Source: Patescibacteria group bacterium (GTDB lineage Bacteria > Patescibacteriota > Patescibacteriia > JAHJFT01). Taken from it: DNA of 64,000 bases. Shown here piece by piece: positions 1 to 64,000 of the stretch. Location: the NCBI GenBank assembly GCA_028710985.1, contig JAQTTB010000001.1, forward strand, positions 523,014 through 587,013. Reading direction: 5' to 3'. A model generated the notes under the pieces. The model searched no databases. It saw only the letters and a list, made by a program, of their open reading frames with translations, and was not told the origin of the DNA. Numbering within the stretch: the stretch's first letter is position 1; every line of letters begins with the position of its first letter. Made by a program: the position numbers and the translations under genes.

Positions 1-276
1 TACATCGTTATCGCGTTCTGCGTTCTTTGGGTGACGATTTTTCTCTGCTGGGTTATTTATTATGTCGCCATGATCTTGCGCCAGGCCCATAGCTTAATGA
101 ACGAGCTCAAAGAAAAAATGCAGGCCATTGACGACGCAATTCGCGGCGTCCGTGAAAAGATTGAGCATTCTTCGGTGCATCTCGCTCTGATTGCCGACGG
201 CGCACGCTATCTTGTTAAATATTTTACCGAGAATAAAGAATCTAAAAGAACAAAAAAGACAAAGATAGAAATATAA
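1..276 (+). CDS. 3' fragment of a hypothetical membrane protein that starts upstream of the window
   Basis: Reading frame is open from base 1 (YIVIAFCVLWVTIFLCWVIYYVAMIL...). A hydrophobic segment is followed by a charged tail. ORF-track entry 31..276. Confidence 0.3.
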   Translation, partial: YIVIAFCVLWVTIFLCWVIYYVAMILRQAHSLMNELKEKMQAIDDAIRGVREKIEHSSVHLALIADGARYLVKYFTENKESKRTKKTKIEI

Positions 277-301
277 TAGGAGGGTCCGATGAAAAATAAT
301 T

Positions 302-3300
302 ATGAAATTCGTACACCTGCACACGCACTCCCATTATTCTCTTCTTGACGGTCTTGGAAAAATTCCCGCTTTGGTTAGTCGGGCCAAGGAGCTTGGTATG
401 CCGGCACTCGCACTAACCGATCATGGCGCCATGTACGGCGCTATTGAATTTTATACGACCTGCCGGAAAGAGGGAATTAAGCCGATTATCGGCGTCGAGG
501 CTTATGTTGCGCCGAACCGCCGCTTTGATAAGCGGCCCAGAATTGATGACGGCGCGTTCCATCTCGTTCTGCTTGCCGAAACGCTTGAGGGATACAAAAA
601 TCTTCTGCGGCTAACCTCAAAGGCATATCTTGAGGGATTTTATTATCGGCCGCGCATGGACAAAGAAATTTTGCGGGAGTATTCACGCGGAATAATTGCG
701 TCAACCGCTTGTCTGGGCGGTCAGATACCGCGCGCTCTTATGGCCGAACGCTTTGAAGACGCGGAGAACCTGGTTACCGAATATAAATCAATTTTCGGGG
801 CAGATAATTTTTTTCTTGAGCTTCAGGACCACCCCGAATTGCCGGAATACGAAATTTTAAATCCGCGCATCATGGATCTCGCCAAAGCGACCGGCACCCC
901 ACTTATCGCCACTAAAGACATTCATTACGTTTATCCCGACGATCGCCAGGCACAGGATCTGCTGACTTGCGTGCAGACCGGTAAGACCGTAAATGACACG
1001 GACCGCCTCAACATGGCCAACCATGACGCCTCGATGACATCGCCCGAGCACATGGCCGAGGCCTTTGCTCACGTTCCCGAAGCGATTGAGAATACCGTGA
1101 AAATCGCCGAGCGCTGCAATGTGGAAATTCCGCTCGGCGGCAACATTCTTCCGGTTTTTCACGTGCCGACCGGCGAATCCGACAACGCCTATCTGCGCCG
1201 TCTTTGCGAAAAGGGACTTGGGGATCGCTTTCCCGTCGCCGGACCGGAAATCCGCGAACGGCTTGAGTACGAGCTTAGCACTATTGAACGAATGGGTTTT
1301 GCCTCGTATTTCCTGATTGTTTCGGATTTTGTGAACTGGGCCAAGGATCGAGGCATTATGGTCGGCCCGGGCCGCGGCTCGGCCGCCGGTTCGATCGTAT
1401 CGTATGTTTTAAAAATTACCGACATCGATCCATTGCGCTACGGCCTGCTGTTTGAAAGATTTTTGAATCCGGACCGCATTTCCATGCCGGATATCGACCT
1501 TGATTTTGCCGATGACCGCCGCGGCGAGGTGATTGAGTACGTCGTGAAAAAATACGGCAGCGACAATGTCGCTGGAATCATTACCTTCGGGACAATGGCC
1601 TCGCGCGCTGCGGTGCGCGATGTTGGCCGCGTCCTCGGCTGGCCGTACGGAGAAGTTGATCGCATTGCCAAACTCATCCCGCCGCCGATTCAGGGTAAGC
1701 ATATTCCGCTCGTGAAATCAGTCAAGGAAAATCCCGAGCTCCGCGCTGTCTACGAGGGAGACGCGCGTGTCAAAGAGCTTCTCGATCTCTCCATGAAACT
1801 CGAGGGGACCGTGCGCCACGCGTCCCAGCACGCCTGCGGCATCGTTATTTCCGACAAGCCGCTCACTGAATATGTGCCTCTCCAGGCGGTGCCGGATGGC
1901 GACATTGATCGGGTTACTCAGTATTCGCTCCATCCGATTGAGGATATCGGTCTTCTGAAGATGGACTTCTTGGGGCTCGCGAACCTGACCATCATTCAGA
2001 ACGCGTTGGATATCATCGGCGCGGTTTATCACGAAAAAATTGATATCGAAAAAATTCCTCTGGATGATAAGAAGGCATTCGAACTTCTCGGTCGCGGCGA
2101 AACGACGGGTGTGTTTCAGCTTGAGTCAGACGGCATGAAACGCTACATCAAAGAGCTTAAACCCACGGAAATGGAAGATATTATCGCCATGGTTGCGCTC
2201 TACCGCCCGGGCCCGATGCAATGGATTGACAGTTTCATCCGGCGCAAGCACGGTAAGGAGCGGATTGAATATGAGCATCCGCTGATGGAGAACGCGCTCA
2301 AGAACACATACGGCATTCCGGTTTATCAAGAACAGGTCATGCAGGTTTCAAAAGATATGGCCGGGTTTACCGGCGGCGAGGCCGATACTCTGCGCAAGGC
2401 CATGGGAAAGAAGATTGCCGCGCTCATGAAGGAGATGAAGGATAAATTTATCAAGGGCGCGGTCAAGCAGGGCGTGGCGCGTGACAAAGCCGACAAGGTA
2501 TTTACGCGTCTTGAAGACTTCGCGGCATACGGTTTTAACAAGTCGCACGCCACCTGCTATGCCATGATCGCTTATCGCACCGCGTTTCTCAAGGCGCGTT
2601 ATCCCAATTGTTTTATGGCCGCGCTCATGAATTCCGATTCCCAGAATATCGACCGCATCACCATTGAAGTCGATGAGTGTCGCAAGATGGGGCTGGAGGT
2701 CCTGCCGCCGGATGTTAATGAGTCATTTGGAAAATTTGCCATTGTGCCTAATACCAATAAAATTCGCTGGGGCCTTTCGGCAATCAAAAATCTCGGTGAA
2801 GATATCGTTAAGACAATTGTTCACGAAAGAAAAGCGAACGGCAATTTCCGCGACCTTGAAGATTTTATTTCACGCATCAATACAAAGAATTTTAACAAAA
2901 AATCCCTGGAATCGCTTATCCGCTCCGGCGCGCTTGATTTGTTCGGCGAGCGGAACCAGCTTTTGCAGAATATCGAAATACTTTTGGAATTTCATCGTGG
3001 CATTCAGAAAGAGATTGAAAGCGGCCAGTCCAGTCTCTTTGCCGGGTCGCCCGAGGTCGGCCGGTCAAGGCTCACCCTGCGTCCTGTCCCCGCCGCGCCA
3101 AAGAGAGAGCGTCTGCAGTGGGAGAGAGAACTATTGGGCCTTTACGTCACTGAACATCCGTTTCGCGAGCTCGAGGAGGCGCTCGGTGATGCGATTACAA
3201 GGCTTTCTGAGCTTGCGCACCGGCGCGAGGGATTCGTGAAAATTGGCGGCGTGCTTACAACGATGAAAAAAATCCTGACGAGAAAAAATGAAACCATGCT

Positions 3301-3769
3301 GTTTGCAAGAATTGAGGACACATCCGGAGATATTGAACTTATTATTTTTCCCAATACCTACCGTGATTTTAGCGCCGTTTGGCAGGCGGATAACACGATA
3401 ATCGTTTCCGGAAAAATTTCGGACAAAGATGGGGAACCGAAAGTAATAGTGAACAGCGCCTGCTCCGCGGATAAGGAAAATTGCATGCAGGCGCTTTCCA
3501 TTCTGGAAAACGGCGCCGGCTGGGCGCCGTCCGCGGCTTCTCTTTCGCGCGCGGTGCAGATCGAGATCCCGGGGAGTGCCGCTGGCGAAACTATGGCCCG
3601 GCTCAAGGAGGTACTTCTTGCGTATCCGGGCGGAGAGCGGGTGCGGCTCATAATTGGCAGCGGATACGCGGCCAAAAAAATCGAGCCCGATATTCGCGTG
3701 GATTATTCCGCCGGGCTTGTCGAGGCGGTTGGCGGCCTGCTCGGGCCCGAGAGTATTCGCATGGCGTAG
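302..3769 (+). CDS. dnaE: DNA polymerase III alpha subunit
   Basis: 1155 aa. N-terminal PHP domain (HLHTHSHYSLLDG) and PolIIIA core motifs. AGGAGG upstream of the ATG. Confidence 0.95.
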   Translation: MKFVHLHTHSHYSLLDGLGKIPALVSRAKELGMPALALTDHGAMYGAIEFYTTCRKEGIKPIIGVEAYVAPNRRFDKRPRIDDGAFHLVLLAETLEGYKNLLRLTSKAYLEGFYYRPRMDKEILREYSRGIIASTACLGGQIPRALMAERFEDAENLVTEYKSIFGADNFFLELQDHPELPEYEILNPRIMDLAKATGTPLIATKDIHYVYPDDRQAQDLLTCVQTGKTVNDTDRLNMANHDASMTSPEHMAEAFAHVPEAIENTVKIAERCNVEIPLGGNILPVFHVPTGESDNAYLRRLCEKGLGDRFPVAGPEIRERLEYELSTIERMGFASYFLIVSDFVNWAKDRGIMVGPGRGSAAGSIVSYVLKITDIDPLRYGLLFERFLNPDRISMPDIDLDFADDRRGEVIEYVVKKYGSDNVAGIITFGTMASRAAVRDVGRVLGWPYGEVDRIAKLIPPPIQGKHIPLVKSVKENPELRAVYEGDARVKELLDLSMKLEGTVRHASQHACGIVISDKPLTEYVPLQAVPDGDIDRVTQYSLHPIEDIGLLKMDFLGLANLTIIQNALDIIGAVYHEKIDIEKIPLDDKKAFELLGRGETTGVFQLESDGMKRYIKELKPTEMEDIIAMVALYRPGPMQWIDSFIRRKHGKERIEYEHPLMENALKNTYGIPVYQEQVMQVSKDMAGFTGGEADTLRKAMGKKIAALMKEMKDKFIKGAVKQGVARDKADKVFTRLEDFAAYGFNKSHATCYAMIAYRTAFLKARYPNCFMAALMNSDSQNIDRITIEVDECRKMGLEVLPPDVNESFGKFAIVPNTNKIRWGLSAIKNLGEDIVKTIVHERKANGNFRDLEDFISRINTKNFNKKSLESLIRSGALDLFGERNQLLQNIEILLEFHRGIQKEIESGQSSLFAGSPEVGRSRLTLRPVPAAPKRERLQWERELLGLYVTEHPFRELEEALGDAITRLSELAHRREGFVKIGGVLTTMKKILTRKNETMLFARIEDTSGDIELIIFPNTYRDFSAVWQADNTIIVSGKISDKDGEPKVIVNSACSADKENCMQALSILENGAGWAPSAASLSRAVQIEIPGSAAGETMARLKEVLLAYPGGERVRLIIGSGYAAKKIEPDIRVDYSAGLVEAVGGLLGPESIRMA

Positions 3770-3825
3770 GTGTTTTTTTAATGTAAAAATGGTATAATAT
3801 TACACACAAATAAAAACACAATTTT

Positions 3826-5019
3826 ATGATACAAGACACTCAAAAACGCCAGGTGACGCGTAAGCCAGTCGCCCATATCGTAAAACAGCGTCCGCCCGCG
3901 GTACGCCTGTACCGCCGGATTGCTATCAGTTTTTTGATTCTGACAATTTTATTACTCGCCTTGGTGGCCTATCTTTCATTCTCTAGCGCCCATATTAAGA
4001 TATTCACGGCCGCCGAAACTGCAAGCGCTGAGTTTGTGGCCGACATCGTCAAGGTGGCGAGCGCGCCTAATCAGGTTGAGGGTAGGATCGTTGAGCGAAT
4101 ATTTGAAAAATCAAAAGAATTTACGCCGTCGGGCGAAGGCAAGACAACGCCAGCCAAGGCCGGCGGGGAAGTAACCATTATTAATAAATATAATAAAGAT
4201 CAGGCGCTCATTGCGACGACGCGTCTTCAGGCGACGGACGGAAAAATTTTTCGTATCGATAAGAGCGTCGTTGTACCGGCCGGCGGCGAGATAAAGGCGA
4301 CTGCTCATGCCGACAAAGAGGGCGCGGAATATGAAATCGGGCCGTCTCATTTCATTATCCCCGGGCTCTGGGAAGGGTTGCGTGACAAGATCTATGCCGA
4401 ATCCGCTTCTCCGATGACCGGCGGAACCGTAACTTTGAAAGTAGTGAGCGCCGACGATCTCACTCGCGCCGAGTCGGAGCTTGCAAGTGAAATATTAGAG
4501 CAGGTCAAGGCCGATTTAATCAGCGAGAACGCGGATCCGCGTTTCTCCAAACCGGTTTTTTCAATTGAAACGTTGGAAAAAGTTTCAGACACAATTCCTG
4601 GGCAGGAGGCTGACAAATTCACAATCAAGCTTAAGGTCAAGGTTATTGCGGTTTTCTATAATGCCGAACAAATGGACGGCGTGATGGCGTCCAAACTAGA
4701 GGAGGCCATGGATAGTGATCACACGCTCGGTGACATCATGGAAGACAGTATTATCTTCACGATTGGCCGCTATGATTCATCAACCGGAATTGTTAATCTC
4801 GCAGTGAGCGCGTTCGGCGAGGCGCGCCTCAAAGAGAACAGCCGGCTTTTGGACAAGCGGAAAATTACCGGCCTTGGCGTGGATGACGCTAAAAAGTATC
4901 TTATGAGTTCGCCGTCAATTGAGAATGTCGAAATTTCCTCAAGCCCGTTCTGGCTCAAGCGCGTCCCGAATTTGGAAGATCATATTGAATATGAAATAAT
5001 TTATGGAGGGACTGAATAA
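3826..5019 (+). CDS. hypothetical N-terminally membrane-anchored protein
   Basis: 397-aa ORF with a single TM helix (ISFLILTILLLALVAYLSF) after a basic N-terminus. No recognisable catalytic motif. Confidence 0.5.
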   Translation: MIQDTQKRQVTRKPVAHIVKQRPPAVRLYRRIAISFLILTILLLALVAYLSFSSAHIKIFTAAETASAEFVADIVKVASAPNQVEGRIVERIFEKSKEFTPSGEGKTTPAKAGGEVTIINKYNKDQALIATTRLQATDGKIFRIDKSVVVPAGGEIKATAHADKEGAEYEIGPSHFIIPGLWEGLRDKIYAESASPMTGGTVTLKVVSADDLTRAESELASEILEQVKADLISENADPRFSKPVFSIETLEKVSDTIPGQEADKFTIKLKVKVIAVFYNAEQMDGVMASKLEEAMDSDHTLGDIMEDSIIFTIGRYDSSTGIVNLAVSAFGEARLKENSRLLDKRKITGLGVDDAKKYLMSSPSIENVEISSSPFWLKRVPNLEDHIEYEIIYGGTE

Positions 5020-5024
5020 AAATT

Positions 5025-6818
5025 ATGGAAAAACATGACAAATTAGAAATCATGCGCCATTCGGCCGCCCATGTCATGGCCGCGGCCGTACAAAAACTTT
5101 TTCCGGATGCCAAGTTCGGCATCGGTCCGGTAATTGAGTGCGGTTTTTATTATGATTTTGACATCAGAGAGAATCTCACGCCCGAACATTTGGAGAAGAT
5201 AGAGAAAGAGATGGAGAAGATTATTAAAGAAAAAATTGAGTTTGAGCGCGAGGAAATGGATATCGAATCAGCTATCAATCTGTTCAAAAAACTTGGCCAG
5301 GATTACAAAGTTGAGCTTCTCCGCGATATCAAAGAGAAGGGCACTACGAAATTCAAATCCAGCGAAGAGCAGGAGCTCGTGCAGGAAGGAGAAAAAATTT
5401 CAATTTACCGCACCGGCGATTTCGTTGATCTCTGCCGCGGCCCTCATGTCAAAAATACTGGTGAAATAAAAGTCTTCAAACTTCTGAATCTTGCCGGAGC
5501 CTATTGGCGCGGTTCGGAAAAGAACCCCATGCTCCAGCGCATTTACGCCACGGCCTGGGAAAAACAGAAAGATCTGGACGAGTATCTTCGCGTCCAGGAA
5601 GAGGCCACCAAGCGCGACCACCGCAAGCTCGGCAAAGAGCTGGATATTTTCATATTCAACGAAAACATCGGCAAGGGCCTGCCTCTCTTATTGCCGAACG
5701 GCCGCGTTCTACGCGATGAGATTCTTAAGCTCGAGCGCGAGATTGAAGACACAGTCGGCTTTGAAAGGGTCTGGACTCCGCAAATCGCGAAAAGTGATCT
5801 CTACAAGCTCACTGGTCACTGGGACCATTATCAAGACACCATGTTTCCAGCTTTCGGCATGGAGGACGAAACCTACGTGCTCCGGCCGATGAACTGCCCG
5901 CATCACTACATGATTTATAAAAACAAGCCGCACAGCTACCGCGAACTGCCGCTGCGCATCACCGAAGACGGAACCTGCTATCGTTTTGAAAAATCCGGTG
6001 AACTCGGCGGACTCGCGCGCGTGCGCTGCCTTACAATTGATGACGCCCACATTTTTATTATGCCGAGCCAGATTGAAGAAGAATACCCGCGCCTCATCGG
6101 CATGGCGAAAAAGATGTTTGATGCGTTCCAACTCAAAGACTATTATGTCCGGCTTTCCACGCACGATCCGGAGAACACGGAAAAATATATTTCCGACCAG
6201 AATACCTGGAACAAGGCCGAAGCCCTGCTGGAAAAAATCGTCAAAGCGAATAACATCAAGTATGTTATCGGCAAGGGCGAAGCCGCCTTCTACGGGCCAA
6301 AGCTCGATTTCATCGTTCACGACGCCATCGGCCGCGAATGGCAGATGTCCACGCTTCAGATCGATTTCTTCATGGCCGAGCGGCTTGGCATGACTTATAT
6401 TGATGATAAGGGACAAGACGCTTATCCCATCATCATTCACCGTGGGTTCACCGGTTCACTTGAGCGCACCATCGCCATGCTGATTGAGCATTTCAGCGGC
6501 GCTTTTCCGGTCTGGCTCGCACCGGTTCAGGTGAAACTCATACCGGTCGGAGCCGGGCACATTGATTTTTGCGCCGCTTTGCACAAAGAATTTTTATCCC
6601 TGGGCATTCGTTCGCGCGTTGATGATGCCAATGAAACCGTGGGCAATAAAATCCGCAAGGCGGAAAAAGAAAAAGTACCCTACATGCTCGTGGTCGGGGA
6701 TAAAGAAATGAGCGGAGAAGAAATGACCGTCCGCGTTCGGGGAGAAAAGGACCAGATCAAGATGGCCAAGCCGGAATTTACAGAAAAAATCCTCGGCGAG
6801 ATAAAGAACCGGACATAA
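5025..6818 (+). CDS. thrS: threonyl-tRNA synthetase (short form lacking N-terminal TGS domain)
   Basis: HSAAHVMAAAV editing-domain motif and class II core (RPMNCPHH, GPKLDF), 597 aa. Confidence 0.93.
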   Translation: MEKHDKLEIMRHSAAHVMAAAVQKLFPDAKFGIGPVIECGFYYDFDIRENLTPEHLEKIEKEMEKIIKEKIEFEREEMDIESAINLFKKLGQDYKVELLRDIKEKGTTKFKSSEEQELVQEGEKISIYRTGDFVDLCRGPHVKNTGEIKVFKLLNLAGAYWRGSEKNPMLQRIYATAWEKQKDLDEYLRVQEEATKRDHRKLGKELDIFIFNENIGKGLPLLLPNGRVLRDEILKLEREIEDTVGFERVWTPQIAKSDLYKLTGHWDHYQDTMFPAFGMEDETYVLRPMNCPHHYMIYKNKPHSYRELPLRITEDGTCYRFEKSGELGGLARVRCLTIDDAHIFIMPSQIEEEYPRLIGMAKKMFDAFQLKDYYVRLSTHDPENTEKYISDQNTWNKAEALLEKIVKANNIKYVIGKGEAAFYGPKLDFIVHDAIGREWQMSTLQIDFFMAERLGMTYIDDKGQDAYPIIIHRGFTGSLERTIAMLIEHFSGAFPVWLAPVQVKLIPVGAGHIDFCAALHKEFLSLGIRSRVDDANETVGNKIRKAEKEKVPYMLVVGDKEMSGEEMTVRVRGEKDQIKMAKPEFTEKILGEIKNRT

Positions 6819-6840
6819 ATTATAAGCGTGTAAAAATATT

Positions 6841-6915
6841 CTGTAGGGGCAGGCCTTGTGCCTGCCCTGTTTTAATGCCGTCTAAAATAGGCGACCGCAA
6901 GGGTCGCCCCTACAG
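6841..6915. terminator. compound nested-hairpin element downstream of thrS (REP-like, GTAGGGGC family)
   Basis: Outer arms CTGTAGGGGC/GCCCCTACAG enclose two inner hairpins (GGCAGGCCTTGTGCCTGCC and GGCGACCGCAAGGGTCGCC). Confidence 0.5.
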
Positions 6916-6919
6916 CCTC

Positions 6920-6948
6920 TTGACATTTTGGCTAAATTATGGTAAATT
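6920..6948 (+). promoter_or_regulatory. sigma70-like promoter for the 6974 gene
   Basis: TTGACA, 17-nt spacer, TAAATT. AGGAGG Shine-Dalgarno before the ATG at 6974. Confidence 0.5.
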
Positions 6949-6973
6949 GGCCTGTTCCGAATAGGAGGACGCC

Positions 6974-7381
6974 ATGGATTCTGTCAACTCGCCTCCGGTC
7001 GTGGATTCCGTATCTCCGGCTGATTTAGAAGACGGCATTGCCGAAGCCTCGCTCACCATAGTGCCCAAGACCGTGCCGGTCGCGGACCGCAAGCTCATTC
7101 TGGTGATTGACCGCGGCTTGGACAGTCTGCCGGTTTCCGAGCTTTCCAAGCTCGAGATCACGTTTGAGTTCCGGAGCCAGGTCCAGGATTTCCGCGTTAA
7201 GGAAGTCTGGGACGGCCTGCCCTACTACCTCGAGCTTGAACCCGTAGATGCGCCGCTTTACACGGCGCTGCTCGAGGATCCCAACTCAACCACCATGGTT
7301 CCGGAGATAATCTTCTCCCACCAGTGCGGGGAAATGTTCACCAAACCCAACAGCCGCTGTCATCGCGAACTTCTTGACTGA
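6974..7381 (+). CDS. hypothetical protein
   Basis: 135-aa ORF with consensus promoter and SD upstream, and a GAACCC-ACTCC-GGGTTC plus T-run terminator at 7379-7407. Confidence 0.5.
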   Translation: MDSVNSPPVVDSVSPADLEDGIAEASLTIVPKTVPVADRKLILVIDRGLDSLPVSELSKLEITFEFRSQVQDFRVKEVWDGLPYYLELEPVDAPLYTALLEDPNSTTMVPEIIFSHQCGEMFTKPNSRCHRELLD

Positions 7382-7410
7382 ACCCACTCCGGGTTCGTCT
7401 TTTTTTAATC

Positions 7411-7445
7411 AAAAAACGCCCCGAGCTTATCGAGGGGCGTTTTTC
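7411..7445 (-). terminator. intrinsic terminator (conserved-loop family GAGYYTATCG)
   Basis: AAAAAACGCCCCGAGCTTATCGAGGGGCGTTTTTC. Stem GCCCC/GGGGC with flanking A- and T-runs. Serves the minus-strand PP2C gene. Confidence 0.6.
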
Positions 7446-7454
7446 AATTTATAA

Positions 7455-8744
7455 TTAATGTACCAGCATCGCTCCGGCCGTGGAATCATCCTGCTTGGCC
7501 CGTTCCTGTGCCAGCTTGTCGGTCCGCACAATATTTTTAAGTTCCGGATACTGGTCCAGGCTCATTTTGCCCATGCGGATTTTTGATGCAACCACCAGCA
7601 TCTGGCTCATGCGGTTCGGATCGTCGGCGAATTTTTTGGCAATTTTCTCAATTTCGTCATCGAAAAGATTGTCATGAATGCCGTCGCTTGTTTCAAAAAA
7701 TACATCGCCTTTTTTCGCGTCTACGGTAAAGATTTGGGCCGCGGATTCAATGTCGGCCGCGCTCTTGGAACTGATGCCTGTGGTTTTTTCGCGGATCTCG
7801 TTGATGCTAAAGGTTGCTTTTTTTGCTCCGCCCTCTTCTGAAAAATACCCCTGCTTGATCACTCTTGGACCTTTCTCTAAGATGTCGCCAAGCACCATTT
7901 TTTTAATCGCGCCGGCCGATGGTTCAGGAAATTTTTGAGAAATAATATTATCCAGTTCTTCCAGGGTGTAGCGCGTGTCGGTTGACTGGTCATCCGGAAA
8001 AATTCCCTCGTCAATCAGAAACTGCGCCGGCGAACTGTCGCGGGTCAGGCGCTCCATCTTTCCGCCGCGGAGCCGCATCACCCGGCTGTCGCCCATGTGC
8101 GCGACTGTCACTTTTTCCTGGGGTTCTTTTTTACCAAAGCCCAGGATTCCTTTTTCGCCCGGCTGGGTCCAGCGGTGCATCATGCTGAAGGTCGCACCCA
8201 TCGCTTCAGCGCCGCGGCTTTTATCGGCCCTTAAGTCATCGCCGTGTAAGGCGGCAAAGGTCGCCATTTCTTTCTGTGAAGTAAACATGAGATTGCGCAG
8301 GCTTTCTTCAATGGTTTTTTGGTCGCCCTTGGCCGCGCTGTCGCGGAGTAGCGCGTCATGGCGCTTATAAAAATCTTTCACCGTGTCGCGGATAGTGTGC
8401 GAGGCTTCATAACCGCCCATTTGCCCGCCCATGCCGTCGGCCACCAGAACATAATTATCGCCGGCCGCGAGCGCGTCTTCGTTTTTTTCATGGTCGCCTT
8501 TCAAAGAATAAGCCGTGGCTTCGGCGGATTTTTCAATCTCCGGCGAGTTTTCGGCAATGCCAATGTCCTCGCGGATTTCTTCAATCTGCGCTTCTTCGGC
8601 CGCTCGGGCTTTGGCGCGCGCCGCTTCGGGCAGCGGGGGAGGCATTCTCCTCTTCGCGGCTTCGGGAATCGGCGGCGGGCCTTTCTTTTCAGCTTTAAAT
8701 TCCTGCGGACTATAGGATTCGAATTGTGCTCCGGTTTCCGGCAT
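7455..8744 (-). CDS. PP2C-family Ser/Thr protein phosphatase with Pro-rich N-terminal region
   Basis: PP2C metal-binding motifs VADGMGG, HMGDSR and TSDGIHDNL. Confidence 0.8.
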   Translation of the reverse strand: MPETGAQFESYSPQEFKAEKKGPPPIPEAAKRRMPPPLPEAARAKARAAEEAQIEEIREDIGIAENSPEIEKSAEATAYSLKGDHEKNEDALAAGDNYVLVADGMGGQMGGYEASHTIRDTVKDFYKRHDALLRDSAAKGDQKTIEESLRNLMFTSQKEMATFAALHGDDLRADKSRGAEAMGATFSMMHRWTQPGEKGILGFGKKEPQEKVTVAHMGDSRVMRLRGGKMERLTRDSSPAQFLIDEGIFPDDQSTDTRYTLEELDNIISQKFPEPSAGAIKKMVLGDILEKGPRVIKQGYFSEEGGAKKATFSINEIREKTTGISSKSAADIESAAQIFTVDAKKGDVFFETSDGIHDNLFDDEIEKIAKKFADDPNRMSQMLVVASKIRMGKMSLDQYPELKNIVRTDKLAQERAKQDDSTAGAMLVH

Positions 8745-8805
8745 ATTGAAAATATATATTGATTATTACTACAATTTTAGCATATTTTAGGCAAAAAGTC
8801 AAGTC

Positions 8806-8834
8806 TTGAATTTTCTTTATTCCGGGGTTATAAT
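8806..8834 (+). promoter_or_regulatory. sigma70-like promoter for miaB
   Basis: TTGAAT, 17-nt spacer, TATAAT, immediately upstream of miaB. Confidence 0.45.
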
Positions 8835-8842
8835 CAAAATCC

Positions 8843-10180
8843 ATGACTAAACATTATCATCTCATTGCCCTGGGCTGTCAGATGAATAAATCCGATTCCG
8901 AGCGCGCTGCCGCGTTACTCGATAGTCTCGGCCTGACTCAAACTCTTCGTCCCGAAGAGGCGGATTTTATTTTGATAAATACCTGCTCGGTGCGCCAGTC
9001 GGCCGAAGACCGCGTTTATGGGCAGGTGAAGAAATTTAATAAATTAAAAATCAAAAAGCCGGGGCTCATCATTGGCGTTACCGGTTGTATGCCCGGCCGT
9101 GACAAAAGAGGGGAATTTTTTAAAAAAATGCCCGGTCTTGATTTGTATTTCCCAATTAGCGACTTGCCGCATCTTCCGGCCATGCTCCGTGCCCGGAATC
9201 CGGAAATCGGCATTCTGGAAGTTGATCCCGATTATCTCAAAATCGCGCCAAAGCATCAAAACAAGTTTAAAGCATTCATTACAATCGAGACCGGCTGTGA
9301 TAAGTACTGCGCTTACTGCGTCGTGCCGTTCGCGCGCGGCCCGGTGCGCCATCGGCTACTCAGTGACATTCTGGTTGAGGCGCGCGCTCTCGCCGCCGGC
9401 GGTTGTCTGGAAATCACCCTGCTCGGCCAGACCGTGAATAATTACATAGCCGCGGATGCGGAAAATTTTAATTCAAAAAATCCGTTCAAAGACAACTTTG
9501 CCGCTCTGCTTTGGGAGCTTAATCAAATTTCCGGGATTGAACGCATCCACTTTACCGCGGCGCATCCGAGCCACATGACCGATGAGGTGATTGCCGCGCT
9601 CGCGCTGCCGCGCCAGGCCAATTATCTCCATCTCCCGGTCCAGTCGGGGAGCAATTCGGTACTCGCGAGGATGAATCGACCATATACGCGCGAAGAGTAT
9701 ATAGAAATTATCAAAAAAGTCCGCAGCGCGCGGCCGGGGATTGCCATCGGTACGGATATCATTGTCGGATTTCCGGGCGAAACAGCCGAGGAATTTGAGG
9801 AGACTCTGAGTCTCTACCGTGAAATTGAGTTTGATATATCATACAACGCGATTTATTCGCCGCGGTCCGGCACGGCCGCGGTTAAAGCCTATGGAGACGA
9901 TGTCCCGCGCGAGGAAAAAGAGTGGCGTTGGCAGGAGCTGGAAAACACCATGCGCGAAATCACTCTGCGGAAGAATCAGGCATACGCCGGCCGCGAGGTT
10001 TCCGTGCTTGTGGATTCATGCGCCGCCGGCATTTGCCGCGGCAATTCAGCAGAAATGAAGCTGGTGAATTTTTCACACCTCGGGGATTTGACAGGCCAAA
10101 TCCGGCCTGTTATTATTGAAGTCCCTAAACTGTGGATTTTGGAAGGTAAATTGGCCCTCATTAATGATAAAAAAGAGTAA
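8843..10180 (+). CDS. miaB: tRNA (N6-isopentenyladenosine-37) methylthiotransferase
   Basis: MTTase N-domain; radical-SAM CDKYCAYC cluster; TRAM-like C-terminus. Followed directly by miaA. Confidence 0.9.
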   Translation: MTKHYHLIALGCQMNKSDSERAAALLDSLGLTQTLRPEEADFILINTCSVRQSAEDRVYGQVKKFNKLKIKKPGLIIGVTGCMPGRDKRGEFFKKMPGLDLYFPISDLPHLPAMLRARNPEIGILEVDPDYLKIAPKHQNKFKAFITIETGCDKYCAYCVVPFARGPVRHRLLSDILVEARALAAGGCLEITLLGQTVNNYIAADAENFNSKNPFKDNFAALLWELNQISGIERIHFTAAHPSHMTDEVIAALALPRQANYLHLPVQSGSNSVLARMNRPYTREEYIEIIKKVRSARPGIAIGTDIIVGFPGETAEEFEETLSLYREIEFDISYNAIYSPRSGTAAVKAYGDDVPREEKEWRWQELENTMREITLRKNQAYAGREVSVLVDSCAAGICRGNSAEMKLVNFSHLGDLTGQIRPVIIEVPKLWILEGKLALINDKKE

Positions 10181-11096
10181 TAAACTCGTTGCCGTGGTTG
10201 GCCCGACGGCCGGCGGCAAGACGACCTGGAGCCTTGAATTAGCCAAAAAATTCAACGGCGAGATTGTTAATGCTGACTCGCGGCAGATTTACCGTTGGAT
10301 GGACGTCGGCACGGCCAAGGAGCCGGGCCGCTGGCGCCGGGTCGGCGGGCGGCGCTTTTATGAGGTTCAGGGCGTGCCGCATTATCTGATTGATTTTCTT
10401 GAACCGAACCGCGACTTTAGCGTCGCCGAATTCCAGCGCCGCGCCATCCGCCGCATCCGCGAAATCCAGTCGCGCGGCAAACTCCCGATTTTGGTTGGCG
10501 GTACCGGTCTCTACATTAAAGCGGTAATTGACAACATGAAGATTCCCAAGGTTAAAGCGAACCAGAATCTGCGCAAAAGCCTTGAGACCAAAAGCAATGA
10601 AGAGCTTTGGAGCCTTCTCGGTCGCATGGATCCCGGCGCCCTTAAGGTGGTTGATCCACAGAACAAACGCCGCATCATCCGCGCGCTTGAAGTCTGCATT
10701 TTGACGGGCAAGCCCTTTTCCGAACAGCGGGCCATGGGTAATCCGATTTTTGATGCATTGCAAATCGGCGTGCGCGTTCCGCGGCCGCTGCTTTACGAAA
10801 GAATTGACCGGAGAGTTGACCGGATGGTTAGAGAAGGCCTGGTTCAGGAAATTCAAAACTTGCTCTCCCGCAATTTTAAATGGGGGGACCCCGGGCTTTC
10901 GGGTATCGGCTACCGGCAGATGGGATGCTACTTGCGGGGCGAATGCGAGCTCAGGGATGCGATCGGATTTCTGAAAAAAGATACCCGTCGATATTCAAAG
11001 CGTCAGGAGACCTGGTTCAAGCGCGATTCGCGCGTGAACTGGCTGGATAATTATAATCAGGCCAAAAAATTAGTCCAGGAATTTTTACAAAAATAA
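10164..11096 (+). CDS. miaA: tRNA dimethylallyltransferase
   Basis: P-loop AVVGPTAGGKT and the DSRQIYRWMDVGTAKE motif. Start moved to the ATG giving MIKKSNKLVAVVGP (the ORF track started at an upstream alternative codon). Overlaps the miaB stop. Confidence 0.9.
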   Translation: MIKKSNKLVAVVGPTAGGKTTWSLELAKKFNGEIVNADSRQIYRWMDVGTAKEPGRWRRVGGRRFYEVQGVPHYLIDFLEPNRDFSVAEFQRRAIRRIREIQSRGKLPILVGGTGLYIKAVIDNMKIPKVKANQNLRKSLETKSNEELWSLLGRMDPGALKVVDPQNKRRIIRALEVCILTGKPFSEQRAMGNPIFDALQIGVRVPRPLLYERIDRRVDRMVREGLVQEIQNLLSRNFKWGDPGLSGIGYRQMGCYLRGECELRDAIGFLKKDTRRYSKRQETWFKRDSRVNWLDNYNQAKKLVQEFLQK

Positions 11097-11100
11097 AAAT

Positions 11101-11155
11101 ATCGCCCGGTACGGGCGATATTTTTTTGTAGAGGTCGCATATATGTGACCTCTAC
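11101..11155. terminator. bidirectional double-hairpin terminator between miaA and gatB
   Basis: ATCGCCCGGTACGGGCGAT plus T-run, then GTAGAGGTCGCATATATGTGACCTCTAC (GCATATATGC-loop family). Confidence 0.6.
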
Positions 11156-11156
11156 A

Positions 11157-12665
11157 TTATTTTTGTAAAAATTTTTCAAGCAGAACCTTCGTGATATTCG
11201 GATCCGCGGTTCCTTCGGATTTTATCATCACCTGGCCGACAAAAAATTGGATGAGCGCGGTTTTTCCGGCGCGGTAGGCCTCGGCCTTGTCCGGATTATC
11301 TTCAACTACCTGGCGGACGATTTGTTCAATTTCCGCTACGTCGCTCATCTGCCCGAGTTCGCGGTCCTCCATAATCTGGCTCGGATCCTGGCCGGTTTCA
11401 AGCATGGCTGCAAGAATTTTTTGCCCGGCGGCGCTGCCGACCTTATTCGCGTAAATTAGGCTCACGAATTCGGCGAAATTTTCCGGCGTGATTTTCAGAT
11501 TCTTGATGTCAATATTTTTATCCGCCATGGCGCCCGCGAGCTTGGAGCAGAGCCATCCGCCGACAAGTTTCGCGAGTTTATTCTTGTTCTTTTCGTAAAT
11601 TTCTTCGGACGTGCCGTCCAGGTCCGGAACCGACGCCAGCCATTCCTTGAGTTCGCTCACGGTGTTTTCCGCGTATTCGGCCCAGTCGAGGTCGCTCGTA
11701 AGAAACCGCGCGTTCTCGCCCGAAAATCCGTATTCATCCATGAATCTTTTTCTCTTGGCGGCCGGAAGCTCCGGCAGGGCGGATTTTGCGCGGGTAATCA
11801 TGTCGCCCAAATCAAGCGGGGGAATATCCGGTTCGGGAAAATAGCGGTAATCTTGCTCGGCTTCCTTGACGCGTTGTTCCACGGTTTCGCCCGCATCTTC
11901 GTCCCAGCCGCGGGTTGACTGCTGGCTCGGCGGCTTCCCCTGTCCCCAGAGTTTTTCCTGGCGCATGATTTCATATTCCAGTGCGCGTTCAACGGCCTTG
12001 AATGAATTCAGGTTTTTGATTTCGGTTTTCGGAAACAGAGTCTGCGTATCGGCCGGCCGCAAGCTTACATTGGCGTCGCAGCGCAGCTCGCCGCGCTCCA
12101 TGTCGGCGTTGGAAACTCCGAGATAGCGCATAATTGTGCGCAGCTCTTGCAAAAAAATTTTGGCTTCAAACGGAGTCGCGATGTCCGGCGCGGTCACGAT
12201 TTCAATGAGCGGGGTGCCGCCGCGGTTGTAATCAACCAGCGTGGCGTCTTTTTCATCGTGAAAAGATTTAGCCGCGTCTTCTTCAAGATGCACCCGGATG
12301 ATATTTATGCGGGCATAGTTGCGCGGTCCCTTCGGAATTTCGATTTCAAGATAGCCGTCCTTGGCGATCGGCATGTCGTATTGCGATATCTGGTAGCCTT
12401 TCGGCAGATCCGGATAGAAATAATTCTTGCGGTCGAATTTTGAACGTTCCTGGATCGTGCAGCCCAGGGCCGCCGCGGCGCGAATGCCGAATTCAATGGC
12501 CGTGGAATTCACCACCGGCAAAGCGCCCGGCTGGCCGGTGCAAACCGAACAGACCGCCGTATTAGCCGGAGTGCCGTCCGGCACATTGGCGCACGGACAG
12601 AACATCTTGGTTTTAGTCTTGAGCTGAACGTGTATTTCCAGCCCGATGACTGGCTGATATTGCAT
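11157..12665 (-). CDS. gatB: Asp/Glu-tRNA amidotransferase subunit B
   Basis: Canonical MQYQPVIGLEIHVQL N-terminus; GatB/YqeY C-terminal domain. Confidence 0.95.
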   Translation of the reverse strand: MQYQPVIGLEIHVQLKTKTKMFCPCANVPDGTPANTAVCSVCTGQPGALPVVNSTAIEFGIRAAAALGCTIQERSKFDRKNYFYPDLPKGYQISQYDMPIAKDGYLEIEIPKGPRNYARINIIRVHLEEDAAKSFHDEKDATLVDYNRGGTPLIEIVTAPDIATPFEAKIFLQELRTIMRYLGVSNADMERGELRCDANVSLRPADTQTLFPKTEIKNLNSFKAVERALEYEIMRQEKLWGQGKPPSQQSTRGWDEDAGETVEQRVKEAEQDYRYFPEPDIPPLDLGDMITRAKSALPELPAAKRKRFMDEYGFSGENARFLTSDLDWAEYAENTVSELKEWLASVPDLDGTSEEIYEKNKNKLAKLVGGWLCSKLAGAMADKNIDIKNLKITPENFAEFVSLIYANKVGSAAGQKILAAMLETGQDPSQIMEDRELGQMSDVAEIEQIVRQVVEDNPDKAEAYRAGKTALIQFFVGQVMIKSEGTADPNITKVLLEKFLQK

Positions 12666-12703
12666 AAATCTTAATTCAGTTGATTCTGGTCCATTCGGCA
12701 GGC

Positions 12704-13435
12704 TCAGGGCATGCTTTTGAATTTCTTTAGTTCGATGTATAGAATAACGGAAATCGCGCCGGCGAGCGGCATTGCCGCCACATTAACTATTTGCGATATG
12801 AGATTACTGAGCCACGGTAGATACTGTCCCGAAGCAAATGCCTCCCATTGGCCGGTCGCCAGACCGACGAGCAGAAACAGGATCGCCGTCACGATGTAGA
12901 ATATAATCCCGTACACAAAGTAGCACGCCACGAGTCTCCAGAGCACGGCCCACCACTTGCCGGTGACGAGCTGTTTACTCTGTTTTAGAGCCGCGGTGCC
13001 GCGTGTTCCTTCCAGAACATTTATCACCGAACTGAAGGTGAACCAAACTGCAAAAATAATACCAGGAATAAGGAAGAGTAGTGTTCCGCCGAAAACCGCG
13101 AATCCGGTGAGGATTGAAACCCAAAGCAGGGGAATGATTTTTGTCCAAGCATTCTGGCTTATTGCCTTTACGTCATACTGCTCGCCGTCGTAAATTTTCG
13201 CGATTATCGCGGTCATGGTTGCAAAAACCCAGAGGCCGACAATCATCGTGCCAATTCCTGCCACGATTGCGAGAAGCATGCTCAAGATCCAGAGCTCCTG
13301 GGGGATAAGTACCACGAGAATCATCGCCACTGCCGGGATTAGGGACCAGACTGCGATTAGAATGAGCGTCTTAAAATTCGCAAAATATATGGACCAGCTT
13401 TTTTTTATAAGTTCGCCCGCGCCAATAAAGTTCAT
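12704..13435 (-). CDS. hypothetical polytopic membrane protein
   Basis: 243 aa with about six hydrophobic helices. No assignable family. Confidence 0.5.
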   Translation of the reverse strand: MNFIGAGELIKKSWSIYFANFKTLILIAVWSLIPAVAMILVVLIPQELWILSMLLAIVAGIGTMIVGLWVFATMTAIIAKIYDGEQYDVKAISQNAWTKIIPLLWVSILTGFAVFGGTLLFLIPGIIFAVWFTFSSVINVLEGTRGTAALKQSKQLVTGKWWAVLWRLVACYFVYGIIFYIVTAILFLLVGLATGQWEAFASGQYLPWLSNLISQIVNVAAMPLAGAISVILYIELKKFKSMP

Positions 13436-13454
13436 AGATTTTGTTATTAAATTA

Positions 13455-14042
13455 TTAATTTATTAAATTATTGATAAGGCGCCAAACTTGTTCATGTATT
13501 TCGTCAATTGAACCGTTGGCGTTGATTTTTTTCCAGCCGTACTCTTCGCCGAGCTCAATATGAATCTGCCGGACCCGCTCCGTGAATTCATCGTCGGATT
13601 CATGCCGATGCTCTTTTTCAACACCCTGTATAAATCGTTCTCCGTTAAAGAGAATTCCCAGGTCTTCGCGCAGGAGATGGGAGTTCAGCCTTTGTAAAAA
13701 AGCCTTATCAACCCCCGCGCCGGCGCCCCAGGCGATACCGGTGCCGATATAGTCTTCAGCCACGATAATTATACCATCTTTGAGTTTCTGGCGCAGAACC
13801 GGTTCGTATTGCGTGCGGTTCAGCACTTGGATAATCTGGAACTCCCGCGACGTCAGCTCGTGCGGATTTCCGTTCCGCAGATAGTTATTCAAAATTCCGC
13901 CTGAGGGTTCAAGGTCGTAAATCGCGTACTTTAAATACTCGGCCGGTCGGCCCTCGGCGTTGAGCCGCTCCACCAGCTTCTTGGCCTGCAGAGTCTTTCC
14001 AAGATTATTGATGCCGTAGAAAACTATGAATTTGCCGGTCAT
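13455..14042 (-). CDS. tmk: thymidylate kinase-like P-loop kinase
   Basis: FIVFYGINNLGKT P-loop resembling the Tmk FIVFEGxDGxGK. Located at the end of a dTMP-synthesis operon. Confidence 0.55.
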   Translation of the reverse strand: MTGKFIVFYGINNLGKTLQAKKLVERLNAEGRPAEYLKYAIYDLEPSGGILNNYLRNGNPHELTSREFQIIQVLNRTQYEPVLRQKLKDGIIIVAEDYIGTGIAWGAGAGVDKAFLQRLNSHLLREDLGILFNGERFIQGVEKEHRHESDDEFTERVRQIHIELGEEYGWKKINANGSIDEIHEQVWRLINNLIN

Positions 14043-14047
14043 ATTAA

Positions 14048-14557
14048 TTATTTGATTACGGAATATCTCAATTGGATTGCGTTATCATCCAGTTTTTTAA
14101 TTTCCAAAAGCTTCAAGTTTATATCAACGTCCGCGCCGCGAAAAAGCGGCAGTCCCTCGCCGAAGATTTTCGGTTCAATCGTGAGCCAGATCTCGTCAAT
14201 CAGCCCGCTTTTCAAAAAAAGCCCGTTAATGGTCGCACCGCCGCCGATAATGGCGTTTGAAAATCCGCGCTTCTCGAGATCGGTGAGCAGCTCACGCGGT
14301 TCCCGATTGGTAAATTCAAGCGAGTCTGGAATATTTTTCGTGGCGTCGGGTTCGGGATTCATTACCACGTTCAGCCGGCCGGGGAGCGGCCGTCCGATGG
14401 TATCATAAGTCGTCTGCCCCATGATGATGACGCCGGCTTTTTTCGTTTCTTCAACAAAAATCTTTTTGTCCGCTTTGCTCGTCCAGGTCGCGGCATGGGC
14501 CGCGTGCTTGGCGATCTTGCCGTCAAGCGTAATCGCCATGAGGAGTATTGTTTTCAT
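14048..14557 (-). CDS. dihydrofolate reductase-like protein (RibD C-terminal/DHFR family)
   Basis: MKTILLMAITLDGKIA...IMGQTTYDTIG...IGGGATING motifs. Start trimmed to the internal ATG abutting the thyA stop. Confidence 0.65.
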   Translation of the reverse strand: MKTILLMAITLDGKIAKHAAHAATWTSKADKKIFVEETKKAGVIIMGQTTYDTIGRPLPGRLNVVMNPEPDATKNIPDSLEFTNREPRELLTDLEKRGFSNAIIGGGATINGLFLKSGLIDEIWLTIEPKIFGEGLPLFRGADVDINLKLLEIKKLDDNAIQLRYSVIK

Positions 14558-14561
14558 AAAT

Positions 14562-15434
14562 TCAGACCGCAATTTCAAATTTAATCGCCGGAAAGCTCTG
14601 ATAGTCCGCGAGTTTTGTATCGTCGTATTTCCAGTCAAAGATTGACGTGAAATTATCCGTTGCAATCCGCGGCAAGGGATACTGATTCGGATCGCGGCTG
14701 ATTTGTTCTTTTGCCCCATCCAGGTGGTTTACGTAGATGTGCGTGTCCGCCAAAAATCCCACCAGTTTTCCCTCGGCAAGTCCGGCCTCTTTGGCGAGAA
14801 GGTGCAGGAGCAGGGCATAGCTCGTGATATTAAAGGGCAGGCCGAGCATGGTGTCCACGGACCGCTGATTCCAAAGAAGATTCAGTTTATTATTGATGAC
14901 CGTCACCTGAAAAGAATAATGGCACGGCGGCAGAGCCATCTCGGCGATTTTTGACGGATTCCACGCGGAGACGATCATGCGCCGGTCATTGGGATTTTTT
15001 TTAAGCGTCTCTACGACCTGCTTGAGCTGATCCACTCCCTGGCCGGCATGGTCTTTGTCAAAACCGGCATAGTCGGCGTTAAAATGCCGCCACTGAAAGC
15101 CGTAAATCGGCCCGAGGTCGCGTTCGGCCGCCATCCGCGCCTTGGTTTCCGCGCCATGACCGTATGGCACCTTGGCGGGCGATGCCCATTCGTCCCAGAT
15201 ATGGTTATTGCGCTCCTGCAGCCATTGTTTGTCGGTCAGCCCCTTGATGAAAAATTCCAATTCGCTCGCAATGCACTTGAAGGGCATTTTTTTGGTAGTG
15301 AGCAGGGGAAAGCCCTTGCTCATATCATGTTCAAACATGGCGCCGGCAATGGCAATGGTATCCACGCCGGTGCGATTGGCTTTTCGTTCACCCTGATCAA
15401 GGATTTTTTTTACGATATCAATGTAGGCTTTCAT
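14562..15434 (-). CDS. thyA: thymidylate synthase
   Basis: Full-length ThyA signature (RTGVDT, LPPCH, FNITSYALL). Confidence 0.95.
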   Translation of the reverse strand: MKAYIDIVKKILDQGERKANRTGVDTIAIAGAMFEHDMSKGFPLLTTKKMPFKCIASELEFFIKGLTDKQWLQERNNHIWDEWASPAKVPYGHGAETKARMAAERDLGPIYGFQWRHFNADYAGFDKDHAGQGVDQLKQVVETLKKNPNDRRMIVSAWNPSKIAEMALPPCHYSFQVTVINNKLNLLWNQRSVDTMLGLPFNITSYALLLHLLAKEAGLAEGKLVGFLADTHIYVNHLDGAKEQISRDPNQYPLPRIATDNFTSIFDWKYDDTKLADYQSFPAIKFEIAV

Positions 15435-15461
15435 ATTTTTCTACAAGCTACAAGCTAATTC

Positions 15462-15908
15462 CTACAAGCTGGTTTTATACCCGCCGGTCGACCCGAAACC
15501 GCCGCGGTTTGCGTTGTTCATTTCGTCGGTTTCCTCGAGCTCGGCCTTCTCGATTTTTACAAGCAGGCCCTGGGCGAGTCTTTCGCCGCGTTCAATTTTG
15601 GCGGTTTGGTTTTTAAAATTATAGAGCAGAACTTTGACCTCGTCTTCGGGTCCCCAATAGTCCTGGTCGAACACGCCGACCGAATTCGGGAGCATCAGGC
15701 CCTTTTTGCCGGGAAGGCTGGAACGGGCGATTATCAAAAATGCATAACCTTCGGGAACCCGGATTATCAGGTTCGCCGGCACCGGCACGATTTCACCCGG
15801 CGCGATTTCCGTATCAACTCGCGCGCATAAATCAAAAGCTACCGCGCCAGCGGTTTGATACTGGGGTAGCGGTAGCTCTTTATCAATTCTTTTTATTTTA
15901 ACTTTCAT
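15462..15908 (-). CDS. dut: dUTP diphosphatase
   Basis: dUTPase motifs (AGAVAFDL, GLMLPNSVGVFDQDY, RGGFGSTG). Start set at MKVKIKRI. Confidence 0.9.
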   Translation of the reverse strand: MKVKIKRIDKELPLPQYQTAGAVAFDLCARVDTEIAPGEIVPVPANLIIRVPEGYAFLIIARSSLPGKKGLMLPNSVGVFDQDYWGPEDEVKVLLYNFKNQTAKIERGERLAQGLLVKIEKAELEETDEMNNANRGGFGSTGGYKTSL

Positions 15909-16488
15909 TGATTTGGGAAATAATTTTTCGCGCGGCCGCGATGAGTTCTTCCATAGTGCTCTCATTTATGATTGTCCAGTCGGCCATGGCGATCGGCCCG
16001 CCCTTATCCAGATTCTCAATTTCCGCGTAGTCGCGCGACTCAGCGTCGTCGCGGGAGAATGACCGGAAAATCATTTTCGGATCCTCGCCGTGATGAGCGG
16101 CGCGGTTTTCAAGCCGCGCGTATCTTGTCTCCGGAGAAGCGTAAATGGCGATTACCTTGAGCGCTTCGCCGTATTTATTTTTAAACTCTTTGTATTCGGA
16201 CCACGAGTACAGGCCGTCCACGATGACATTGGCCTCCCGAAGAGCTTCATCAATCTTCGGAAAGTTCAAAACCGCGAATGCGGCCATGCCGTGCTTGGCG
16301 CGGAGTTCTTCGCGGATCGGGCGTTCGTTTTGCTCGCTCGGCTCCAGGCCGCGGCGCTTCACTTCGTCCAGTGTAATCTGTCCGAGCCGGACATACGCCC
16401 AGTTTTGTTTTTTAAATTCATCGGCAACCGCGGTTTTGCCCGCGCCGCACATGCCGACAAGTGCGATTATTTTTTTTGTCATATTCAT
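15898..16488 (-). CDS. P-loop nucleotide/nucleoside kinase (dephospho-CoA-kinase-like fold), unassigned specificity
   Basis: Walker A GMCGAGKT. Sits between dCMP deaminase and dut, which suggests a dNMP kinase role. Confidence 0.55.
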   Translation of the reverse strand: MNMTKKIIALVGMCGAGKTAVADEFKKQNWAYVRLGQITLDEVKRRGLEPSEQNERPIREELRAKHGMAAFAVLNFPKIDEALREANVIVDGLYSWSEYKEFKNKYGEALKVIAIYASPETRYARLENRAAHHGEDPKMIFRSFSRDDAESRDYAEIENLDKGGPIAMADWTIINESTMEELIAAARKIISQINES

Positions 16489-17033
16489 TCCGTGCGCAAT
16501 TGAACGCCGCCCTCTTTGGGATCCATGGTTTCTATCTCTTTCTGGTAAAGGCTTGCCAAAAAATTATTCACCTCTTTTTTCTCTTCATATATATCAACCT
16601 GAAGACCGGCGTCTTTAAGATATTGGATCGCCTGTTCGGCGCGGTAAATTTTCCCCAGAACAACGCGGCTGACGTGGCAGGCGACAATATATTTGCAGCA
16701 ATGCATGCAGGGGCTGTAGGTCGTATAGAGCGTCGTCCCCTCGGTGCTCGCGCCGGGAACAAGGGCGGCCTGAAGCAGGGCATTGTGTTCGCCGTGGATT
16801 GTGCGGATGCAGTGGCCTTCTTCTATGAGATGGCCGTCCGGGCCGTCGCAGTGCGGCAAGCCGGGAGGCGCGCCGTTATAGCCGGTTGAGATAATGCGGT
16901 TATTCTTCACAAGAACGGCGCCGGCGCGCAGCCGGTCGCAGGTGCTCCGGGTCGCGATAATCCGGGCAATTGCCATAAAATAGTCGTCCCATTTGGGCCG
17001 AAAATATTTTTCGTCGTTTTTTTGCTCCTCCAT
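16485..17033 (-). CDS. dCMP deaminase (ComEB-like)
   Basis: Zinc-binding HAEHNAL...PCMHCC deoxycytidylate-deaminase signature. Confidence 0.85.
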   Translation of the reverse strand: MEEQKNDEKYFRPKWDDYFMAIARIIATRSTCDRLRAGAVLVKNNRIISTGYNGAPPGLPHCDGPDGHLIEEGHCIRTIHGEHNALLQAALVPGASTEGTTLYTTYSPCMHCCKYIVACHVSRVVLGKIYRAEQAIQYLKDAGLQVDIYEEKKEVNNFLASLYQKEIETMDPKEGGVQLRTE

Positions 17034-17045
17034 ATTCCGGAAAGT

Positions 17046-17726
17046 TTAAATTTCAAATTTAATGCCCGGGCCCATTGAAGTCGCGATGGTTGCGCTTTTT
17101 ACGTATTCTCCCTTTGAAGAGGGCGGTTTGACGCGCAATACCGCTTCAATGAGAGCGTTCAGGTTTTCAAGAAGCTTGGCCGAATCGAGCGACACCTTGC
17201 CGATGGTCTGATGCACGTTTGCGGTGGCATCGTTTTTGAATGTGATTTTGCCCCTCTTAATTTCTTCAATCATCTTTTTAACATTCGGGCCGACGGTATC
17301 GGTTTTGGGGTTCGGCATCAGGCCCTTGGGGCCGAGAATCTTTGCGATTTTCGCGAGTTTCGGCATCATGTCCGGAGTGGCGACCGCGACGTCAAAATCG
17401 ATCTTTTCGCTTTTTTTGATTTTTTCAATCATATCATCGCCGCCGATAATGTCGGCGCCGGCCGCTTTGGCTTCGGCTTCGCGGTCCGCGGCAACGAACG
17501 CGGCGACGCGGCGCTCCTTGCCGATTGAATGCGGAAAAATAATGGTGGAGCGAATCTGCTGTTCGCCCTTGGCCGGGTCGATGCCCAGCTGGAAGTGGGC
17601 CTCAACAGCAGCGTCGAATTTTACGGTTGAAGTTTTTTTCGCAAGTTCAATCGCCTCCGCTCGCGGATAGACCTTCTTGCGGTCAATTAATTTCTTGGCC
17701 TCCTCGTATCTTTTCGATCTTGGCAT
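17046..17726 (-). CDS. rplA: 50S ribosomal protein L1
   Basis: Start set at MPRSKRYEE. Full L1 fold motifs. Confidence 0.95.
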   Translation of the reverse strand: MPRSKRYEEAKKLIDRKKVYPRAEAIELAKKTSTVKFDAAVEAHFQLGIDPAKGEQQIRSTIIFPHSIGKERRVAAFVAADREAEAKAAGADIIGGDDMIEKIKKSEKIDFDVAVATPDMMPKLAKIAKILGPKGLMPNPKTDTVGPNVKKMIEEIKRGKITFKNDATANVHQTIGKVSLDSAKLLENLNALIEAVLRVKPPSSKGEYVKSATIATSMGPGIKFEI

Positions 17727-17806
17727 ATTGTTTTCTCCGTGGTGCAAGCCCCCGATGCTCACTTGCGTTCGATCGGGGTCCCACAATAAGAATTAGTGAT
17801 TAAAAT

Positions 17807-18232
17807 TTATTCCTGGACCGTTACGCCCATCTGGCGCGCGGTGCCTTCGATAATCTTCATTGCCGCGTCAATATCGTGGGCATTGAGATCCGGCATTTTT
17901 TTCTCGGCGATTTCCTTCACTTGGGCGTGCGTGATTTTCCCGACTTTCTCCTGGAGCGGCTTGCCCGAACCCTTTTCGATTCCGGCCGCCTTTTTAATAA
18001 GTTCCGAAGCCGGCGGGGTCTTGGTGACAAAACTGAAAGTCGCGTCCTGGTAGACGGTAATAATCACGGGCACAACTTCGCCCATTTTGTCCTTGGTCGC
18101 GGCATTGAATTTGCTGCAGAAATCCTGGATATTCAAGCCGTGCTGGCCCAAGGCCGGGCCGACCGGCGGCGCCGGGTTTGCCTGGCCGCCCTTGAGCTGC
18201 AGCTTTATCTGCGTTTTTACTTTTTTTGCCAT
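17807..18232 (-). CDS. rplK: 50S ribosomal protein L11
   Basis: [33 protein letters not shown]-terminus. Confidence 0.95.
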
Positions 18233-18314
18233 ATTAAGATTATTAATTGGATGGCACTTACTAGAAGCTTGCCCTTTGCGCATTGAGCGGTTGGGGCAAT
18301 AAGTGCGGGTTGGT

Positions 18315-18386
18315 CGGTGAATCAGTGAATCAGTGGATCAGGATATTTGTCCCGATTAACCGGTCAACTGATTCACCGATTCACCG
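18315..18386 (-). terminator. hairpin/attenuator between nusG and rplK built from GGTGAATC tandem repeats
   Basis: GGTGAATCAGTGAATCAGTGGATCAG pairs with CTGATTCACCGATTCACCG. Lies immediately after the nusG stop. Confidence 0.45.
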
Positions 18387-18932
18387 TTATATTTTTTTAA
18401 TCTGCAAAAAGTCCAGTTCCACCGGAGTCTCGCGTCCGAACATATTGACCAGCACTTTGATCTTGCCGCGCGCTTCGTCCAGTTCGCTGACTTTTCCTTC
18501 GAATCCCTTGAACGGCCCGTCGACAATCTTGACCGGCGATCCGGCGGAAACATCAATCTTATACTGCGGCTCCTCAACGCCCATTCTTTTCTGTAGCGAT
18601 TTAACTTCGTCCTCGGAAAGGGGAGTCGGAACCGTGCCCGTGCCGATAAATCCGGTGACATTCGGGGTGTTGCGCACCATGTACCAGGAATCGTCCGTCA
18701 CGATCATCTCGACGAGAACATAGCCCGGAAAGATTTTCTCTTCCACGATGCGGCGCTTGCCGTTCTTGATTTTAATTTTTTTCTCTTTCGGAATCAGTAC
18801 GCCGAAGACCTTGTCTTCCATGTCGTACGACTCGATTCTCTTTTTAAGATTATCCATCACATTTTCTTCATATCCCGAATATGTGTGGATCGCATACCAG
18901 CGGCGTCCCCGCTGCAATACTTGCTTTGGCAT
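18387..18932 (-). CDS. nusG: transcription antiterminator NusG
   Basis: NGN domain (WYAIHTYSGYE) and KOW domain (VDGPFKGFEGKV). Confidence 0.95.
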   Translation of the reverse strand: MPKQVLQRGRRWYAIHTYSGYEENVMDNLKKRIESYDMEDKVFGVLIPKEKKIKIKNGKRRIVEEKIFPGYVLVEMIVTDDSWYMVRNTPNVTGFIGTGTVPTPLSEDEVKSLQKRMGVEEPQYKIDVSAGSPVKIVDGPFKGFEGKVSELDEARGKIKVLVNMFGRETPVELDFLQIKKI

Positions 18933-18972
18933 ATGATAATATTCCTCCTAAGTTAAAAGAGCGATTTTTTAT

Positions 18973-19167
18973 TTAGCGGACGACCTGTTCCAACCCGAGG
19001 GTCAAAACATAATCGCATGCTCCTAAAAACACGGCAATTGCCAGGCTGATGCCGATCACGAGCATTGAATAGTGCGTAATTTCGGCACGGGTCGGCCAGG
19101 CGACTTTTTTTAGCTCGGCTTTTGAGGAGATGATGTACTCCACGATTTTATTTTCTTTCCAAGACAT
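18973..19167 (-). CDS. secE: preprotein translocase subunit SecE
   Basis: 64 aa with a single TM helix, upstream of nusG in the conserved secE-nusG-rplKA order. Confidence 0.85.
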   Translation of the reverse strand: MSWKENKIVEYIISSKAELKKVAWPTRAEITHYSMLVIGISLAIAVFLGACDYVLTLGLEQVVR

Positions 19168-19237
19168 ATTTTTATCTTTAAAAAGCCCTGTTCGGGCTTA
19201 CGCTCACAATCATACAATATATATACAAATTTGGCAA

Positions 19238-19273
19238 GGTTTAAACGTAGTGACAAGTCGCGACTTGTCACTA
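19238..19273. terminator. perfect 36-nt palindrome between gyrB and secE
   Basis: AAACGTAGTGACAAGTCGCGACTTGTCACTACGTTT. Confidence 0.5.
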
Positions 19274-19288
19274 CGTTTGATTTTGCGA

Positions 19289-21364
<2,076 letters not shown>

Positions 21365-21465
21365 TTAACTTAATTTATGCCAATATTTTATCATTTTTTA
21401 TAGCAATTAGCAAGGTAAAATATCCGCTTGGAACAAGGCGAAAATTCTGATATAATTGACGCATT

Positions 21466-22338
21466 ATGGCAAACACAAATAGTTTTACCGAAGAAGAGCA
21501 GAAGCGCACGAAATTACTCGCCTTGAGCTATTGGTATGTCACGCACAAGGTCAAGCTGCGCCGCGTCGGGCTGGGCATCCTAATCGGCATGGCCGCAATT
21601 TTTTGGCTGTACGCTCTCTGGGGAGTGCTGGATCTTTTTGTAATATCATATTCAAGATATAAGGCCATGATGAATGACCTAACTTCAGGGCCGGCTTATT
21701 CGCAGGAATGGATTCGCGTCAACGCGCCGCGGCCGATCGATGCGGGTACGGCCCGGGTTTTCCCGAGCGGCGAAAAATTTGATTTTTTGGCTAAAATTAG
21801 CAATGAAAGCCCGATATTTTGGGCCGAATTCAACTATAAATTCACCTTCGCGGGCGGCGAAACCACCCGGCGCCACGGCTTTATCCTGCCGACCGAAGAA
21901 AAATGGCTGGCTGAATTGGCTTTTTCCGGCACGGCCCGACCCGAGAGCGCCAAGCTTGTTTTGGAAGACGTCGCTCGGCATCGACTAGATGCGCACGAGG
22001 TTCCGGATTATGGGGAATGGAAAAATGAACGCTTCAATTTCAAAATTACGGATATTGCGCAGGAATCCGCACTTTCGCTCGGAAAAGGTACGGTCATGAA
22101 AACAAAATTTACGGTGCAGAATCTCTCGGCATACGGATACCGGAGCGTGGGGTTTTACGTCATCGCTTACCGTGGCGCTACGCCGTCCGGAGTAAATTTT
22201 GTCGCATTGAGTGATTTTCGCTCCGGGGAAACCCGCGCGGTTGAAGTAAGCTGGTTTGACAGTTTGGCGCAGGTAAGTAAAATGGAGATTGCGCCCGAAG
22301 TCAATATTTTTGACGAGGGCAATTACCTGCCGCTCTAA
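21466..22338 (+). CDS. hypothetical membrane-anchored protein
   Basis: 290-aa ORF with one TM helix (LGILIGMAAIFWLYALWGVL). Confidence 0.5.
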   Translation: MANTNSFTEEEQKRTKLLALSYWYVTHKVKLRRVGLGILIGMAAIFWLYALWGVLDLFVISYSRYKAMMNDLTSGPAYSQEWIRVNAPRPIDAGTARVFPSGEKFDFLAKISNESPIFWAEFNYKFTFAGGETTRRHGFILPTEEKWLAELAFSGTARPESAKLVLEDVARHRLDAHEVPDYGEWKNERFNFKITDIAQESALSLGKGTVMKTKFTVQNLSAYGYRSVGFYVIAYRGATPSGVNFVALSDFRSGETRAVEVSWFDSLAQVSKMEIAPEVNIFDEGNYLPL

Positions 22339-23430
22339 ATGTTTGTAAAACTAAAAAATTTCGACTGGATTTTGTTTGCTGCGGTTTTTTTATTGTGCTG
22401 TATCGGCCTCGCGGCTATTTATTCGGTGGCGCTCTCTCAGCAGGAACCGGATTTTTTTAATTTCAAAAAACAACTGGCCGTGCTCGCAGTCGGAGTAATT
22501 GTTATTTTTTTCATCGCCGCGTCCAATTATCGGTTGCTTCGGAATTACCGTCGGTTAATTTATATCGGCGGCCTCGCGCTGCTTGCCGGCGTATTGCTTT
22601 TTGGACAAACCATCCGCGGCACGACCGGCTGGTTCTCAATCGGCCCGCTCAATTTTCAGCCCGTTGAGCTCGCCAAGATTTGTCTCCTCGTGCTCATGGC
22701 GAGTTATTTGAGCGAGCGGAGCGGCATACATTTTGGTTTTAAACAGCTCGTTGCGGTTTCGGCGCTTGGCGGCGCGTATATTCTGCTTGTCATGGGCCAG
22801 CCGGACCTTGGTTCCGCCATGGTGCTTTTTTCACTGTGGTTCGGCCTGCTTTTTTTCGGCAATACCCGGAAAAGATTTATCGCCCTGATACTTGTCGCAA
22901 TTATCATGGTCAGTATCTTTGGATGGTTTTTTGGACTCCAGGATTTTCAGCGCGACCGCGTGCTTACTTTTTTGGACCCGGAGCGCGATCCACTCGGTCA
23001 GGGATATAACGTAACTCAGGCCGTAATTGCAATTGGCGCCGGCGGATTTTTTGGTCGCGGCCTGGGCTTCGGCTCGCAGTCCCAGCTGAAATTCCTGCCT
23101 GAAAGCCAGACTGATTTTATTTTCGCGGTCGTTGCCGAAGAGCTTGGACTCGTCGGGGTCGCTCTCATGATCGGTCTTTTTTCCATCGTACTCTGGCGTC
23201 TCTTTAAAATCTGTGCTAGGTCGGGCGATGATTTCAGCCTTTTTTTGGCGCTCGGCATCATTATTCTGCTCGCGACGCAGATCGGAGTGAACATCGCCAT
23301 GAATCTCGGCTGGTTCCCGGTCACCGGCATCACTCTGCCCTTCTTGAGCTACGGCGCCAGTTCGCTTCTTACTTTTCTCTTGATGATCGGCATTGCCGAA
23401 AGCATCGCGGTGCATGAGGCGCCGCGCTAA
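22339..23430 (+). CDS. SEDS-family peptidoglycan glycosyltransferase (FtsW/RodA)
   Basis: About ten TM helices and FtsW/RodA/SpoVE-type conserved blocks. Confidence 0.88.
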   Translation: MFVKLKNFDWILFAAVFLLCCIGLAAIYSVALSQQEPDFFNFKKQLAVLAVGVIVIFFIAASNYRLLRNYRRLIYIGGLALLAGVLLFGQTIRGTTGWFSIGPLNFQPVELAKICLLVLMASYLSERSGIHFGFKQLVAVSALGGAYILLVMGQPDLGSAMVLFSLWFGLLFFGNTRKRFIALILVAIIMVSIFGWFFGLQDFQRDRVLTFLDPERDPLGQGYNVTQAVIAIGAGGFFGRGLGFGSQSQLKFLPESQTDFIFAVVAEELGLVGVALMIGLFSIVLWRLFKICARSGDDFSLFLALGIIILLATQIGVNIAMNLGWFPVTGITLPFLSYGASSLLTFLLMIGIAESIAVHEAPR

Positions 23431-23468
23431 CCCTGTCGCAATCGTGCGCATTCTGCTATCATATACCT

Positions 23469-23804
23469 ATGTTTAATTTCAACAGCCAATTTTCCCTGCC
23501 GGAGAATCTGAAGATAATGGGCAATTGTCCGCTCTGCGGGAGCTCGACGCAAAAGCTTGAGGCGCGCGTTTTGCGCGAAACGACCGAGAATCAGCTCGTT
23601 CATCTTCATTGCGCCGCGTGCCTTGGATCCGTCATTGCGCTTTTTATGGCCTCCGGAGTCGGGGTTGCCTCGTACGGCCTGATTACGGACTTGAGCTACG
23701 ATGATGTACTTAAATTCCGCAATTCCGACGAGCTCACCCTGGACCATGTGATTCGCGCCCACGAAGAGGTTGATTCTCCGCAATTTTTGGCTAAGATTTC
23801 CTAA
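23469..23804 (+). CDS. hypothetical zinc-ribbon protein
   Basis: CPLCG...HCAAC motif. Competes with an antisense ORF 23427..23843, so confidence is low. Confidence 0.3.
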   Translation: MFNFNSQFSLPENLKIMGNCPLCGSSTQKLEARVLRETTENQLVHLHCAACLGSVIALFMASGVGVASYGLITDLSYDDVLKFRNSDELTLDHVIRAHEEVDSPQFLAKIS

Positions 23805-23865
23805 TCTTGACAGCCGGAGCGGATTCTGGTTAAATATAGGCACATTTTAAATATTTTTAGAGAAT

Positions 23866-24594
23866 ATGACTGAACTCACTTTAAACGTTAATAAGCGCGC
23901 CGACGGTGCCGACAAGGCCAGGGCCCTGGTCCGCCAGAGTTTGGTTCCGGGCGTTGTCTACGGACACGGCATTGCGAACCAAAATATTGTTTTAGAAAAA
24001 AACGTGCTGGAAAAAATATATAAAGCGGCCGGCGAAGCAAAACTCATTGATCTTAAAATCGGCGATGATAAGCCGGTCAAGGTTTTGATACAGGATATTC
24101 AGAGAGAACCGGTGCATGATATGCCGATTCATGTTGATTTTCGCCAGGTGCGCATGGATGAAAAAATTATTGCCGACATGGTCATCAAATTCATCGGCGA
24201 GTCGGCGGCCGTCAAAGAACTCGGCGGCACGCTGGTTAAAAATTATTACACCCTGCAGGTTGAATGTATGCCGAGCGAGCTTTCCAATGAGATCGTTGTC
24301 GATATTTCAAATCTCAAAAATTTTGAGGACGTAATTCGGGTAAAGGATCTTGCAATACCGCCGTCAATCCATGTTTTGGATGAGCCGGAGCGCAGCATCG
24401 CGGTGGTTAAGCCGCCGATGACCGAAGCCGAGATTGCTGAACTTGAAAAAGCGCCGGCCGCCGGCGTTGATCAGGTTGAAGTTGCCGCCAAGGGCAAGGC
24501 CCCGGAAGAGGGTGAAGAAGGCGCCGAAGAAGCCGCTCCTGCGGCTGGTGCGAAACCCGAAAAAGAAGAGCCAAAAAAAGAGAAAAACAAATGA
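23866..24594 (+). CDS. rplY: 50S ribosomal protein L25 (Ctc/general-stress form)
   Basis: L25 N-domain plus C-terminal domain and acidic/Lys tail. Confidence 0.9.
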   Translation: MTELTLNVNKRADGADKARALVRQSLVPGVVYGHGIANQNIVLEKNVLEKIYKAAGEAKLIDLKIGDDKPVKVLIQDIQREPVHDMPIHVDFRQVRMDEKIIADMVIKFIGESAAVKELGGTLVKNYYTLQVECMPSELSNEIVVDISNLKNFEDVIRVKDLAIPPSIHVLDEPERSIAVVKPPMTEAEIAELEKAPAAGVDQVEVAAKGKAPEEGEEGAEEAAPAAGAKPEKEEPKKEKNK

Positions 24595-25691
24595 AAATCG
24601 CGATCCGTGAGTTAGCAAACAAAATTTTTAAACACGCCGAAGATTCGGGTGCGGAACGACGAAGAAAGTTACTTCTCGCCGCGCTTGCTCTCGGCGTTGT
24701 TTTAATTTGCGCCGCGTCAGTCGGGACATATCTCACGGTCGCTTCGCGCTATGCCACGCCCGCGGTTTCCGATGAGCCGTCCTCGGCAGTGGCTGCGGAT
24801 ACCGCGCCGAGAACAATTGACGGCGTGATGGCTGCGGCCGGCCGCACGAATCTTGTACCCATTGCCGCGATGATTGAAAACCACATTGAATCGCGGCCGC
24901 CGTCCGGCATCTCGCGCGCGAGCCTGGTATTCGAAGCCCCGGCCGAGGCGGGCATCACGCGGTTCTTGGCGATTTTTGACCAGGATTTTTCAAGCGATGA
25001 AGTCGGCCCGGTCCGTTCGGCGCGCGATTATTATCTTGACTGGGCGGCCGAGTTCGGTGCGCTGTACGCGCATTGCGGCGGCAGTCCGCTTGCTTTGCAG
25101 AAGATTCCGTCATATCCGATTTTTGACCTGAACGAATTTTACAACGGCCGTTTTTTCTGGCGCGATAACGAACGCACGGCGCCGCATAATGTTTATTCAA
25201 ATTCCGATTTGCTCCGCCAGGCGGTTGAGGCCAAAGAGATGGACGCGGTCGCGGCTTACGAATCATGGCGCTTTAAAGACGATCAGCCGTCCGCTGCGCC
25301 GTCAGCGAATGAAATTACAATTAATTTTTCCACGCCCGCATATCTCACGCGCTGGGTCTACGCGTCCGGTACCAATGAATATGTGAGATTCCACGGCGAA
25401 GTTCAGCATATAGAAAAAAACGGCGACGCCATTAAAGCCAAAAATATCGCCATTGTCGTCACCGAAGCCACGGTGATTGATTACGAGGGCCGTCTGAATC
25501 TCCGCACCCTCGGCAAGGGCAAGGCCTGGGTTTTCCGCGACGGCGGCGCGCTTGAGGCGACCTGGCAGAAAGACGATATTCAGGACCGCCTGCGCTTCTA
25601 TGATGTCACCGGCCGGGAGATTGAATTCAACCGCGGCGTGACGTGGGTGGAAGTGGCAACCGACGCCTCTAAAATAAAATACTCAAAATAA
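24591..25691 (+). CDS. DUF3048-like membrane-anchored protein
   Basis: N-terminal TM anchor; GITRFLAIF, SARDYYLDWA and HCGGS blocks typical of YerB/DUF3048-like proteins (assigned from memory). Confidence 0.45.
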   Translation: MKIAIRELANKIFKHAEDSGAERRRKLLLAALALGVVLICAASVGTYLTVASRYATPAVSDEPSSAVAADTAPRTIDGVMAAAGRTNLVPIAAMIENHIESRPPSGISRASLVFEAPAEAGITRFLAIFDQDFSSDEVGPVRSARDYYLDWAAEFGALYAHCGGSPLALQKIPSYPIFDLNEFYNGRFFWRDNERTAPHNVYSNSDLLRQAVEAKEMDAVAAYESWRFKDDQPSAAPSANEITINFSTPAYLTRWVYASGTNEYVRFHGEVQHIEKNGDAIKAKNIAIVVTEATVIDYEGRLNLRTLGKGKAWVFRDGGALEATWQKDDIQDRLRFYDVTGREIEFNRGVTWVEVATDASKIKYSK

Positions 25692-25700
25692 AAAAATAAA

Positions 25701-25730
25701 TGTATGGGTCGCATATATGCGCCCCGTACA
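25701..25730. terminator. bidirectional hairpin terminator (GCATATATGC-loop family)
   Basis: TGTATGGGTCGCATATATGCGCCCCGTACA between convergent genes. Confidence 0.55.
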
Positions 25731-25731
25731 T

Positions 25732-26583
25732 TTATTTTCCCCACCCAATTACTCTCACCCGTCCGCACATATCGTCATACGGTTTAATCCGGTCGCGCGG
25801 GCCGATAAATTTGATTATTTTTTTGCCCTGCTCGGGATCAATTTCGAAATATGACTGCATGGAGTTGAGATTTGGCAAAATTTTCCGAATCTCGTTGATT
25901 AGCCGTCCGTAATATTTAAGTCCGTCTTTGCCGCCGTCAAGCGCGGCGCGCGGCTCGTATTTTTTCACATCCGCGGGGCACTCGCGCCACACCGCGGTCG
26001 GAAGATAGGGGAGATTGGCCACGATCAAAATATTGGGATTCTTTTTCCAGAATTCAATCGGCAAAGCCTTGAGCAAATCGGATTTTATAAAATCAATCTT
26101 TGCGCCAAGTTTTTTCGCGTTTTGTCGCGCGGTCTTAAGCGCGGCCGCCGAATTATCAATCGCAATGACTTTTACGCGCGGCTTGTTTTTGGCAATCGCA
26201 ATGGCAAGCGCGCCCGAGCCGGTACCTACATCGATTACGGCTGCGCGCGGATGTTTATTCAAATACTTCAACGCCAGGCTCACAAGCATTTCGCTTTCCG
26301 GCCGTGGAATAAGAACCTTTTTATTCACGCCGATCTTGAGTTTGTAAAAATATTTTATGCCCGTGAGATAGGCGACTGGCTCATGCCTGGTGCGGCGCCG
26401 AATTAACTTGGTAAATCGCGCCAGCTCCGGTGCTCGCAATTCTCTGTCCCGGTGCGCGAACAAAAAAACCCGGTCGCGTCCGAGCGCGTGCGCCAATAGA
26501 ATTTCGGCATCGAGATCTGGTGAATCAATATGATTCTGTTGTAAAATTTTCATTGCCCTGGAAAGGGCTTGGGTGATGGTCAT
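25732..26583 (-). CDS. prmC: release-factor glutamine methyltransferase PrmC/HemK (with C-terminal extension)
   Basis: SAM-binding VIDVGTGSGA and NLPY (NPPY-type) motifs. Confidence 0.9.
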   Translation of the reverse strand: MTITQALSRAMKILQQNHIDSPDLDAEILLAHALGRDRVFLFAHRDRELRAPELARFTKLIRRRTRHEPVAYLTGIKYFYKLKIGVNKKVLIPRPESEMLVSLALKYLNKHPRAAVIDVGTGSGALAIAIAKNKPRVKVIAIDNSAAALKTARQNAKKLGAKIDFIKSDLLKALPIEFWKKNPNILIVANLPYLPTAVWRECPADVKKYEPRAALDGGKDGLKYYGRLINEIRKILPNLNSMQSYFEIDPEQGKKIIKFIGPRDRIKPYDDMCGRVRVIGWGK

Positions 26584-26617
26584 ATCGTTATCATATCATG
26601 TTTATTGCATCATTCGG

Positions 26618-26645
26618 TAGGGGCGTATTGCAATACGCCCCTACA
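26618..26645. repeat. REP-like perfect palindrome GTAGGGGCGTATTGCAATACGCCCCTAC
   Basis: 28-nt perfect inverted repeat. Member of the GTAGGGGCG...CGCCCCTAC family. Confidence 0.7.
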
Positions 26646-26776
26646 AGACGACCGCGCATTGACAACCCGGCGCGATTTTGGTACAAATCAATATCCCGCC
26701 GGAATATTTCCGGCCGGAAAACCATGGGTAAGGCTGGCGTCGCAATGCGGCGTTGGTAGGCCCAAGGAGGAAAGAG

Positions 26777-27388
26777 ATGTCCGAAAAGAAAATGATGAGT
26801 CCGAGGCAACTTCGCGAGCTCATGGCCGTGGTCAGCCGGCACCTGTCTATTCATCTGCCGGCCAAGGTGGCGCAGAGCGTGATCGACAAGCCCGGCGATT
26901 TGGAGTTTGAGCTCTGCGAGCTCTTCTGGCGCATCGCCGAAGCGAACGAGAAGGCAAGAAGGGCGGTGGAAGCGAAGCACATCATCGACTGCGACGCCGA
27001 CCCCTATCTGCTCGGCCTCTTCACCGTGGAAGAGCACCGGAGAAGCGGTCAGTTGGAGTGGGACCCGGACAAGGTCGTTCTTTACCTTTCCGATTTGCAG
27101 AGGGGTCGTAGTGTTGTCCAGGGCCACGCGCTCCGCAAGGAACTCCAAAATCAGTCGGTTCTGAACGCCTGCGTCCTGGATTACCTGCTCGTTCATCCAA
27201 ACCTCATTCCCATCATGTGGATGAGGATGCGGGTCTACTTCTGGGGTACGATTTATTGCGATCGAGAAGGTGACCTCTGCGTTCGCGGCCTCTTCTGGGA
27301 AGACGAAAAAGGGTGGTTCTGGCGCTACAAGCATCTTTCGCACGATTTCTACCGCGACGACACCGCGGCGGTTTCTGCAAGCGTCTAG
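26777..27388 (+). CDS. hypothetical Trp-rich protein
   Basis: 203-aa ORF (MSEKKMMSPRQL...) with a strong GGAGGAAAGAG SD. Bracketed by REP palindromes and a CCCGTTTGCATTAAATTGCAACGGG plus T-run terminator. Confidence 0.45.
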   Translation: MSEKKMMSPRQLRELMAVVSRHLSIHLPAKVAQSVIDKPGDLEFELCELFWRIAEANEKARRAVEAKHIIDCDADPYLLGLFTVEEHRRSGQLEWDPDKVVLYLSDLQRGRSVVQGHALRKELQNQSVLNACVLDYLLVHPNLIPIMWMRMRVYFWGTIYCDREGDLCVRGLFWEDEKGWFWRYKHLSHDFYRDDTAAVSASV

Positions 27389-27621
27389 TAGCGGCGCATT
27401 GCAATACGCTGCTACGCGCCGACCCCCTGACCCGTTTGCATTAAATTGCAACGGGTCTTTTTTATTTAAATGCGAGTAGGGGCGGACCCCTGCGTCCGCC
27501 CTGTTCGTCGGGCGTCCGCCCCTACCATTTGTCGTCACCAACAAACGGCCGGTCGTCGATTTTCACCGCGTAGGGGCGAACGGCCGTTCGCCCCTACCGT
27601 TGATCCGTAATACGCCCCTAC
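27388..27621. repeat. cluster of four GTAGGGGCG-family palindromes plus a half-site
   Basis: Palindromes at 27388-27415 (GTAGCGGCGCATTGCAATACGCTGCTAC), 27476-27526 (GTAGGGGCGGAC...GTCCGCCCCTAC) and 27570-27597 (GTAGGGGCGAACGGCCGTTCGCCCCTAC), plus the half-site AATACGCCCCTAC at 27609-27621. Confidence 0.7.
27429..27467 (+). terminator. intrinsic terminator of the 26777 gene
   Basis: GACCCGTTTGCATTAAATTGCAACGGGTC followed by TTTTTTATTT. Confidence 0.6.
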
Positions 27622-27645
27622 CGGCGCAACCCCAATTCATTCCAT

Positions 27646-27673
27646 TTGATTTTAGGGGGAGGTATGATACAAT
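27646..27673 (+). promoter_or_regulatory. putative promoter of paralog A
   Basis: TTGATT, 16-nt spacer, TACAAT. Confidence 0.35.
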
Positions 27674-27701
27674 AATATCAATTTAAAATTAAATTAAAAT
27701 T

Positions 27702-28421
27702 ATGGACAAAATCAACCCATCCATGCCCGGCGAGGCAAAAAATATGTCCGCGGTCTGGATAATCGTCGCCATCGTAATCGTCGCCGTCGCGCTCGGCGGA
27801 TTAATGTATTATTTTCAAACCCTGTCGCAAGAAAAATTCGTTGCGCAGGAACAGGCGATTAATGATTTGCGCGAAGAACTTGGTCAGCCGACGGTCGTGG
27901 CTGAGGAAGGGGTGGAAGAGGAAGGTTCGGCCGAGGAAGAATATCTTACCTTTGAATCCGAACCAGTTTCTGTTTTACCCGAGATATTCTCGTTTGAATA
28001 TGCCAAAGGTTGGCATATTTATCATGAATATGATCATGGATGGGGCGAGGAAAAAGAAATTAGCAAAATATTAGTTTCGCCTGACCCGCTTCAGATTGCG
28101 CTTGACGCCGAATATTTACCTCAAGTTTATATTCTTGTCGATTTTGACTCCGTGGATACTCTTGATGAGTTCGTCGATCGGAAGTATGGAGATTCGGTGG
28201 AAACGAGTGAGGACGTAATAATTGCCAACTATCCCGGAAAAAAGATACACGTTGTAGATGACAAGATCAGCGGAGAAGATATTGAGGTTTATGCCTTCGT
28301 ATCCCCCAATGCCGCGTATTCTATTTATATTTATTATCCCGGCATAAAACAAGCAAGCATTGACCTCCCGGCAGAATATCAGCGCATCATTGATTCATTC
28401 AAGATTGAGTCAGGCAGTTAA
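27702..28421 (+). CDS. paralog A: N-terminally membrane-anchored secreted protein with acidic linker
   Basis: MDKINPSMPGEAKNMSAVWIIVAIVIVAVALGG signal-anchor. First ~55 aa are ~90% identical to paralog B and the C-terminal domain is unrelated. GGGGGAGG SD. Confidence 0.6.
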   Translation: MDKINPSMPGEAKNMSAVWIIVAIVIVAVALGGLMYYFQTLSQEKFVAQEQAINDLREELGQPTVVAEEGVEEEGSAEEEYLTFESEPVSVLPEIFSFEYAKGWHIYHEYDHGWGEEKEISKILVSPDPLQIALDAEYLPQVYILVDFDSVDTLDEFVDRKYGDSVETSEDVIIANYPGKKIHVVDDKISGEDIEVYAFVSPNAAYSIYIYYPGIKQASIDLPAEYQRIIDSFKIESGS

Positions 28422-28475
28422 TCGCACGATTCAAAAAAGGCCGCGCGTTTATTGCCGGCCTTTTTGAATATACGC

Positions 28476-28545
28476 GCAGGGGCGTATTGTCGCGTAGGGG
28501 CGAACGGCCGTTCGCCCCTACCGTTGATCCGCAATACGCCCCTAC
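28476..28545. repeat. second copy of the GTAGGGGCG palindrome block
   Basis: GCAGGGGCGTATTG half-site, GTAGGGGCGAACGGCCGTTCGCCCCTAC (28494-28521) and the AATACGCCCCTAC half-site. The ~95-nt block 28487-28581 is near-identical to 27563-27657. Confidence 0.7.
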
Positions 28546-28570
28546 CGGCGCAACCCCAATTCATTCCATT

Positions 28571-28600
28571 TGATTTTATCCGGGGGGGGGGTGGTATAAT
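28571..28600 (+). promoter_or_regulatory. promoter of paralog B with a G10 homopolymer in the spacer (candidate phase-variable promoter)
   Basis: TTGATT (28571-28576); the spacer contains G10 (28582-28591); extended -10 TGGTATAAT. Spacer is 18 nt with G10 and would be 17 nt with G9. Confidence 0.45.
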
Positions 28601-28630
28601 GCAATCAATAATTAAATCATTAAAATACAT

Positions 28631-29233
28631 ATGGACAAACTAAATGCATCCATGCCCGGCGTGGCAAAAAATATGTCCGCGGTCTGGATTATCGTCGCTA
28701 TCATCATCGTTGCCGCAATTCTCGGCGGAATGATGTATTATTTTCAAACCCTGTCGCAAGAAAAATTCGTTGCGCAGGAAGAGGCGATTGAGGCTCTACG
28801 CGCCGAGTTAAGCGAACCGGCCGCTTCAACTGCGGTAGAAGAAGAGGAGGCGGTTGCGGGAGATCAGGCCAAAGTCGAAGCAATTGATGAGCTTCAATAT
28901 GAAAACGATTATTATGGATTCAGCCTGTCATTCCCAGAGACATGGAGGGGCTATTCCGTTTATCATGAAGCCAATTCAATACATTTTGGTTTCGCGGCGG
29001 AGAAAGATCTCATGGCGATAGAAGTGATGGATTTGGAGGATTGGAAGATAATGAAAAAAGAATTGGATCTTCCGGGCCATGAAGCCGATGCGCTCTATAG
29101 CGCAGCCTACAGGGGCGAGAATGATAATTTCGCATTCTTTGGATGGGCGGCCCAAGACACGGTAAACGATGAGTTTATTCTTTCCAGAAGGATGGAAGTA
29201 GGGTCAATAATTAAAACGTTTAAAGCGAAATAG
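28631..29233 (+). CDS. paralog B: N-terminally membrane-anchored secreted protein
   Basis: MDKLNASMPGVAKNMSAVWIIVAIIIVAAILGG. Shared leader and N-terminus with paralog A; distinct C-terminal domain. Confidence 0.6.
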   Translation: MDKLNASMPGVAKNMSAVWIIVAIIIVAAILGGMMYYFQTLSQEKFVAQEEAIEALRAELSEPAASTAVEEEEAVAGDQAKVEAIDELQYENDYYGFSLSFPETWRGYSVYHEANSIHFGFAAEKDLMAIEVMDLEDWKIMKKELDLPGHEADALYSAAYRGENDNFAFFGWAAQDTVNDEFILSRRMEVGSIIKTFKAK

Positions 29234-29239
29234 TTAAAT

Positions 29240-29290
29240 AAAAAATCGCCCCGACGTTCACTTCATTCAGTCGGGACGATTTTTATTTTC
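29240..29290. terminator. bidirectional terminator between paralog B and prfA
   Basis: ATCGCCCCGAC...GTCGGGACGAT hairpin flanked by A- and T-runs. Confidence 0.55.
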
Positions 29291-29310
29291 TCAGTTCCCG
29301 ATTCACCGAT

Positions 29311-30381
<1,071 letters not shown>

Positions 30382-30402
30382 AAAAATAAATAATGGATAT
30401 CC

Positions 30403-30544
30403 GCTCGTCGTCATTCCGAGCGAAGCCCCGATCGCAATCGGGGCAAAGCCGAGGAATCCCTTTTCTTCAATCCAGCCAGTCTGATTAAAGAGATTCCTCC
30501 GCTCATCCCCCGCGTTGCGGGGGACTCGGTCGGAATGACGAGCG
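30403..30544 (-). ncRNA. structured 5' leader of prfA with a 19-bp long-range stem enclosing GC hairpins (candidate regulatory RNA or MITE-like insert)
   Basis: CGCTCGTCGTCATTCCGAG (30403-30421) pairs with CTCGGTCGGAATGACGAGCG (30525-30544). Inner hairpins GCCCCGATCGCAATCGGGGC and CCCCCGCGTTGCGGGGG. Confidence 0.35.
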
Positions 30545-30556
30545 TTGTATTTAAAA

Positions 30557-30609
30557 ATCCCCGCGCGGGGATTTTGTGGGCGAGTGTAAGGGCGATTCAC
30601 GAATCGCCC
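30557..30609 (-). terminator. rpmE terminator, two hairpins
   Basis: GGGCGATTCACGAATCGCCC, then AATCCCCGCGCGGGGATTTT flanked by A- and T-runs. Confidence 0.6.
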
Positions 30610-30633
30610 AAAAACCGCCCGGCTGTAATTCAG

Positions 30634-30915
30634 CTATTTCTTGGCGGATTTTTTGGCAGTGGCGCGCTTGGCGCGTTTTGCTTTTTTGCCCTGTCGCGCG
30701 GCCGCGCTCGCGGTCTTTGCCTTAACCTTGGCCTGGAATTTTTCCACGCGGCGGGCGGTGTCCACGAGTTTCTGTTTGCCGGTATAAAAAGGATGGCACG
30801 CCGAACAAAGCTCAACATTGATTTCCGGCACGGTCGCGCCGGTTGTAAAGCTGTTGCCGCACGCGCAGGTCACGCGCGCATTCGGATAATAAGTTGGATG
30901 AATATCTTTTTTCAT
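30634..30915 (-). CDS. rpmE: 50S ribosomal protein L31 with Lys-rich C-terminal tail
   Basis: [23 protein letters not shown]...[10 protein letters not shown] zinc-ribbon L31 signature. Confidence 0.9.
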
Positions 30916-30966
30916 AACAGCTCAAGTTTAGCATAAGCTAAATAATCATGCAAGTCTGGGTTTATA

Positions 30967-30995
30967 AAAAAAATCACCCCAAGAGACGGGGTGGA
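30967..30995. terminator. bidirectional hairpin TCACCCCAAGAGACGGGGTGA
   Basis: Flanked by A-run and T-run. Terminates the minus-strand 31012 gene. Confidence 0.5.
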
Positions 30996-31011
30996 AAAGG
31001 CAGTTGATTGG

Positions 31012-31569
31012 CTAGGGAATAAGGGAGAGCAGCTTGAGCCACTCGGGCTTGATGGTGTCCGCGCCGGTGGGAAACTTGCCGGAGCGGATATTTCCGAGCG
31101 CCTGCTCAAGGCGCGACTTCGTGTTCTCCTCGCTCGCAAGCGTGTGCGTGCTCGGCAGTTTCTTTTTGAAGCCCATGAATTCCTCGTAGGCGGCATATAC
31201 CACGAACTTCGCGCCCTCGGGCTTGGCAACCGGGCTCGGTTCGCTGATCGTCATGCGCACGTAGCCGTACTGGTTATCATCAATGGCCTCGGAATCCATC
31301 CAGTGGCCGCTCCAGAACGGGCCGTCGCCTTCGCGCCGCAGGTAGTAGATGTAGAAATGCGACGATGAGTATATTTTGAAGAAAGCTATGAGGTCGTCTT
31401 CAATGAGCCCCTGGATGACCGAGTCCCCGTAGCGGTCTTTCAGGCCGCCGACGAAATATTTGTCCTCCGTATCGACGTAGAGCTGGCCCGCGAAGTCGAC
31501 GGGCGGATATACTCCTCCGTCATAATTGGCTTCGACGAACTTGCCGCTGACCAAACTTATTTTCAGCAT
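31012..31569 (-). CDS. hypothetical protein
   Basis: Start set at MLKISLVSGKF, preceded by an AGGAGG SD. Confidence 0.5.
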   Translation of the reverse strand: MLKISLVSGKFVEANYDGGVYPPVDFAGQLYVDTEDKYFVGGLKDRYGDSVIQGLIEDDLIAFFKIYSSSHFYIYYLRREGDGPFWSGHWMDSEAIDDNQYGYVRMTISEPSPVAKPEGAKFVVYAAYEEFMGFKKKLPSTHTLASEENTKSRLEQALGNIRSGKFPTGADTIKPEWLKLLSLIP

Positions 31570-31658
31570 GTTTTCCTCCTCGCTGAACAAAGAATATAAT
31601 GCATGAGGCGCGGTGTCAAGCAATTGATTTTTGCCGCGTTTAGTATAAAATACTCAAC

Positions 31659-32675
31659 ATGTTCACCTCTGACTTTAACTACAATCTTCCGCAAGAACTC
31701 ATCGCCCAGTCGCCGGCCCGGCCGCGCGACAGCTCGCGGCTCATGGTTCTCGACCGAAAAACCGGCGCAATCGAGCACCAGCATTTTTATGATTTGCCGG
31801 AATTCCTGAAATCCGGCGATGTTTTGGTATTCAATGAAACCAAAGTTTTCAAGGCGCGGCTCATGGGAAAACTCGGCGGCCGTGAAATTGAAATATTTCT
31901 CTTGCGCGAGCGGGACGGATTATGGCAGGCGCTTGCCCGGCCGGCAAAATTACTTGAAACCGGAGCGGAAATTAATTTTCCGGGTGGTCTCGTCGCCACG
32001 GTCGCGGATAAAGATAGCCAGGGCATCGTGGCAATAAAGTTTAATTTGTCCGAAGACGAACTCATGGCCGCGATTTCGGAGATCGGCAAGGTGCCCACGC
32101 CGCCGTACATAAAAACTTTGGCCGAGCTCGAAGATTATCAGACCGTCTATGCCAAGAATACGGGTTCGGTCGCCGCGCCCACGGCCGGCTTTCATTTCAC
32201 TTCCGAACTTTTGGAAAAATTGAAAACCGCGGGCGTGTCCTTGGAATTTTTGACGCTTCATGTCGGGCTTGGCACATTCCGCCCGGTTCAATCCGAAAAT
32301 CTCGAAGACCACGAAATGCACGCCGAGTTTGTCGAGCTTGACGCCGAAACCGCGGATCGCATCAGCCGGGCGAAGCAGGAGGGGAGGCGAATAATCGCCA
32401 TCGGCACAACCACCACGCGGGCGCTTGAAGGCATTGCCGCTACAAATCACGGCGCGCTTAAAGAATTTCGCGGGGACATAAATATTTTTATCAAACCCGG
32501 TTTTGAATTCAAAATTATTGACGGGCTGATTACCAATTTTCATCTTCCCAAATCAACCCTGCTTGTTTTGGTCTCGGCCTTGGCCGGCCGCGAAAAAATT
32601 CTCGCCGCGTATCAAGAGGCAGTCAATCAAAAATATCGGTTTTATTCTTTCGGCGACGCCATGCTGATTACTTAG
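31659..32675 (+). CDS. queA: S-adenosylmethionine:tRNA ribosyltransferase-isomerase
   Basis: FNYNLPQELIAQSPARPRDSSRLMVL N-terminus; full QueA length. Confidence 0.95.
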   Translation: MFTSDFNYNLPQELIAQSPARPRDSSRLMVLDRKTGAIEHQHFYDLPEFLKSGDVLVFNETKVFKARLMGKLGGREIEIFLLRERDGLWQALARPAKLLETGAEINFPGGLVATVADKDSQGIVAIKFNLSEDELMAAISEIGKVPTPPYIKTLAELEDYQTVYAKNTGSVAAPTAGFHFTSELLEKLKTAGVSLEFLTLHVGLGTFRPVQSENLEDHEMHAEFVELDAETADRISRAKQEGRRIIAIGTTTTRALEGIAATNHGALKEFRGDINIFIKPGFEFKIIDGLITNFHLPKSTLLVLVSALAGREKILAAYQEAVNQKYRFYSFGDAMLIT

Positions 32676-32723
32676 AGACCATGTCTTGCTAAATTCATCT
32701 TTTTCTGCTAACATTACCTAACT

Positions 32724-33761
32724 ATGCAAACCGTTGAATCCGTAACCATGGGCCATCCGGACAAGATCTGCGACCAGATTGCCGATTCAATTTTGGATGA
32801 ATATCTGCGTCGCGATCCGGACGCGCGCGTGGCGATTGAAGTTTTTGGCGGCCATGGCGCGTTGTTTATCGGCGGCGAGGTAACGAGCCGCGAATCTTTT
32901 GATATTTCAAATCTGGCGCTCTCGGTTTACCGCGACATCGGCTACCGCGACGCACTTGAACCGTTCGTAAATATCGAATCCCAGTCTCCGGAAATCGCGT
33001 CCGCGGTTGACGATGGCGGCGCCGGCGACCAGGGCATCATGTACGGTTATGCCACGCTCGAGACTCCGGAGTTTCTTCCGGCCGCCCTGGTCCATGCGCG
33101 CAACCTGACCCGCCGGCTTACCGACCTTTCGCGCAATCACCAGGATTTTTACTGGCTCGGGCCGGACGGCAAGTCGCAGGTCACGGTTCAGGCCGGCCGC
33201 GTTTCCCACGTGGTTGTTTCATCCCAGCACGCCGAGGACATGGAGCTCGCTGAAGTGCGTTCACAAATCAAACAACATGTCGTTACGCCGGTCATCGGAA
33301 ACATTGACGGCGCGGAAATTATCATTAACCCGGCCGGTCCGTTTACCCGCGCCGGATTCTCGGCCGACGCCGGACTCACTGGCCGCAAAATCATGGTTGA
33401 TACCTACGGCGGACTTTTGCCCGCCGGCGGCGGAGCTTTTTCCGGCAAGGACCCTTCCAAGGTTGATCGTTCGGCCGCGTATATGGCGCGTTTTGCCGCC
33501 AAGAACCTGGTGGCCAATGGTTTTGCCAAAAACTGCCTGGTTTCCGTGGCTTATGCCATCGGCCGGGCAGAGCCGGTCATGCTCGCGGCGCGCGACGGCA
33601 AAGGCAGGGACCTCACTGCGGTTCTCAAGGAAAAATTTGACTTCCGGCCAAAGGCAATTATTGAGCGCCTGGATCTCAAGCGCCCGATTTACCGCGACAC
33701 CGCGGCCAACGGCCATTTTGGCCGCGAAGGTTTGTCGTGGGAAGAGGTAGTTAATATTTAA
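32724..33761 (+). CDS. metK: S-adenosylmethionine synthetase (short bacterial form)
   Basis: ESVTMGHPDKICDQIADSILD N-terminal motif; GGGAFSGKDPSKVDRSAAY P-loop-like motif. Confidence 0.9.
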   Translation: MQTVESVTMGHPDKICDQIADSILDEYLRRDPDARVAIEVFGGHGALFIGGEVTSRESFDISNLALSVYRDIGYRDALEPFVNIESQSPEIASAVDDGGAGDQGIMYGYATLETPEFLPAALVHARNLTRRLTDLSRNHQDFYWLGPDGKSQVTVQAGRVSHVVVSSQHAEDMELAEVRSQIKQHVVTPVIGNIDGAEIIINPAGPFTRAGFSADAGLTGRKIMVDTYGGLLPAGGGAFSGKDPSKVDRSAAYMARFAAKNLVANGFAKNCLVSVAYAIGRAEPVMLAARDGKGRDLTAVLKEKFDFRPKAIIERLDLKRPIYRDTAANGHFGREGLSWEEVVNI

Positions 33762-33770
33762 TTTATATTT

Positions 33771-34388
33771 ATGCAAAAAGCTGCTATAATTTTTTTGATA
33801 TTCGGCGCCCTCGCGCTTTCCGGCTGCGGCGAGCCGGTTGAGTATAATATTCCAGAAAATAATAACGACACAACTATGCAAAATGCGCAGACGTATTTTT
33901 TTCCCGGCCGGCTCGCGGACGAAGAGATTAAAAACAAAGTCGTGGTTATCGGAACCGCCAAGGGCGACATCGCGTTCGAGCTTTATGCCGACGAAGCGCC
34001 GCTTACGGTTTCCAACTTTATTTATCTCGCCAAGGCGGGGTTTTATAACGATCTGACATTTCATCGCGTTGAGCCCGGATTCGTGGTCCAGGGCGGCGAT
34101 CCGTCCGGCAACGGCACCGGCGGCCCGGGCTACACCGTGCCCGCGGAAATCGTGCCGACCCTGAAACACGTGAAGGGCGCGGTCGCCATGGCGCGGCTTC
34201 CTGACCAGGTTAATCCGGAGAAAGCCTCAAGCGGCAGCCAATTTTACATAACTCTCGATGAAACGTCATTTCTCGACGGCCAGTATACGATTTTCGGTAA
34301 GGTGATTGACGGCATGGCCGTTGTTGAAAAAATTCAAATTGGCGACAAAATAACTTCGATTAAAATCCAGGACAAAGAATCTAATTAA
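33771..34388 (+). CDS. cyclophilin-type peptidyl-prolyl isomerase, lipoprotein
   Basis: Lipobox LALSGC; cyclophilin core (FHRVEPGFVVQGGDP, SQFYITL). Confidence 0.9.
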   Translation: MQKAAIIFLIFGALALSGCGEPVEYNIPENNNDTTMQNAQTYFFPGRLADEEIKNKVVVIGTAKGDIAFELYADEAPLTVSNFIYLAKAGFYNDLTFHRVEPGFVVQGGDPSGNGTGGPGYTVPAEIVPTLKHVKGAVAMARLPDQVNPEKASSGSQFYITLDETSFLDGQYTIFGKVIDGMAVVEKIQIGDKITSIKIQDKESN

Positions 34389-34391
34389 TTT

Positions 34392-34415
34392 TGCCCGACC
34401 TGCCTGCCGGCAGGC
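34392..34415. repeat. minimal CCTGCCTGC...GCAGGCAGG palindrome (same termini as the 49-bp element at 52138 and 59834)
   Basis: CCTGCCTGCCGGCAGGCAGG, perfect 20-nt inverted repeat between PPIase and the next gene. Confidence 0.5.
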
Positions 34416-34426
34416 AGGTTCACCGT

Positions 34427-35572
34427 ATGACCAAGAGGCCGCCATTTTTTAGCAAACCATCCAGGATCATTCTCTGGGTTGCGATTTGCGCGACTGTAAT
34501 TTTTTCAATTTATATTCTTGTCATGCCCAAGGGAAGTACGAAGCAGATCGAGCTCGTGAGCCTCCCAAAGAGAATGCCCACGCCCGAAGAGGTGCGTGGG
34601 ATTTATGTTACTTCGTTCATCGCCGCCCAGCCCGAATTGCGCCAGGAGCTCGTAAATCTCGTTGACCGTACCGACCTCAATACAATGGTTATTGATATCA
34701 AAGATGCCTTAGGCAACCTTGCGTTTGAACCGCGCCGGCCGACTTTCCGCGATATCGGACGCTCCGATATGCAGATAACCGATTTTAGCGAATGGCTTGC
34801 GGACTTGCATGACCGCGGCATCTATACGGTGGCGCGCATGCCGGTTTTTCAGGACGAGGCGCTGGCCCAGGTGCATCCCGAGTGGGCGATTCGCCGGCAG
34901 AGCGGCGGGGTCTGGCATGACTGGCAAGGCAAGGCCTGGATCGATCCGGGCTCCCAGGAAGCCTGGGAGTACATCGCCGACACGGCGCGTGAGGCCTATG
35001 ACCTTGGTTTTGATGAAGTGAATTTTGACTATATCCGCTTTCCTTCGGACGGGGATCTCTCGCAGATTGTATATACCTATCACCGCAACGATGAAAGACG
35101 CAAATATGTCACCATGGAGGAATTCTATGAATGGCTGGACTCGGAGTTGAACTATCTGCCGATCCCGTTGTCTGTCGATCTTTTCGGGCTAACGTATGTC
35201 AAACAGAATCAGGAAGACGATATGAATATCGGCCAGCGCATCGCCGATGCGATTGAACATTTTGAATATATCTGCCCCATGGTTTACGCGAGCCATTATC
35301 CGGCTGGATTTTTGGGATATGAAAACCCGGCGGAACATCCGTACGAAATCGTGAAAGACAGTCTGACTATCGGCGCGGAAATCATCCAGGAATACGGCGG
35401 CGATCCGCATCAGTCGCGGCCGTGGATTCAGGATTTTAACATGGGTGCGGATTACACGCCGGAAATGGTGCGCGGTCAGATTAATGCCGAGCGTGAAGTT
35501 GGTGCAAGTGGTTTCGTCGCCTGGAACGCGCGCAACATTTACTCCGAAGAGGCTTTTAAAAATCTTGAATAA
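34427..35572 (+). CDS. membrane-anchored putative glycoside-hydrolase-like protein (DUF4015-like)
   Basis: Start set at MTKRPPFF after the palindrome. TM anchor, then a TIM-barrel-like GIYVTS...MVIDIKD...RFPSDG pattern. Family assignment is from memory. Confidence 0.45.
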   Translation: MTKRPPFFSKPSRIILWVAICATVIFSIYILVMPKGSTKQIELVSLPKRMPTPEEVRGIYVTSFIAAQPELRQELVNLVDRTDLNTMVIDIKDALGNLAFEPRRPTFRDIGRSDMQITDFSEWLADLHDRGIYTVARMPVFQDEALAQVHPEWAIRRQSGGVWHDWQGKAWIDPGSQEAWEYIADTAREAYDLGFDEVNFDYIRFPSDGDLSQIVYTYHRNDERRKYVTMEEFYEWLDSELNYLPIPLSVDLFGLTYVKQNQEDDMNIGQRIADAIEHFEYICPMVYASHYPAGFLGYENPAEHPYEIVKDSLTIGAEIIQEYGGDPHQSRPWIQDFNMGADYTPEMVRGQINAEREVGASGFVAWNARNIYSEEAFKNLE

Positions 35573-35578
35573 AAAAAG

Positions 35579-35606
35579 TACGGGTAGCATATATGCGACC
35601 CGTACT
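35579..35606. terminator. bidirectional hairpin terminator (GCATATATGC-loop family)
   Basis: GTACGGGTAGCATATATGCGACCCGTAC flanked by A7 and T8. Confidence 0.6.
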
Positions 35607-35610
35607 TTTT

Positions 35611-37233
35611 TTAATATAATTCTTCTTTTTTCTCTTTGAAGAAATTCACAAAATCTTCAAGCGATTCAATGAGCGCCTTGAACGGCGCTTCAATTATAAC
35701 GTCAAAGATAAATATAAAGAAGTTGATTTTTACGGATTTGAGCGACAGCCATCGGCCGAGCCGGACAATCGGCAAAAAGAGCAGGTCAAAAATCAAAGTT
35801 ATGATATTGCCGCTCGAGCGAATGACGATAAGTTCGTGCGCACTTTGCCGGATTCTGACCCCGAAAAAGCTGATTAAGCTCAGGAACACAATGAATATCG
35901 CGCCGCTCGCGATATTGAATTCAAGTCGGCGCAACCCGTAAATGATAAGTCCAAGGACTCCGACAAAAACCACGGCGTAGATAATATTAAAAATGAAAGT
36001 TACAATCGGGCTGCGGCGCACCACGGTTTGCATGACGATTTTCCCCTGCTCTTCGGGGCTCTTAAAAATTATTTCGCGTAAACCGTCAACGATTTTTTCC
36101 GTGTTCTTTTTGGAAGGAACACGCACCGTCGCGCCGAGGAAGAACATGAGGAGCGGCGGGAAGAGTACGTTTATAGTAACCGGAATGTAGCGGAATTCAT
36201 GGGCGATATAAATATCAAACGGTACCTCGAGGAGAACCGCAAGCACCATTTTTGTGAGAAAAATATAGATCACACTGCGCACCATGCTGCGGCGCAGTTT
36301 GCTCCGGGATTCGTGATAACGGCTGTCGCAGGATTTCCGTATTTCTGAAAAAAACGCTTCTTCCGGACGGAAGGCTGTGCGCGCGAGTTCCGGCTTCTCG
36401 AGGAGTACATCCCGCAGAATGTCGAAAAACACCGTATGCTGCCGGAAGATGCGCAACATTTTTTCGCCGACCGGTTTAACGGCGATGGATTCAATCATTT
36501 TTATTATTTTTTCAAATTCGCGTGCGTAATTTTCTAAATTCTGCTCGCTTGGGGATGACCATTCGGGCCACATCTTTCTTATCATTTCGTAGCGGATGAT
36601 GCCCATGTCGGCTTTCCAGAGAGAACGGAGGTTTGCCACAAAAAGGAGGTAGTCTTTTTCCAGCTCACTCACGCGCAGATCCACGAAATGAACTTTATTG
36701 CTGACCGTCTGCAGCATGAACTGGAGAAGCGCGCGTTCGCGGTCCTTGGGCAGGAGAAGATCCTCAATTTCCGCGGCCGCGGCGCTCCAGAGCCAGTCGA
36801 TATTGCTCCGGTTGTAGGCGCGCGGGTCGGTTTCATTGATTTTTTCTAAAAGAAAAAAATACTTGGAGAGCACCTGCTCTATTTCAAGTATCTTTGTTTC
36901 CGGCACCGTATTATTTTTAAGATATCCGCCGCGGATAAGTTCGTAGGTCAGCGGCCGCGCGATTTCCTGGGATTCAACCCCCGGATAGATGCGGCGTTTG
37001 AGTATCCTCTGGATTGCATTTTTCCGGAGCAGATGGTCGTCCTTATAGTCAACAATGTTGCGGAATCTTTCGTAGACATAGGCAAGCGCGCCGATGATTA
37101 CGTTCACCTGAATCTTTGCGGCACTGGGAGCCGATTCGCCGGCGTGCATTGCCCGTACGTATGAGCTTAAAAATTTTTCCACCAGGGGATATAACTTTAT
37201 GGCCGAGGTGTTTTGCTGATTTGGAATCATCAT
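35611..37233 (-). CDS. hypothetical large protein with C-terminal multi-TM domain
   Basis: 540-aa ORF. N-terminal soluble half and C-terminal half with about five hydrophobic helices. Confidence 0.5.
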   Translation of the reverse strand: MMIPNQQNTSAIKLYPLVEKFLSSYVRAMHAGESAPSAAKIQVNVIIGALAYVYERFRNIVDYKDDHLLRKNAIQRILKRRIYPGVESQEIARPLTYELIRGGYLKNNTVPETKILEIEQVLSKYFFLLEKINETDPRAYNRSNIDWLWSAAAAEIEDLLLPKDRERALLQFMLQTVSNKVHFVDLRVSELEKDYLLFVANLRSLWKADMGIIRYEMIRKMWPEWSSPSEQNLENYAREFEKIIKMIESIAVKPVGEKMLRIFRQHTVFFDILRDVLLEKPELARTAFRPEEAFFSEIRKSCDSRYHESRSKLRRSMVRSVIYIFLTKMVLAVLLEVPFDIYIAHEFRYIPVTINVLFPPLLMFFLGATVRVPSKKNTEKIVDGLREIIFKSPEEQGKIVMQTVVRRSPIVTFIFNIIYAVVFVGVLGLIIYGLRRLEFNIASGAIFIVFLSLISFFGVRIRQSAHELIVIRSSGNIITLIFDLLFLPIVRLGRWLSLKSVKINFFIFIFDVIIEAPFKALIESLEDFVNFFKEKKEELY

Positions 37234-37357
37234 ATTTTGCTTAAAATATAATCCAAATCCGGTCTTTTGTCAATTTAAGTTTTTAGCAGGTGACGATTTT
37301 GCCTTCGGTTAAAATATGTGATAAAATACATTCATAAAAAAATAATTTATTAATAAT

Positions 37358-37654
37358 ATGAGAAAGTTATTTGCATTGTTCACGGTATTCGCGCTCGTTG
37401 CTCTGATGGGCGCCGGCTGCGCTCTCTCAATTTCTCCGGAAGAGAAACCGGTGACCGTGCCGAGCGAAGAGGTGCCCGTGCCCACGGCCGATGAGATTGG
37501 CGAGGTAGATGTTGTCGAAGAAGGCGAGGCCGAAAGCGAGAAGAGCATCGACGAATTGATCGGGGAAGCAGATGGCTTAGAGGAAGAAGCCGCCGGTACT
37601 CTAAATGATCTGCAAAATATTGACGACTCGCAGGATAATAAAGTGAATTTATAA
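37358..37654 (+). CDS. small secreted acidic lipoprotein
   Basis: Signal peptide with lipobox (LMGAGCAL); Glu/Asp-rich body. Confidence 0.5.
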   Translation: MRKLFALFTVFALVALMGAGCALSISPEEKPVTVPSEEVPVPTADEIGEVDVVEEGEAESEKSIDELIGEADGLEEEAAGTLNDLQNIDDSQDNKVNL

Positions 37655-37658
37655 ATAT

Positions 37659-38345
37659 ATGAAAAATAAAATTATTTTCGGTTTCGCGCTCGCGGCCCTT
37701 TCCGCGACGATCGGTTTTTCCGCATTGGCGCTCACTCCGCTGGTCGATGAGCAGACCAAGCTCGACAGCTGGCGTACGCTCGGTCTTAATATGATTGAGA
37801 ATCGCCTCAGCGTTCTTTCTACGGCGGACACTCTTTTGTCTCAGGCCGCGCTTGTTTCCGACCGGGTAAAAGCCGACCTCTCGACCGAGATTCAAAATAA
37901 CGAAGCCAGCCTTAGTGCGCTCAAGGACGAGATCAGCGCCGAAACCGCACTTGACGCCATGAAGCAGAAAGTCGCTTCCATTGTTGAGCAATACCGAATT
38001 TACATCGTCGTGCTTCCCAAAACATATGGTTTCGCCACGGCGAGCCGTTTCCGCTCCCTTGAGGCCAAGGTGGATGTCTTAGCCGACAAGATTGAAGAAG
38101 AATCCGTGGATGACTCAAGTGAGGCAAAGTCGCTGATCGAGCAGGCGCGGAATCTCTTGGTTTTGGCTGAACAGAAAATTGATTTAGCGGAACAGAAATA
38201 CAGCGCCATGAGCGTGGAAAATTATCTGCAGGCCGCGGCATTGAATTTTGAAGCGCGTGCTTATCTCATTGAAGTAAAGGGCTATCTGCACGATGCCCTT
38301 GCCAAGGTAAAGCAGGCTGTGGACATACTAAAATCCGGCGAATAA
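37659..38345 (+). CDS. secreted coiled-coil protein
   Basis: Signal peptide, then heptad-rich sequence. Confidence 0.5.
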   Translation: MKNKIIFGFALAALSATIGFSALALTPLVDEQTKLDSWRTLGLNMIENRLSVLSTADTLLSQAALVSDRVKADLSTEIQNNEASLSALKDEISAETALDAMKQKVASIVEQYRIYIVVLPKTYGFATASRFRSLEAKVDVLADKIEEESVDDSSEAKSLIEQARNLLVLAEQKIDLAEQKYSAMSVENYLQAAALNFEARAYLIEVKGYLHDALAKVKQAVDILKSGE

Positions 38346-38355
38346 TTAAATGAAA

Positions 38356-38380
38356 AATGCCCCGAGTCTATCGCGGGCAT
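38356..38380 (+). terminator. intrinsic terminator (conserved-loop family GAGYYTATCG)
   Basis: ATGCCCCGAGTCTATCGCGGGCAT followed by a T7 run. Confidence 0.6.
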
Positions 38381-38460
38381 TTTTTTGTCGGCCGGGTGAT
38401 TGACATTTTTCCGCCGTTATGGTTAGGTTTAATCAGCACTTTGAGAAGGAGGGACGTTTC

Positions 38461-38946
38461 ATGGATCCGACAGAAAATCCGAAAAAGAATCCGGCAACCT
38501 GTCCGCACGCTTCGATGCATGAAATCACTTTCGGCAATATTTGCGACGATTGCGGTCTCGTCTTTCCGGGCGACGTGTTTCTCGACGAACTCCGTTGGGC
38601 CGTGGAAAATAATGCCACGCCGCCCTGCCCGGTTTGCGGCCAAGACCTTTCGCTGGTCGAGGATCAGGGAGGAGTCTTCGTCTGTGGCCACTGCAATAAT
38701 CGGACCGAATATCCCAAAGATATTGGCAAGATAATCCTCGCAATTAAAGACCCGTCTTTCAAAAGTCGCACATTCTACCCCCTCGTCGACCGCGTTCGCT
38801 TGCTCGCGAGGTGTCCCTATTGTGAGAAGGACAGGCTGGGACGCATCGCCGAGCTCGCGGTCAAGTGCTTGGATTGCGGACTGACGATCCGCCGTTGTCC
38901 AGACGGGGACGATCTAGTATTCGAGTTCTTCTTCTCCAGGAAATAA
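38461..38946 (+). CDS. Cys-rich multi-zinc-ribbon protein
   Basis: Five CxxC pairs (CDDCG, CPVCG, CGHCN, CPYCE, CLDCG). AAGGAGGG SD before the ATG at 38461. Confidence 0.5.
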   Translation: MDPTENPKKNPATCPHASMHEITFGNICDDCGLVFPGDVFLDELRWAVENNATPPCPVCGQDLSLVEDQGGVFVCGHCNNRTEYPKDIGKIILAIKDPSFKSRTFYPLVDRVRLLARCPYCEKDRLGRIAELAVKCLDCGLTIRRCPDGDDLVFEFFFSRK

Positions 38947-39046
38947 TCGAACAGCCGAACGGTCACCCCGATCGGCTGATTTTTTTTGCTAATAATGCCG
39001 AAAGTTGGTATAATATAATCAAATTAATTCAATAATAATCCACCTT

Positions 39047-39301
39047 ATGACGCAAAACATTCTTGATATTACATCCGGCGATTGGCTCGCTTTCAGCGGG
39101 GCATCCGTCCTGATGATTGTTCTCATCATCTGGGCTCTTTTCTGGAAGGGCTGGGCGCTTTGGCGCGCCGCGCGCAACGGGCACAAGATCTGGTACATCG
39201 CGCTATTAATTCTTAACACAGTCGGCATCCTGGAGATACTCTATATTTTTATCTGGGGAAAGTCCAAGAGCGAAAAGCCGGGCATTCCGCCGGCCGCATA
39301 A
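39047..39301 (+). CDS. small two-TM membrane protein
   Basis: 84-aa ORF with two hydrophobic helices. A terminator follows at 39314-39345 (CCCTGAGTTTATCGAAGGG, same loop family). Confidence 0.4.
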   Translation: MTQNILDITSGDWLAFSGASVLMIVLIIWALFWKGWALWRAARNGHKIWYIALLILNTVGILEILYIFIWGKSKSEKPGIPPAA

Positions 39302-39385
39302 ATTAATAAATAAAATACCCTGAGTTTATCGAAGGGTATTTTTATTAAAAAAAGGCCGTCCCAAGGAGGGAGCGGCAGAGCGCGG

Positions 39386-39598
39386 TTAGCTGTGGATTCT
39401 TATCGCGATGTGCGACGGAATCGCCATGGCTAACCCGACGAGCATGACAAGGATCAGGAACCAGCGCGCTGTTTCCGGATCCACGAAGATGTAGGCGATA
39501 AATCCGCCGAATGTTGCGAAGATGCCTACAAACCGGATGGCATGGAGCAGTGCAGTCCGAGTACCTTCACTTCGCGACCTCGCATCCAGGTTGTTCAT
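39386..39598 (-). CDS. small membrane protein
   Basis: 70-aa ORF with two hydrophobic helices. Confidence 0.35.
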   Translation of the reverse strand: MNNLDARSRSEGTRTALLHAIRFVGIFATFGGFIAYIFVDPETARWFLILVMLVGLAMAIPSHIAIRIHS

Positions 39599-39684
39599 TC
39601 CTACCTCCTTTTCTCGGACAAGGATAGAGGATACACTATTTTCGTATTTTTGTCAATCCTCCGGACAAATGGTAGAATTAAACC

Positions 39685-40551
39685 ATGTTTATTTATCTTA
39701 TCCAAATAGTCTGTTTCGTGCTCTTCGGCGTTCTGGCAGTAATCGCGCTGCGCCGCCGTGAGCTTTGGACTTTGTTCGTGGCGACGATTTACGCCGCTTT
39801 TTTTGAAAATCTCGACATCATCATTTCCCGCGGAGAGTTTGGCAGTTACACCTATGATCCCCATCTTATCCTCATCGTCATTCAAACCCCGCTTTTTGTC
39901 ATTCTGTCCTGGGGCATAATTTTTTACTCATCATTCCTGCTTGCGAAAGGGCTGACCCGAAAGTTTTGGATTCAGGCGCTCTCCGTGCCTCTTCTCGCAA
40001 CAATTATAGATTTGACCATGGATCCGGTGGCCACACGGCTTGGGTTGTGGTCATGGCAGGGCTATGGCGCGCACGACGGCATTCTCGGCGTGCCGCTCGC
40101 GAATTTCATGGGCTGGTATCTCGTAGTGTTTGCACTCATGATCACCTTGCGCCTTATCGGTCACATTGATTTTTTGGGACGAACGGGCCGCAATGTCATC
40201 ATGCCAATTTTTTCCTGCGGGCTTTTTTTTATTTTTTTCGCTGCGTTCAGTTTTACGGCCAATGCGTTCGGCCTGAATATTTCAAATCAGTTTAATTTTA
40301 TCCAATTTTTCTTTCCGCCGGTTGCGGCGGCTTGCATTATCGGTTGGATATTATTTCCGGGAAAAATCAGCATCAGTCGTAGCCATCTTTTTTGGATGTA
40401 TGCATCGCGTGGGCTTTTCTACATATTTTCGGTTTACGGATTAATCGCTCTGGGCTTCTGGAAAGAGCCGGTGTTCATTATTCTGCTGGTCTTCTCGCTG
40501 GTTATCGAAATCATTGCAGGTATAAAATTTAAAATAAATGCCAAGACTTAG
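39685..40551 (+). CDS. hypothetical polytopic membrane protein
   Basis: 288 aa with seven or eight predicted helices. Confidence 0.5.
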   Translation: MFIYLIQIVCFVLFGVLAVIALRRRELWTLFVATIYAAFFENLDIIISRGEFGSYTYDPHLILIVIQTPLFVILSWGIIFYSSFLLAKGLTRKFWIQALSVPLLATIIDLTMDPVATRLGLWSWQGYGAHDGILGVPLANFMGWYLVVFALMITLRLIGHIDFLGRTGRNVIMPIFSCGLFFIFFAAFSFTANAFGLNISNQFNFIQFFFPPVAAACIIGWILFPGKISISRSHLFWMYASRGLFYIFSVYGLIALGFWKEPVFIILLVFSLVIEIIAGIKFKINAKT

Positions 40552-41917
40552 CGCTTCACAGCTTTACAATTTTTCTCAGTGCCCCTACCGCGTCCACCTT
40601 GATATTTTCGGAGATGAGAAAGAGAAATCGCCGGAATCGGATTTCCTCGCCATGCTGATCGAGGAGGGCGTGCGTCATGAAAAAGACGCCATCGCTGAAA
40701 TGCCATTCTTAGAGGTGGAGGCGCGCGGCACGCTTACGGCACGAGCCGAAGTTACACGCGACCTGATGAAAAAGAAAACGCCCTGGATTTATCAGGGCGT
40801 GCTTCTGACTCGCACCATGGTCGGCATTCCTGATATTTTGGAATATACGGGCGGCCGGTATATCCCCGTGGAAATCAAGTCCGGTGCCGGTCTTAAGGAA
40901 GCGTATATCCAGCAAATCTGTTTTTACGATGAGTTGCTCGGCGAGCTTTTTGGACGTCGTTCGGGTCGCGGTAAAATAATAAATATCAAGAAAGAAATTT
41001 TGGAAGTGGACTGCAATGCCTCGCGTCGCGCCTTTCTTGATAACCTTGCCGCCCTTAAGAAAATCGCCTCGGGTGAAGAAGAGAGTGAGCTGGCCATCGG
41101 TTCGGATTGCAATAACTGCCACTGGAGAAAATTCTGCGAAGAAAAAGCGCGCGCCGAAGATGATCTTACTCTGATCCACGGTCTCGGCCGAGCGTTCAAA
41201 GAGGGGCTGAGGCAGGCCGGGATCAAAACCCAGGGCCAAGCCGCTAAGGTCGATCCGTCGCTCGCGCGCGAAATCCGGCGCCTCGGTCCGGCAAAGCTTG
41301 AAAAATTCCGCGAACAGGCTAAGGTGAACATTGCCGGCAAGATGATGGTTTTCGCGAGGCCCACGATGCGCTGCGCGCCCCTCGAGATATTCATCGATCT
41401 CGAAGGGGATCCGATGCTCGGGATAGACTACCTTATTGGTATGATCGTCCGAAAAAAGGGTAAGGAGCAGTATGTCAGCTTCGTTGCCCGCCGGCCCGAA
41501 GATGAGGCCGCGATGTGGGAGGAGTTCCTTAATTTCATGGCCGGCATCTCGGAAGATTACATTCTTTATCATTATCATAATTATGAAAAAGTGCATTTCA
41601 AGATGCTGTTCGAAAAATATGGCGGCGACGGAGAGCTTTATCATGAAATCGACTATGCGCTCGAGGATCTGAAGAGAACGATCGATAAATCAATGTATCT
41701 TCCGCTTACGCGCTATAGCCTCAAGTGCGTTGCGCGCCATTTGGGTTTTGAATGGCGCGCGGGAGAAGAGGCCGGAGGCGCAAATTCCATTATCTGGTAC
41801 GAGAAATATCTTGGGGATACTGAAAAGAATGCAGATTTGATGCAAAAAATTATTGACTACAATGCCGATGACTGCCGCGCGACCCGTGTGGTCAAAGACT
41901 GGCTTGAGAAAATTTGA
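40538..41917 (+). CDS. RecB-family nuclease, TM0106-type (PD-(D/E)xK nuclease with Cas4-like Cys cluster plus RNase-H-like C-terminal domain)
   Basis: N-terminal YNFSQCPYRVHLD; Cys cluster CNNCHWRKFC; C-terminal IDYNADDCRAT, typical of TIGR03491-like proteins (from memory). Confidence 0.65.
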   Translation: MPRLSASQLYNFSQCPYRVHLDIFGDEKEKSPESDFLAMLIEEGVRHEKDAIAEMPFLEVEARGTLTARAEVTRDLMKKKTPWIYQGVLLTRTMVGIPDILEYTGGRYIPVEIKSGAGLKEAYIQQICFYDELLGELFGRRSGRGKIINIKKEILEVDCNASRRAFLDNLAALKKIASGEEESELAIGSDCNNCHWRKFCEEKARAEDDLTLIHGLGRAFKEGLRQAGIKTQGQAAKVDPSLAREIRRLGPAKLEKFREQAKVNIAGKMMVFARPTMRCAPLEIFIDLEGDPMLGIDYLIGMIVRKKGKEQYVSFVARRPEDEAAMWEEFLNFMAGISEDYILYHYHNYEKVHFKMLFEKYGGDGELYHEIDYALEDLKRTIDKSMYLPLTRYSLKCVARHLGFEWRAGEEAGGANSIIWYEKYLGDTEKNADLMQKIIDYNADDCRATRVVKDWLEKI

Positions 41918-42705
41918 ATATGAAAAAAATCGTTATTGCAATTTTTGCCGTATTCCTGCTCTCGGTTGCTTTCTTGTACCGCGTGGAAATCCGGCAATGG
42001 TATGAAAATCGGACTCGGGAAGTCGTGCCGTCTCCGCGTTCGGCCGAGGAATTCTCTTACCCGGAAGAGAACGGCGCTTTTGCCAATGTTCTGCCCGACG
42101 CGGCATCCATGACCGCGAGCGGCGGTTTGCCGGATGAATTCAATCTCGACGTGCCGTTTACATCCCAGGCGCCGCTCAAGGAGTGGGATGAAACCCATGA
42201 GGAGTCCTGCGAAGAAGCGTCGGTTATTATGGTTGATTATTTTTATAAAAATAATCAATTCACCAGTCCGGAACAGGCGGATGAAGCAATATTGAAATTC
42301 ATTGATTACGAAAAAACATTTCTGGGATTTTTTGAGAGCACCACGGCTGACGAACTGGCGCGCGTCGTTGAATCGTACTATGATTATGATGTCGATTTGA
42401 TTTATGATTTTTCGGTGGACAATGTAAAACAGGCGGTGCGCCGCGGCTATCCGGTGATTGTTCCGGCCGCTGGCCGGGTTTTGGATAATCCGCACTTTCA
42501 GGATCCGGGTCCCATTTACCACATGCTGGTTATCAAGGGCTGGAAAGGGGATTCCTTCATCACAAATGATCCTGGAACCCAGTTCGGCGCCGATTGGCTT
42601 TACACCTTCGATCATCTGATGGAATCGGCCCATGATTGGAACGGAGGAAATGTGGAACAAGGGAAGAGAGTCATGCTCATCGTAAAACCGCGTGTAAACA
42701 ATTAA
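41914..42705 (+). CDS. secreted C39-like peptidase-domain protein (YvpB-like)
   Basis: Signal anchor; candidate catalytic Cys in ESCEEASVIMV and a His-bearing C-terminal half. Confidence 0.35.
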   Translation: MNMKKIVIAIFAVFLLSVAFLYRVEIRQWYENRTREVVPSPRSAEEFSYPEENGAFANVLPDAASMTASGGLPDEFNLDVPFTSQAPLKEWDETHEESCEEASVIMVDYFYKNNQFTSPEQADEAILKFIDYEKTFLGFFESTTADELARVVESYYDYDVDLIYDFSVDNVKQAVRRGYPVIVPAAGRVLDNPHFQDPGPIYHMLVIKGWKGDSFITNDPGTQFGADWLYTFDHLMESAHDWNGGNVEQGKRVMLIVKPRVNN

Positions 42706-42715
42706 TAGAATATAT

Positions 42716-43150
42716 ATGATATCACTTTCTTACGGATTTATTGCCGGTGGCATCGGCGGCATTGTCATGGCCATACTAATTCATCTTGCACCGCTTATTG
42801 CAAGCAAAAAATATTTACCCGATATTGATAAGTACTTTTTTCTCGGCCGTCATTTTTCGGCTCGCGAAGTCCATCTCTTTGGAATTTTTATTCAGCTCGC
42901 CTTGAGTGTAATTTTCGGCGGGATATATATTCTACTCGTTGATCAAAAAATAATATTTCATGATTTTCACTATGTGTCCATTCTTTTTTACGGCGTACTT
43001 GTCTGGCTCGCCAAGGGGGCGATTCTCACCCCGCTCCTCGGGGCCGGGTTCTTCGGCGCCAAGCAGGGAAAATACGTCTGGCTGGAAATGTTTATAATCC
43101 ATCAAATTTACGCCCTGGTTTTCTGGCTGGCGGTCAATTTATACGTCTGA
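42716..43150 (+). CDS. hypothetical four-TM membrane protein
   Basis: 144 aa, hydrophobic throughout. Confidence 0.45.
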   Translation: MISLSYGFIAGGIGGIVMAILIHLAPLIASKKYLPDIDKYFFLGRHFSAREVHLFGIFIQLALSVIFGGIYILLVDQKIIFHDFHYVSILFYGVLVWLAKGAILTPLLGAGFFGAKQGKYVWLEMFIIHQIYALVFWLAVNLYV

Positions 43151-43302
43151 GTTATCCACAGAACCCGGTCCCTTTACTTGGAAAATATAGGCTGGTATAA
43201 TATATTTAGCCGTAAGGAGTGGTGATACGCTCTCTATGGCGATAGTTCGGGAAAACAAAATCTCACCATCCGGTGAGATTTTGCTTTCTAGAGTGTCGTC
43301 GC

Positions 43303-43331
43303 TTGACAGTTTTTCGCTTGTATTGTAATAT
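43303..43331 (+). promoter_or_regulatory. sigma70-like promoter of the rplJL operon
   Basis: TTGACA, 17-nt spacer, TAATAT. Confidence 0.5.
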
Positions 43332-43339
43332 ATTGTTAT

Positions 43340-43508
43340 CAATTTAATTTTTGCCGAAGATAACGGGGGTTTCAGCCAGAGGCTGAGGCTTAAAACCACA
43401 CCCCGTCGAGGTGAAATTCCGGCCTGACACTACTTTTAGGTCATGGACTCGGACCTCGTTATCTGCGGCAAAACCGCAGTTTATTTTTTACCCAAAGGTC
43501 GCAACTAT
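43340..43508 (+). ncRNA. rplJ (L10) leader with attenuator hairpin
   Basis: Structured 170-nt 5' UTR ending in CTGCGGCAAAACCGCAG plus T-run (43463-43490), just before the rplJ ATG. Confidence 0.5.
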
Positions 43509-44033
43509 ATGCCAAAAACAAGAGTACAGAAAGAAAATACCGTTTCCGACTTGGTCGACAAATTCAGCCGCACCAAGTCAGTGGTTTTTGCCGATTTTCA
43601 GGGGCTCAAAATGCCGGAAATCGACGAATTGCGCAACCAATGCCTAAAGCAGGGCATTTCTTACTCAGTCGCCAAAAAGACCCTGGTGCGCATCGCGCTT
43701 GAGAAAGCGGGCGTCAAAGAGATTGATCCAAAGTCAATTGAAGGTTCGCTCGCCACGGTTTTTGGATTTGAGGATGAGGTCGCGCCTGCAAAATTGCTCG
43801 CCACCTTCTCCAGAGCGCACGAGGCGCTCAAGATTAAAGCCGGCATACTTGAAGGCCGGCTCATTCCGTTCGAAGAAGTAATGAAGCTTTCTAAGATACC
43901 GTCAAGGCTTGAGCTTTATGCCATGCTCGTTCGTACCATGAATGGACCGGTTTCCGGATTCGCCAATGTTCTTGCTGGAAATCTGCGGAAATTTATGTAC
44001 GCATTAAACGCAATCAAAGAATCTAAATCATAA
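43509..44033 (+). CDS. rplJ: 50S ribosomal protein L10
   Basis: Start set at [11 protein letters not shown]10 fold. Confidence 0.9.
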
Positions 44034-44047
44034 ATAATTTTAAAAAT

Positions 44048-44452
44048 ATGGCAGAAGAGAAAAAAGACGTCGTGGTTCCGGAAAAATTCAAGAAGCTCGT
44101 TGAGGAAGTTGAAAAAATGAGCGTACTTGATCTCTCGGAACTCGTTAGCATTCTTGAGGATAAATTCGGCGTTTCGGCCGCCGCTCCGGCAGTTGCCGTT
44201 GCCGCCGCCGCTCCAGTCGCCGCCGAAGCCGCCGATGAAAAGACCGAGTTCAATCTTGAACTCCTTGAAGCCGGCGCCAACAAGATCAACGTGATTAAGG
44301 TGGTTCGTGAAGTCACGGGTTTAGGCCTCGCCGATGCCAAGGCCATCGTTGACAGCGCACCGAAGATAGTGAAAGAAGCCATGCCAAAGGCTGATGCCGA
44401 AGCCGCCAAAAAGAAGATTGAGGAAGCCGGCGGAAAAGCAGCTCTCAAATAA
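44048..44452 (+). CDS. rplL: 50S ribosomal protein L7/L12
   Basis: Ala-rich hinge and C-terminal domain ([24 protein letters not shown]). Confidence 0.95.
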
Positions 44453-44460
44453 TTGGTTAC

Positions 44461-44505
44461 AAAATAAAAAAAGAACGGCCGTGTAATTATGCGGCCGTTC
44501 TTTTG
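44461..44505. repeat. left 44-bp direct repeat / terminator hairpin flanking the RT module
   Basis: AAAATAAAAAAAGAACGGCCGTGTAATTATGCGGCCGTTCTTTT. Near-identical to 46289-46333 except for the 10-nt loop. Confidence 0.7.
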
Positions 44506-44554
44506 ATTTTTTTAAAAAAAGAGGCATCGCGTTTGCGATGCCCGAGCGGCGTAG

Positions 44555-45460
44555 TTAAATACCGAGTTTTCTTAATGCCCTCAGTCCGTTAAAGCGGTCG
44601 ACGAGCTTGGTTTCAGTGCGGTTGTGCGGAGCACAGTATTCGGTCGCCCCCCAGAAAGCGCCCATCATGCCAGCGGCCTGGGCAAAATTTGCACGGCCGC
44701 GTTTGACCGAGTACAGGCGGCCGCGTATCTTGCGCAGATAGTGCCGCGGGATAAAGATGCGGCTGGTCTTATCCATGGCAATGCCGTTGATGACCACCGG
44801 AGCCTTTTGGATGTCGCGGACAATGGATTTCTTATGGTTGATCTGGAATCCAGCCGCGAGAATGATGCGCCGTATCATCTGCCGCTTTCTTTTGCCGATC
44901 GGTTCAGTCGCCGAAAAGGTCAGGTCGTCGAGATAGCGCGTATAGATGATGCCGTGGCGCCGGCAGAATTCGCCGAGCGGCCGGTCAAGAAGTTCGCCGG
45001 CATAGCGGTTGGCAAGATCCGGCGAAGCCGGCGCGCCGGTTGCGAGCCCACCCTCGTCTGCTATGCAGTACTTATTAAGAAAGGCGAGAAGCCCTGTCTC
45101 GTCCTCCATCAGCCGTTCGTCAAGATTCATGAGTATCCCGGCGAGCCGCTCGGCGTCCACGCTCGGATAGAAATTGTGGATGTCGGTGAGGTAGAAAAAG
45201 CGGTTGCCGCGGTGCCGGAGCACATTTTTCTTGGGGGATGAGCCGCGCATCGCGCCGGTGGCGTGCGGCAGGGGATGGTGCTCGAGAAGGTGGCGCCGCA
45301 AGTAAAAGATTAGCCCGCGGTGGACCTGGCGCATCGCGTTATTTGGCGCGTAGAGCGTGCGCATTTTTACGGTCTTCGCTACCGGATTTACGTCTCTGTA
45401 GGTAAATTTGTTGAACCCCGGAGTCCCATCTATGTTTTTCAGAATTATATCAAAGAGCAT
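44555..45460 (-). CDS. stand-alone reverse transcriptase, retron- or defence-RT-like (301 aa, no maturase or endonuclease domain)
   Basis: RT motifs: HATGAMRGSSPKKNVLRH plus FFYLTDIHNFYPSVD (motifs 1-2), GLATGAPASPDLANRY (motif 4, the SP type), YTRYLDDLTFS (YxDD), AAGFQINHKKS (motif 7). AAGGAGG SD 5 nt before the ATG at 45460. TTGCAT, 17-nt spacer, TAAAAT promoter at about 45490-45520 on the minus strand. Confidence 0.8.
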   Translation of the reverse strand: MLFDIILKNIDGTPGFNKFTYRDVNPVAKTVKMRTLYAPNNAMRQVHRGLIFYLRRHLLEHHPLPHATGAMRGSSPKKNVLRHRGNRFFYLTDIHNFYPSVDAERLAGILMNLDERLMEDETGLLAFLNKYCIADEGGLATGAPASPDLANRYAGELLDRPLGEFCRRHGIIYTRYLDDLTFSATEPIGKRKRQMIRRIILAAGFQINHKKSIVRDIQKAPVVINGIAMDKTSRIFIPRHYLRKIRGRLYSVKRGRANFAQAAGMMGAFWGATEYCAPHNRTETKLVDRFNGLRALRKLGI

Positions 45461-45535
45461 GGCGCCCTCCTTATAGATTTTTGTGTAGGTTGATTTTAGT
45501 ACAGCGCCGAATAAAATGCAAGTAAATTTTTTTGG

Positions 45536-45916
45536 TATAAAAAACGCATCAAACCAGGGGTTTGACGCGAAGGGAGAAACCCGATTTTCATCGGGCAGTG
45601 AATTCACAGCGGCGGGTTGGCCAAGTTCGTTGCCCGATTCTGGGTTCTGCGGACAACGATCAAGAGAACAGACTTTGCCGCTGAGGCTTCGATGCAGGGC
45701 CGAAACGGCAGCGCCGAGGCCGCAGGCCGGGGCGCCCTCTGTGCCGAAAGAAGAAGAGAAGGGGCGGATACTATGGCAATTTCCGTTTCCGGAAATCCCG
45801 CTGGCGCACCTTGATGCGCCAACCCTCGTGGGCAAGAGCACTTTGGCGTCCAGCCAGAACCAGGAAACCGTCTTGGCCAACCCGGACTGGACTTGGCTTT
45901 ATCCTATCATAAACAA
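45536..45916 (-). ncRNA. structured ncRNA unit 1 upstream of the RT (RT-associated template/scaffold RNA candidate)
   Basis: No credible ORF or SD. Ends on the minus strand in GCGTCAAACCCCTGGTTTGATGCG plus a U-run. Shares conserved hairpins with unit 2. Confidence 0.4.
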
Positions 45917-46297
45917 AAAAACGCATCAAACCAGGGGGTTTGATGCGAAGAGAGAGAGTCCCGACTCGGTCGGGAAGAAAGTGCAGCGGCGGGTTTGAGT
46001 CATTGTCCGCAAGGGACTTTCCGGGCATGGGAGCTTGCCGCTGAAGATACCCGTGGCGTCCGAGGGCACTGAACAACGGGCCGAATCAGCCACTGCGGCC
46101 GCTGATCCGCCTCATGCAGATACCAACGGGAGCGCTTCGGGTTGCCCAGGGGCGATGGGGTACTGTTCAAAGCCCTGGTTTAACCCTTTGGCGCACCTGA
46201 AATGCGCCAAGACGATGAGCACCGAGGATCTCACCCGGAATGAACTAGCTCAAACCCAGCCAAGGTGGCTATGAAGAGGGTAGCATAAAATTCAAAA
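45917..46297 (-). ncRNA. structured ncRNA unit 2 (diverged tandem copy of unit 1)
   Basis: Ends in GCATCAAACCCCCTGGTTTGATGC plus U7. Same hairpin set as unit 1 with compensatory changes. Confidence 0.4.
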
Positions 46298-46333
46298 TAA
46301 AAAAAGAACGGCCGCGATATCGTGGGCCGTTCT
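46289..46333. repeat. right 44-bp direct repeat / terminator hairpin flanking the RT module
   Basis: AAAATAAAAAAAGAACGGCCGCGATATCGTGGGCCGTTCTTTTTT. Confidence 0.7.
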
Positions 46334-46336
46334 TTT

Positions 46337-48574
46337 TTATTCGCTGAATCCGAAATTCCAGACGCCGTTGTCGGCCAGCACCCAGATTTGGCGTGCCGTG
46401 CGATCGATGTAAAAACTTTTTATATTCTGCAGGTCGTTCAGGAGGTATTGAGTTTTGAGTTTACCGTCCTTGGCCAGTACTACAACACGTTTTCCGGCCG
46501 GGTCAAGAATAAATATATTGTCCGTACCCTCGGTCGTCCAAATTTGCGTCGCGCCCGTCAGCGCGGGATCAATGGTCGTAGCCGACCAGGATTGTTTTTC
46601 ACCGGTATAGAATTTATAAATTTCACCATTTGATTTCAGGGCGTAAATCGAGCCGTCAATCGTAATGGCGACTGCGTCCGAAAGATTGACATTCGCAGTT
46701 TTAATCCAGGCCGCGCCGGCCGCGAGCCCGGAATCGGGCGAGCGGTGCTGCTTAAATATTTGGTTCGCCGTGGTGTCCAAGACATAAATATTTGAATTCC
46801 AGCCGGCCGCGTCAATAAAGCTCTTTTGTTCGGCCGCGGCGGCGAGGGGAACGTCCCTCCACGAAAGTCCGGCCACGTCAATTTCCGAAGCCCCTGGGCG
46901 CTGGTCGAAAACCAAATATGAATTATCGCCGGATTTGTAAATCGCGGTAATGCTTTGTATATCCGCATTTTCCCAGTCAACTTCCTGCCAGGCATTCGCG
47001 TCGTCGCGCCAGACATAAAGTTCTTTTGCCCCGGAAAGAATCAAAGTTTTATCGGCGTTTCGCAGGAGATAACGAAAGTTAATCGTCTGGCCTTCGGCGC
47101 TGAGCGGCATGTCGGCGACTTTCTCTAAATCGTTTGGAATGACTTCATGGCGGAGCTCTTGGCGTAAAATATCAATTTGGGCGAGAAGTCCCTGTTTGAT
47201 TTCGCGCTGATCGCGCTTTGCTTCCGGTAGCGACTGGATTGCGGATAGCGCTTGGCTCACAAGCTCACGCGTGCGTTCCTCGTCGCCGTAGATCAGGGTA
47301 CTCTCGGCCTCGTCTTTTATTTGAGTGATCTCAATCACTTTATTATTATAAACCGCCTCGTCTTCGCGTGCATGTTTCCGATAGTTGAGATAAATCAGGC
47401 TCCATGCAAAAAGTAGCACCAGGATAAGGGCGATGATAAAAACCGATTTATTTTTCTTGCCGAGATGGCTGAACCAGCCGACCGAGCGGTCTCCGGTTTC
47501 CTGGGCATCGCTCTTATAGCTCGCGATGGTTTCGGCGCGTTTGCCGTGGAAGTTCGTAATGATAAAAAATAAGTTTTTGAAGAAGCGGCCGGTGATGCCG
47601 ATTGCGCGGAGCGTGATGGCACCGATCCAAATAAAGAATTTGGCAATGCTCCGGGGGAGTTCGCGCGGGGTTGGAGCGATTTTTTCCTCATATTTCGGGC
47701 CGCGTATTGGTATCAGTCGTGAAATTACCGCAGTGAGCCCAGCCCAAATCTTTGAGGCAAACCCAGTGCCGCCGCCTAAAAGATATCGGTCGGTTTCCGC
47801 GGTAGTCGCCTTAAGATGCTCAAGCGAACCTCGGAAATTCTTCGGTGCCGCCGCTTCGGTGCCGACCGGGATAAGTTCTTCATAATGCTGGATGATAATG
47901 GCCGTATATCCGCCGCGCAGACTGCCGTGCAAAAGTTCATTGCGCAGATATTCGACGGATTCGACCGGTTTTTTCGCGGTTACAATCGGCAACAGCCGTT
48001 CTTCGGGGAAGGCTTCGGCCAGTTCGGAGTTTGAGATTATTATGGCATCCCCGCTTTGGATGGAGCCGTACATTACATTTTCAAAAATTTTAACGGGATT
48101 AAAATTATCCGGATCGGATTGAACGTTCTTCGTAAGATCAAAAACGCGGTAACCTTTGCCATCCTGCTTCTGGAAAAACATCATTTTATTCTGGCCGATC
48201 GCGGAGAACGAAAGGTCCGTGCCGGAGCAAGCGGCGATTAAGATATTCAATTTCTTAAGATCCACCGGATTGGATTCTTTGGAGATAAAATCCGTGATAT
48301 TTTTATTGGTCGCCTGTAGGGATTTTTCAAACTCCGCGCCAAAGTCAATGCCATGCTCTTCCTGATAAAATTTTTCAATGCCGTCGATAAAGTTTTCGGT
48401 CAAACGTTCGTAGGCTGGATGGATGGAGTCGATTTTAATAATGCCAAAAATAGATCCGCCTTCATGCGCCGCACCCGGTGGAATTTCAAAATTAAAAACG
48501 CGGTTAATGCATTGGCGGTTCGTTGCGCTTTCTAGGAAAAGCTCGTTTATGAGTATCTCCGGCTTCTTTGACAT
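46337..48574 (-). CDS. large membrane protein: cytoplasmic N-domain, one TM helix, extracellular repeat (beta-propeller-like) domain
   Basis: 745-aa ORF. TM helix VFIIALILVLLFAWSLIYL in the middle. C-terminal half has repeated blocks (NIYVLD, SIYALK, NIFILD). Confidence 0.6.
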   Translation of the reverse strand: MSKKPEILINELFLESATNRQCINRVFNFEIPPGAAHEGGSIFGIIKIDSIHPAYERLTENFIDGIEKFYQEEHGIDFGAEFEKSLQATNKNITDFISKESNPVDLKKLNILIAACSGTDLSFSAIGQNKMMFFQKQDGKGYRVFDLTKNVQSDPDNFNPVKIFENVMYGSIQSGDAIIISNSELAEAFPEERLLPIVTAKKPVESVEYLRNELLHGSLRGGYTAIIIQHYEELIPVGTEAAAPKNFRGSLEHLKATTAETDRYLLGGGTGFASKIWAGLTAVISRLIPIRGPKYEEKIAPTPRELPRSIAKFFIWIGAITLRAIGITGRFFKNLFFIITNFHGKRAETIASYKSDAQETGDRSVGWFSHLGKKNKSVFIIALILVLLFAWSLIYLNYRKHAREDEAVYNNKVIEITQIKDEAESTLIYGDEERTRELVSQALSAIQSLPEAKRDQREIKQGLLAQIDILRQELRHEVIPNDLEKVADMPLSAEGQTINFRYLLRNADKTLILSGAKELYVWRDDANAWQEVDWENADIQSITAIYKSGDNSYLVFDQRPGASEIDVAGLSWRDVPLAAAAEQKSFIDAAGWNSNIYVLDTTANQIFKQHRSPDSGLAAGAAWIKTANVNLSDAVAITIDGSIYALKSNGEIYKFYTGEKQSWSATTIDPALTGATQIWTTEGTDNIFILDPAGKRVVVLAKDGKLKTQYLLNDLQNIKSFYIDRTARQIWVLADNGVWNFGFSE

Positions 48575-48638
48575 AGGGATTCGTGAGTATTATACTGTAT
48601 TATACAACAATGGTTATTTTTAGAAAAGGTCAACGAAT

Positions 48639-49232
48639 ATGCTTGAACAACTCTTTGGTTCACATACCCGGGCGCGCCTGCTAAATTTGTTTTTGCGCAA
48701 TTCGGACAAGTCTTTTTTTGTCCGCGAAATTACCCGGAAAATCCAGTCCCAGATCAATTCGGTACGGCGCGAATTGCGCAATCTGGAGGATGTCGGTTTG
48801 CTTACCTCCACCGAGATGCAGGATGCCGAAGGTAGGGCGCTCCCCAAAACCGCCAAGCGATTTTACCGCGTGAATAAAGATTTTGTTCTGTATCAGGAAT
48901 TGCAGGCCTTGATTTTAAAATCCCAACTCCTGCTCCAGCGTGATCTGCAAAGAAAAATTGATGAACTTGGCACGATCAGTTATTTGGCGCTCACCGGTTC
49001 ATTCCTCGGGCGCGAGGATATGCCGATTGACGTGTTTATTGTCGGACGAATCAGCGGTGAAAAGCTCGCCCGCCTCATCAAAAAGTTTGAAAAATCTTTG
49101 GGCGAAGAAATCAATTATACCGCCATGACGCTCAAAGAATTTAATTATCGCCGTCAACTCACGGATAAATTTCTTTTCTCCATACTCGAGGGTCCCAAGA
49201 TTGTTCTCATTGATAAACTGGAAGTTAGCTAA
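48639..49232 (+). CDS. winged-helix DNA-binding protein with C-terminal nucleotidyltransferase-like domain (putative regulator)
   Basis: N-terminal wHTH (RARLLNLFLRNSDKSFFVREITRKI). Confidence 0.45.
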   Translation: MLEQLFGSHTRARLLNLFLRNSDKSFFVREITRKIQSQINSVRRELRNLEDVGLLTSTEMQDAEGRALPKTAKRFYRVNKDFVLYQELQALILKSQLLLQRDLQRKIDELGTISYLALTGSFLGREDMPIDVFIVGRISGEKLARLIKKFEKSLGEEINYTAMTLKEFNYRRQLTDKFLFSILEGPKIVLIDKLEVS

Positions 49233-49234
49233 AT

Positions 49235-49651
49235 ATGTTTCTTTTCATTGACATGACACCGGAAAAAGGGTTCGGGCTCGCGCTGGGGAAGCCCGAAGCG
49301 ACAGGACCTCTTTTTTTAATGCGCGAGGGCTTTGATGCACCGGCCGAGGACCTGCTCGGTATCATTGATAAATTTTTTAAAAAAAATAAAGTGCTTGTCG
49401 CGGAACTCGCCGGCATCGCGCTCGCTGGCGGCCGTTCGTTTACTCAAACGCGCACTGCTGCATCGGTTGCGAACACAATCGGATTTTTCATGGATATCCC
49501 GGTCGCGGTTATCACCGCACCGGACGTCACCGAGGGTGTGCGGGCGCTTCGCGGAAAATCGGGATTTGTCCCGGCCCGGCCGGTCTATTCGGCCAAACCG
49601 AATATTACCCGGCCAAAATCCCGCAAACTGAAAATAAAACATCGGCCATGA
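49235..49651 (+). CDS. TsaB/YeaZ-like protein (short)
   Basis: MFLFIDMTPE...GIALAGGRSFTQTRTAASVANTIGFFMDIPVAVITA parallels YeaZ blocks AIDT...GPGSFTGLRIG. Confidence 0.55.
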   Translation: MFLFIDMTPEKGFGLALGKPEATGPLFLMREGFDAPAEDLLGIIDKFFKKNKVLVAELAGIALAGGRSFTQTRTAASVANTIGFFMDIPVAVITAPDVTEGVRALRGKSGFVPARPVYSAKPNITRPKSRKLKIKHRP

Positions 49652-51126
49652 GCGAAAAAATCGAAAAAAAATTGCTGGAAATGTTTCCCGGCGCGCTCGT
49701 CTGGCTCACTTTGATCTTGGGCCTGATATTTTCCTTTACGCGTCCGCTTTGGGTTATATATTTCATTATTCTTTTTGATTTATTCTGGGTGCTTAGGCTT
49801 TTATATTTCATTTTTTATCTTCTTACCTCATGGAGGCGGTATCGCCGAGATATTAAAATTGACTGGGTCAGCCGGCTTGGTAATAAAGAATCCTGGGATA
49901 AATACTATCATTTTATTTTCTTGCCCACGTATGAAGAGCCGTTGGAGGTTTTGGAAAATACGTTTAGCGCCCTCTGCGAAGTAAATTATCCGCTTGATCG
50001 GTTTGTGGTTATTCTGGGCGGCGAGGCCCGCGAGCGCGAGAATTTTTTGGCGCGCGCGCGGATTATCCAGGAAAAATATGCCGCGAGATTCCACAAGATG
50101 ATTATTACAGTGCATGCGCTCGCGGACGATGAGGTGCCGGGCAAGGGATCGAATCTCAACTGCATGGGTCGCGAGGTTAAGAAGTTCATCGATGATAGCG
50201 GCCTGGCGTACGAGAATATCATCGTTTCGTCATTTGACGTTGATACCGTCACGCATCCGCAGTATTTTGCCTGCCTTACATATTTATATATGACCACGCC
50301 GGCTCCGACCCGTTCGTCATTTCAGCCGGTTGCGCTTTTTGGTAACAATATCTGGGAAGCGCGTTCAATCGTCCGCGTTTCGTCTTTCGGCACGACCTTC
50401 TGGCTCCTGGGCGAGCTTGCGCGGCCGGATCGGCTATGGACGTTCGCGTCGCACAGTATGAGTTTTAAAATGCTTGTGGATGTTGGTTTTTGGCAGAAGG
50501 ATATTGTCACCGAAGATTCGCGTATATTTCTGCAGGGACTCACCCAGTATCATGGCGATTATCGCGTGGTGCCGATTTTTTTGCCGGTTTCCATGGATGC
50601 GGTTTCCGGAGCTAGCTTCTGGGAGGCGCTTGCGAATCTTTATAAACAGCAGCGGCGTTGGGCATGGGGAGTTGAGCATCTGCCATATCTTTTTATGAAA
50701 TTCCGGCGCGACCGGCTCATGCCGCTTCGCACCAAGATTAAATTTCTCTGGAATCACATTGAGGGAATGTATACTTGGGCCGTGGCGCCAATTTTGATTT
50801 TTGTGCTTGGTTATTTGCCGCTCATTGTCGGCCGCGAGCAGGCCGCGACCAGCGCCCTGTTTCAGAACGCGCCGTACACCCTTGAGACCCTGATGCGCAT
50901 CGCTACGATCGGCGTTTTTGTTTCGGCGATTCTTAGCCTGGTCCTGCTTCCGCCACGACCCAAGTTTTATCCGCGCCACCGGTATTTAATCATGATTCTG
51001 CAGTGGGTTCTCCTTCCTATTACTATTACCCTGTTTGGTTCCCTACCAGCGATTGACGCGCAGACGCGACTCATGCTCGGCGGCCGCTTCCGCCTCGGAT
51101 TTAACGTTACTCAGAAAAAAAGATAA
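49648..51126 (+). CDS. processive family-2 glycosyltransferase (cellulose/chitin-synthase-like) with TM domains
   Basis: D,D,D35Q(R)RW architecture: SFDVDT, TEDSRIF, QQRRWAWG. N- and C-terminal TM helices. Confidence 0.8.
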   Translation: MSEKIEKKLLEMFPGALVWLTLILGLIFSFTRPLWVIYFIILFDLFWVLRLLYFIFYLLTSWRRYRRDIKIDWVSRLGNKESWDKYYHFIFLPTYEEPLEVLENTFSALCEVNYPLDRFVVILGGEARERENFLARARIIQEKYAARFHKMIITVHALADDEVPGKGSNLNCMGREVKKFIDDSGLAYENIIVSSFDVDTVTHPQYFACLTYLYMTTPAPTRSSFQPVALFGNNIWEARSIVRVSSFGTTFWLLGELARPDRLWTFASHSMSFKMLVDVGFWQKDIVTEDSRIFLQGLTQYHGDYRVVPIFLPVSMDAVSGASFWEALANLYKQQRRWAWGVEHLPYLFMKFRRDRLMPLRTKIKFLWNHIEGMYTWAVAPILIFVLGYLPLIVGREQAATSALFQNAPYTLETLMRIATIGVFVSAILSLVLLPPRPKFYPRHRYLIMILQWVLLPITITLFGSLPAIDAQTRLMLGGRFRLGFNVTQKKR

Positions 51127-52225
51127 TATGGCTCGAATATCCATAAATATTGTCACCTGGAACGGCATGCGCTATCTTCCCGAGGCGCTTGAGTCGATTT
51201 CTAATCAGACATTCCAGGATATTGAAATAGTGATAATTGATAATGGTTCAACCGACGGCACGGTTGAATATATCCGCGATAATTTTACCGGAATTACGCT
51301 TCTACGGAATATGCGCAACCTCGGTTTCGCGCATGGCCACAATCAGGGAATCCGCTTGGTGCTGAACCGATGGCAGAATCAGGATTTGGAAAATAGTTTC
51401 ATTCTCGTTACTAATCAAGATATTATTTTGCGTAAGGATTTTTTGGAAAAAATGATTTCCGTCGCCGAGACGGCGCCGCGCGCGGCGAGTTTTGGCGGAA
51501 AGTTGTTTAAGGCGTTTTTTGCTACAGCTGAAGATAATATCGAAGACAGCATCAAGTCGGATACGCTCGATTCCACTGGCCTCCGGTGCTTTAGATCGCA
51601 CCGTTTCGTGGACAGGGGGGCTGGTGAGCGCGATCAGGGGCAGTATGATGCCGAGAGGGAGGTTTTCGGTGTATCCGGGGCGATTATGATGCTGCGCGCT
51701 TCGGCACTCGCGAGTGTGAGATATAAAGATGAGTTTTTTGATGAAAATTATTTTGCGTATAAAGAGGATGTCGATCTTGCCTGGCGTTTGCGCTTGGCGG
51801 GATGGGGGAGCCTGTATGTTCCCGAAGCGATCGCTCATCATTACCGCGGCGCCTACTCGGCCGAACGCGCCGGATGGATGGAGACCTGGCGCAGCCGTAA
51901 GAGCCGCTCGATGATTGTCAAATTAAATTCGTACGTCAATCATTACCTGACGATTATAAAAAACGCGCATATCCGCAATATCATCCTGCGCCTCCCGTGG
52001 ATTATTGCCTACGAGCTTAAAAAAAATATTTATTTATTTTTTCTTGAGCCTCGGGTTTTCTGGAAAGGGCTTTTTAAACTTTCCGTGAAGCTTCCGGACG
52101 CGCTCCGTAAGAGAAAATTCATCCTTTCCCGCGCCATGCCTACCGGCCCGCTTCGCCATAGCTTCAGCGAGGCGAGCAGGCAGGCCGCGGCGCGCCCGGC
52201 GGAGATAAGAAAATGGTTCAAGTAA
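51127..52225 (+). CDS. family-2 glycosyltransferase
   Basis: Start set at MARISINIVTWNG. GT-A DxD region. The C-terminal tail carries the 49-bp repeat element. Confidence 0.8.
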
Positions 52226-52229
52226 AAAT

Positions 52230-53021
52230 ATGGACGTCAGTATAATCATCCTAAATTACAAAAGTTCCGGTTTGGCGCGCCAGTGCATTAAAAGCATTGT
52301 TGCAGCTGCGCCGAAACTTGAGTATGAAATTATTGTCGTTGATAACAATTCTCACGACGGCATTGGGAGAATGCTTCGCGAGCAGTTCCCGCAAGTAAAA
52401 TTTATTCAGTCCAGCCGCAACGCCGGCTTTGCCGCGGGCAATAACATCGGCCTGCGCGTCGCCACCGGACGCTATGCCATGATCGTGAATCCGGACATTA
52501 TTGTGAATCCCGGAACCCTGGAGGAAATGGTAAAAGAAATGGATGCCCATCCCGAAATCGGCTTGCTCGCGCCGCAGCTCCTAAATCCCGACAAAACAAT
52601 TCAGTATTCATGCTATCGTCTTCCGACATTCGGCATACCGTTTTATCGCCGCACGCCGCTCGGTCTCACACCTCGCGGTAAGCGCATGATCCGCTCGTAT
52701 CTTATGGCCGAATGGGACCATGCCGCTCCGCGCGAGATTGATTGGTGCGTCGCCGCCTGCATCATGGTTCGGCGAAGCGCCGTTGAGTGCGTTGGTTATT
52801 TTGACGAAAGATATTTTATGTATTTTGAAGACGCCGACTGGTGCCGTCGGTTTCATCAAGCCGGATTCAGGGTAGTATATTTTCCACGTGCAAAAATGTT
52901 TCATTATCACATCCGTCAGTCCGCTGATGTGCCGTGGTTCATGGGATTATTTCAAAAAATAAGCCGCATCCATATGGCAAGCGCGTTAAAATATTTCTGG
53001 AAGTGGAAGGGCAAGGAATAA
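52230..53021 (+). CDS. family-2 glycosyltransferase
   Basis: MDVSIIILNYKSS...VVDNNSHDG GT-A N-terminus. Confidence 0.85.
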   Translation: MDVSIIILNYKSSGLARQCIKSIVAAAPKLEYEIIVVDNNSHDGIGRMLREQFPQVKFIQSSRNAGFAAGNNIGLRVATGRYAMIVNPDIIVNPGTLEEMVKEMDAHPEIGLLAPQLLNPDKTIQYSCYRLPTFGIPFYRRTPLGLTPRGKRMIRSYLMAEWDHAAPREIDWCVAACIMVRRSAVECVGYFDERYFMYFEDADWCRRFHQAGFRVVYFPRAKMFHYHIRQSADVPWFMGLFQKISRIHMASALKYFWKWKGKE

Positions 53022-53038
53022 ATATTTAAAATAAAAAA

Positions 53039-55078
53039 ATGTACGAGTATCCAACAAATTTTGTCGCGCAGGCTCCGAGTGAAGTTCGTAATGTCCGGGT
53101 CGGCCGGCCGAAGTGGCCGTATATCGGAGCGGTGCTTTTGATTATTATCGTTGTATTGGTAATCGCCGCCGTGCCCTACGCCCTGCTTGCCAACAATATT
53201 TACAACGAGGCTCTTGCCGGAAAGGCAAATTTAGAAGAAGCGCAGAATTACGCCGTGGCGCTTAAATTTGACGGCGCCCGCGAGCAGATCGACGACGCGG
53301 TTGGGCACTTTATATCGGCGCGCCGGAGCTTTATTCCGTTCAAAATTTTTATTTGGATGCCGTGGATCGGAAGGCAGATTAAAGCCGTGGACAGTCTTTT
53401 GGAAACCGGAGTTGAAACATCCGAAGCGGTCGGCGACCTTCTCGAGGTCGGTGAAGAAATTTATAAAGTTTTTGAATTGTCCGAAGAAATCAAGGCGGAC
53501 ATTAAGCCCGAAATATCCGGCGGCGTCCGGTTCATTGATCTTGACCGCGAAACAAAAAGAGAAATTTTGAAAAAATTATACGAGTCGGGTCCGCGCATCC
53601 AGGAAGCGCTCGTCCGCATCGACCTCGCCATATCGAGCTTCAGCCGTATTCCGCAGGACGATTTGGCCAAGCCGCTCCGCGACGCCATCGCGCCGTTTGC
53701 CGACAAGCTTCCGGAATTCAAGAAACAGCTGACGCTCGCCGTGCCGCTCGTAAAGATTCTGCCCGAACTCGCCGGTTATCCCGAACCGAAAAATTATCTT
53801 ATACTATTATCCAACAACGCCGAGCTCCGGCCGGCTGGCGGATTTCTTGGCACTTATGGAATATTTAAGGTCGCGGACGGTGAAATTCTGGACCTCTCGA
53901 CCCACGATGTGTACGCGCTTGACCGCCAGGCCGAATCTTTTTTGCGCGTGGATCCGCCGCCGCCGCTCGTGAAATATCTCAAGGTGAACAACTGGTATAT
54001 GCGCGACGCCAACTGGTCGCCGGATTTTGCTGCGTCGGCGCAGAAGGTTCTTTGGTTTTATTCCGAAGAGGCGCGCGGGGTTGCCACCCGCCGCGGTTCG
54101 CCGCTCCCCGAAGCGCCGCTTATAAATTTTAACGGCGTGATTTCCGTGAACCCGACCGTAGTTGCGGACATTCTTTCTATCATCGGCCCGATTACGATTG
54201 AAAATCAAACATTTAATTCTGAGAATTTTATTGATTCGCTCGAGTATCAGGTTGAAGTTGCTTTTCTTTCCGACGGCACCCCGCGCAGTCAGCGAAAAGA
54301 AATTATTAGCCTGCTTTCGGCGGAGATAATTGATAAATTATTTTCACTCCCGGCTGTGAAATGGATAGATGTTCTACGCGAGGCAGAACGTGGGCTGGAA
54401 GAGCGGGAAATTATTGTTTATGAAAACGACCCCGATATTCAGGAATCGCTTGAATTCCAAAATTGGGCCGGACGCGTCCGGTCGACTGACGGAGATTTCC
54501 TGAAAGTCGTTGACGCCAATCTCGCGAGTCTTAAAACCGATCCGTACGTTGAGCGTCAAATCAAATACGAATCTTGGTTTGAGGAGGACGGCGCTCTCAT
54601 GGCCCGGGTGAATATTCATTATAAAAACACAGCCGGCTTCAGCTGGAAGACGACGCGTTATCGCACTTATACCCGCGTCTACGCGCCCGAGGGAAGTGAG
54701 TTGGTTTCCGTTACCGGCAGTCTCAGGGATGATAAACTCGCCAATCCCGGTCTTGAGCCCGGCACGCCGGACGAATATAACGAGCTCGGCAAAACGGTTT
54801 TTGGCGCCTTCACCGCCATTGAGCCCGGAGCCCAGGGCGATCTTGTCTTCACCTACAAACTGCCCGAGTCGGTCAGCGCAATGATAAAGAACGGAGATTA
54901 TAATCTTTACGTTGAAAAACAGGCCGGAGCGGTGGCTTATGGCTTGACTTTGTCCCTGAATTTTGATAAAAACTTAAAGCAAGCCGAACCGGCAGAGCTT
55001 GAATCGCACTGGGGAGACCGGAGTTATAATCTTGAGACCGACCTTAGGGTCGATCGCACCGTCAATATAAAATTCTAA
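53039..55078 (+). CDS. DUF4012-domain membrane-anchored protein (polysaccharide-locus associated)
   Basis: TM anchor, then LLSNNAELRPAGGFLGTYGIFKV, the hallmark DUF4012 block (from memory). Confidence 0.65.
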   Translation: MYEYPTNFVAQAPSEVRNVRVGRPKWPYIGAVLLIIIVVLVIAAVPYALLANNIYNEALAGKANLEEAQNYAVALKFDGAREQIDDAVGHFISARRSFIPFKIFIWMPWIGRQIKAVDSLLETGVETSEAVGDLLEVGEEIYKVFELSEEIKADIKPEISGGVRFIDLDRETKREILKKLYESGPRIQEALVRIDLAISSFSRIPQDDLAKPLRDAIAPFADKLPEFKKQLTLAVPLVKILPELAGYPEPKNYLILLSNNAELRPAGGFLGTYGIFKVADGEILDLSTHDVYALDRQAESFLRVDPPPPLVKYLKVNNWYMRDANWSPDFAASAQKVLWFYSEEARGVATRRGSPLPEAPLINFNGVISVNPTVVADILSIIGPITIENQTFNSENFIDSLEYQVEVAFLSDGTPRSQRKEIISLLSAEIIDKLFSLPAVKWIDVLREAERGLEEREIIVYENDPDIQESLEFQNWAGRVRSTDGDFLKVVDANLASLKTDPYVERQIKYESWFEEDGALMARVNIHYKNTAGFSWKTTRYRTYTRVYAPEGSELVSVTGSLRDDKLANPGLEPGTPDEYNELGKTVFGAFTAIEPGAQGDLVFTYKLPESVSAMIKNGDYNLYVEKQAGAVAYGLTLSLNFDKNLKQAEPAELESHWGDRSYNLETDLRVDRTVNIKF

Positions 55079-55081
55079 ATT

Positions 55082-56086
55082 ATGTGGGTTAAAAAAATCG
55101 GCATTGATCTCGGAACAGCAACCGTGCTTGTCTACGTTCCAAAACGCGGCATCATTTTGAATGAGCCGTCGGTTGTTGCGATTTCCACGATTGATAAAAA
55201 AGTTCTGGCCGTGGGTCGCGAAGCGAAAGACATGCTCGGCCGCACGCCGGATTCAATCATTGCGCGCCGTCCCTTGAAAGACGGCGTAATTGCCGATTAT
55301 CGCACTACCGAAGCGATGCTTAAATATTTCATTAACAAGGCGCTGGGTGGCATGCGTCTTTTTCGTCCCGAGGTTATGGTCGCGGTTCCGGGCGGCATTA
55401 CCTCAACCGAGCGCCGCGCCGTGATTGACGCGGCCATCGCCGCCGGCGCCAAAGCGGCCTACATCATCAAAGAACCGATTGTCGCGGCCATCGGCGCCGA
55501 TATTCCGATTGGCAGCGCGTCCGGCCACATGGTTGTTGACATCGGCGGCGGCACCGCCGAGATTGCCGTAATCTCTTTGGGCGGAATCGTGGCTTCTGAA
55601 TCGGTGCGCATCGGCGGCACGAAGTTCGATCTCGCCATCATGGAGCACGTACGCCGCAAATACGGTCTCGCCATCGGCGAGCGCACGGCCGAAGAAGTAA
55701 AAATCAATATTGGCTCGGCCATGTATATGGAAAATAAATTGACCATGGAAGTAAAAGGCCGCGACATGATGACCGGATTGCCGCGCATCATCACCATCAC
55801 TTCGGACGATATTACCGATGCGATTCAAAATGAACTTGACGGTATCATTGACGCCATCAAAGACGTTTTGCAAAAAACCCCGCCCGAACTTTCGGCCGAT
55901 GTCATGGACAAGGGCATGATTTTGACCGGCGGTTCAGCCCTGCTTCGCAATCTTGGCCAACTTTTCCGCGAAGCAACCGGCGTGTCCGCCTACGTAGCGG
56001 ATGAGCCCCAGCTCTGCGTGGCAAAGGGCACCGGCATCGCGCTTGAAAATCTTGAATCCTACAAGCGTTCTATTTTTTCCGGATAA
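55082..56086 (+). CDS. mreB: rod-shape-determining actin homologue MreB
   Basis: IGIDLGTATVLVY phosphate-1 and DIGGGTAEIAV phosphate-2 motifs. Confidence 0.95.
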   Translation: MWVKKIGIDLGTATVLVYVPKRGIILNEPSVVAISTIDKKVLAVGREAKDMLGRTPDSIIARRPLKDGVIADYRTTEAMLKYFINKALGGMRLFRPEVMVAVPGGITSTERRAVIDAAIAAGAKAAYIIKEPIVAAIGADIPIGSASGHMVVDIGGGTAEIAVISLGGIVASESVRIGGTKFDLAIMEHVRRKYGLAIGERTAEEVKINIGSAMYMENKLTMEVKGRDMMTGLPRIITITSDDITDAIQNELDGIIDAIKDVLQKTPPELSADVMDKGMILTGGSALLRNLGQLFREATGVSAYVADEPQLCVAKGTGIALENLESYKRSIFSG

Positions 56087-56095
56087 AAATTTATT

Positions 56096-57223
56096 ATGAT
56101 CATTGGGATTGAGGCGGCTCGTCCGAACCGGCCGCAAAAAACCGGCACCGAATGGTACGGTTACCACGTGATTCAGGAAATTAAAAAAATCGCCGATCCT
56201 TCGGATCGGTTTATTTTATATACAAATGATCCTCTCCGTTCCGGCCTTGAGATAATGCCCAATGCGAACTGGCGCGAGAAGCGGCTCGGCTGGCCGATTC
56301 CGAAGTTTTGGACCCAGGGCCGCCTGTCGCTCGAGATGCTCGTAAATTCGCCGGATGCGGTTTTTATACCCGCGCATGCCATGCCAATTATTCATGTCAA
56401 GAATACGGTGGTCACTCTGCATGACGTTGGTTTTGAAAGATTTCCCGAGCTTTATTCCCGCGCCGATCTCTGGTACCACCGTTGGTCCGCGAAATTCATC
56501 ATCCGCCATGCCGCGAAAATTATCACGGTTTCAAATTTTTCAAAAAACGAACTCGTTGAGCTTTATGGCGCTCCGGCGGAAAAAATCTTTGTTACGCATC
56601 TGGGCTACGATGCCGAACGCTATCGGGTTATTGAGCCGGCCGAGGTGGAAAAAGTTTTACTGAAGCATAGAATCAAAACGCCGTATATTTTTTATATCGG
56701 CCGCCTGGAGCGCAAAAAAAATATTCCGCTGCTTATTGAAGCCTTCGGACGCTTTAAGCAAAAGAATCAAAACGACTCGCACTCGCTCGTTCTGGTCGGT
56801 CGGCCGGGATTTGATTATGAAAAAATTCAGGAAAATATAAAAAAATTCAATCTTGAACAATGGGTAATCCAAACCGGCTGGGTGGGGGAGGATAGTATCC
56901 CGTATTTTTACAACGGCGCGGCGGCGTTTGTTTTTCCGAGCCGTTACGAAGGCTTCGGCATCCCGCTCATTGAAGCAATGGCCTGCGGCACGCCGATTCT
57001 CGCGTCGCGCGCCGGGTCCATTCCCGAAGTTGCGGCCGATGCGGCGTTGTATTTTGAAACCGAGAGTGCGGATTCGCTCATCGCGGGCATGGAAAATATT
57101 CTGAACAATCAGGAGTTGCGCGGCTGTCTCCGCGCCGCCGGCTTGGCCCGCTGCCAAAATTTTTCCTGGGCTCGTACCGCCCGTCAGACTTTGGAAATTT
57201 TGAAATCAAATTCTAGATTCTAG
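56096..57223 (+). CDS. GT4 (GT-B) glycosyltransferase
   Basis: FVFPSRYEGFGIPLIEAMACGTPI EX7E region. Confidence 0.85.
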   Translation: MIIGIEAARPNRPQKTGTEWYGYHVIQEIKKIADPSDRFILYTNDPLRSGLEIMPNANWREKRLGWPIPKFWTQGRLSLEMLVNSPDAVFIPAHAMPIIHVKNTVVTLHDVGFERFPELYSRADLWYHRWSAKFIIRHAAKIITVSNFSKNELVELYGAPAEKIFVTHLGYDAERYRVIEPAEVEKVLLKHRIKTPYIFYIGRLERKKNIPLLIEAFGRFKQKNQNDSHSLVLVGRPGFDYEKIQENIKKFNLEQWVIQTGWVGEDSIPYFYNGAAAFVFPSRYEGFGIPLIEAMACGTPILASRAGSIPEVAADAALYFETESADSLIAGMENILNNQELRGCLRAAGLARCQNFSWARTARQTLEILKSNSRF

Positions 57224-57270
57224 CTTCTAGATTCTAGATTCTCCGCCGCCTCCCCGCAAGGGGATTTTTT
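57222..57270 (+). terminator. TTCTAGA tandem repeats then hairpin terminator
   Basis: TTCTAGATTCTAGCTTCTAGATTCTAGATTCTC overlapping the GT4 stop, then CCCCGCAAGGGG plus T6. Confidence 0.5.
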
Positions 57271-57297
57271 GTGTTATAATGTTGACATAATTTCAAT

Positions 57298-58065
57298 ATG
57301 ATTGAACAGGAGTTGCAAAAATTTGGCTTAAGCCAAAAAGAAATTAAGGTCTACCTTTCTTCGCTCCAGAGCGGTCCGCGCTCGGCGCAGGAGATTTCGC
57401 GCGTTGCCGGCGTCAACCGTGTCACGTGCTATGTCATCCTTGAATCCCTAAAGGGATACGGCTTGGTTACCCAGGTGGACGGGGAACGGGGCCGGCTTTT
57501 TGCCGCGGAAAATCCGGCGAATATCATAAGATTTTTGGAATCCCGCGAAAGAGAAATCCAGGATGTGAAGGCCAGGGTGCACCGCGCTATGCCTGAACTC
57601 ATGGCGATATTCAACGGCTTAGGCGATAAGCCGCTCATCCGTTTCCTTGACGGCATTGAAGGCATTGAGGTTATCCAGCGGGAGGTTTTTGAAAAAGATG
57701 TCAAAAACATTGACAGCATCGCCTGCCTGGATGCGGCGTTTGAACATATTGATCCCTACGAGTTCACCGAATATCGTGAGAACATGATCGCCAAGAAAAT
57801 TACCGGACGGACAATCTACACTTCAAAAAAATATACAACCGAATATCTGCCCGACGGATATGAAAAATGCCAGGAATTGCGCCGCCTGCCGTTTGAAAAA
57901 TTTAATTTTCCCGCCGAAATCTGGATTGCGGATAATTTCGCCGCCATTTTCAGCTTTCAGGGCAAGCCGGCGGTTATCGCGATTGAGCATCCTGCCATTA
58001 TTGCCGCAATGAAAACCTGGTTTGAGCTCGCGTGGGAAGCGGCCGCGCACCACGCCCAGCAATAA
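57298..58065 (+). CDS. TrmB-family transcriptional regulator
   Basis: N-terminal wHTH (LSQKEIKVYLSSLQSGPRSAQEISRVAGVNRVTCYVIL) plus TrmB-like C-domain. Confidence 0.65.
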   Translation: MIEQELQKFGLSQKEIKVYLSSLQSGPRSAQEISRVAGVNRVTCYVILESLKGYGLVTQVDGERGRLFAAENPANIIRFLESREREIQDVKARVHRAMPELMAIFNGLGDKPLIRFLDGIEGIEVIQREVFEKDVKNIDSIACLDAAFEHIDPYEFTEYRENMIAKKITGRTIYTSKKYTTEYLPDGYEKCQELRRLPFEKFNFPAEIWIADNFAAIFSFQGKPAVIAIEHPAIIAAMKTWFELAWEAAAHHAQQ

Positions 58066-58087
58066 ATTAAAGAAAACATTTTTAAAT

Positions 58088-60067
58088 ATGGCGTTTAAAA
58101 ATCTTTTTGAGCCGATAATGATCGGCTCGCTCAAATTAAAAAATCGTTTGGTCCTGCCACCCATGGTGCGAAACTGGGCAACCGAACGCGGCGAGGTGAC
58201 CGACCGATTGGTGGATCATTATGCCGCCCTCGCTCGCGGCGGTACGGCCATGCTGATTCTTGAGGCGATCTATGTTTCGCCCGAGGGTCGCGGCTTTACT
58301 TATCAGATGGGCATCGATAATGATGCCTTGGTTCCGGGACTAAAAAAATTAGTTGATGCCGCGCATCAATATGGCGCGGCAATCGGGCCGCAGCTATATC
58401 ATGCCGGCCGCCAGACAAACTCAAAAACTATCAGCCAGCCGCCGGTCGCGCCTTCGCCCATCCCGTGCCCGGTTCAGCGGGAAATGCCGCGCGAACTCTC
58501 GGCCGAGGAAATTTCCGAAATTGAAAACGCCTTCGCCGCGGCCGCCCTGCGCGCCAAGGGAGCGGGATTTGATTTTGTTGAAGTGCACGGTGCGCACGGT
58601 TATCTCATTACGCAATTTTTATCCGCGTATTCAAACAAAAGAAAAGACGCGTACGGCGGCGATCTTGAAGGCCGCATGGCATTTTTAAAAAATATCATTA
58701 AAAAAATTAGAGCTGCGGTTGGCCCGGATTATCCCGTGACCGTGCGGCTTTCGGGTGAGGAGCGCGTTCCCGGCGGTCTCACCATTGACGACACGAAAAA
58801 AATCGTCAAAGAGCTGGAAAAACTCGGCATTGACGCGGTGCACATTTCCGTCGGCAATTACGGAAGCTTTGCCGAGGGACTCATGATTCCGACCATGGCC
58901 GCGCCGACCGGAGCGCTGGTATATCTCGCCGAACAGGTGAAGAAATCAACCAGGCTGCCGGTAATCGCGGTCGGAAAAATCAACACCCCCGAACTCGCTG
59001 AAGAAATTATTGCGAACGGCCAGGCCGATATGGTTGCCCTCGGCCGGGAGCTTATGGCCGATCCGGAATGGCCGAACAAGGTGCGCGATGGCCGCGCCGA
59101 TGAGATTCAGCGGTGCATTGCCTGCAACCAGGGATGCATTGACCGGCTGTTTGCCGGGCTTGATACTCAGTGCGTGGTCAATCCGCTTTTCGGGCGCGAA
59201 CGCGAATTCGCGGTTACCCCGGCGGCTGATTTAAAAAAAATCATGGTGATCGGCGGCGGTCCGGCGGGCATGCAGGCCGCGATTGTCGCCAAGAAACGCG
59301 GACATGGAGTTGCGATTTATGAACAAGGAAGCGAACTTGGCGGCGCTTTGCTTTTTGCGCAGAAACCGCCGCATCGCGAGGGCATCGCCTGGCTGGTTAA
59401 GGATTTTATCGCTCAAATACACGAACTCGGCATTGAGGAAAATTTCAATACCGAAGTGACGCCCGAACTTGTCGCCGAGGTCAAACCCGACGCGATTATT
59501 ATCGCCACCGGCTCGGAGTGTGCCCTTCCTCCGATTCCGGGAGTAAATCTGCCGAACGTGATGTCGCCGCGCGATGTTCTTTCCGGCCAGGTCAGAGTTG
59601 GAAATAGTGTTATCGTCGCTGGCGGCGGCTGTGTCGGCGCCGAGGTAGCCGAATATTTGGTCGAGCGCGGACATAAAGTGAAAATTGTGGAAATGAGAGA
59701 GGCGATTGTCAGCGATCTTGGATTTGCGGACGGCGTTCAGCTGCGCGCCCGTTTGGAAAAACTTGGCGTTGAAATTTTTACAAAAACAAAAATTCTTGAA
59801 ATAAAAAAAGACGGTATTGTGATTGAGCGCGAAGGCCTGCCTGCTCGCCTCGCTGAAGCTGTGGCGAAGCGGGCCGGTAGGCAGGGCAAACGCGATGAAA
59901 TCGGTGGCGAGAGTCTGGTGCTTTGCCTCGGCTCAAAATCGGTTAATGATCTCGAAAAATTGCTCGTCGGAGCCGCGTCCGAAATCGTGGTTGTCGGCGA
60001 CGCCGTGGAACCGCGGCGTATTCTTGAAGCGGTCTACGAAGGCTATGCCGCCGGATTAAATATTTAA
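58088..60067 (+). CDS. NADH:flavin oxidoreductase of the Old-Yellow-Enzyme / 2,4-dienoyl-CoA-reductase type with C-terminal FAD/NAD(P)-binding domain
   Basis: Start set at MAFKNLFEPIMIGSLKLKNRLVLPPM. OYE TIM barrel (HGAHGYLITQFLS), Cys cluster CIACNQGC, then GGGPAGMQAA Rossmann motif. Confidence 0.85.
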   Translation: MAFKNLFEPIMIGSLKLKNRLVLPPMVRNWATERGEVTDRLVDHYAALARGGTAMLILEAIYVSPEGRGFTYQMGIDNDALVPGLKKLVDAAHQYGAAIGPQLYHAGRQTNSKTISQPPVAPSPIPCPVQREMPRELSAEEISEIENAFAAAALRAKGAGFDFVEVHGAHGYLITQFLSAYSNKRKDAYGGDLEGRMAFLKNIIKKIRAAVGPDYPVTVRLSGEERVPGGLTIDDTKKIVKELEKLGIDAVHISVGNYGSFAEGLMIPTMAAPTGALVYLAEQVKKSTRLPVIAVGKINTPELAEEIIANGQADMVALGRELMADPEWPNKVRDGRADEIQRCIACNQGCIDRLFAGLDTQCVVNPLFGREREFAVTPAADLKKIMVIGGGPAGMQAAIVAKKRGHGVAIYEQGSELGGALLFAQKPPHREGIAWLVKDFIAQIHELGIEENFNTEVTPELVAEVKPDAIIIATGSECALPPIPGVNLPNVMSPRDVLSGQVRVGNSVIVAGGGCVGAEVAEYLVERGHKVKIVEMREAIVSDLGFADGVQLRARLEKLGVEIFTKTKILEIKKDGIVIEREGLPARLAEAVAKRAGRQGKRDEIGGESLVLCLGSKSVNDLEKLLVGAASEIVVVGDAVEPRRILEAVYEGYAAGLNI

Positions 60068-60071
60068 AAAT

Positions 60072-60836
60072 ATGAAACTTGAAAAAACATTGAACAAGCT
60101 CGGACTCTCGGACAAGGAAGCGCGCGTCTACCTCGCCGCGCTTGAACTCGGGCCCGAGGCCGTGCAGGAGATTGCCAAAAAATCCGGCGTCAACCGCGCC
60201 ACCACTTACGTGATGATTGAGTCGCTCATCCGGCGCGGGCTCATGAGCTCATACGAGCAGGGGAAAAAACGGCTTTTCGCGCCAGAAGAACCCAACCGGC
60301 TTTTTAACTCTCTGAAATCCGCGGAGCAGGAAATTGAAGAAAGACAAAGCGCGCTTAAGTCAATCATGCCCGATCTTCTCGCCATTTGCGCTGGCGCCGA
60401 AAACAAGCCGCGCATCAGATTATTTGAGGGCTACGAAGGCATCATCTCCATAAAACAAGATATTCAGGAATCGGGAACTGATTATATGGATAACATACTT
60501 GATATGGATGAATTCAAAAGAATATTTTCTGGCCATGAGTTTGATGAGCAGAATAAAAAATTTTTTAAAAGTAAATTAAACTATCGCTGCATTTTAACCT
60601 CCGGTCCGCTGGAACAAGAAATATTAGAAAAGTTTAAAGTGTTTTCTGGCATCAGATTCTTGGAAAGAGGAAAATTTTTTTTCCCGGGAGAGATCGGGAT
60701 GTACGCAAACAAGTCCGCGTTCCTAACTTATCGCGGCACCATGATCGGCGTAATAATTGAAAGTGCGGAAATCAATCAAATGCTTCGGGCCATGTTCAGC
60801 ATGCTTTGGGAGATGAATATTGGCGAAAAATTATAA
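60072..60836 (+). CDS. TrmB-family transcriptional regulator (paralogue of 57298)
   Basis: LSDKEARVYLAALELGPEAVQEIAKKSGVNRATTYVMI wHTH. Confidence 0.65.
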   Translation: MKLEKTLNKLGLSDKEARVYLAALELGPEAVQEIAKKSGVNRATTYVMIESLIRRGLMSSYEQGKKRLFAPEEPNRLFNSLKSAEQEIEERQSALKSIMPDLLAICAGAENKPRIRLFEGYEGIISIKQDIQESGTDYMDNILDMDEFKRIFSGHEFDEQNKKFFKSKLNYRCILTSGPLEQEILEKFKVFSGIRFLERGKFFFPGEIGMYANKSAFLTYRGTMIGVIIESAEINQMLRAMFSMLWEMNIGEKL

Positions 60837-60965
60837 AAAAAGACACCGACCGAGTACCGGTGGTGCCGTGCATATCCCCCAATTTATTGAGATTCCTCCC
60901 GAATTTTTCTTCTGAACTTTATGTTAAGGCTTGAAAGCTTGCCGTTTACGTTATATGCGGCATCG

Positions 60966-61343
60966 TTAGCCACCCCAGCCGCAATTGCAGTGCCGGACCG
61001 CGGACTTGCGCCAGCGGCGCATGTATGGCGTCTTCCAGCCCTTGAGGACCGGATCGTCCGCCGCCTGAAACGCGCTCTCCATGAGCGCGATTTTGTTTAC
61101 TTCGGTCGCAGAGGCACCGCGTGCCCTGCCCGGCATGTTGTTTGCATTCTCCCTTGGGAGAGCGGCAAACTCCGGACAAAGCAGTACGTCATCGCACTTA
61201 CTCGCCAGCCGCTCTCCCTCGGATCCGTGTGGAACCCTGGAAAGTGACTTTGCTTCTCGGAAAAACTCGCTGATTGGCTGCTTCAGTACGCTTGCCATCA
61301 TTCTGTTTTCCGTGAGCACGAGTTTGCGCGATAGACTTGGCAT
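60966..61343 (-). CDS. hypothetical protein
   Basis: 125-aa ORF with AGGAGG SD 6 nt before the ATG. Competes with plus-strand ORF 60921..61247, which has no SD. Confidence 0.35.
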   Translation of the reverse strand: MPSLSRKLVLTENRMMASVLKQPISEFFREAKSLSRVPHGSEGERLASKCDDVLLCPEFAALPRENANNMPGRARGASATEVNKIALMESAFQAADDPVLKGWKTPYMRRWRKSAVRHCNCGWGG

Positions 61344-61389
61344 GATATTCCTCCTTGAGCACGGTTTAGAATTAACTGGCCTGCATTGA

Positions 61390-62460
61390 TGATTTGGACC
61401 TTATAATTGGTTTTGTTCTTGGCCGCGAATCGCCAATATCCGGTTTACCCCACAAGGGGAACCGGCCACTATATCACAAGATTTCACGCTTGTCAATGGA
61501 GGGGGGGATGTGTTAAAAAAGCGGACATCTTGTCCGCATTTTTTGTTCGTAAATCGGTAAATTGATTTGAATTTTAGATAATTCTGTCAGCAACTCTTGA
61601 CAAATTCCGCAGAGCGTACTAATGTTCAAGGTTCGTTGCGAAAATAATATTTTCAGGGTTGTGTAAATAAGTTTGAAGTAAAAATATTACGGGAGGGGAT
61701 TGAGGGCCAATCTCGCAAATCCTACTTATCTACACCATTGTGAAAATTTTGTCAAGCGATTGACAGATTAATCACGCGTAGAGGAGAAAGATAAGAATGC
61801 CTTGGTATATCTCGTAGTGCCGGGGCGTTTTTGTATTGTAGTAGATGATTGTGGACTTGTATAAAACGAAAACAGACCCAGAAGGGATCTGTCAGGAAAT
61901 TAAGCACTTGAAATGATTTATTGGTTCATTTCAGACCAGGACAGCTTTCCGCCTCACCACTTGTCTTCCCACGGCATGGAAAGACACCAGGTGACTGATG
62001 GGGGCTTGATCGTGTCTAGATCGTGTTTTGTGGCTCCTTAGGCCACGCCTTTTACCTGAATCCGCTCATGTCCTCTTGTCCTCCTTGGCTGATCGAAGTC
62101 CGAGAGCATCGTAGCACTAGCACAACATGCCCATATAATATCACATTTTGGCACTTTTGTCAAGAGACTGCCAGCCCGCAGCAAAGCTGCGGGCAATTTT
62201 AAGTTGTAAATTTTAAATTTTAATTCAAGCCCCAATTTCTAAATTTTTAATAACAAAATGTCGCGTCGCTGCTTGTTTGAAGAATTTTGAATTTATAATT
62301 TAAAATTGAATTATAATTTAAAATTAAAAAAGTCCTCATTTTGCATTACGCGCAAAAGAGGACCGGCACCCAATTCTTATATTAACAAACAATTTATTAG
62401 CATAAGGATTGTGAGCGCTTTTTGACAGAATGTCGAGGCGCGCTCGAGAATACCTCGGAA
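61390..62460. other. AT-rich ~1.1-kb gene-poor region with internal bidirectional terminator and short AT tandem repeats
   Basis: No ORF longer than 65 aa. Terminator AAAAAAGCGGACATCTTGTCCGCATTTTTTG at 61516-61546. Tandem AATTATAATTTAAAATT repeats at 62286-62330. Lower GC than the flanks. Confidence 0.4.
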
Positions 62461-62464
62461 GGAG

Positions 62465-63682
62465 CTAGTGAACGAACGGGTCCCAGTCGTTGTCATCGCT
62501 GCCGCCGCACCAATCTGCCTCATAATCGTCTCGATCGTGATCCGGGCAGACCGAGAAGTAATGGGGGCCGAGTTGGGGTTCGGGCGTGCAGCGTTCCGAG
62601 GTTGTGGTCTTGCCTGCGACCCGCAAGTCGTTGAGGTTCAGAAGCCCGAACTGGACTTCGCCGCTATAAAGACCTATATAGATCCTTACCTTCAGGTATG
62701 GATTGTCGATTTCCGGCATCGTTATATTCTCGAAAACGAAACCGCCATCATCTTCTTGGGCTACGTTTCCGAGAAAGGCATCTACCGACATGCCGTCTCT
62801 GACGCCATGCGCCCAAAGGATTGCGACAATTCCTGCGGGGCCTCCGCTTATCGGGATCGGTGTTTCGCCGCGCGTCTGATGCACGGCCAACCGTTCGATC
62901 GTATCACCCGGTTCCAGATTGGTTGTGGCAAAGGAAAGCAAGTATTCATCCGGACTCTCCATATACCACAGCGTGGGGGATTCGGGAACGCATGAGTAGA
63001 TCAGCTCGAGGCCGATCGCCACCTGGCCTTCGGGAACCCCGTCCTCGAATGGGCAAAAGCCCGATTCGCCTGGGCAGTTGTGTTCGCACACACCCTCGTC
63101 GATCTCGCCGTCACAGTCGTTGTCGTGGATGAGGTCGCATACTTCTTCAGCGCCCGGATGGATGTCGGCGCGATGATCGTTGCAGTCGTCGCCATTCGTC
63201 ACGTACCCCGGGGGCATCTCGGTGGCCGGACAGTGTAGAGAAGTGCTGGTGCTGTCCACTCCGCCGAACCCGTCGCCGTCTTCGTCAAAGAATATCAGGA
63301 CGCGGTCGATCTGGTCATGGACGCACGCGCCGTCGAAGCCGCACACGTCCATGGTGCACAGATCGCCGTCGTCGCAGTCCAGGTGACTCTCGCAGGACGG
63401 GGAGCAGAGGGGGTCCTCGCTCGGTGTCTGTACGCACGCGCCGCTCTCGCAGCTACCTATAGTGCACGGATCTTCGTCCATGCAGTCCGAGTCTTCGTCG
63501 CATTCCAGACAATCCGGAATCGCGAAGTGCTGGCACTCGGCCACGGAGTCGCACACATCGCTGGTGCACGGGTCACCGTCGTCGCAGTCGGTTGAGCACT
63601 CGATCGGATCGCCGTCGACCCTATCCGTTCCGTAGCATCCCATGAGCATCGCGGCCACGAACAGTATTACGATATTCCTCAT
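62465..63682 (-). CDS. Cys-rich secreted lipoprotein with MopE-type putative metal-binding motif and CxxDxDCxDxDPCTxDxC repeats
   Basis: Lipobox LMGC. Repeats CDDGDPCTSDVC, CMDEDPCTIGSC, CDDGDLCTMDVC. CNDHRADIHPGAEEVCDLIHDNDCDGEIDEG matches the MopE-like motif. GGGAGG SD. GC-rich relative to neighbours. Confidence 0.65.
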   Translation of the reverse strand: MRNIVILFVAAMLMGCYGTDRVDGDPIECSTDCDDGDPCTSDVCDSVAECQHFAIPDCLECDEDSDCMDEDPCTIGSCESGACVQTPSEDPLCSPSCESHLDCDDGDLCTMDVCGFDGACVHDQIDRVLIFFDEDGDGFGGVDSTSTSLHCPATEMPPGYVTNGDDCNDHRADIHPGAEEVCDLIHDNDCDGEIDEGVCEHNCPGESGFCPFEDGVPEGQVAIGLELIYSCVPESPTLWYMESPDEYLLSFATTNLEPGDTIERLAVHQTRGETPIPISGGPAGIVAILWAHGVRDGMSVDAFLGNVAQEDDGGFVFENITMPEIDNPYLKVRIYIGLYSGEVQFGLLNLNDLRVAGKTTTSERCTPEPQLGPHYFSVCPDHDRDDYEADWCGGSDDNDWDPFVH

Positions 63683-64000
63683 CTCATCCTCCCGCCTCCG
63701 ACACCGTCGGAGGACTTGTTGCGTTGTTTAGGAACACCTGGACCGACAAATTTTTTATCAGCTCGGGTGTTGGCTGAATTAGATTCAGCCAAGAAAATGT
63801 TGAAGGAGCATCTCTCACCATGCCGACGGGGTGATGACGATGTAGCTGACGAACTTGCCGTCGTACTCCTTGGCCAGGTAGGCCGTTAGAGCACTCGCCA
63901 CATTCCCATCGGGCTGGAACTGCACATCCAGCGCTATGTGTCTCTTCGTTCCGTCGAGTTCTACGTAGTTAGCGATCACTTTTATCTCTCGAGCGTTGAG

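Follow-up and report, generated by a model that had tools for sequence, protein, structure and literature searches.

The segment spanning positions 44509-46292 of the window (the whole 64-kb stretch of DNA analysed here) is best explained as a horizontally acquired, stand-alone retron-like system consisting of one reverse transcriptase (RT) plus two cognate non-coding RNA (ncRNA) genes, and representing a Patescibacteria-wide family without effector; we put the probability of this reading at roughly 0.6. The module, about 1.8 kb in length, adjoins rplL in a small Patescibacteria (CPR) genome [Table 1].

Table 1. Position of the RT gene, the two ncRNA units and the flanking terminators in the window.
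Feature	Position	Strand	Basis or remark
Left terminator copy	44460..44508	.	ends rplL on + strand; scan match 44469-44504
RT intrinsic terminator	44522..44543	-	terminator scan; GGGCATCGC-AAAC-GCGATGCCT then T7
Retron-type RT	44555..45460	-	301 aa + stop; Pfam RVT_1 E 1.6e-10
RT expression signals	45466..45521	-	read directly from sequence: SD 45472-45466, -10 45498-45493, -35-like 45521-45516
ncRNA unit 1, RT-proximal	about 45540..45905	-	model R1, inverted repeat I1, fold z -4.5
Unit 1 P1 arms	45884-45872, 45625-45613	-	extendable to 31 nt
Unit 1 5' core	45832-45775	-	CGAGG motif, HP1, HP2 (GAAA loop)
Unit 1 motif B	45686-45678	-	CCUCAGCGG
Unit 1 motif B'	45612-45607	-	CCGCUG
Unit 1 small hairpin	45595-45580	-	
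Unit 1 terminator	45569-45545	-	terminator scan; hairpin + T-run
ncRNA unit 2, RT-distal, diverged	about 45915..46292	-	identity to unit 1, model R3, fold z -3.7
Unit 2 P1 arms	46257-46245, 46002-45990	-	
Unit 2 HP1	46210-46188	-	stem same as unit 1
Unit 2 motif B	46046-46038	-	CUUCAGCGG
Unit 2 motif B'	45989-45984	-	CCGCUG
Unit 2 small hairpin	45974-45960	-	
Unit 2 terminator	45947-45922	-	terminator scan; hairpin + T-run
Right terminator copy	46293..46341	.	ends 745-aa gene on - strand; overlaps its stop codon, 46337-46339

Judging from profile scores, the RT is of retron lineage and lies outside every named retron family. Its sole Pfam domain is RVT_1 and its YLDD catalytic motif is intact. 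In PADLOC, every one of its best matches was to a retron RT, the highest score being 117 bits, and the retron models of NCBIfam scored it at 116 bits against a cutoff of 235 (NF038233, retron_St85_RT), 87 against 600 (NF042941) and 73 against 450 (NF038237), so that the curated cutoff of no named retron RT family was reached, the scores falling far below. A profile of the RT family matched solved retron RTs at 1e-29 to 1e-20 (Ec83, 1e-29; Ec86, 2e-28), as compared to 1e-8 for the group II intron RT GsI-IIC and 8e-7 for Drt2. The window RT scored 25.8 bits with the Drt2 model NF041746 (cutoff 390), 32 bits with the Drt3a model and 22.4 bits with the group II RT model TIGR04416 (cutoff 300). The original prediction, made from the sequence of the window, had proposed kinship with either retrons or DRT/UG-type RTs; the former is retained, whereas the model scores speak against the latter. 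Clustering of the RT with group II introns, which had been named as an outcome that would refute that prediction, is likewise contradicted by the TIGR04416 score.

Retron RTs are characterized by an NAXXH motif in region X, between RT2 and RT3, whose H is the most conserved residue, and by a VTG triplet in region Y, within RT7, whose G is the most conserved (PMC7736814). Both signatures are present in an alignment of 37 RT family sequences. Region X of the window RT reads N79-V-L-R-H83, with H83 invariant and N79 conserved in at least 90% of the family, while region Y follows the consensus [IV]-[NT]-G, with G226 invariant and I224 conserved in at least 90%. The triplet is ING in the window RT and ITG in several family members, T being often replaced by N, and the region aligns to the hvTGV of retron Ec83. 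RYLDD is nearly invariant in the same alignment.

Upstream of the gene, an SD sequence (AAGGAGG) precedes the ATG by 5 nt. The original prediction had endowed the RT with its own -35/-10 and SD, of which the SD and a -10-like element (TAAAAT) stand; the -35-like TTGCAT, located 17 nt further upstream, agrees with the consensus at only 3/6 positions, making this a weak promoter-like site that the promoter scan left unflagged.

The window RT has 66 homologues at 39-51% identity, and all of the source names that give a taxon are Patescibacteria. With 505 cluster representatives at E<=1e-30, sequence similarity places it in a clade of several hundred proteins of ~300 aa, nearly all from Patescibacteria. 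For comparative analyses, 41 genome loci, mostly from CPR MAGs, and 62 metagenome loci were gathered. A phage origin was rejected, as a single distant relative (27% identity) was found in a viral contig collection. A survey of the literature on retrons and RTs in Patescibacteria, CPR, Parcubacteria and Saccharibacteria, the 1,912-RT dataset of PMC7736814 falling outside its scope, retrieved no description of the RT family. UG38, a CPR group within UG/Abi RTs (PMC9226505), is set apart by class assignment, UG/Abi versus the retron-type scoring of the window RT.

The two ncRNA units, of ~375 nt each, lie in tandem upstream of the RT and share 74% column identity. Both fold better than shuffled sequence and both terminate in the hairpin and U-run that had been anticipated [Table 1]. 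Unit 1 carries a polypyrimidine tract that unit 2 lacks, and HP2 is enlarged in unit 2. Covariance models R1 and R3 were built without the window sequences. The sole significant match of R1 in the 64-kb window was 45775-45832 on the minus strand (E 0.0039), and the best match of R3, which describes the 3' domain, was 45980-46054 on the same strand (E 0.055 over the whole window, 0.0026 over 3 kb). Neither R1 nor R2 recognized the 5' core of unit 2, and R3 failed on the 3' domain of unit 1, whose 66-nt linker is the probable cause. Given that unit 2 escapes the 5'-core model and is devoid of a polypyrimidine tract, it may be decaying. Pfam matched none of the ORFs within the RNA region, and no family-wide small ORF was found near the RT, arguing against a conserved protein encoded at 45.5-46.3 kb, an outcome that the original prediction had itself named as refuting.

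No Rfam family matched the RNA units, whether at permissive E over positions 43000-48000 or at the gathering score across the whole window, and nhmmer searches with the window units found no match in 41 related loci, indicating that conservation of the RNA does not extend to its sequence. Since P1 and the variable regions could not be aligned reliably when whole units were run through MAFFT, the 5' core and 3' domain were modelled separately, and P1 and P3 were tested by pairing each arm with its own partner or with partners from other units. R1 returned 62 matches in 732 kb, 61 of which adjoin an RT and lie on its strand; for R2, 61/62 matches were again on the strand of the RT, and the empty sister loci described below gave no match. 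The HP1/HP2 region showed strong covariation, with 92.9% of cells paired (67.3% upon shuffling), double changes in all 17 pairs and a covariation score of 0.775 (0.285 upon shuffling) reached by 0/500 shuffles. At least 11 of 12 P1 positions were paired in 81% of 48 units, versus 8.6% with partners from other units, and at least 8 of 9 P3 positions in 44%, versus 6.8%. Motifs B and B' form a nearly invariant 7-bp pseudoknot (UCAGCGG:CCGCUGA) that in linear order is placed immediately between P3 and P1; 92.4% of its positions are paired, with compensatory changes in 4/7 pairs (reached by 0/500 shuffles), and in a separate shuffle test the observed pairing was reached by 0/2000. The ncRNA is a conserved, covarying family tied to the RT clade and encoded on the RT strand; it accompanies the RT in about 50 loci, in one to four copies located upstream or downstream of it. 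Tandem arrays also occur at L006, L007, L008, L012 and L016, and at L005 two units share a 53-nt HP1-HP2 block with 96% identity. The covariance modelling that had been suggested as a check on two tandem structured ncRNAs accompanying the RT has thus upheld that claim.

The layout of this RNA, in the order P1-HP1-HP2-P3-P1', resembles that of retron msr-msd. In retron RNAs, the paired end repeats a1/a2 flank a long msd stem-loop and between one and three msr hairpins, and a conserved branching G at the inner end of a1 faces a second G. The 12-18-bp terminal helix P1 corresponds to a1/a2; HP1/HP2, which are nearly identical between units of one RT, are probably an msr-like RT handle; and the variable arm closed by P3, with its polypyrimidine tract, resembles msd. 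The opposing-G motif was absent from the inner end of P1 in 39 units, where the 5' flanking nucleotides were T14/A13/G9/C3 and the 3' ones A16/T13/C9/G1. The conserved Gs of the ncRNA fall inside the B:B' helix, and none that is both invariant and unpaired emerged. The nearly invariant pseudoknot, together with the missing branching-G context, is suggestive of a variant initiation mechanism. A 5' motif, UGAGG, is also complementary to the CCUCA of motif B (pairing reached by 6/2000 shuffles); this pairing overlaps and conflicts with P3 and B:B', and may reflect an alternative conformation.

The closest known counterparts are retrons, and among them especially the 'orphan' or stand-alone (msr-msd)-RT cassettes that Mestre et al. 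2020 (PMC7736814) described for RT clades 2 and 11. Shared with these are a retron-lineage RT of about 300 aa with NAxxH and VTG-type signatures and no extra domain, an adjoining ncRNA on the same strand, paired RNA ends that enclose conserved hairpins and, after them, a variable arm closed by a stem, and hairpins that track the cognate RT. The window family nevertheless departs from retrons in several respects. Its clade is deeply separated, the nearest named retron RT being about 32% identical, and is almost restricted to Patescibacteria; its RNA core is larger (about 160-420 nt) and unmatched in Rfam, adds the pseudoknot and the polypyrimidine tract and has no opposing-G at the terminal helix; and its ncRNA may follow the RT, in one to four units each with its own terminator. 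No effector is linked to the RT in any of 89 loci. No neighbour gene is conserved either, the commonest neighbour family being present in 7/89 loci, which agrees with the earlier claim that the module holds no effector. That claim went along with the view that the locus is not a textbook retron, which is likewise supported.

We propose that HP1/HP2 serve as the binding site of the RT, which would produce a short single-stranded DNA from part of the ncRNA, the P3 arm being the likeliest template. The nearly invariant pseudoknot helix would act as a primer-template platform, with priming most plausibly occurring from the 2'-OH of a conserved G, as in retrons, whose msDNA is tied to its RNA through a 2'-5' bond. 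Because the units share HP1, B/B' and the terminator and differ in their P1 arms, HP2 and variable arm, each tandem unit would programme a different DNA product. In the absence of a linked effector, the RT-RNA-DNA complex would either require an unlinked partner or be active in its own right. Retrons are viewed as three-part, toxin-antitoxin-like defence systems, the third part being an effector gene or an RT-fused domain, and have also been put to use as genome-editing tools. The most likely role of the window system would be defence against phages or mobile elements. This is the weakest link in the argument. The RT modules are neighboured by housekeeping genes and not by defence islands, and their surroundings thus lend no positive support to such a role.

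A more specific proposal, which we put forward tentatively and consider somewhat doubtful, is that, in ultra-small CPR genomes, a retron-lineage RT operates without a protein effector, using arrays of template RNAs that are interchangeable and number one to four, the reverse-transcribed DNA being itself active and the pseudoknot serving as a priming platform distinct from the classical a1/a2-branching-G arrangement. The active DNA would possibly be the purine-rich strand copied from the polypyrimidine tract, and could serve immunity or, as an intermediate, spread the module between genomes. DRT2 and DRT9 are also among the closest known systems: these two-component defence systems pair a UG/Abi-class RT with an ncRNA, DRT9 using a U-rich template for homopolymer synthesis and DRT2 generating a concatemeric cDNA of its ncRNA that carries a stop-free reading frame. 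The window family likewise combines an RT and a structured ncRNA with no effector protein gene, a gene content implying that the reverse-transcribed product itself would act, and its U/C-rich tract recalls the U-rich template of DRT9. The two differ, however, in RT lineage, in the length of the RT, which is about 100 aa shorter in the window, and in RNA architecture, which is unrelated. Identity with DRT2 itself was rejected on the basis of the NF041746 score and the lack of a Neo-like endless ORF; hypothetical concatemers of the template hold no consistent stop-free frame, their periods being mostly not multiples of 3.

That the module was inserted beside rplL, as had been claimed, is apparent from two sister genomes in which rplL and the convergent orthologue of the 745-aa gene (61% and 57% identity) are separated by 57-58 nt holding one terminator hairpin. 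This empty site also runs counter to the possibility, raised at the outset, that relatives might share the arrangement without the repeats. Consistent with an insertion, the GC content of the module is 0.56-0.60, versus roughly 0.43-0.52 in its flanks. The 44-bp direct repeats said to bracket the module are real and their coordinates needed slight correction, but they are a duplicated host terminator rather than the ends of an element: direct-repeat, inverted-repeat and terminator scans identified each copy as a palindromic, bidirectional terminator, the two copies (49 nt) being 76% identical, with identical arms and different loops. The hairpin pattern occurs at these two sites only in the 64-kb window, against 0 expected.

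These observations bear on an alternative that casts the module as a selfish mobile retroelement whose RT copies the element's own transcript (ncRNA and RT mRNA) into a cDNA that is inserted preferentially at terminators with long target duplications. Besides the filled site in the window and its empty counterpart in the sister genomes, such an element would account for modules in unrelated housekeeping contexts, for the end of the inserted segment 16 nt past the RT terminator hairpin, near the expected transcript end, and for the host duplications flanking the module in several independent loci, namely the 45-nt terminator in the window, a 33-nt hairpin at L073, a 30-nt hairpin at L042, 19 nt at L053, 87 nt at L018/L070 and 142 nt at L074/L075. 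Class C group II introns insert next to intrinsic terminators, and modules sit at a terminator hairpin in the window, L042, L073 and possibly L053; in contrast to these introns, however, the module has neither intron RNA domains nor a maturase-type RT, and the terminator is duplicated on both sides. We nonetheless regard the mobile-element reading as unlikely. The ends of the modules show no conservation, the functional parts lie at varying distances from the duplications, and most loci have no flanking repeat. Where present, the flanking copies are often non-identical, as in the window or at L018, where two miaA copies are homologous but diverged beyond an 87-nt identical core; this fits homology-assisted recombination of foreign DNA rather than staggered-cut fill-in. 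No genome was seen with more than one copy, the genome loci each coming from a different assembly, and on 10 contigs one exact RT sequence is found in a single, shared context. Endonuclease and integrase domains are absent from the 301-aa RT, and the module encodes no transposase, integrase or endonuclease. A transposable element with target-site duplication was rejected on similar grounds, the termini being unconserved and the duplications, of 19-142 nt, often imperfect. Under the preferred reading of a retron-like system, the module would probably have been acquired through an insertion based on recombination, in the course of which the host terminator was duplicated, rather than through transposition encoded by the element.

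It is very unlikely that the locus is a decaying, non-functional retron remnant that has lost its effector. The missing effector, the divergence of unit 2 in the window and the existence of orphan (msr-msd)-RT cassettes among classical retrons (PMC7736814) would all accord with decay. The same two-part architecture, however, recurs in hundreds of divergent lineages, the catalytic residues are intact, with the near-invariance of RYLDD noted above, and the RNA helices evolve by compensatory changes, which implies continued selection on structure; moreover, no effector-bearing family member was found that could represent an intact ancestor. Scarcely credible is the notion that the RNA units are independent small-RNA or cis-regulatory genes, or the locus a fragment of a group II intron or of a diversity-generating retroelement (DGR): each unit does have its own terminator and a promoter-like site lies between unit 1 and the RT, but 61/62 model matches adjoin an RT on its strand, across some 50 loci with otherwise unrelated neighbours, no Rfam intron matched at E<=1 within 43000-48000 or at the gathering score over the whole window, and neither a template-repeat/variable-repeat (TR/VR)-like copy of the RNA region elsewhere in the window nor an Avd-like gene at the locus was found. 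Matches between the RNA units and the rest of the window amounted to chance 11-12-mers and two imperfect matches of 16 and 19 nt (the latter with 89% identity), all at E>=1.1, and when possible targets of the variable arms were sought in the window, chance matches alone were obtained.

If the proposed reading is correct, the window RT belongs to a large, phylogenetically separate retron branch made of RT and RNA alone and residing in the bacteria with the smallest known genomes, which raises the question of what a retron-type RT and its DNA product can do without an effector. The compact RT-RNA pairs (about 300 aa and about 250 nt), with their naturally multiplexed templates, may suit the production of DNA in vivo. 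The filled and empty sites, together with the duplicated terminators, would further provide a handle on the movement of these modules between CPR genomes.

Reading of the sequence from 43800 to 47000 alongside the ORF listing bears out the original description of the locus, its ORFs, repeats and terminators requiring only small shifts in coordinates (see table). Both non-coding units fold significantly better than shuffled sequence. Aligned with one another, unit 1 (RT-proximal) and unit 2 (distal) show 74% column identity; they have in common the stem of a first hairpin (HP1), a motif designated B, its pairing partner B' and the terminator, and differ in a terminal helix (P1), a second hairpin (HP2) and a variable arm.

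Features of the RT-ncRNA locus in the window and host segments duplicated around related modules
Feature	Position	Strand	Basis or remark
rplJ	43443-44033	+	ORF listing
rplL	44048-44452	+	ORF listing; Pfam Ribosomal_L12
Palindromic terminator, first copy	44460-44508		after rplL
RT gene	44555-45460	-	ORF listing
RT gene's own terminator	44543-44522	-
Two non-coding units, each ~375 nt	~45540-45905, ~45915-46292	-
Unit-end hairpin and T-run	45569-45545 (unit 1), 45947-45922 (unit 2)		terminator scan
Palindromic terminator, second copy	46293-46341		overlaps end of 745-aa gene
745-aa gene	46337-48574	-	ORF listing
Duplicated host flank, L073			33-nt hairpin
Duplicated host flank, L042			30-nt hairpin
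Duplicated host flank, L053			19-nt hairpin
Duplicated host flank, L018/L070	L018 4176-4262 and 5864-5950		87 nt, 5' end of miaA(-like gene)
Duplicated host segment, L074/L075	L074 33-176, 1059-1200, 2612-2755		142 nt, gene-upstream, three copies

The 745-aa protein has orthologues in other Patescibacteria (53-61% identity). Two of these genomes match the window in gene order apart from the module: glycosyltransferases, a pair of small genes, the gene for the 745-aa protein and then the convergent rplL and rplJ. In both, 57-58 nt separate the stop codon of rplL from that of the 745-aa gene, and the spacer holds one bidirectional terminator hairpin; the window therefore carries ~1.8 kb of extra DNA with a copy of the host terminator on either side, and the module is an insertion. 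Over 49 nt the terminator copies share 76% identity, with identical arms and different loops, and this hairpin pattern occurs at these two sites only in the whole window (chance expectation 0). The GC content of the module is 0.56-0.60 versus roughly 0.43-0.52 in its surroundings. The 745-aa protein itself has no match in Pfam, NCBIfam or PADLOC; synteny around its gene is kept in several Patescibacteria, and at other loci it is not associated with the RT. Just 5' of rplJ (43336-43494, +), a sub-threshold match to RF00557, the ribosomal protein L10 leader (32 bits against a gathering score of 44, E 0.018), is plausibly a divergent CPR version of this leader. Further upstream, a 459-aa ORF (40538-41917, +) is the probable counterpart, by position and size, of a 468-aa gene with Pfam matches to PD-(D/E)XK/Cas4-like and RNase_H_2 in the corresponding upstream neighbourhood of sister locus L106; it appears to have no relation to the module.

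RVT_1 is the sole Pfam domain of the window RT. Its best PADLOC matches, with scores up to 117 bits, are without exception retron RTs and cover many types, and its NCBIfam matches, every one below the curated cutoff, are led by retron_St85_RT (116 bits), followed by Drt3a (32), Drt2 (26) and group II RT/maturase (22). The solved retron RTs Ec83, Ec86, Ec78 and Ec67 were matched at 1e-29 to 1e-20 by a profile built from 37 family members, against 1e-8 for a group II RT and 8e-7 for Drt2. The family alignment retains RYLDD as well as N79..H83 and [IV]-[NT]-G226, which correspond to the NAXXH and VTG signatures by which retron-type RTs have been defined (Mestre et al., PMC7736814). A word-indexed search returned 66 homologues of ~300 aa at 39-51% identity, from Patescibacteria wherever a taxon was named; the nearest named retron RT follows after a gap, at 32%. 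In an exhaustive profile search of sequences clustered at 50% identity, 505 representatives reached E<=1e-30, and for no fewer than 150 the E-value was below 1e-73. The RT family is a sizeable, separate clade within the retron lineage. The N-termini of homologues and an AAGGAGG box support a 301-aa product starting at 45460 over the 350-aa GenBank version (P0001), which would run through a promoter-like site and the unit 1 terminator (45461-45607, -).

Forty-one genome and 62 metagenome loci, each encoding a member of the RT family, were compared. Most have 350-700 nt of ORF-free sequence adjoining the RT; the window units found no match there at the sequence level, and common motifs could be seen by eye among these regions. 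For the 5' core, which consists of a UGAGG motif and two hairpins, a covariance model built from 13 units with the window sequences left out matched unit 1 at 45775-45832 (-) with an E-value of 0.0039, its sole significant match in 64 kb. In 732 kb of related loci it gave 62 matches, 61 of them on the RT strand, at most a few hundred nt upstream or downstream of the RT and in one to four copies per locus. In its alignment, 92.9% of cells are paired versus 67.3% after shuffling, the covariation score is 0.775 versus 0.285 (reached by 0 of 500 shuffles; slid controls ~0.17), and double-sided changes occur at all 17 pairs. A second-round model gave the same picture and no match in the two empty sister loci. 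As in the window, units often have their own terminator 3'; where a unit immediately precedes the RT gene, it may instead continue into the RT's Shine-Dalgarno sequence. Two units at locus L005 have a 53-nt HP1-HP2 block in common (96% identity), and in L012 (4815-5950) and L016 (4673-5855) three to four tandem units, differing from one another in P1 arms and variable regions, precede a single RT, so that the two units of the window are not an extreme case. A search of 3 kb with the 5'-core model also gave a weak match at 44521-44584 (-; 9.6 bits, E 0.063), overlapping the final codons of the RT gene and its terminator and showing, in this order, CUGAGGG, an A-rich stretch and a hairpin; it may be due to chance or represent a vestigial third unit, downstream of the RT. 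In some relatives, e.g. L005 and L009, the RT is flanked by units both upstream and downstream.

For the structure outside the 5' core, 48 non-identical units were compared. In the terminal helix P1 (12-18 bp), the 5' end is paired with the bases that directly precede a conserved CCGCUGA; 81% of units have 11 or more of 12 positions paired, compared with 8.6% for partners from other units. P3 joins a segment 7-10 nt past HP2 (typically GGUUC...) to the bases just 5' of the likewise conserved UCAGCGG (...GAACC), and within the arm so closed lie a polypyrimidine tract and 36-275 nt of variable sequence; 44% of units have 8 or more of 9 positions paired, compared with 6.8% for partners from other units. 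UCAGCGG and CCGCUGA form B:B', whose positions 4-8 are paired in 45-48 of the 48 units, with compensatory variants (CAGCGA/UCGCUG, CAGCGU/ACGCUG, CAGCA/UGCUG, UAGCG/CGCUA, CAACA/UGUUG). On a MAFFT alignment not fitted to the structure, four of its seven pairs show double changes, a result reached by 0 of 500 shuffles. Since CCGCUGA lies directly 3' of the P1 3' arm and UCAGCGG directly 3' of that of P3, B:B' is a pseudoknot, which could be stacked between P1 and P3. A model of the 3' domain, likewise built without window sequences, had its best window match in unit 2 (45980-46054; E 0.055 for the whole window, 0.0026 for 3 kb), and all 38 of its matches in related loci fall on the RT strand. 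UGAGG is moreover complementary to CCUCA of motif B and covaries with it (GAGG/CCUC, GAGA/UCUC, GAAG/CUUC; 6 of 2000 shuffles reach this); because this pairing overlaps P3 and B:B', it may represent an alternative conformation. The polypyrimidine tract, 8-20 nt long and ~15-20 nt past HP2 within the P3-closed arm, is found in most family members, including unit 1 (CCCCUUCUCUUCUUCUUUC, ~45726-45744, -); unit 2 is without it. It could serve as a template for purine-rich DNA, a triplex element or an anti-SD-like element.

The ends of the element are not conserved among family loci, and the associated host duplications vary in length and are often imperfect copies. In L018 the two miaA copies, identical over 87 nt, are homologous but diverged outside this core. 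From these sequence features we read the module as having arrived as foreign DNA via homology-assisted recombination rather than element-driven transposition; retrotransposition by the element itself is a minority alternative. The L018/L070 duplication has the look of acquisition through recombination with a related donor. Both miaA-like copies there keep their start codon, the sequence upstream of the identical core differs, and part of another ORF separates the left copy from the ncRNA. The L074/L075 repeats have a cassette-like arrangement: the L074 segment ends in a Shine-Dalgarno sequence, two copies directly precede the starts of a UbiA-like membrane protein and the RT, and the third follows the ncRNA, ~75 nt upstream of a phosphoribosyltransferase-like gene. 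L020, a 1,615-nt contig, starts and ends with part of this repeat, its ends being identical over 34 nt. A single distant relative was found in viral contigs.

The absence of an effector, also part of the original prediction, extends to the family: when all ORFs of 90 aa or longer lying no more than 3.5 kb from the RT at 89 loci were clustered, no neighbour family occurred in more than seven, the neighbours being housekeeping genes (e.g. aminoacyl-tRNA synthetases, TatD, helicases). Clusters of small ORFs (30-130 aa) are confined to one closely related subclade and overlap the conserved RNA in several frames, for which reason they were rejected as spurious.

In retrons, the msr-msd transcript has paired terminal inverted repeats around one to three msr hairpins and a long msd stem-loop (Mestre et al., PMC7736814). 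The order P1-HP1-HP2-P3-P1' of the family RNA fits this layout. Unlike retron RNAs, however, it has an invariant pseudoknot and a polypyrimidine tract, is of different size, is encoded at variable positions and in variable copy number, and lacks the opposing-G motif at the inner end of the terminal helix. No candidate for a branching nucleotide emerged; the conserved Gs lie inside B:B'. Other readings were rejected. Unrelated sRNA genes are ruled out by strict co-occurrence with the RT and by the strand bias. A DGR is contradicted by the lack of Avd and by the fact that the RNA region is not repeated anywhere else in the window, and DRT2-like synthesis of Neo, a protein from a stop-free concatemeric cDNA frame, by the lack of such a frame in a hypothetical concatemer. 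A conserved protein at 45.5-46.3 kb finds no support, the ORFs there having no Pfam match, and a group II intron fragment is dismissed by a poor maturase score and the lack of intron RNA.

With empty sister sites and a covarying RNA family beside the RT, the proposed inserted RT-ncRNA module stands, and the locus belongs to a large family of retron-lineage RT-ncRNA modules in Patescibacteria, of which no earlier description was found in Rfam 15, PADLOC, NCBIfam or the searchable literature. That RT and ncRNA work together is well supported, and the RT lineage and RNA architecture lead us to infer strongly that the ncRNA is reverse transcribed. Both ends of B:B', which is flanked by P3 and by P1, geometrically resemble primer-template junctions, and the pseudoknot may for this reason provide the platform on which reverse transcription is initiated.

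What the first reader, a model, noticed from the sequence alone, without database searches (positions are those of the whole stretch)
44555..45460. 301-aa RT with retron/group-II-like motif 4 (SP type), YLDD active site and its own promoter
The ORF track extends this ORF 140 codons further upstream (441 aa). That extra N-terminus is Ser/Gly/Ala/Cys/Pro-rich, reads through the ncRNA hairpins and terminator, and has no SD. The internal ATG at 45460 has AAGGAGG at -5 and a TTGCAT, 17-nt spacer, TAAAAT promoter. From that ATG the protein shows RT motifs in canonical order: HATGAMRGSSPKKNVLRH, FFYLTDIHNFYPSVD, GLATGAPASPDLANRY, YTRYLDDLTFS and QINHKKS. A possible VTG-like VING follows. The size and the absence of X/En domains fit retron- or defence-type RTs. 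It is not a DGR RT: it lacks the [I/V/L]GxxxSQ motif.
Basis: partly seen in the sequence, partly recalled or inferred. Interest (0 to 1): 0.7.

Follow-up and report, generated by a model that had tools for sequence, protein, structure and literature searches.

The report
Effector-less retron with tandem ncRNAs
This is an intact retron-type reverse transcriptase from a large family confined to ultra-small Patescibacteria (CPR) bacteria; it sits next to two tandem copies of its own ~350-nt structured RNA and has no partner toxin gene, so it is an unusual variant of a known bacterial retroelement.

Summary
The 301-aa ORF 44555-45460(-) is a complete reverse transcriptase (RT), and the 140-codon upstream extension is not protein. 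By sequence profiles and predicted fold it is a retron-type RT with the retron hallmarks (N-V-x-x-H, [IV][NT]G, RYLDD). It reaches no described retron type's cut-off. It belongs to a large family (about 500 clusters at 50% identity) found almost only in Patescibacteria.

I found the cognate ncRNA. It is a ~350-nt RNA on the RT strand, supported by covariation. It has a long closing helix P1, a short helix A, hairpins HP1 and HP2, a CU-rich hairpin region of variable length, a near-invariant RACCUCAGCG motif (S1), and its complement CGCUGA (S2) abutting P1. The HP1-HP2 module lies next to the RT in about 49 loci, upstream or downstream, often as arrays of 2-4 units. The window has two units.

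No neighbouring protein gene is conserved in 74 loci, and contexts are housekeeping.

Most likely it makes msDNA-like cDNA from each unit. The priming G, the role of the S1/S2 pairing and the biological output are unresolved. Tests for a DRT2/Neo-like ORF, a DGR or a group II intron were negative. Verdict: a new variant of a known kind.

The parts
44555..45460 (-). Reverse transcriptase gene, 301 aa, retron-type (N-V-x-x-H, RYLDD, V-I-N-G)
   Evidence: ORF and translation. PADLOC, Pfam and NCBIfam hits. Family alignment starting at this Met. AlphaFold2 model with mean pLDDT 95.2, whose top Foldseek PDB hits are retron RTs.
45466..45472 (-). Shine-Dalgarno sequence AAGGAGG, 5 nt before the ATG
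   Evidence: Read directly from the sequence. Relatives carry similar AGGAGG boxes before their starts.
45493..45521 (-). Promoter-like TTGCAT-17 nt-TAAAAT pair (weak, 8 of 12 consensus positions)
   Evidence: Present in the sequence but below the threshold of the promoter scan. Inference only.
44514..44543 (-). Intrinsic terminator after the RT gene
   Evidence: Terminator scan: 9-bp stem plus T-run.
45539..45884 (-). ncRNA unit 2, the consensus-type unit. Elements: P1a 45884-45854; GUGCUC 45841-45836; helix A 5' strand within 45830-45822; HP1 45822-45801; HP2 45799-45775; CU-rich tract 45767-45744; S1 AGCCUCAGCGGCAAAG 45688-45673 (candidate priming G at 45681); P1b 45643-45613; S2 CCGCUG 45612-45607; tail hairpin 45595-45580; terminator 45569-45539.
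   Evidence: 31-nt inverted repeat (I1). Fold z-score -4.5. Covariance-model hit of 40.4 bits, E 1e-8. Element coordinates. Family-wide covariation of HP1/HP2, P1, helix A and helix B.
45915..46261 (-). ncRNA unit 1, a divergent unit. Elements: P1a GGCUGGGUUUGAG 46261-46249; GUGCUC 46222-46217; HP1 46210-46188; expanded HP2 46186-46139; S1 AUCUUCAGCGGCAAG 46048-46034 (candidate priming G at 46041); P1b CUCAAACCCGCC 45999-45988; S2 CCGCUG 45989-45984; tail hairpin 45974-45960; terminator 45947-45915.
   Evidence: Alignment with unit 2 shares HP1, GUGCUC, S1, AACCCGCCGCUG, the tail and the terminator. Fold z-score -4.5. Coordinates. The HP1-HP2 model does not detect it because HP2 is expanded. 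The GGGUUUGRG/CYCAAACCC form of P1 recurs in distant loci.
46293..46341 (.). Palindromic terminator hairpin bracketing the module on the upstream side. It ends the 745-aa gene.
   Evidence: Repeat families D1, I4 and I6. The 10-mer AAGAACGGCC is found only in this hairpin and its twin in the 64 kb.
44460..44508 (.). Twin palindromic terminator hairpin bracketing the module on the downstream side. It ends rplL.
   Evidence: 76% identical to 46293-46341 over 49 nt (D1). Terminator scan. 10-mer count.

Best explanation
The locus is a self-contained two-component retroelement: a retron-type RT plus two tandem genes for its cognate ~350-nt structured ncRNA. It belongs to a large family specific to Patescibacteria (CPR bacteria) and has no cis-encoded effector.

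Shown here:
- The RT is intact, retron-like in sequence, motifs and predicted fold.
- The ncRNA is a conserved structured RNA on the RT strand, adjacent to the RT in about 49 loci.
- It has a long closing helix P1 (the a1/a2 equivalent), a 5-bp helix A, two hairpins HP1 and HP2 (probable RT-recognition, msr-like), hairpins of variable length (msd-like), and the near-invariant motif RACCUCA-G-CG (S1). S1 resembles the UAGC priming-G context of Retron-Eco1.
- S1 also pairs with CGCUGA (S2), which directly follows P1.

Inferred:
- The RT binds HP1/HP2 of each unit.
- It primes from the 2'-OH of a conserved G that faces the template across the internal loop between P1 and helix A. The favoured candidate is the G of S1 (G45681 in unit 2, G46041 in unit 1). 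The alternative is the G of the RGCYC motif after P1a (G45839, G46220).
- It makes one msDNA-like cDNA per unit.
- P1 and the S1:S2 helix act as alternative conformations that gate priming.
- The RT-cDNA-RNA complex is the functional product. It most likely senses infection, and its output is either the cDNA itself or a factor encoded elsewhere.
For: RT identity:
- PADLOC retron RT models at 1.6e-34 to about 1e-23; the 25 best hits shown, of 65 matching families, are all retron RT models.
- A family profile hits PDB retron RTs Ec83 (1.9e-29) and Ec86 (3.4e-28), against 4e-7 for DRT2.
- NCBIfam retron_St85_RT at 1.9e-33.
- AlphaFold2 pLDDT 95.2; Foldseek top 18 hits are retron RTs with TM 0.62-0.72.
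- Both retron hallmark motifs defined in PMC7736814 are conserved in the family.

ncRNA:
- HP1/HP2 form standard pairs in 89% of cells, against 43-50% when partners are slid by 1-3 columns. Compensatory changes occur in 58 cells against 8-17 in the slid controls.
- The covariance model gives 80 hits at E up to 1, 73 of them on the RT strand. Hits lie 50-400 nt upstream of the start or 50-260 nt downstream of the stop, and include many loci not used for training.
- P1 has at least 9 of 10 pairs in 31 of 43 units, against 10% in shuffled controls.
- Helix B (S1:S2) is perfect in 29 of 43 units, against 12% in controls. Compensatory variants are UCAACA/UGUUGA, UUAGCG/CGCUAA, UCAGCA/UGCUGA and UCAGCU/AGCUGA.
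- Helix A switches between CCUCA/UGAGG and CUUCA/UGAAG.
- The S1 consensus is gaaCcTCAGCGg.
- The Eco1 priming G lies in UAGC immediately after a1 (PMC11754653).

Two-component nature:
- No shared neighbouring gene in 42 loci, then in 74 loci down to 45-aa ORFs.
- The window module is bounded by terminators on both sides.

Selection:
- The RT sits at the same chromosomal site in a Parcubacteria genome (L019) whose flanking proteins are only 25-37% identical, while the RT is 46% identical.
Against: - No experiment or read data show any cDNA.
- The priming G cannot be assigned. In the S1 model the helix partner of the 'a1' segment lies upstream, so the RNA would be a circular permutation of a canonical msr-msd. 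That arrangement is unprecedented.
- In the canonical model the candidate G sits in a weakly conserved motif.
- S1:S2 and a 30-bp P1 cannot coexist in cis. The gating role I give them is speculation.
- The RT scores below every type-specific cut-off (116 bits against 235 for retron_St85_RT).
- There is no effector, so the modern tripartite definition of a retron is not met.
- Unit 1 lacks a clear helix A and the consensus HP2, so it may be impaired.
- Defence is not supported by context: neighbours are rplJ/rplL, ATP synthase, DnaB/UvrD and tRNA synthetase genes.
Confidence: 0.7

Rival explanations
1. It works like DRT2 or DRT9 rather than like a retron. The RT copies part of the ncRNA repeatedly, by rolling-circle copying or slippage, and long repetitive cDNA is itself the effector. 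This could run through the loop closed by helix A or over the CU-rich tract.
For: - The architecture is RT plus ncRNA only, with no protein partner.
- Helix A juxtaposes two CAGC-containing strands in some units.
- A conserved pyrimidine tract follows HP2.
Against: - The RT is far from the DRT clades: Drt2 scores 25.8 bits against a cut-off of 390, Drt3a 31.8 against 200, and none of the 25 best PADLOC hits shown is a DRT model.
- The distance between the two CAGC motifs shows no preference for multiples of 3 (3 of 15 units). Only 1 of 15 units has a circularly open frame.
- Whole-unit open frames are not longer than chance.
- The upstream CAGC is present in only about a third of units.
- The CU tract appears to be the 5' arm of a hairpin.
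Confidence: 0.12
2. The RT-ncRNA pair is a domesticated, non-defence component of CPR cell biology, for example cDNA used in DNA metabolism or regulation. The retron-like chemistry is retained but not the abortive-infection logic.
For: - Housekeeping neighbourhoods.
- The same chromosomal site in two deeply diverged Parcubacteria.
- Essentially absent from viral contigs: one relative at 27% identity.
- No effector.
Against: - Distribution is patchy: 38 close loci in 185,579 species genomes with a pattern-limited search.
- Genomic locations vary, and ncRNA copy number and position vary.
- One locus lies next to an integrase gene.
- The window module is GC-richer than its flanks and bracketed by a duplicated hairpin.
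- All of these are typical of accessory or defence genes.
Confidence: 0.12
3. The upstream structured RNA is only a cis-regulatory leader or attenuator of the RT gene, and the RT uses some other template.
For: - S2 lies 15-35 nt before the RT start in many loci, and alternative pairings (P1 versus S1:S2) could control translation.
- In the window, terminators follow each unit.
Against: - In about 18 loci the same RNA lies downstream of the RT stop codon.
- Arrays of 2-4 units each have their own terminator.
- The architecture (terminal long helix, recognition hairpins, variable hairpins, UAGC-like motif) matches an RT template RNA.
Confidence: 0.04
4. It is a remnant of a group II intron ORF, or a DGR reverse transcriptase.
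For: - Pfam sees only the generic RVT_1 domain.
- CPR genomes are rich in DGRs (PMC8632793).
Against: - The group II RT/maturase model scores 22 bits against a cut-off of 300. There is no maturase or endonuclease domain, and Rfam finds no group II intron in 43000-48000 at E up to 1.
- The units have no VR-like copy in the 64 kb.
- DGR RT structures rank only 26th or lower in the fold search.
- The full-length family is about 300 aa.
Confidence: 0.02

Closest known systems
Retrons (for example Retron-Eco1/Ec86 type II-A; Ec83, Ec78 and St85 type I-A)
   Same: - RT fold, size (~300 aa) and hallmark motifs (NAxxH-type, VTG-type, YxDD).
- A structured ncRNA on the same strand next to the RT, closed by long terminal inverted repeats.
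- Recognition-type hairpins followed by hairpins of variable length.
- A conserved xAGC motif like the Eco1 priming-G context.
   Different: - No effector gene, and below every type-specific HMM cut-off.
- The ncRNA is larger (~350 nt). An extra helix A closes the hairpin core, and an S1:S2 pairing crosses P1.
- The ncRNA is sometimes downstream of the RT and often in arrays of 2-4 units with different P1 and variable regions.
- Each unit can have its own terminator.
- The host range is Patescibacteria.
Orphan retrons (the Retron-Eco5/Ec107 branch discussed in PMC7736814)
   Same: A retron RT plus ncRNA without an identifiable associated protein. That paper already raised the question of a trans effector versus a different mechanism.
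   Different: [quoted passage not shown] Here absence of an effector is family-wide across 74 loci, and the ncRNA architecture is different.
DRT2 (UG2 RT plus ncRNA, Neo gene synthesis)
   Same: A two-component RT plus ncRNA system with no protein effector. A helix brings two ends of an RNA segment together.
   Different: The RT belongs to another clade (PDB DRT2 E 4e-7; NCBIfam Drt2 26 bits against a cut-off of 390). Tests for an endless ORF were negative.
DRT9 (UG28) and DRT3 systems
   Same: An RT plus ncRNA. A pyrimidine-rich tract in the RNA could in principle template a low-complexity cDNA.
   Different: Similarity to DRT models is only remote (NCBIfam Drt3a 31.8 bits against 200; PDB Drt3a 4e-6), and none of the 25 best PADLOC hits shown is a DRT model. 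DRT9 structures rank 33rd or lower in the fold search. The CU tract appears base-paired.

Membership tests
Retron | RT belongs to the retron RT lineage by sequence and fold | tested here: met
   PADLOC's 25 best hits are all retron RT models, best 1.6e-34. PDB retron RTs score 1e-29 to 1e-20 over profile positions 28-275. The Foldseek top 18 hits are retron RTs.
Retron | NAxxH motif in region X between RT2 and RT3 (PMC7736814) | tested here: met
   The window has K-N-V-L-R-H. N79 is nearly invariant and H83 invariant in 38 family members. The second position is V, I or A.
Retron | VTG triplet in RT7 / region Y (PMC7736814) | tested here: met
   The window has V-I-N-G. The family has [IV][TN]G with G226 invariant. 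This is a variant of VTG; G is the residue the source calls most conserved.
Retron | Adjacent ncRNA with terminal inverted repeats (a1/a2), msr hairpins and an msd stem-loop | tested here: met
   P1, HP1/HP2 and the variable hairpins are supported by covariation. The RNA lies next to the RT in about 49 loci. The architecture has extra elements: helix A and the S1:S2 pairing.
Retron | Conserved priming G immediately after a1 (UAGC context) | tested here: inconclusive
   There are two candidates. One is the near-invariant S1 motif ACCUCA-G-CG, which follows the 3' strand of helix A. The other is the looser RGCYC motif after P1a. Sequence alone cannot decide between them.
Retron | Production of branched msDNA (2'-5' linkage) | not testable with these tools
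   This needs nucleic-acid extraction, a debranching assay or cDNA sequencing.
Retron | Cognate effector gene or fused effector domain (tripartite system) | tested here: not met
   No shared neighbouring gene in 42 and then 74 loci, down to 45-aa ORFs. The RT is 301 aa with no extra domain. The window module is bounded by terminators.
Retron (any described type I-XIII) | Score above a type-specific model cut-off | tested here: not met
   retron_St85_RT 116 bits against 235; Ec67 73 against 450; TIR type 87 against 600. The PADLOC types II-A, III-A, XII, XI, VI and X all score alike.
DRT2 (UG2) | RT of the UG2 clade | tested here: not met
   NCBIfam Drt2 25.8 bits against a cut-off of 390. PDB DRT2 4.3e-7 over a partial region.
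DRT2 (UG2) | Template whose concatemer gives a stop-free reading frame (length a multiple of 3) | tested here: not met
   Only 3 of 15 units have a length that is a multiple of 3, and 1 of 15 has a circularly open frame. Whole-unit open frames are no longer than chance. The template boundaries are assumed.
Group II intron-encoded protein | Maturase (X) domain and a surrounding intron RNA | tested here: not met
   Pfam sees only RVT_1. TIGR04416 scores 22 bits against 300. Rfam finds no intron.
Diversity-generating retroelement | Template repeat with a diverged variable-repeat copy in a target gene; DGR-type RT motif | tested here: not met
   No second copy of either unit in the 64 kb. The RT motif is GAPASPDL rather than GxxxSQ. 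Only this window was searched.

The most novel reading that the evidence does not exclude
This Patescibacteria family is a distinct class of RT system derived from retrons. Arrays of circularly permuted retron-like RNAs would be copied from a priming G in the invariant ACCUCA-G-CG motif, gated by a P1 versus S1:S2 conformational switch. The cDNA or RT-RNA particle itself, not a toxin, would be the functional output, serving defence or a CPR-specific housekeeping role.
Probability: 0.28. Interest if true: 0.85.

Novelty: new variant of a known kind. Interest (0 to 1): 0.64.

Why it matters
Retrons are currently understood as tripartite toxin-antitoxin-like defence systems in which msDNA restrains an effector. 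This is a large, ancient family that keeps the RT and an elaborate RNA but never an effector. It sits in the smallest bacterial genomes known, where little is dispensable. It therefore asks directly what a retron RT-cDNA complex can do on its own.

The recurring arrays of 2-4 template RNAs per RT, and an RNA with two covarying but mutually exclusive helices around a UAGC-like motif, give concrete handles for experiment: which G primes, and what the switch senses.

Compact 300-aa RTs that accept several template RNAs in trans could also interest retron-based DNA-writing technology.

I found no paper that links retrons to Patescibacteria in the searchable literature.

Tried and rejected
- Primary-sequence search for the ncRNA in related loci with nhmmer found nothing outside the window. 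The RNA had to be traced by motifs and a covariance model instead.
- Rfam found no family for either unit at E up to 1.
- Neo-like coding was tested twice. The longest stop-free frames over 18 units matched composition-matched random sequence (p 0.06-0.92). The circular-frame and length-mod-3 test between the two CAGC motifs was also negative.
- DGR was rejected: the units have no VR-like copy in the window.
- Group II intron remnant was rejected.
- A conserved effector was sought by clustering neighbours at 80 aa and above in 42 loci, then at 45 aa and above within 2.5 kb in 74 loci. Only antisense shadow ORFs inside the RT gene are shared.
- The adjacent 745-aa protein as effector: no Pfam or PADLOC hit, and shared only with the syntenic locus L019.
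- Phage origin: only one relative, at 27% identity, in IMG/VR.
- Extra orphan units in the window: none.
- The covariance model does not recognise unit 1 even with filters off. It was assigned by alignment to unit 2 and by motifs.
- Literature searches for retrons in CPR or Patescibacteria and for effector-less retrons gave nothing specific. The supplements of PMC7736814 are not held.
Full report
**1. Observation**

The minus-strand frame 44555..45880 is open for 441 codons from a TTG. The internal ATG at 45460 is preceded by AAGGAGG (45472-45466) with a 5-nt spacer. A TTGCAT-17 nt-TAAAAT pair lies at 45521-45493. That pair matches only 8 of 12 consensus positions and was not reported by the promoter scan, so it is plausible but unproven.

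Two intrinsic terminators lie upstream of the ATG inside the long frame: CGCAUCAAACC...GGUUUGAUGCG plus a T-run at 45947-45922 and at 45569-45545. Homologues are about 300 aa and start at the Met that aligns with 45460, so the 140-codon extension is not conserved as protein. Long open frames over the upstream region, on both strands, are what its composition predicts. NCBI's own call for this gene (350 aa) also starts inside the upstream RNA.

**2. The protein**

- Pfam sees only RVT_1 (1.6e-10).
- PADLOC's 25 best hits are all retron RT models: II-A at 1.6e-34, then III-A, XII, XI, VI, X and Ec107-like.
- NCBIfam gives retron_St85_RT at 1.9e-33, but 116 bits lies below the 235-bit cut-off. 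Drt3a, Drt2 and group II RT are far weaker.
- A profile of 38 family members hits PDB retron RTs Ec83 (1.9e-29), Ec86 (3.4e-28), Ec78 and Ec67 across nearly its whole length, against 4e-7 for DRT2.
- The AlphaFold2 model is confident (pLDDT 95.2). Its 18 best Foldseek PDB matches are all retron RTs with TM 0.62-0.72. Group II RT GsI-IIC, DRT2, G2L4 and DGR RTs come after them.
- The two motifs that PMC7736814 gives as retron hallmarks are conserved. NAxxH appears as K-N-V-L-R-H (N79 nearly invariant, H83 invariant). VTG appears as [IV][TN]G (G226 invariant). RYLDD is also conserved.

It is therefore a retron-type RT that fits no described type.

**3. The family**

A word-indexed search found about 66 proteins at 39-51% identity, all about 300 aa. 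Where sources name the organism, it is a Patescibacteria group bacterium. The next relatives are St85-type retron RTs at 32% identity. An exhaustive profile search counts 511 clusters (at 50% identity) with E up to 1e-30.

Genome and metagenome scans gave 41 and 62 loci. They come from Parcubacteria, Saccharibacteria, Paceibacterota, Kerfeld-, Zambryski-, Vogel-, Campbell-, Harrison- and Andersenbacteria. A few distant Planctomycetota relatives also appear. IMG/VR holds only one relative, at 27% identity.

**4. The cognate RNA**

The 880 nt between the RT and the upstream gene consists of two related units, each ending in the same terminator. Each folds far better than shuffled sequence (z -4.5 for both). 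Rfam has no family for them, and nhmmer finds no primary-sequence relatives. Related loci nevertheless share several elements.

- S1 and S2. The motif RACCUCAGCGR (S1) is followed 35-70 nt later by its complement CCGCUGA (S2).
- HP1 and HP2. Two adjacent hairpins covary strongly. Standard pairs form in 89% of cells, against 43-50% when partners are slid. Compensatory changes occur in 58 cells against 8-17, and 0 of 500 shuffles reach the observed score.
- Covariance-model search. A model of this module gives 80 hits at E up to 1 in 100 sources, 73 of them on the RT strand. Many are in loci not used for training. About 49 loci have a hit at E up to 0.01.
- Position. The module lies 50-400 nt upstream of the RT start, or in about 18 loci 50-260 nt downstream of the stop.
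- Arrays. They recur: the window (2 units), L006, L007, L008 and L016 (2 each), L012 (3-4), L104 (3), and L005 (one unit on each side of the RT).

The full anatomy, 5' to 3', is as follows:

- a 5' hairpin in many units;
- P1a;
- strand X, with a loose RGCYC motif;
- the helix A 5' strand (UGARG);
- an A-rich linker;
- HP1;
- HP2;
- a CU-rich tract that forms the 5' arm of the first of one or more variable hairpins (35-290 nt in all);
- S1, consensus gaaCcUCAGCGg;
- strand Y;
- P1b;
- S2, with no linker after P1b;
- a tail hairpin and a terminator, or the RT ribosome-binding site.

Support for the three long-range helices comes from 43 units:

| Helix | Observed | Shuffled control | Compensatory evidence |
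|---|---|---|---|
| P1 (10 nt scored) | at least 9 of 10 pairs in 31 of 43; perfect in 15 of 43 | 10% at 9 or more; 0.5% perfect | sequences differ widely between loci while pairing is kept |
| Helix B (S1:S2, 6 nt) | perfect in 29 of 43 | 12% | UCAACA/UGUUGA, UUAGCG/CGCUAA, UCAGCA/UGCUGA (twice), UCAGCU/AGCUGA |
| Helix A (6 nt) | at least 5 of 6 pairs in 34 of 43 | 37% | CCUCA/UGAGG in 14 units, CUUCA/UGAAG in 5 |

X and Y pair further, so P1 reaches about 30 bp in the window's unit 2 and in L042, L045 and L054. S2 abuts the outer end of P1 and S1 lies at its inner end. The two helices therefore cannot coexist in cis in those units. They must alternate, act in trans, or form after P1 is opened.

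**5. The window's units**

Unit 2 (45884-45539) is consensus-like and scores 40 bits with the model.

Unit 1 (46261-45915) keeps P1 (GGGUUUGAG/CUCAAACCC, a form also seen in distant loci), HP1, S1, S2, the tail and the terminator. Its HP2 is expanded and it has no clear helix A, so the model misses it.

Between the two units, the RT-proximal recognition elements and the terminators are nearly identical. P1 and the variable hairpins differ.

**6. Context**

No neighbouring protein family is shared across 42 loci (ORFs of 80 aa or more), nor across 74 loci (ORFs of 45 aa or more within 2.5 kb). The largest real neighbour family covers 7 related loci.

Neighbours are housekeeping genes. In the window they are rplJ and rplL. 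Elsewhere they include ATP synthase, DnaB, UvrD, KsgA and a tRNA synthetase. One locus has an integrase gene.

The window module is bounded by terminators and bracketed by two copies of a 49-nt palindromic hairpin whose core 10-mer occurs nowhere else in the 64 kb. It is GC-richer than its flanks.

A Parcubacteria genome (L019) has the RT at the same site between the same genes. The flanking proteins are only 25-37% identical, while the RT is 46% identical. This indicates long vertical retention.

**7. How it probably works**

Shown: a retron-type RT and a covarying, RT-linked structured RNA with a terminal long helix, recognition-type hairpins, variable hairpins and a near-invariant xAGC motif.

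From the literature: in Retron-Eco1 the priming G lies in UAGC immediately after a1 (PMC11754653). Retron RTs prime from the 2'-OH of that G and copy the msd (PMC7736814).

Inferred: the RT binds HP1/HP2 and primes at a G in the internal loop between P1 and helix A. There are two readings.

- (a) Permuted. The G of S1 (ACCUCA-G-CG, very like Eco1's ...CCUUA-G-CG) follows the 3' strand of helix A. The template is then strand X and P1a, upstream of the UGARG strand. This explains why S1 is the only near-invariant motif. It requires a circularly permuted retron RNA.
- (b) Canonical. P1 is a1/a2, the G of RGCYC after P1a primes, HP1/HP2 are the msr and the variable hairpins are the msd. This keeps the usual order, but the candidate G is poorly conserved.

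I favour (a) slightly. Neither can be settled without cDNA data.

In either reading the alternation of S1:S2 with P1 would gate priming, or in loci where S2 sits just before the ribosome-binding site, RT translation. That role is speculative.

The output of a system without an effector is unknown. Tests for a DRT2-style endless ORF were negative.

**8. Comparison and novelty**

It works like a retron and meets the RT-level and RNA-level criteria. It fails the effector criterion and every type-specific cut-off.

Orphan retrons have been noted before. [quoted passage not shown] What appears undescribed here is:

- family-wide absence of an effector in a CPR-specific clade;
- the larger RNA with helix A and the S1:S2 pairing;
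- RNA placed on either side of the RT;
- arrays of template RNAs.

I found no paper linking retrons to Patescibacteria. The library does not cover subscription journals, so this is not proof of absence.

**9. Caveats**

- The helix partners were chosen as best complements within search windows. Shuffled controls and positional consistency address that bias but do not replace a full structural alignment.
- The covariance model covers only HP1-HP2.
- Locus discovery relied on exact peptide patterns and under-samples the family.
- Taxon labels are those of the records. Two loci labelled 'Gammaproteobacteria' (L008, L016) are probably mis-binned.

Noticed in passing
window 45460-45607 (-): The public NCBI call for this RT (350 aa) starts 49 codons upstream of the family-conserved Met. 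That start lies inside ncRNA unit 2, at a GTG within S2, so the annotated N-terminus is probably over-extended.
   Followed up: partly
window 44460-44508 and 46293-46341: The RT-ncRNA module is bracketed by two copies (76% identical) of a 49-nt palindromic terminator hairpin. Its core 10-mer AAGAACGGCC occurs nowhere else in the 64 kb. The module is GC-richer (0.54-0.61) than its flanks (0.42-0.50). This looks like an old insertion into, or duplication of, a bidirectional terminator between convergent genes.
   Followed up: partly
window 48639-49232 (+): A 197-aa protein matches the PADLOC candidate defence family PDC-M05A at 1.2e-27. It has a homologue (37% identity) in the syntenic locus L019, but no homologue near the RT in the other loci clustered.
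   Followed up: no
window 40538-41917 (+): A 459-aa fusion of a Cas4 / PD-(D/E)XK nuclease domain with an RNase_H_2 superfamily domain lies 2.6 kb from the RT. It is not found near the RT in other loci.
   Followed up: no
window 43336-43494 (+): A sub-threshold Rfam L10_leader match (32 bits, gathering score 44) lies in the expected place upstream of rplJ-rplL.
   Followed up: no
L104 4018-4872; L012 4847-5950; L005 5794-5861 and 7106-7173: ncRNA arrays occur in relatives. L104 has three tandem units, about 1 kb downstream of an integrase gene. L012 has three or four units. L005 has one unit upstream and one downstream of the RT.
   Followed up: partly
window 46099-46105 (-), inside unit 1: Unit 1 carries a second UCAGCGG motif inside its variable region. 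It pairs locally with GGCUGAU in a hairpin (GAUCAGCGGCCGCAGUGGCUGAUUC), mimicking the S1:S2 pairing.
   Followed up: no
window 46337-48574 (-): The 745-aa protein next to the module has no Pfam or PADLOC match. Among the fetched loci it is shared (25% identity) only with the syntenic locus L019.
   Followed up: partly

Follow-up and report, generated by a model that had tools for sequence, protein, structure and literature searches.

What are the two tandem units of about 380 nt that lie upstream of a reverse transcriptase (RT) gene in this stretch of Patescibacteria DNA, and what are they to the enzyme beside them? Both are found on the minus strand of the window, as we call the whole 64,000-nt stretch analyzed here, at 45536-45916 and 45917-46297. 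An earlier note, made from the letters of the sequence, had read them as diverged tandem copies of a structured non-coding RNA (ncRNA) on the RT strand. Alignment and shared motifs bear out that the two are homologous, and the homologues found at other loci have strengthened this core reading.

The RT gene and its signals are as follows.
44555 to 45460, minus strand: retron-clade RT of 301 aa (Pfam, PADLOC, NCBIfam, family profile)
45465 to 45521, minus strand: RT expression signals, TTGCAT-17-TAAAAT at 45493-45521 and the RBS AAGGAGGG at 45465-45472
44522 to 44543, minus strand: intrinsic terminator of the RT and 3' end of the cassette described below, 9 pairs, 6 GC, then CTTTTTTT

The protein has a YLDD catalytic box, a region-X-like N79-V-L-R-H83 element, and I-N-G where the VTG of retrons sits. 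It matches Pfam RVT_1 at 1.6e-10, and in PADLOC its top-scoring hits, reaching 1.6e-34, are without exception models of retron RTs. The RT is thus of the retron lineage, but because it scores 116 bits against NCBIfam retron_St85_RT, under the curated cutoff of 235, it lies outside the typed retron subfamilies. At 50% identity and E up to 1e-30 the RT family falls into 508 clusters, each of about 300 aa. Its profile matches the solved retron RTs Ec83 and Ec86 at about 8e-29 to 2e-30, well ahead of group II and DRT RTs, and the PDB DRT2 chains at 7e-7, over about 100 residues. NCBIfam Drt2 gives the RT 25.8 bits (cutoff 390), and the group II maturase match is weak (5.8e-5). Two motifs mark retron RTs, NAXXH (region X, lying between motifs 2 and 3) and the VTG of motif 7 (PMC6868368, PMC8632793). 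The present protein has variants of them: N-V-L-R-H falls just before motif 3, with N79 nearly invariant and H83 invariant, and I224-N-G226 stands at the VTG place, a positional equivalence judged by eye. A search for phage origin found no relatives in IMG/VR. The AAGGAGG RBS at 45465-45472 and the N-termini of homologues point to 45460 as the true RT start, and TTGCAT-17-TAAAAT may be a weak promoter-like site for the RT, with a -35 matching at 3/6 and unlisted by the promoter scan.

All motifs listed in the earlier note are present in both units, at a period of 377-381 nt. In a global alignment the units are identical at 74% of aligned columns (z = 22.8 relative to shuffled sequences), with CAGCGGCGGGTT identical at 12/12 positions; 25-nt and 21-nt terminator repeats and a GGCGCA..TGCGCC hairpin also recur between them. 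Each unit folds more stably than its shuffled versions (z = -3.8 for unit 1 and -3.1 for unit 2), and 0/100 shuffles were equally stable for either. Each also ends upstream of the RT, as had been proposed, in an intrinsic terminator of its own on the minus strand, an 11-bp hairpin with 6 GC followed by T6-7, the hairpins lying at 45569-45545 (unit 1) and 45947-45922 (unit 2).
45539 to 45569, minus strand: intrinsic terminator of unit 1, CGCGUCAAACC CCU GGUUUGAUGCG U6 (terminator scan)
45915 to 45947, minus strand: intrinsic terminator of unit 2, CGCAUCAAACC CCCU GGUUUGAUGCG U7, 11 pairs, 6 GC, T7
The 3' half and U-run of the unit 2 terminator offer a possible -35-like TTGATG for unit 1; TTGATG-17 nt-TAGGAT, where the unit 2 terminator meets the start of unit 1, was read by eye and carried no flag in the promoter scan.

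Nhmmer searches with each unit against 99 related Patescibacteria loci gave no matches, and the exact window motifs are almost never conserved in these loci. The RNA family was found via the CCUCAGC motif and structure-aware searching, and the covariance model R1 was built from other loci only, with the window units left out. R1 matched the RNA beside homologous RTs in 55/99 loci, on the RT strand in all 55 and either upstream or downstream (about 18 loci) of the RT gene. Arrays of two to three units occur in at least six loci besides the window; L005, L006, and L008 have two copies each. In the two arrays scanned (L013 and L010), promoters and terminators were flagged around most units: L013 has three promoter-like sites upstream of units and two terminator-like sites, and L010 has three units, with terminator-like sites behind two and no unit promoters flagged. 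Rfam gave no match at E up to 1 over both window units, and in 12 related loci tRNAs alone reached the gathering score; the RNA family is previously uncatalogued.

In the predicted fold a long-range helix, P1, encloses the hairpins H1 and H2, a variable arm P3, and H3, and the 3' tail (N)CGCUG pairs with the invariant junction strand CCUCAGCG as a pseudoknot, P2, of mostly invariant sequence. H1, H2, and P1 are supported by covariation or by a shuffle test. In the family alignment fitted to the model, 91% of cells are paired, as opposed to 70% after shuffling; covariation scores 0.517 versus 0.19 (0/500 shuffles reach 0.517), and double changes are seen in 14/14 pairs of H1 and H2. Since MAFFT alone misaligns the unit middles and puts the P1 strands out of register, P1 and P3 were evaluated by a custom stem search with shuffles. 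P1 differs wholly in sequence between loci, retains complementarity, and always adjoins the P2 3' strand; among instances pre-filtered at a stem score of at least 22, the observed stem was reached by at most 1/100 shuffles in 20/31. For P3 and H3 the sources are RNAalifold and stems at consistent positions, with H3 taken from one subfamily alignment. P3 is individually weak, with just 3/30 instances in which 0/100 shuffles reach the observed stem, and was accepted mainly because its position is constant while its sequence changes. It has a CU-rich tract, conserved across the family in composition and not in sequence, on its 5' side and a variable tip, and is not clearly placed in either window unit.

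By the model, unit 1 is a complete RNA of this family. R1 covers it end to end, 45605-45881, at 27.6 bits (E 3.5e-8 filtered, 3.5e-9 unfiltered). Its parts, read from the sequence and from stem coordinates, are these.
45536 to 45916, minus strand: unit 1, proximal copy, complete family member (model R1, fold)
45901 to 45906, minus strand: -10 of the extended -10 TGATAGGAT (sequence)
45872 to 45883, minus strand: P1 5' strand (stem coordinates)
45801 to 45822, minus strand: H1 (stem coordinates)
45775 to 45799, minus strand: H2 (stem coordinates)
45746 to 45764, minus strand: CU-rich tract (sequence)
about 45687 to 45745, minus strand: variable arm (sequence)
45677 to 45686, minus strand: CCU-CAGCGGC, the P2 5' strand (sequence)
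45614 to 45625, minus strand: P1 3' strand (stem coordinates)
45607 to 45613, minus strand: P2 3' strand (stem coordinates)
45580 to 45595, minus strand: H4 (stem coordinates)

The corresponding parts of unit 2 are fewer.
45917 to 46297, minus strand: unit 2, distal divergent copy (homology to unit 1, fold)
46282 to 46287, minus strand: possible -10 TATGCT, weak (sequence)
46249 to 46257, minus strand: P1 5' strand (stem coordinates)
46188 to 46210, minus strand: H1 (stem coordinates)
46146 to 46178, minus strand: replacement hairpin at the H2 position (stem coordinates)
46037 to 46046, minus strand: CUU-CAGCGGC, the P2 5' strand (sequence)
45991 to 45999, minus strand: P1 3' strand (stem coordinates)
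45984 to 45990, minus strand: P2 3' strand (stem coordinates)
45959 to 45975, minus strand: H4 (stem coordinates)
R1 matches just the 3' module of unit 2, 45984-46046, at 4 bits (E 1.2). Judged by the family model, unit 1 is a full member and unit 2 is not. P1, H1, P2, and the terminator are kept in unit 2, while UGAGG, the canonical H2, and the CU-rich tract are lost or replaced. The P1 strands GGGUUGGCCAAG/CUUGGCCAACCC of unit 1 are matched by the compensatory pair GGGUUUGAG/CUCAAACCC in unit 2, a small 3' hairpin reads CCCGAU..AUCGGG in one and UCCCGAC..GUCGGGA in the other, and the terminator stem has G.U versus A-U. The stem-compensating changes claimed in the earlier note are thus real, but the divergence that it had placed in loops also takes in H2, the CU-tract, and the variable regions, which are essentially unalignable; beside such stretches the terminator is 96% identical over its 25-nt repeat. 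This patchy conservation, together with the compensatory P1, argues for constraint on conserved islands within unit 2. Selection on RNA structure, as first proposed from the two units, is upheld by the compensatory changes between them and by the family-wide covariation of helices present in homologues. Unit 2 would be either a second RNA with a different 'cargo' arm or a partly degenerate copy.

The units and the RT gene together form an insertion.
44509 to 46292, minus strand: inserted cassette of 1784 bp with unit 2, unit 1, and the RT (empty sites)
46293 to 46341, no strand assigned: terminator hairpin copy A, bidirectional, direct repeat flanking the cassette (repeat search)
44460 to 44508, no strand assigned: terminator hairpin copy B, bidirectional (repeat, terminator scan, empty sites)
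Two related genomes (L100/L101 and L102) have an empty site with a single terminator, where rplL is convergent with a homologue of the 745-aa gene about 58 nt away. These empty sites indicate that a 1.78-kb cassette was inserted between rplL and the convergent gene and duplicated their shared terminator. Copies A and B form a 49-nt direct repeat that is 76% identical ungapped (87% over 45 nt by blastn), and the hairpin AAAAAAGAACGGCC..GGCCGTTCTTTTTT occurs at just these two places in the window. Copy A still terminates the 745-aa gene (46337-48574, minus strand), and copy B now terminates rplL (44048-44452, plus strand). The RT and two units are the whole gene content of the insert, whose GC content of 55.8% is equalled or exceeded in 0.3% of 1.78-kb windows (mean of the whole window, 50.7%). 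Elsewhere, flanking repeats of 24 to 145 nt were seen in at least seven distinct loci, with hairpin duplications of 30 and 33 nt in L037 and L068. Similarity between loci in different contexts is limited to the module, and a tyrosine integrase lies beside some copies, between tRNA-end repeats. The RT has no conserved neighbor gene: no ORF family recurs in more than 8-13 loci, and the ones that do recur are either syntenic housekeeping genes, for example an amino-acid permease, or artefacts read antisense within the RT gene. The RNA showed no guide-like complementarity to the flanking target repeat, and the 64 kb holds no further copies of the RNA family. The GAACGGCCGTTC palindromes at 27.5 and 28.5 kb were set aside, as they belong to an unrelated tandem gene duplication.

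We lean towards the view that the units are tandem paralogues of the cognate ncRNA of the adjacent retron-type RT, carried on a 1.78-kb mobile cassette at the rplL terminator. By analogy, the cassette looks like an effector-less variant of the retron idea. The RT would bind the conserved core, composed of UGAGG, the H1 loop, the RAGGRA linker, and the CCUCAGCG/CGCUG pseudoknot, and would reverse-transcribe part of the RNA into cDNA, most likely the variable P3 arm. Since the RT is retron-clade, priming would probably be from an RNA 2'-OH, as in retrons. As there is no effector, the function, whether defence or selfish maintenance, would be carried by the cDNA or the RNP itself, or by unlinked host factors.

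The open reading frames of the region suggest two other readings. The RT frame does stay open through unit 1, as had been reported for 140 codons; the run extends 146 codons upstream of the ATG at 45460 and covers those 140, but it lies outside the real RT, ahead of the conserved, RBS-preceded start. In Markov simulations the probability of such a run in that particular frame is about 0.03, and a run of at least 160 codons in some frame arises in 26%. Rolling reverse transcription of a stop-free template within the unit, yielding a repetitive gene as in DRT2, would suit an RT-only system with a pseudoknotted ncRNA, the open frame, and a unit length of 381 nt, or 3 x 127. When RNAs of the family are concatenated, however, 28/30 have stops in all six frames, and three concatenated copies of the whole window units have minima of 2 and 8 stops; the idea of a stop-free template copied repeatedly thus gained no support for whole units, although a short sub-template would be compatible. 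With a retron-clade RT whose DRT2 matches are 7e-7 and 5e-6, we regard this reading as very improbable. The other reading, decayed coding sequence or genes for small proteins, draws on the long open frames in GC-rich DNA (146 codons sense, 169 antisense). Against it, every frame of the AT-rich homologues is riddled with stops, conservation tracks base-pairing and not codons, and blastx against the window ORFs, the 46337 gene included, gave no similarity (best E 0.16), so that the suspicion of a decayed duplicate raised earlier did not materialize. We dropped this reading on the lack of similarity in the window and the stops in homologues, and give it practically no weight.

The remaining alternatives accept a structured RNA and differ on its role or on how much of the array works. 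A cis-regulatory leader or attenuator, or an unrelated sRNA, controlling RT expression without being an RT substrate, would account for the many loci in which the RNA directly precedes the RBS of the RT, and for the attenuator-like layout of others in which a terminator lies between RNA and RT. It is quite unlikely given the roughly 18 loci with the RNA downstream of the RT, the promoter and terminator that array units have of their own, and a conserved multi-helix core of 200-300 nt with a pseudoknot, much more than an attenuator would need; that RNA and RT are inherited together in a mobile module fits a partner RNA. Somewhat less improbable, though we still doubt it, is a role of the RNA in mobility: it would belong to an autonomous retroelement that targets terminators, and the RT would recognize it at one end of the element transcript and copy it into new terminators, with no retron-like satellite cDNA. 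The cassette was clearly inserted though it encodes RT and RNA only; the 49-nt target duplication spans the whole terminator hairpin, the end of the insert coincides exactly with the U-run of the RT's own terminator, and one subfamily carries the RNA in the manner of a 3' UTR, at the RT gene's 3' end. The hairpin duplications in L037 and L068, the module-limited similarity, and the anomalous GC content point the same way. On the other side, the RNA promoter lies inside the insert (L037, L040-type), so that the transcript would lose it on retrotransposition; there is no endonuclease domain and no complementarity to the target repeat, the window holds a single copy, the flanking repeats vary in length, and the tyrosine integrase between tRNA-end repeats implies DNA-level mobility for some copies. 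A possibility that we take more seriously, while still thinking it the less probable state of affairs, is that unit 1 alone is functional and unit 2 is a decaying by-product of tandem duplication, or a transcriptional insulator or terminator before unit 1. Unit 2 may indeed be non-functional, as the family model misses it as a whole, it lacks UGAGG, the canonical H2, and the CU-rich tract, and its promoter is weak or absent. Its divergence is heterogeneous, however, with terminator, P2 strands, and H1 stems perfect or nearly so beside unalignable stretches; it has compensatory substitutions in P1 and H4, and full-length copies recur in the multi-unit arrays of other loci.

If the units are partner RNAs of the RT, as we favor, they may belong to a wider kind of element. 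We suggest, quite tentatively, a minimal Patescibacteria element that combines a stand-alone retron-lineage RT, arrays of pseudoknotted partner RNAs, and insertion at terminators. Each RNA in an array would be a promoter-RNA-terminator unit with a common RT-binding frame and a differing variable arm, and the element would spread by insertion at intrinsic terminators, duplicating the hairpin. It could be an effector-protein-free multi-template cDNA system or a new bacterial retroelement with RT-dependent mobility. In the current understanding, an RT of the retron lineage belongs to a tripartite defence system of toxin/antitoxin-like character, and its msr-msd RNA is compact. The large RT family described here, from genome-reduced episymbiotic Patescibacteria, has a different RNA as its partner and no effector; this RNA is bigger, pseudoknotted, and often multi-copy, traveling in a 1.3-1.8-kb mobile cassette. 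Were it reverse-transcribed, it would show a new way of building an RNA for retron-type priming and templating and a natural case of one RT with several template RNAs, of practical interest for retron-based DNA production, and it would raise the question of the role of RT-only elements in ultra-small genomes. The pair of filled and empty sites provides a concrete handle on how the cassette moves.

Among known systems, a diversity-generating retroelement was rejected: the units differ throughout and not at A positions, the best RT matches are retron RTs, and the insert has no VR-bearing target gene. UG38 RTs are a small group of stand-alone enzymes that lack an associated domain and are reported only from CPR genomes, Parcubacteria among them (Mestre et al. 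2022, PMC9226505); compared by description only, they are placed in the UG/Abi class 2 lineage, whereas the RT here is closest to retron RTs. DRT2 (UG2) resembles the cassette in pairing an RT with a structured ncRNA without a separate effector, and a cDNA could be the active product, but it belongs to another RT lineage (7e-7 and 5e-6 versus 1e-30 for retrons), and the RNAs of the present family lack a family-wide stop-free concatenated frame. DRT9, DRT10, and DRT3-type systems are likewise RT-only with an ncRNA, and the CU-rich tract here could in principle be a reiterated template; their RTs, however, are UG/Abi-class and protein-primed, and the one here is retron-clade. Group IIC introns share the insertion of an RT-encoding element beside intrinsic-terminator hairpins. 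They differ in that the insert has no intron RNA domains (no Rfam match), that the maturase match is weak, and that the target hairpin is duplicated here and not by introns.

Retrons (Ec86/Eco1, Ec83, St85/Sen2) are the closest comparison. About 75% of retrons have an effector gene or a fused effector domain, forming a tripartite system; the cassette has neither. Its RNA has a larger core, with the conserved pseudoknot P2 and a CU-rich tract, and 5-7 more nucleotides, the P2 3' strand, after the a1 equivalent, and may lie downstream of the RT in arrays of two to three independent transcription units. The RT has YLDD and ING where retrons have YADD and VTG, and is below every curated retron cutoff. 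The branching G that follows a2 in retrons has no fixed counterpart, since the P1 5' strand is followed by G, A, U, or C in different members; the conserved UGAGG 5' of H1 is a candidate branching site, in a non-canonical position and absent from unit 2. The variable arm is closed by P3 in most members, and the arms of the window units are stable (-23 and -45.5 kcal/mol). Against the retron reading, no obvious long msd hairpin is seen where the variable arm is short (about 17-27 nt in L040 and L037), and none is consistent across the family. The likenesses are a clade assignment by profile, a size of about 300 aa, and a same-strand adjacent ncRNA whose 5' and 3' ends pair (P1, comparable to a2/a1). 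The region-X-like N-[V]-x-x-H and the thumb motif where VTG would be may be further ones, and so may the order of elements in the RNA, in which short stem-loops (H1 and H2) precede a variable arm, P3, that would correspond to msd. Duplicated msr-msd copies are known from Retron-Nex1, and Ec107 is a 1.3-kb retron that replaces a palindromic intergenic sequence (Simon 2019, PMC6868368).

The minus-strand sequence at 45461-46297, upstream of a reverse transcriptase (RT) gene, lacks credible coding potential and consists of two homologous units, 45536-45916 (unit 1) and 45917-46297 (unit 2). The earlier note had described two tandem structured RNAs, each with its own intrinsic terminator; that observation is real and its interpretation is supported. 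Conserved islands recur between the units at a spacing of 377-381 nt, and when aligned globally the units agree at 74% of aligned columns (z = 22.8). On the minus strand, the 3' end of each unit is an 11-bp hairpin followed by U6-7, and a terminator scan picked up both. The fold stability of each unit exceeds that of all 100 shuffles. The features of the region and the corresponding empty sites are as follows.

44460-44508 and 46293-46341: 49-nt direct repeat, a bidirectional terminator hairpin, bracketing the RT and both units
44543-44522, minus strand: separate terminator of the RT, just past its stop (terminator scan)
44555-45460, minus strand: RT, 301 aa (open reading frame; RVT_1 match)
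45536-45916, minus strand: unit 1, proximal to the RT
45917-46297, minus strand: unit 2, distal
7232-7291 in related locus L100 and 5696-5754 in L102: empty sites, a single terminator between rplL and the homologue of the 745-aa gene

Sequence comparison places the RT in the retron clade. The protein shares 100% identity with one listed at NCBI under 'Patescibacteria group bacterium', in line with a Patescibacteria (CPR) MAG as source of the window. It matches RVT_1 in Pfam, and its top PADLOC matches are all retron RT models (up to 1.6e-34). The best NCBIfam match is retron_St85_RT at 116 bits, under the cutoff of 235, while Drt2, Drt3a and group II maturase matches are marginal. When a profile of 40 family members was searched against solved structures, the retron RTs Ec83 (2e-30) and Ec86 (8e-29) came first and DRT2 next (7e-7). 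Among the conserved columns are a YLDD box and two variants of retron motifs, matched to them by eye: N79..H83 (N-V-L-R-H), directly ahead of motif 3 at the apparent place of the retron 'region X' NAXXH, and I-N-G at the apparent place of the retron VTG (motifs as described in PMC6868368 and PMC8632793). The family comprises 508 representatives at 50% identity (E up to 1e-30), the best 150 of which are all ~300 aa; no relatives were found on IMG/VR viral contigs.

The RT start was assigned to the ATG at 45460, which is preceded by AAGGAGG and agrees with the N-termini of homologues. NCBI protein P0001 (350 aa, 44555-45607) is annotated with a start 49 codons too early, within unit 1. Given the ribosome-binding site and the homologue N-termini, this extension is non-coding, as is the 146-codon open frame through unit 1. 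The earlier note was correct that the RT frame stays open across unit 1, but the frame is not coding; its length has P ~0.03 in simulations, in which at least 160 codons in some frame arose in 26%. The accompanying idea of a stop-free template copied repeatedly found no support, nor did an 'endless ORF' rolling template of the DRT2 type: 28 of 30 RNAs, taken as whole units, contain stops in all frames once concatenated.

Sequence searches with the window units across a sample of 99 loci encoding RT relatives gave no matches. Reading the upstream regions revealed a common motif, (A)ACCUCAGCG, with a downstream partner, (N)CGCUG. A covariance model of 16 RNAs from other loci, with hairpins H1 and H2 and pseudoknot P2 annotated, picks up the RNA at 55 of the 99, invariably adjoining the RT gene and on its strand (upstream in ~35, downstream in ~18). 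The full length of the model aligns to unit 1 (45605-45881; 27.6 bits; E 3.5e-8, and 3.5e-9 without filters), and there is no other substantial match in the 64-kb window. An isolated H1-like hairpin, UCAUCACGUAAGUGGUGG (60199-60216, minus strand), gives a local match of 8.8 bits (E 0.022) that may be chance. Against Rfam, the window gave nothing at E up to 1, and tRNAs were the sole matches among 12 related loci. The literature consulted on retrons and RT-linked RNAs in CPR/Patescibacteria, which did not include one possibly relevant 2026 preprint, held no description of the family. Tandem arrays are a trait of the family: L005, L006 and L008 carry two copies, L010 and L013 three, and L007 one on either side of the RT. 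The L013 array has three promoter-like sites upstream of units and two flagged terminator-like sites; in L010 two of the three units are trailed by terminator-like sites, with no unit promoters flagged.

The fold is built around a long-range helix, P1. In a stem search, the 9-18 nt directly preceding CGCUG have a complementary partner 150-250 nt upstream in every case, with entirely different sequences between loci (GGGUUUGGGA / UCCCAAACCC, GCCAGGGGUUAGGU / ACCUGACCCCUGGU and CCCGGAAGUCAGC / GCUGACUUCCGGG in three examples). For 20 of 31 distinct instances, no more than 1 shuffle in 100 equals the stem seen. Given the order P1-5', CAGCG, P1-3', CGCUG, P1 and P2 interlock as a pseudoknot whose 3' strand is continuous. 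Covariation was tested on the model-derived alignment, which is itself fitted to the model; in it, pairing extends to 91% of cells (70% in shuffles), covariation scores 0.517 compared with 0.19 (0 of 500 shuffles attain the observed score), and sliding partner columns by 1-3 lowers pairing to 35-47%. The same fitted alignment holds double substitutions at 8 of 8 H1 pairs and 6 of 6 H2 pairs, while P2 is mostly invariant in sequence. RNAalifold, named in the earlier note as a check, recovered P1, H1 and H2 in the well-alignable 'downstream' subfamily, whose RNA follows the RT gene. It added hairpin H3, between CAGCG and P1-3', and the variable arm P3, in which a conserved AAGGUC/GGUUY segment after H2 pairs with bases just 5' of CAGCG. 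P3 keeps a constant place with differing sequences in most members, and directly 3' of its 5' strand most RNAs carry a CU-rich tract, conserved in composition and not in sequence, that may serve as template, triplex or protein site. The consensus thus reads promoter, short leader, P1-5', UGAGG, H1 (loop ..CAAGU/CAUGU..), RAGGRA, H2, P3 (CU tract and variable arm), CCU CAGCG, H3, P1', CGCUG, and then either the RBS of the RT or an extra hairpin plus terminator. In the downstream subfamily (L017, L053, L059, L067-L070, L073, L079), the RNA occupies +950..+1340 counted from the start of the RT. Here the 3' CGCUG can pair with the internal CAGCG or with a 5'-leader UCAGU extending P1, an alternative weakly present in both window units and a possible conformational switch.

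Unit 1 carries every family element, with a CU-rich tract at 45746-45764, and in addition an extended -10 (TGATAGGAT) like the TGATACAAT-type boxes preceding the RNA elsewhere. The strongest P3 stem of neither unit stands out from shuffles (equalled in 44/100 and 71/100), and that of unit 1 is inconsistent in position. The earlier note's stem-compensating changes between units were borne out: P1 (GGGUUGGCCAAG / CUUGGCCAACCC in unit 1) is retained in unit 2 by compensatory change (GGGUUUGAG / CUCAAACCC), the small hairpin H4 with one double change and one extra pair, and the terminator with G.U to A-U. Unit 2 also keeps CUUCAGCGGCAA, the 7-bp P2, and H1 with identical stems and a different loop. 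It lacks UGAGG, has a different hairpin at the H2 position and a degenerate CU tract, and matches the family model only in the 3' module; its variable arm (99 nt vs 59 nt in unit 1) is unrelated in sequence. Perfectly kept islands beside unalignable stretches argue against uniform neutral decay, yet they do not prove function.

The RT and its RNA form a mobile cassette. In two other genomes, homologues of the adjoining 745-aa gene (56-61% identity) are convergent with rplL (44048-44452, plus strand, in the window), ~58 nt apart, with one terminator, which in L102 is recognisably of the same sequence type (AAAAAAGAACCCCG..CGGGGTTCTTTTTT). With one terminator there, the window carries a 1784-bp insertion (44509-46292) with terminator duplication. 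The flanking hairpin occurs nowhere else in the window, and the GC content of the insertion (55.8%) lies in the top 0.3% of equal-sized windows. Terminator-like hairpin repeats also flank the L037 and L068 cassettes (30 and 33 nt). Other flanking repeats are a 118-nt gene 5' end (L015/L065), a 145-nt terminator, promoter and 5'UTR block present three times (L069/L070), and a 45-nt tRNA 3' end together with a tyrosine integrase (L021/L078). Related cassettes in different contexts are alike only from ~-160 to ~+1320/+1360 relative to the RT start, a span equal to RT plus RNA. Movement by simple retrotransposition of an RNA-RT transcript is spoken against by the RNA promoter lying inside the insert, and no complementarity was found between RNA and target repeat. 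A precedent is Ec107, a retron of 1.3 kb that took the place of a palindrome of 34 bp between genes (PMC6868368).

Several neighbouring features were recorded. The 745-aa gene (46337-48574, minus strand) and several adjacent ORFs (48639-51126, plus strand) lack Pfam domains, and homologues of the former occur on only a handful of Patescibacteria contigs, where they retain their place beside rplL. Before rplJ, the Rfam model L10_leader matches 43336-43494 (plus strand) below its threshold (32 bits, E 0.018; gathering 44), and this is probably a genuine though divergent L10 leader. The palindrome GTAGGGGCGAACGGCCGTTCGCCCCTAC lies in a repeat of 88 nt whose copies (27567-27654 / 28491-28578) are 99% identical. 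After it comes a second repeated pair (27701-27873 / 28630-28802), the 5' parts of two tandem paralogous membrane-anchored ORFs (27702-28421 / 28631-29233); this tandem gene duplication has no relation to the RT.

The units are very probably the cognate structured RNAs of the adjacent RT, and a retron-like template/primer mechanism is somewhat favoured. The RT would bind the conserved RNA core and copy part of the RNA into cDNA, most plausibly the variable P3 arm, with P1 acting as the retron a1/a2 duplex and priming from an RNA 2'-OH in retron fashion. The product or RNP may function without a dedicated effector. An effector gene is absent from the RT-RNA loci: ORF clustering within 4 kb of the RT found no widely shared neighbour, the few shared ones being the integrase in L021/L078 and syntenic permeases. 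Compared with retrons, this RNA family lacks the canonical branching G and differs by its pseudoknot, its CU tract, a placement that varies with respect to the RT, and its arrays, and for these reasons it is not filed as a retron. The most fitting class is a variant of the retron kind: a family of RT-partner RNAs, so far uncatalogued, in a mobile cassette that has no effector and sometimes several RNAs.
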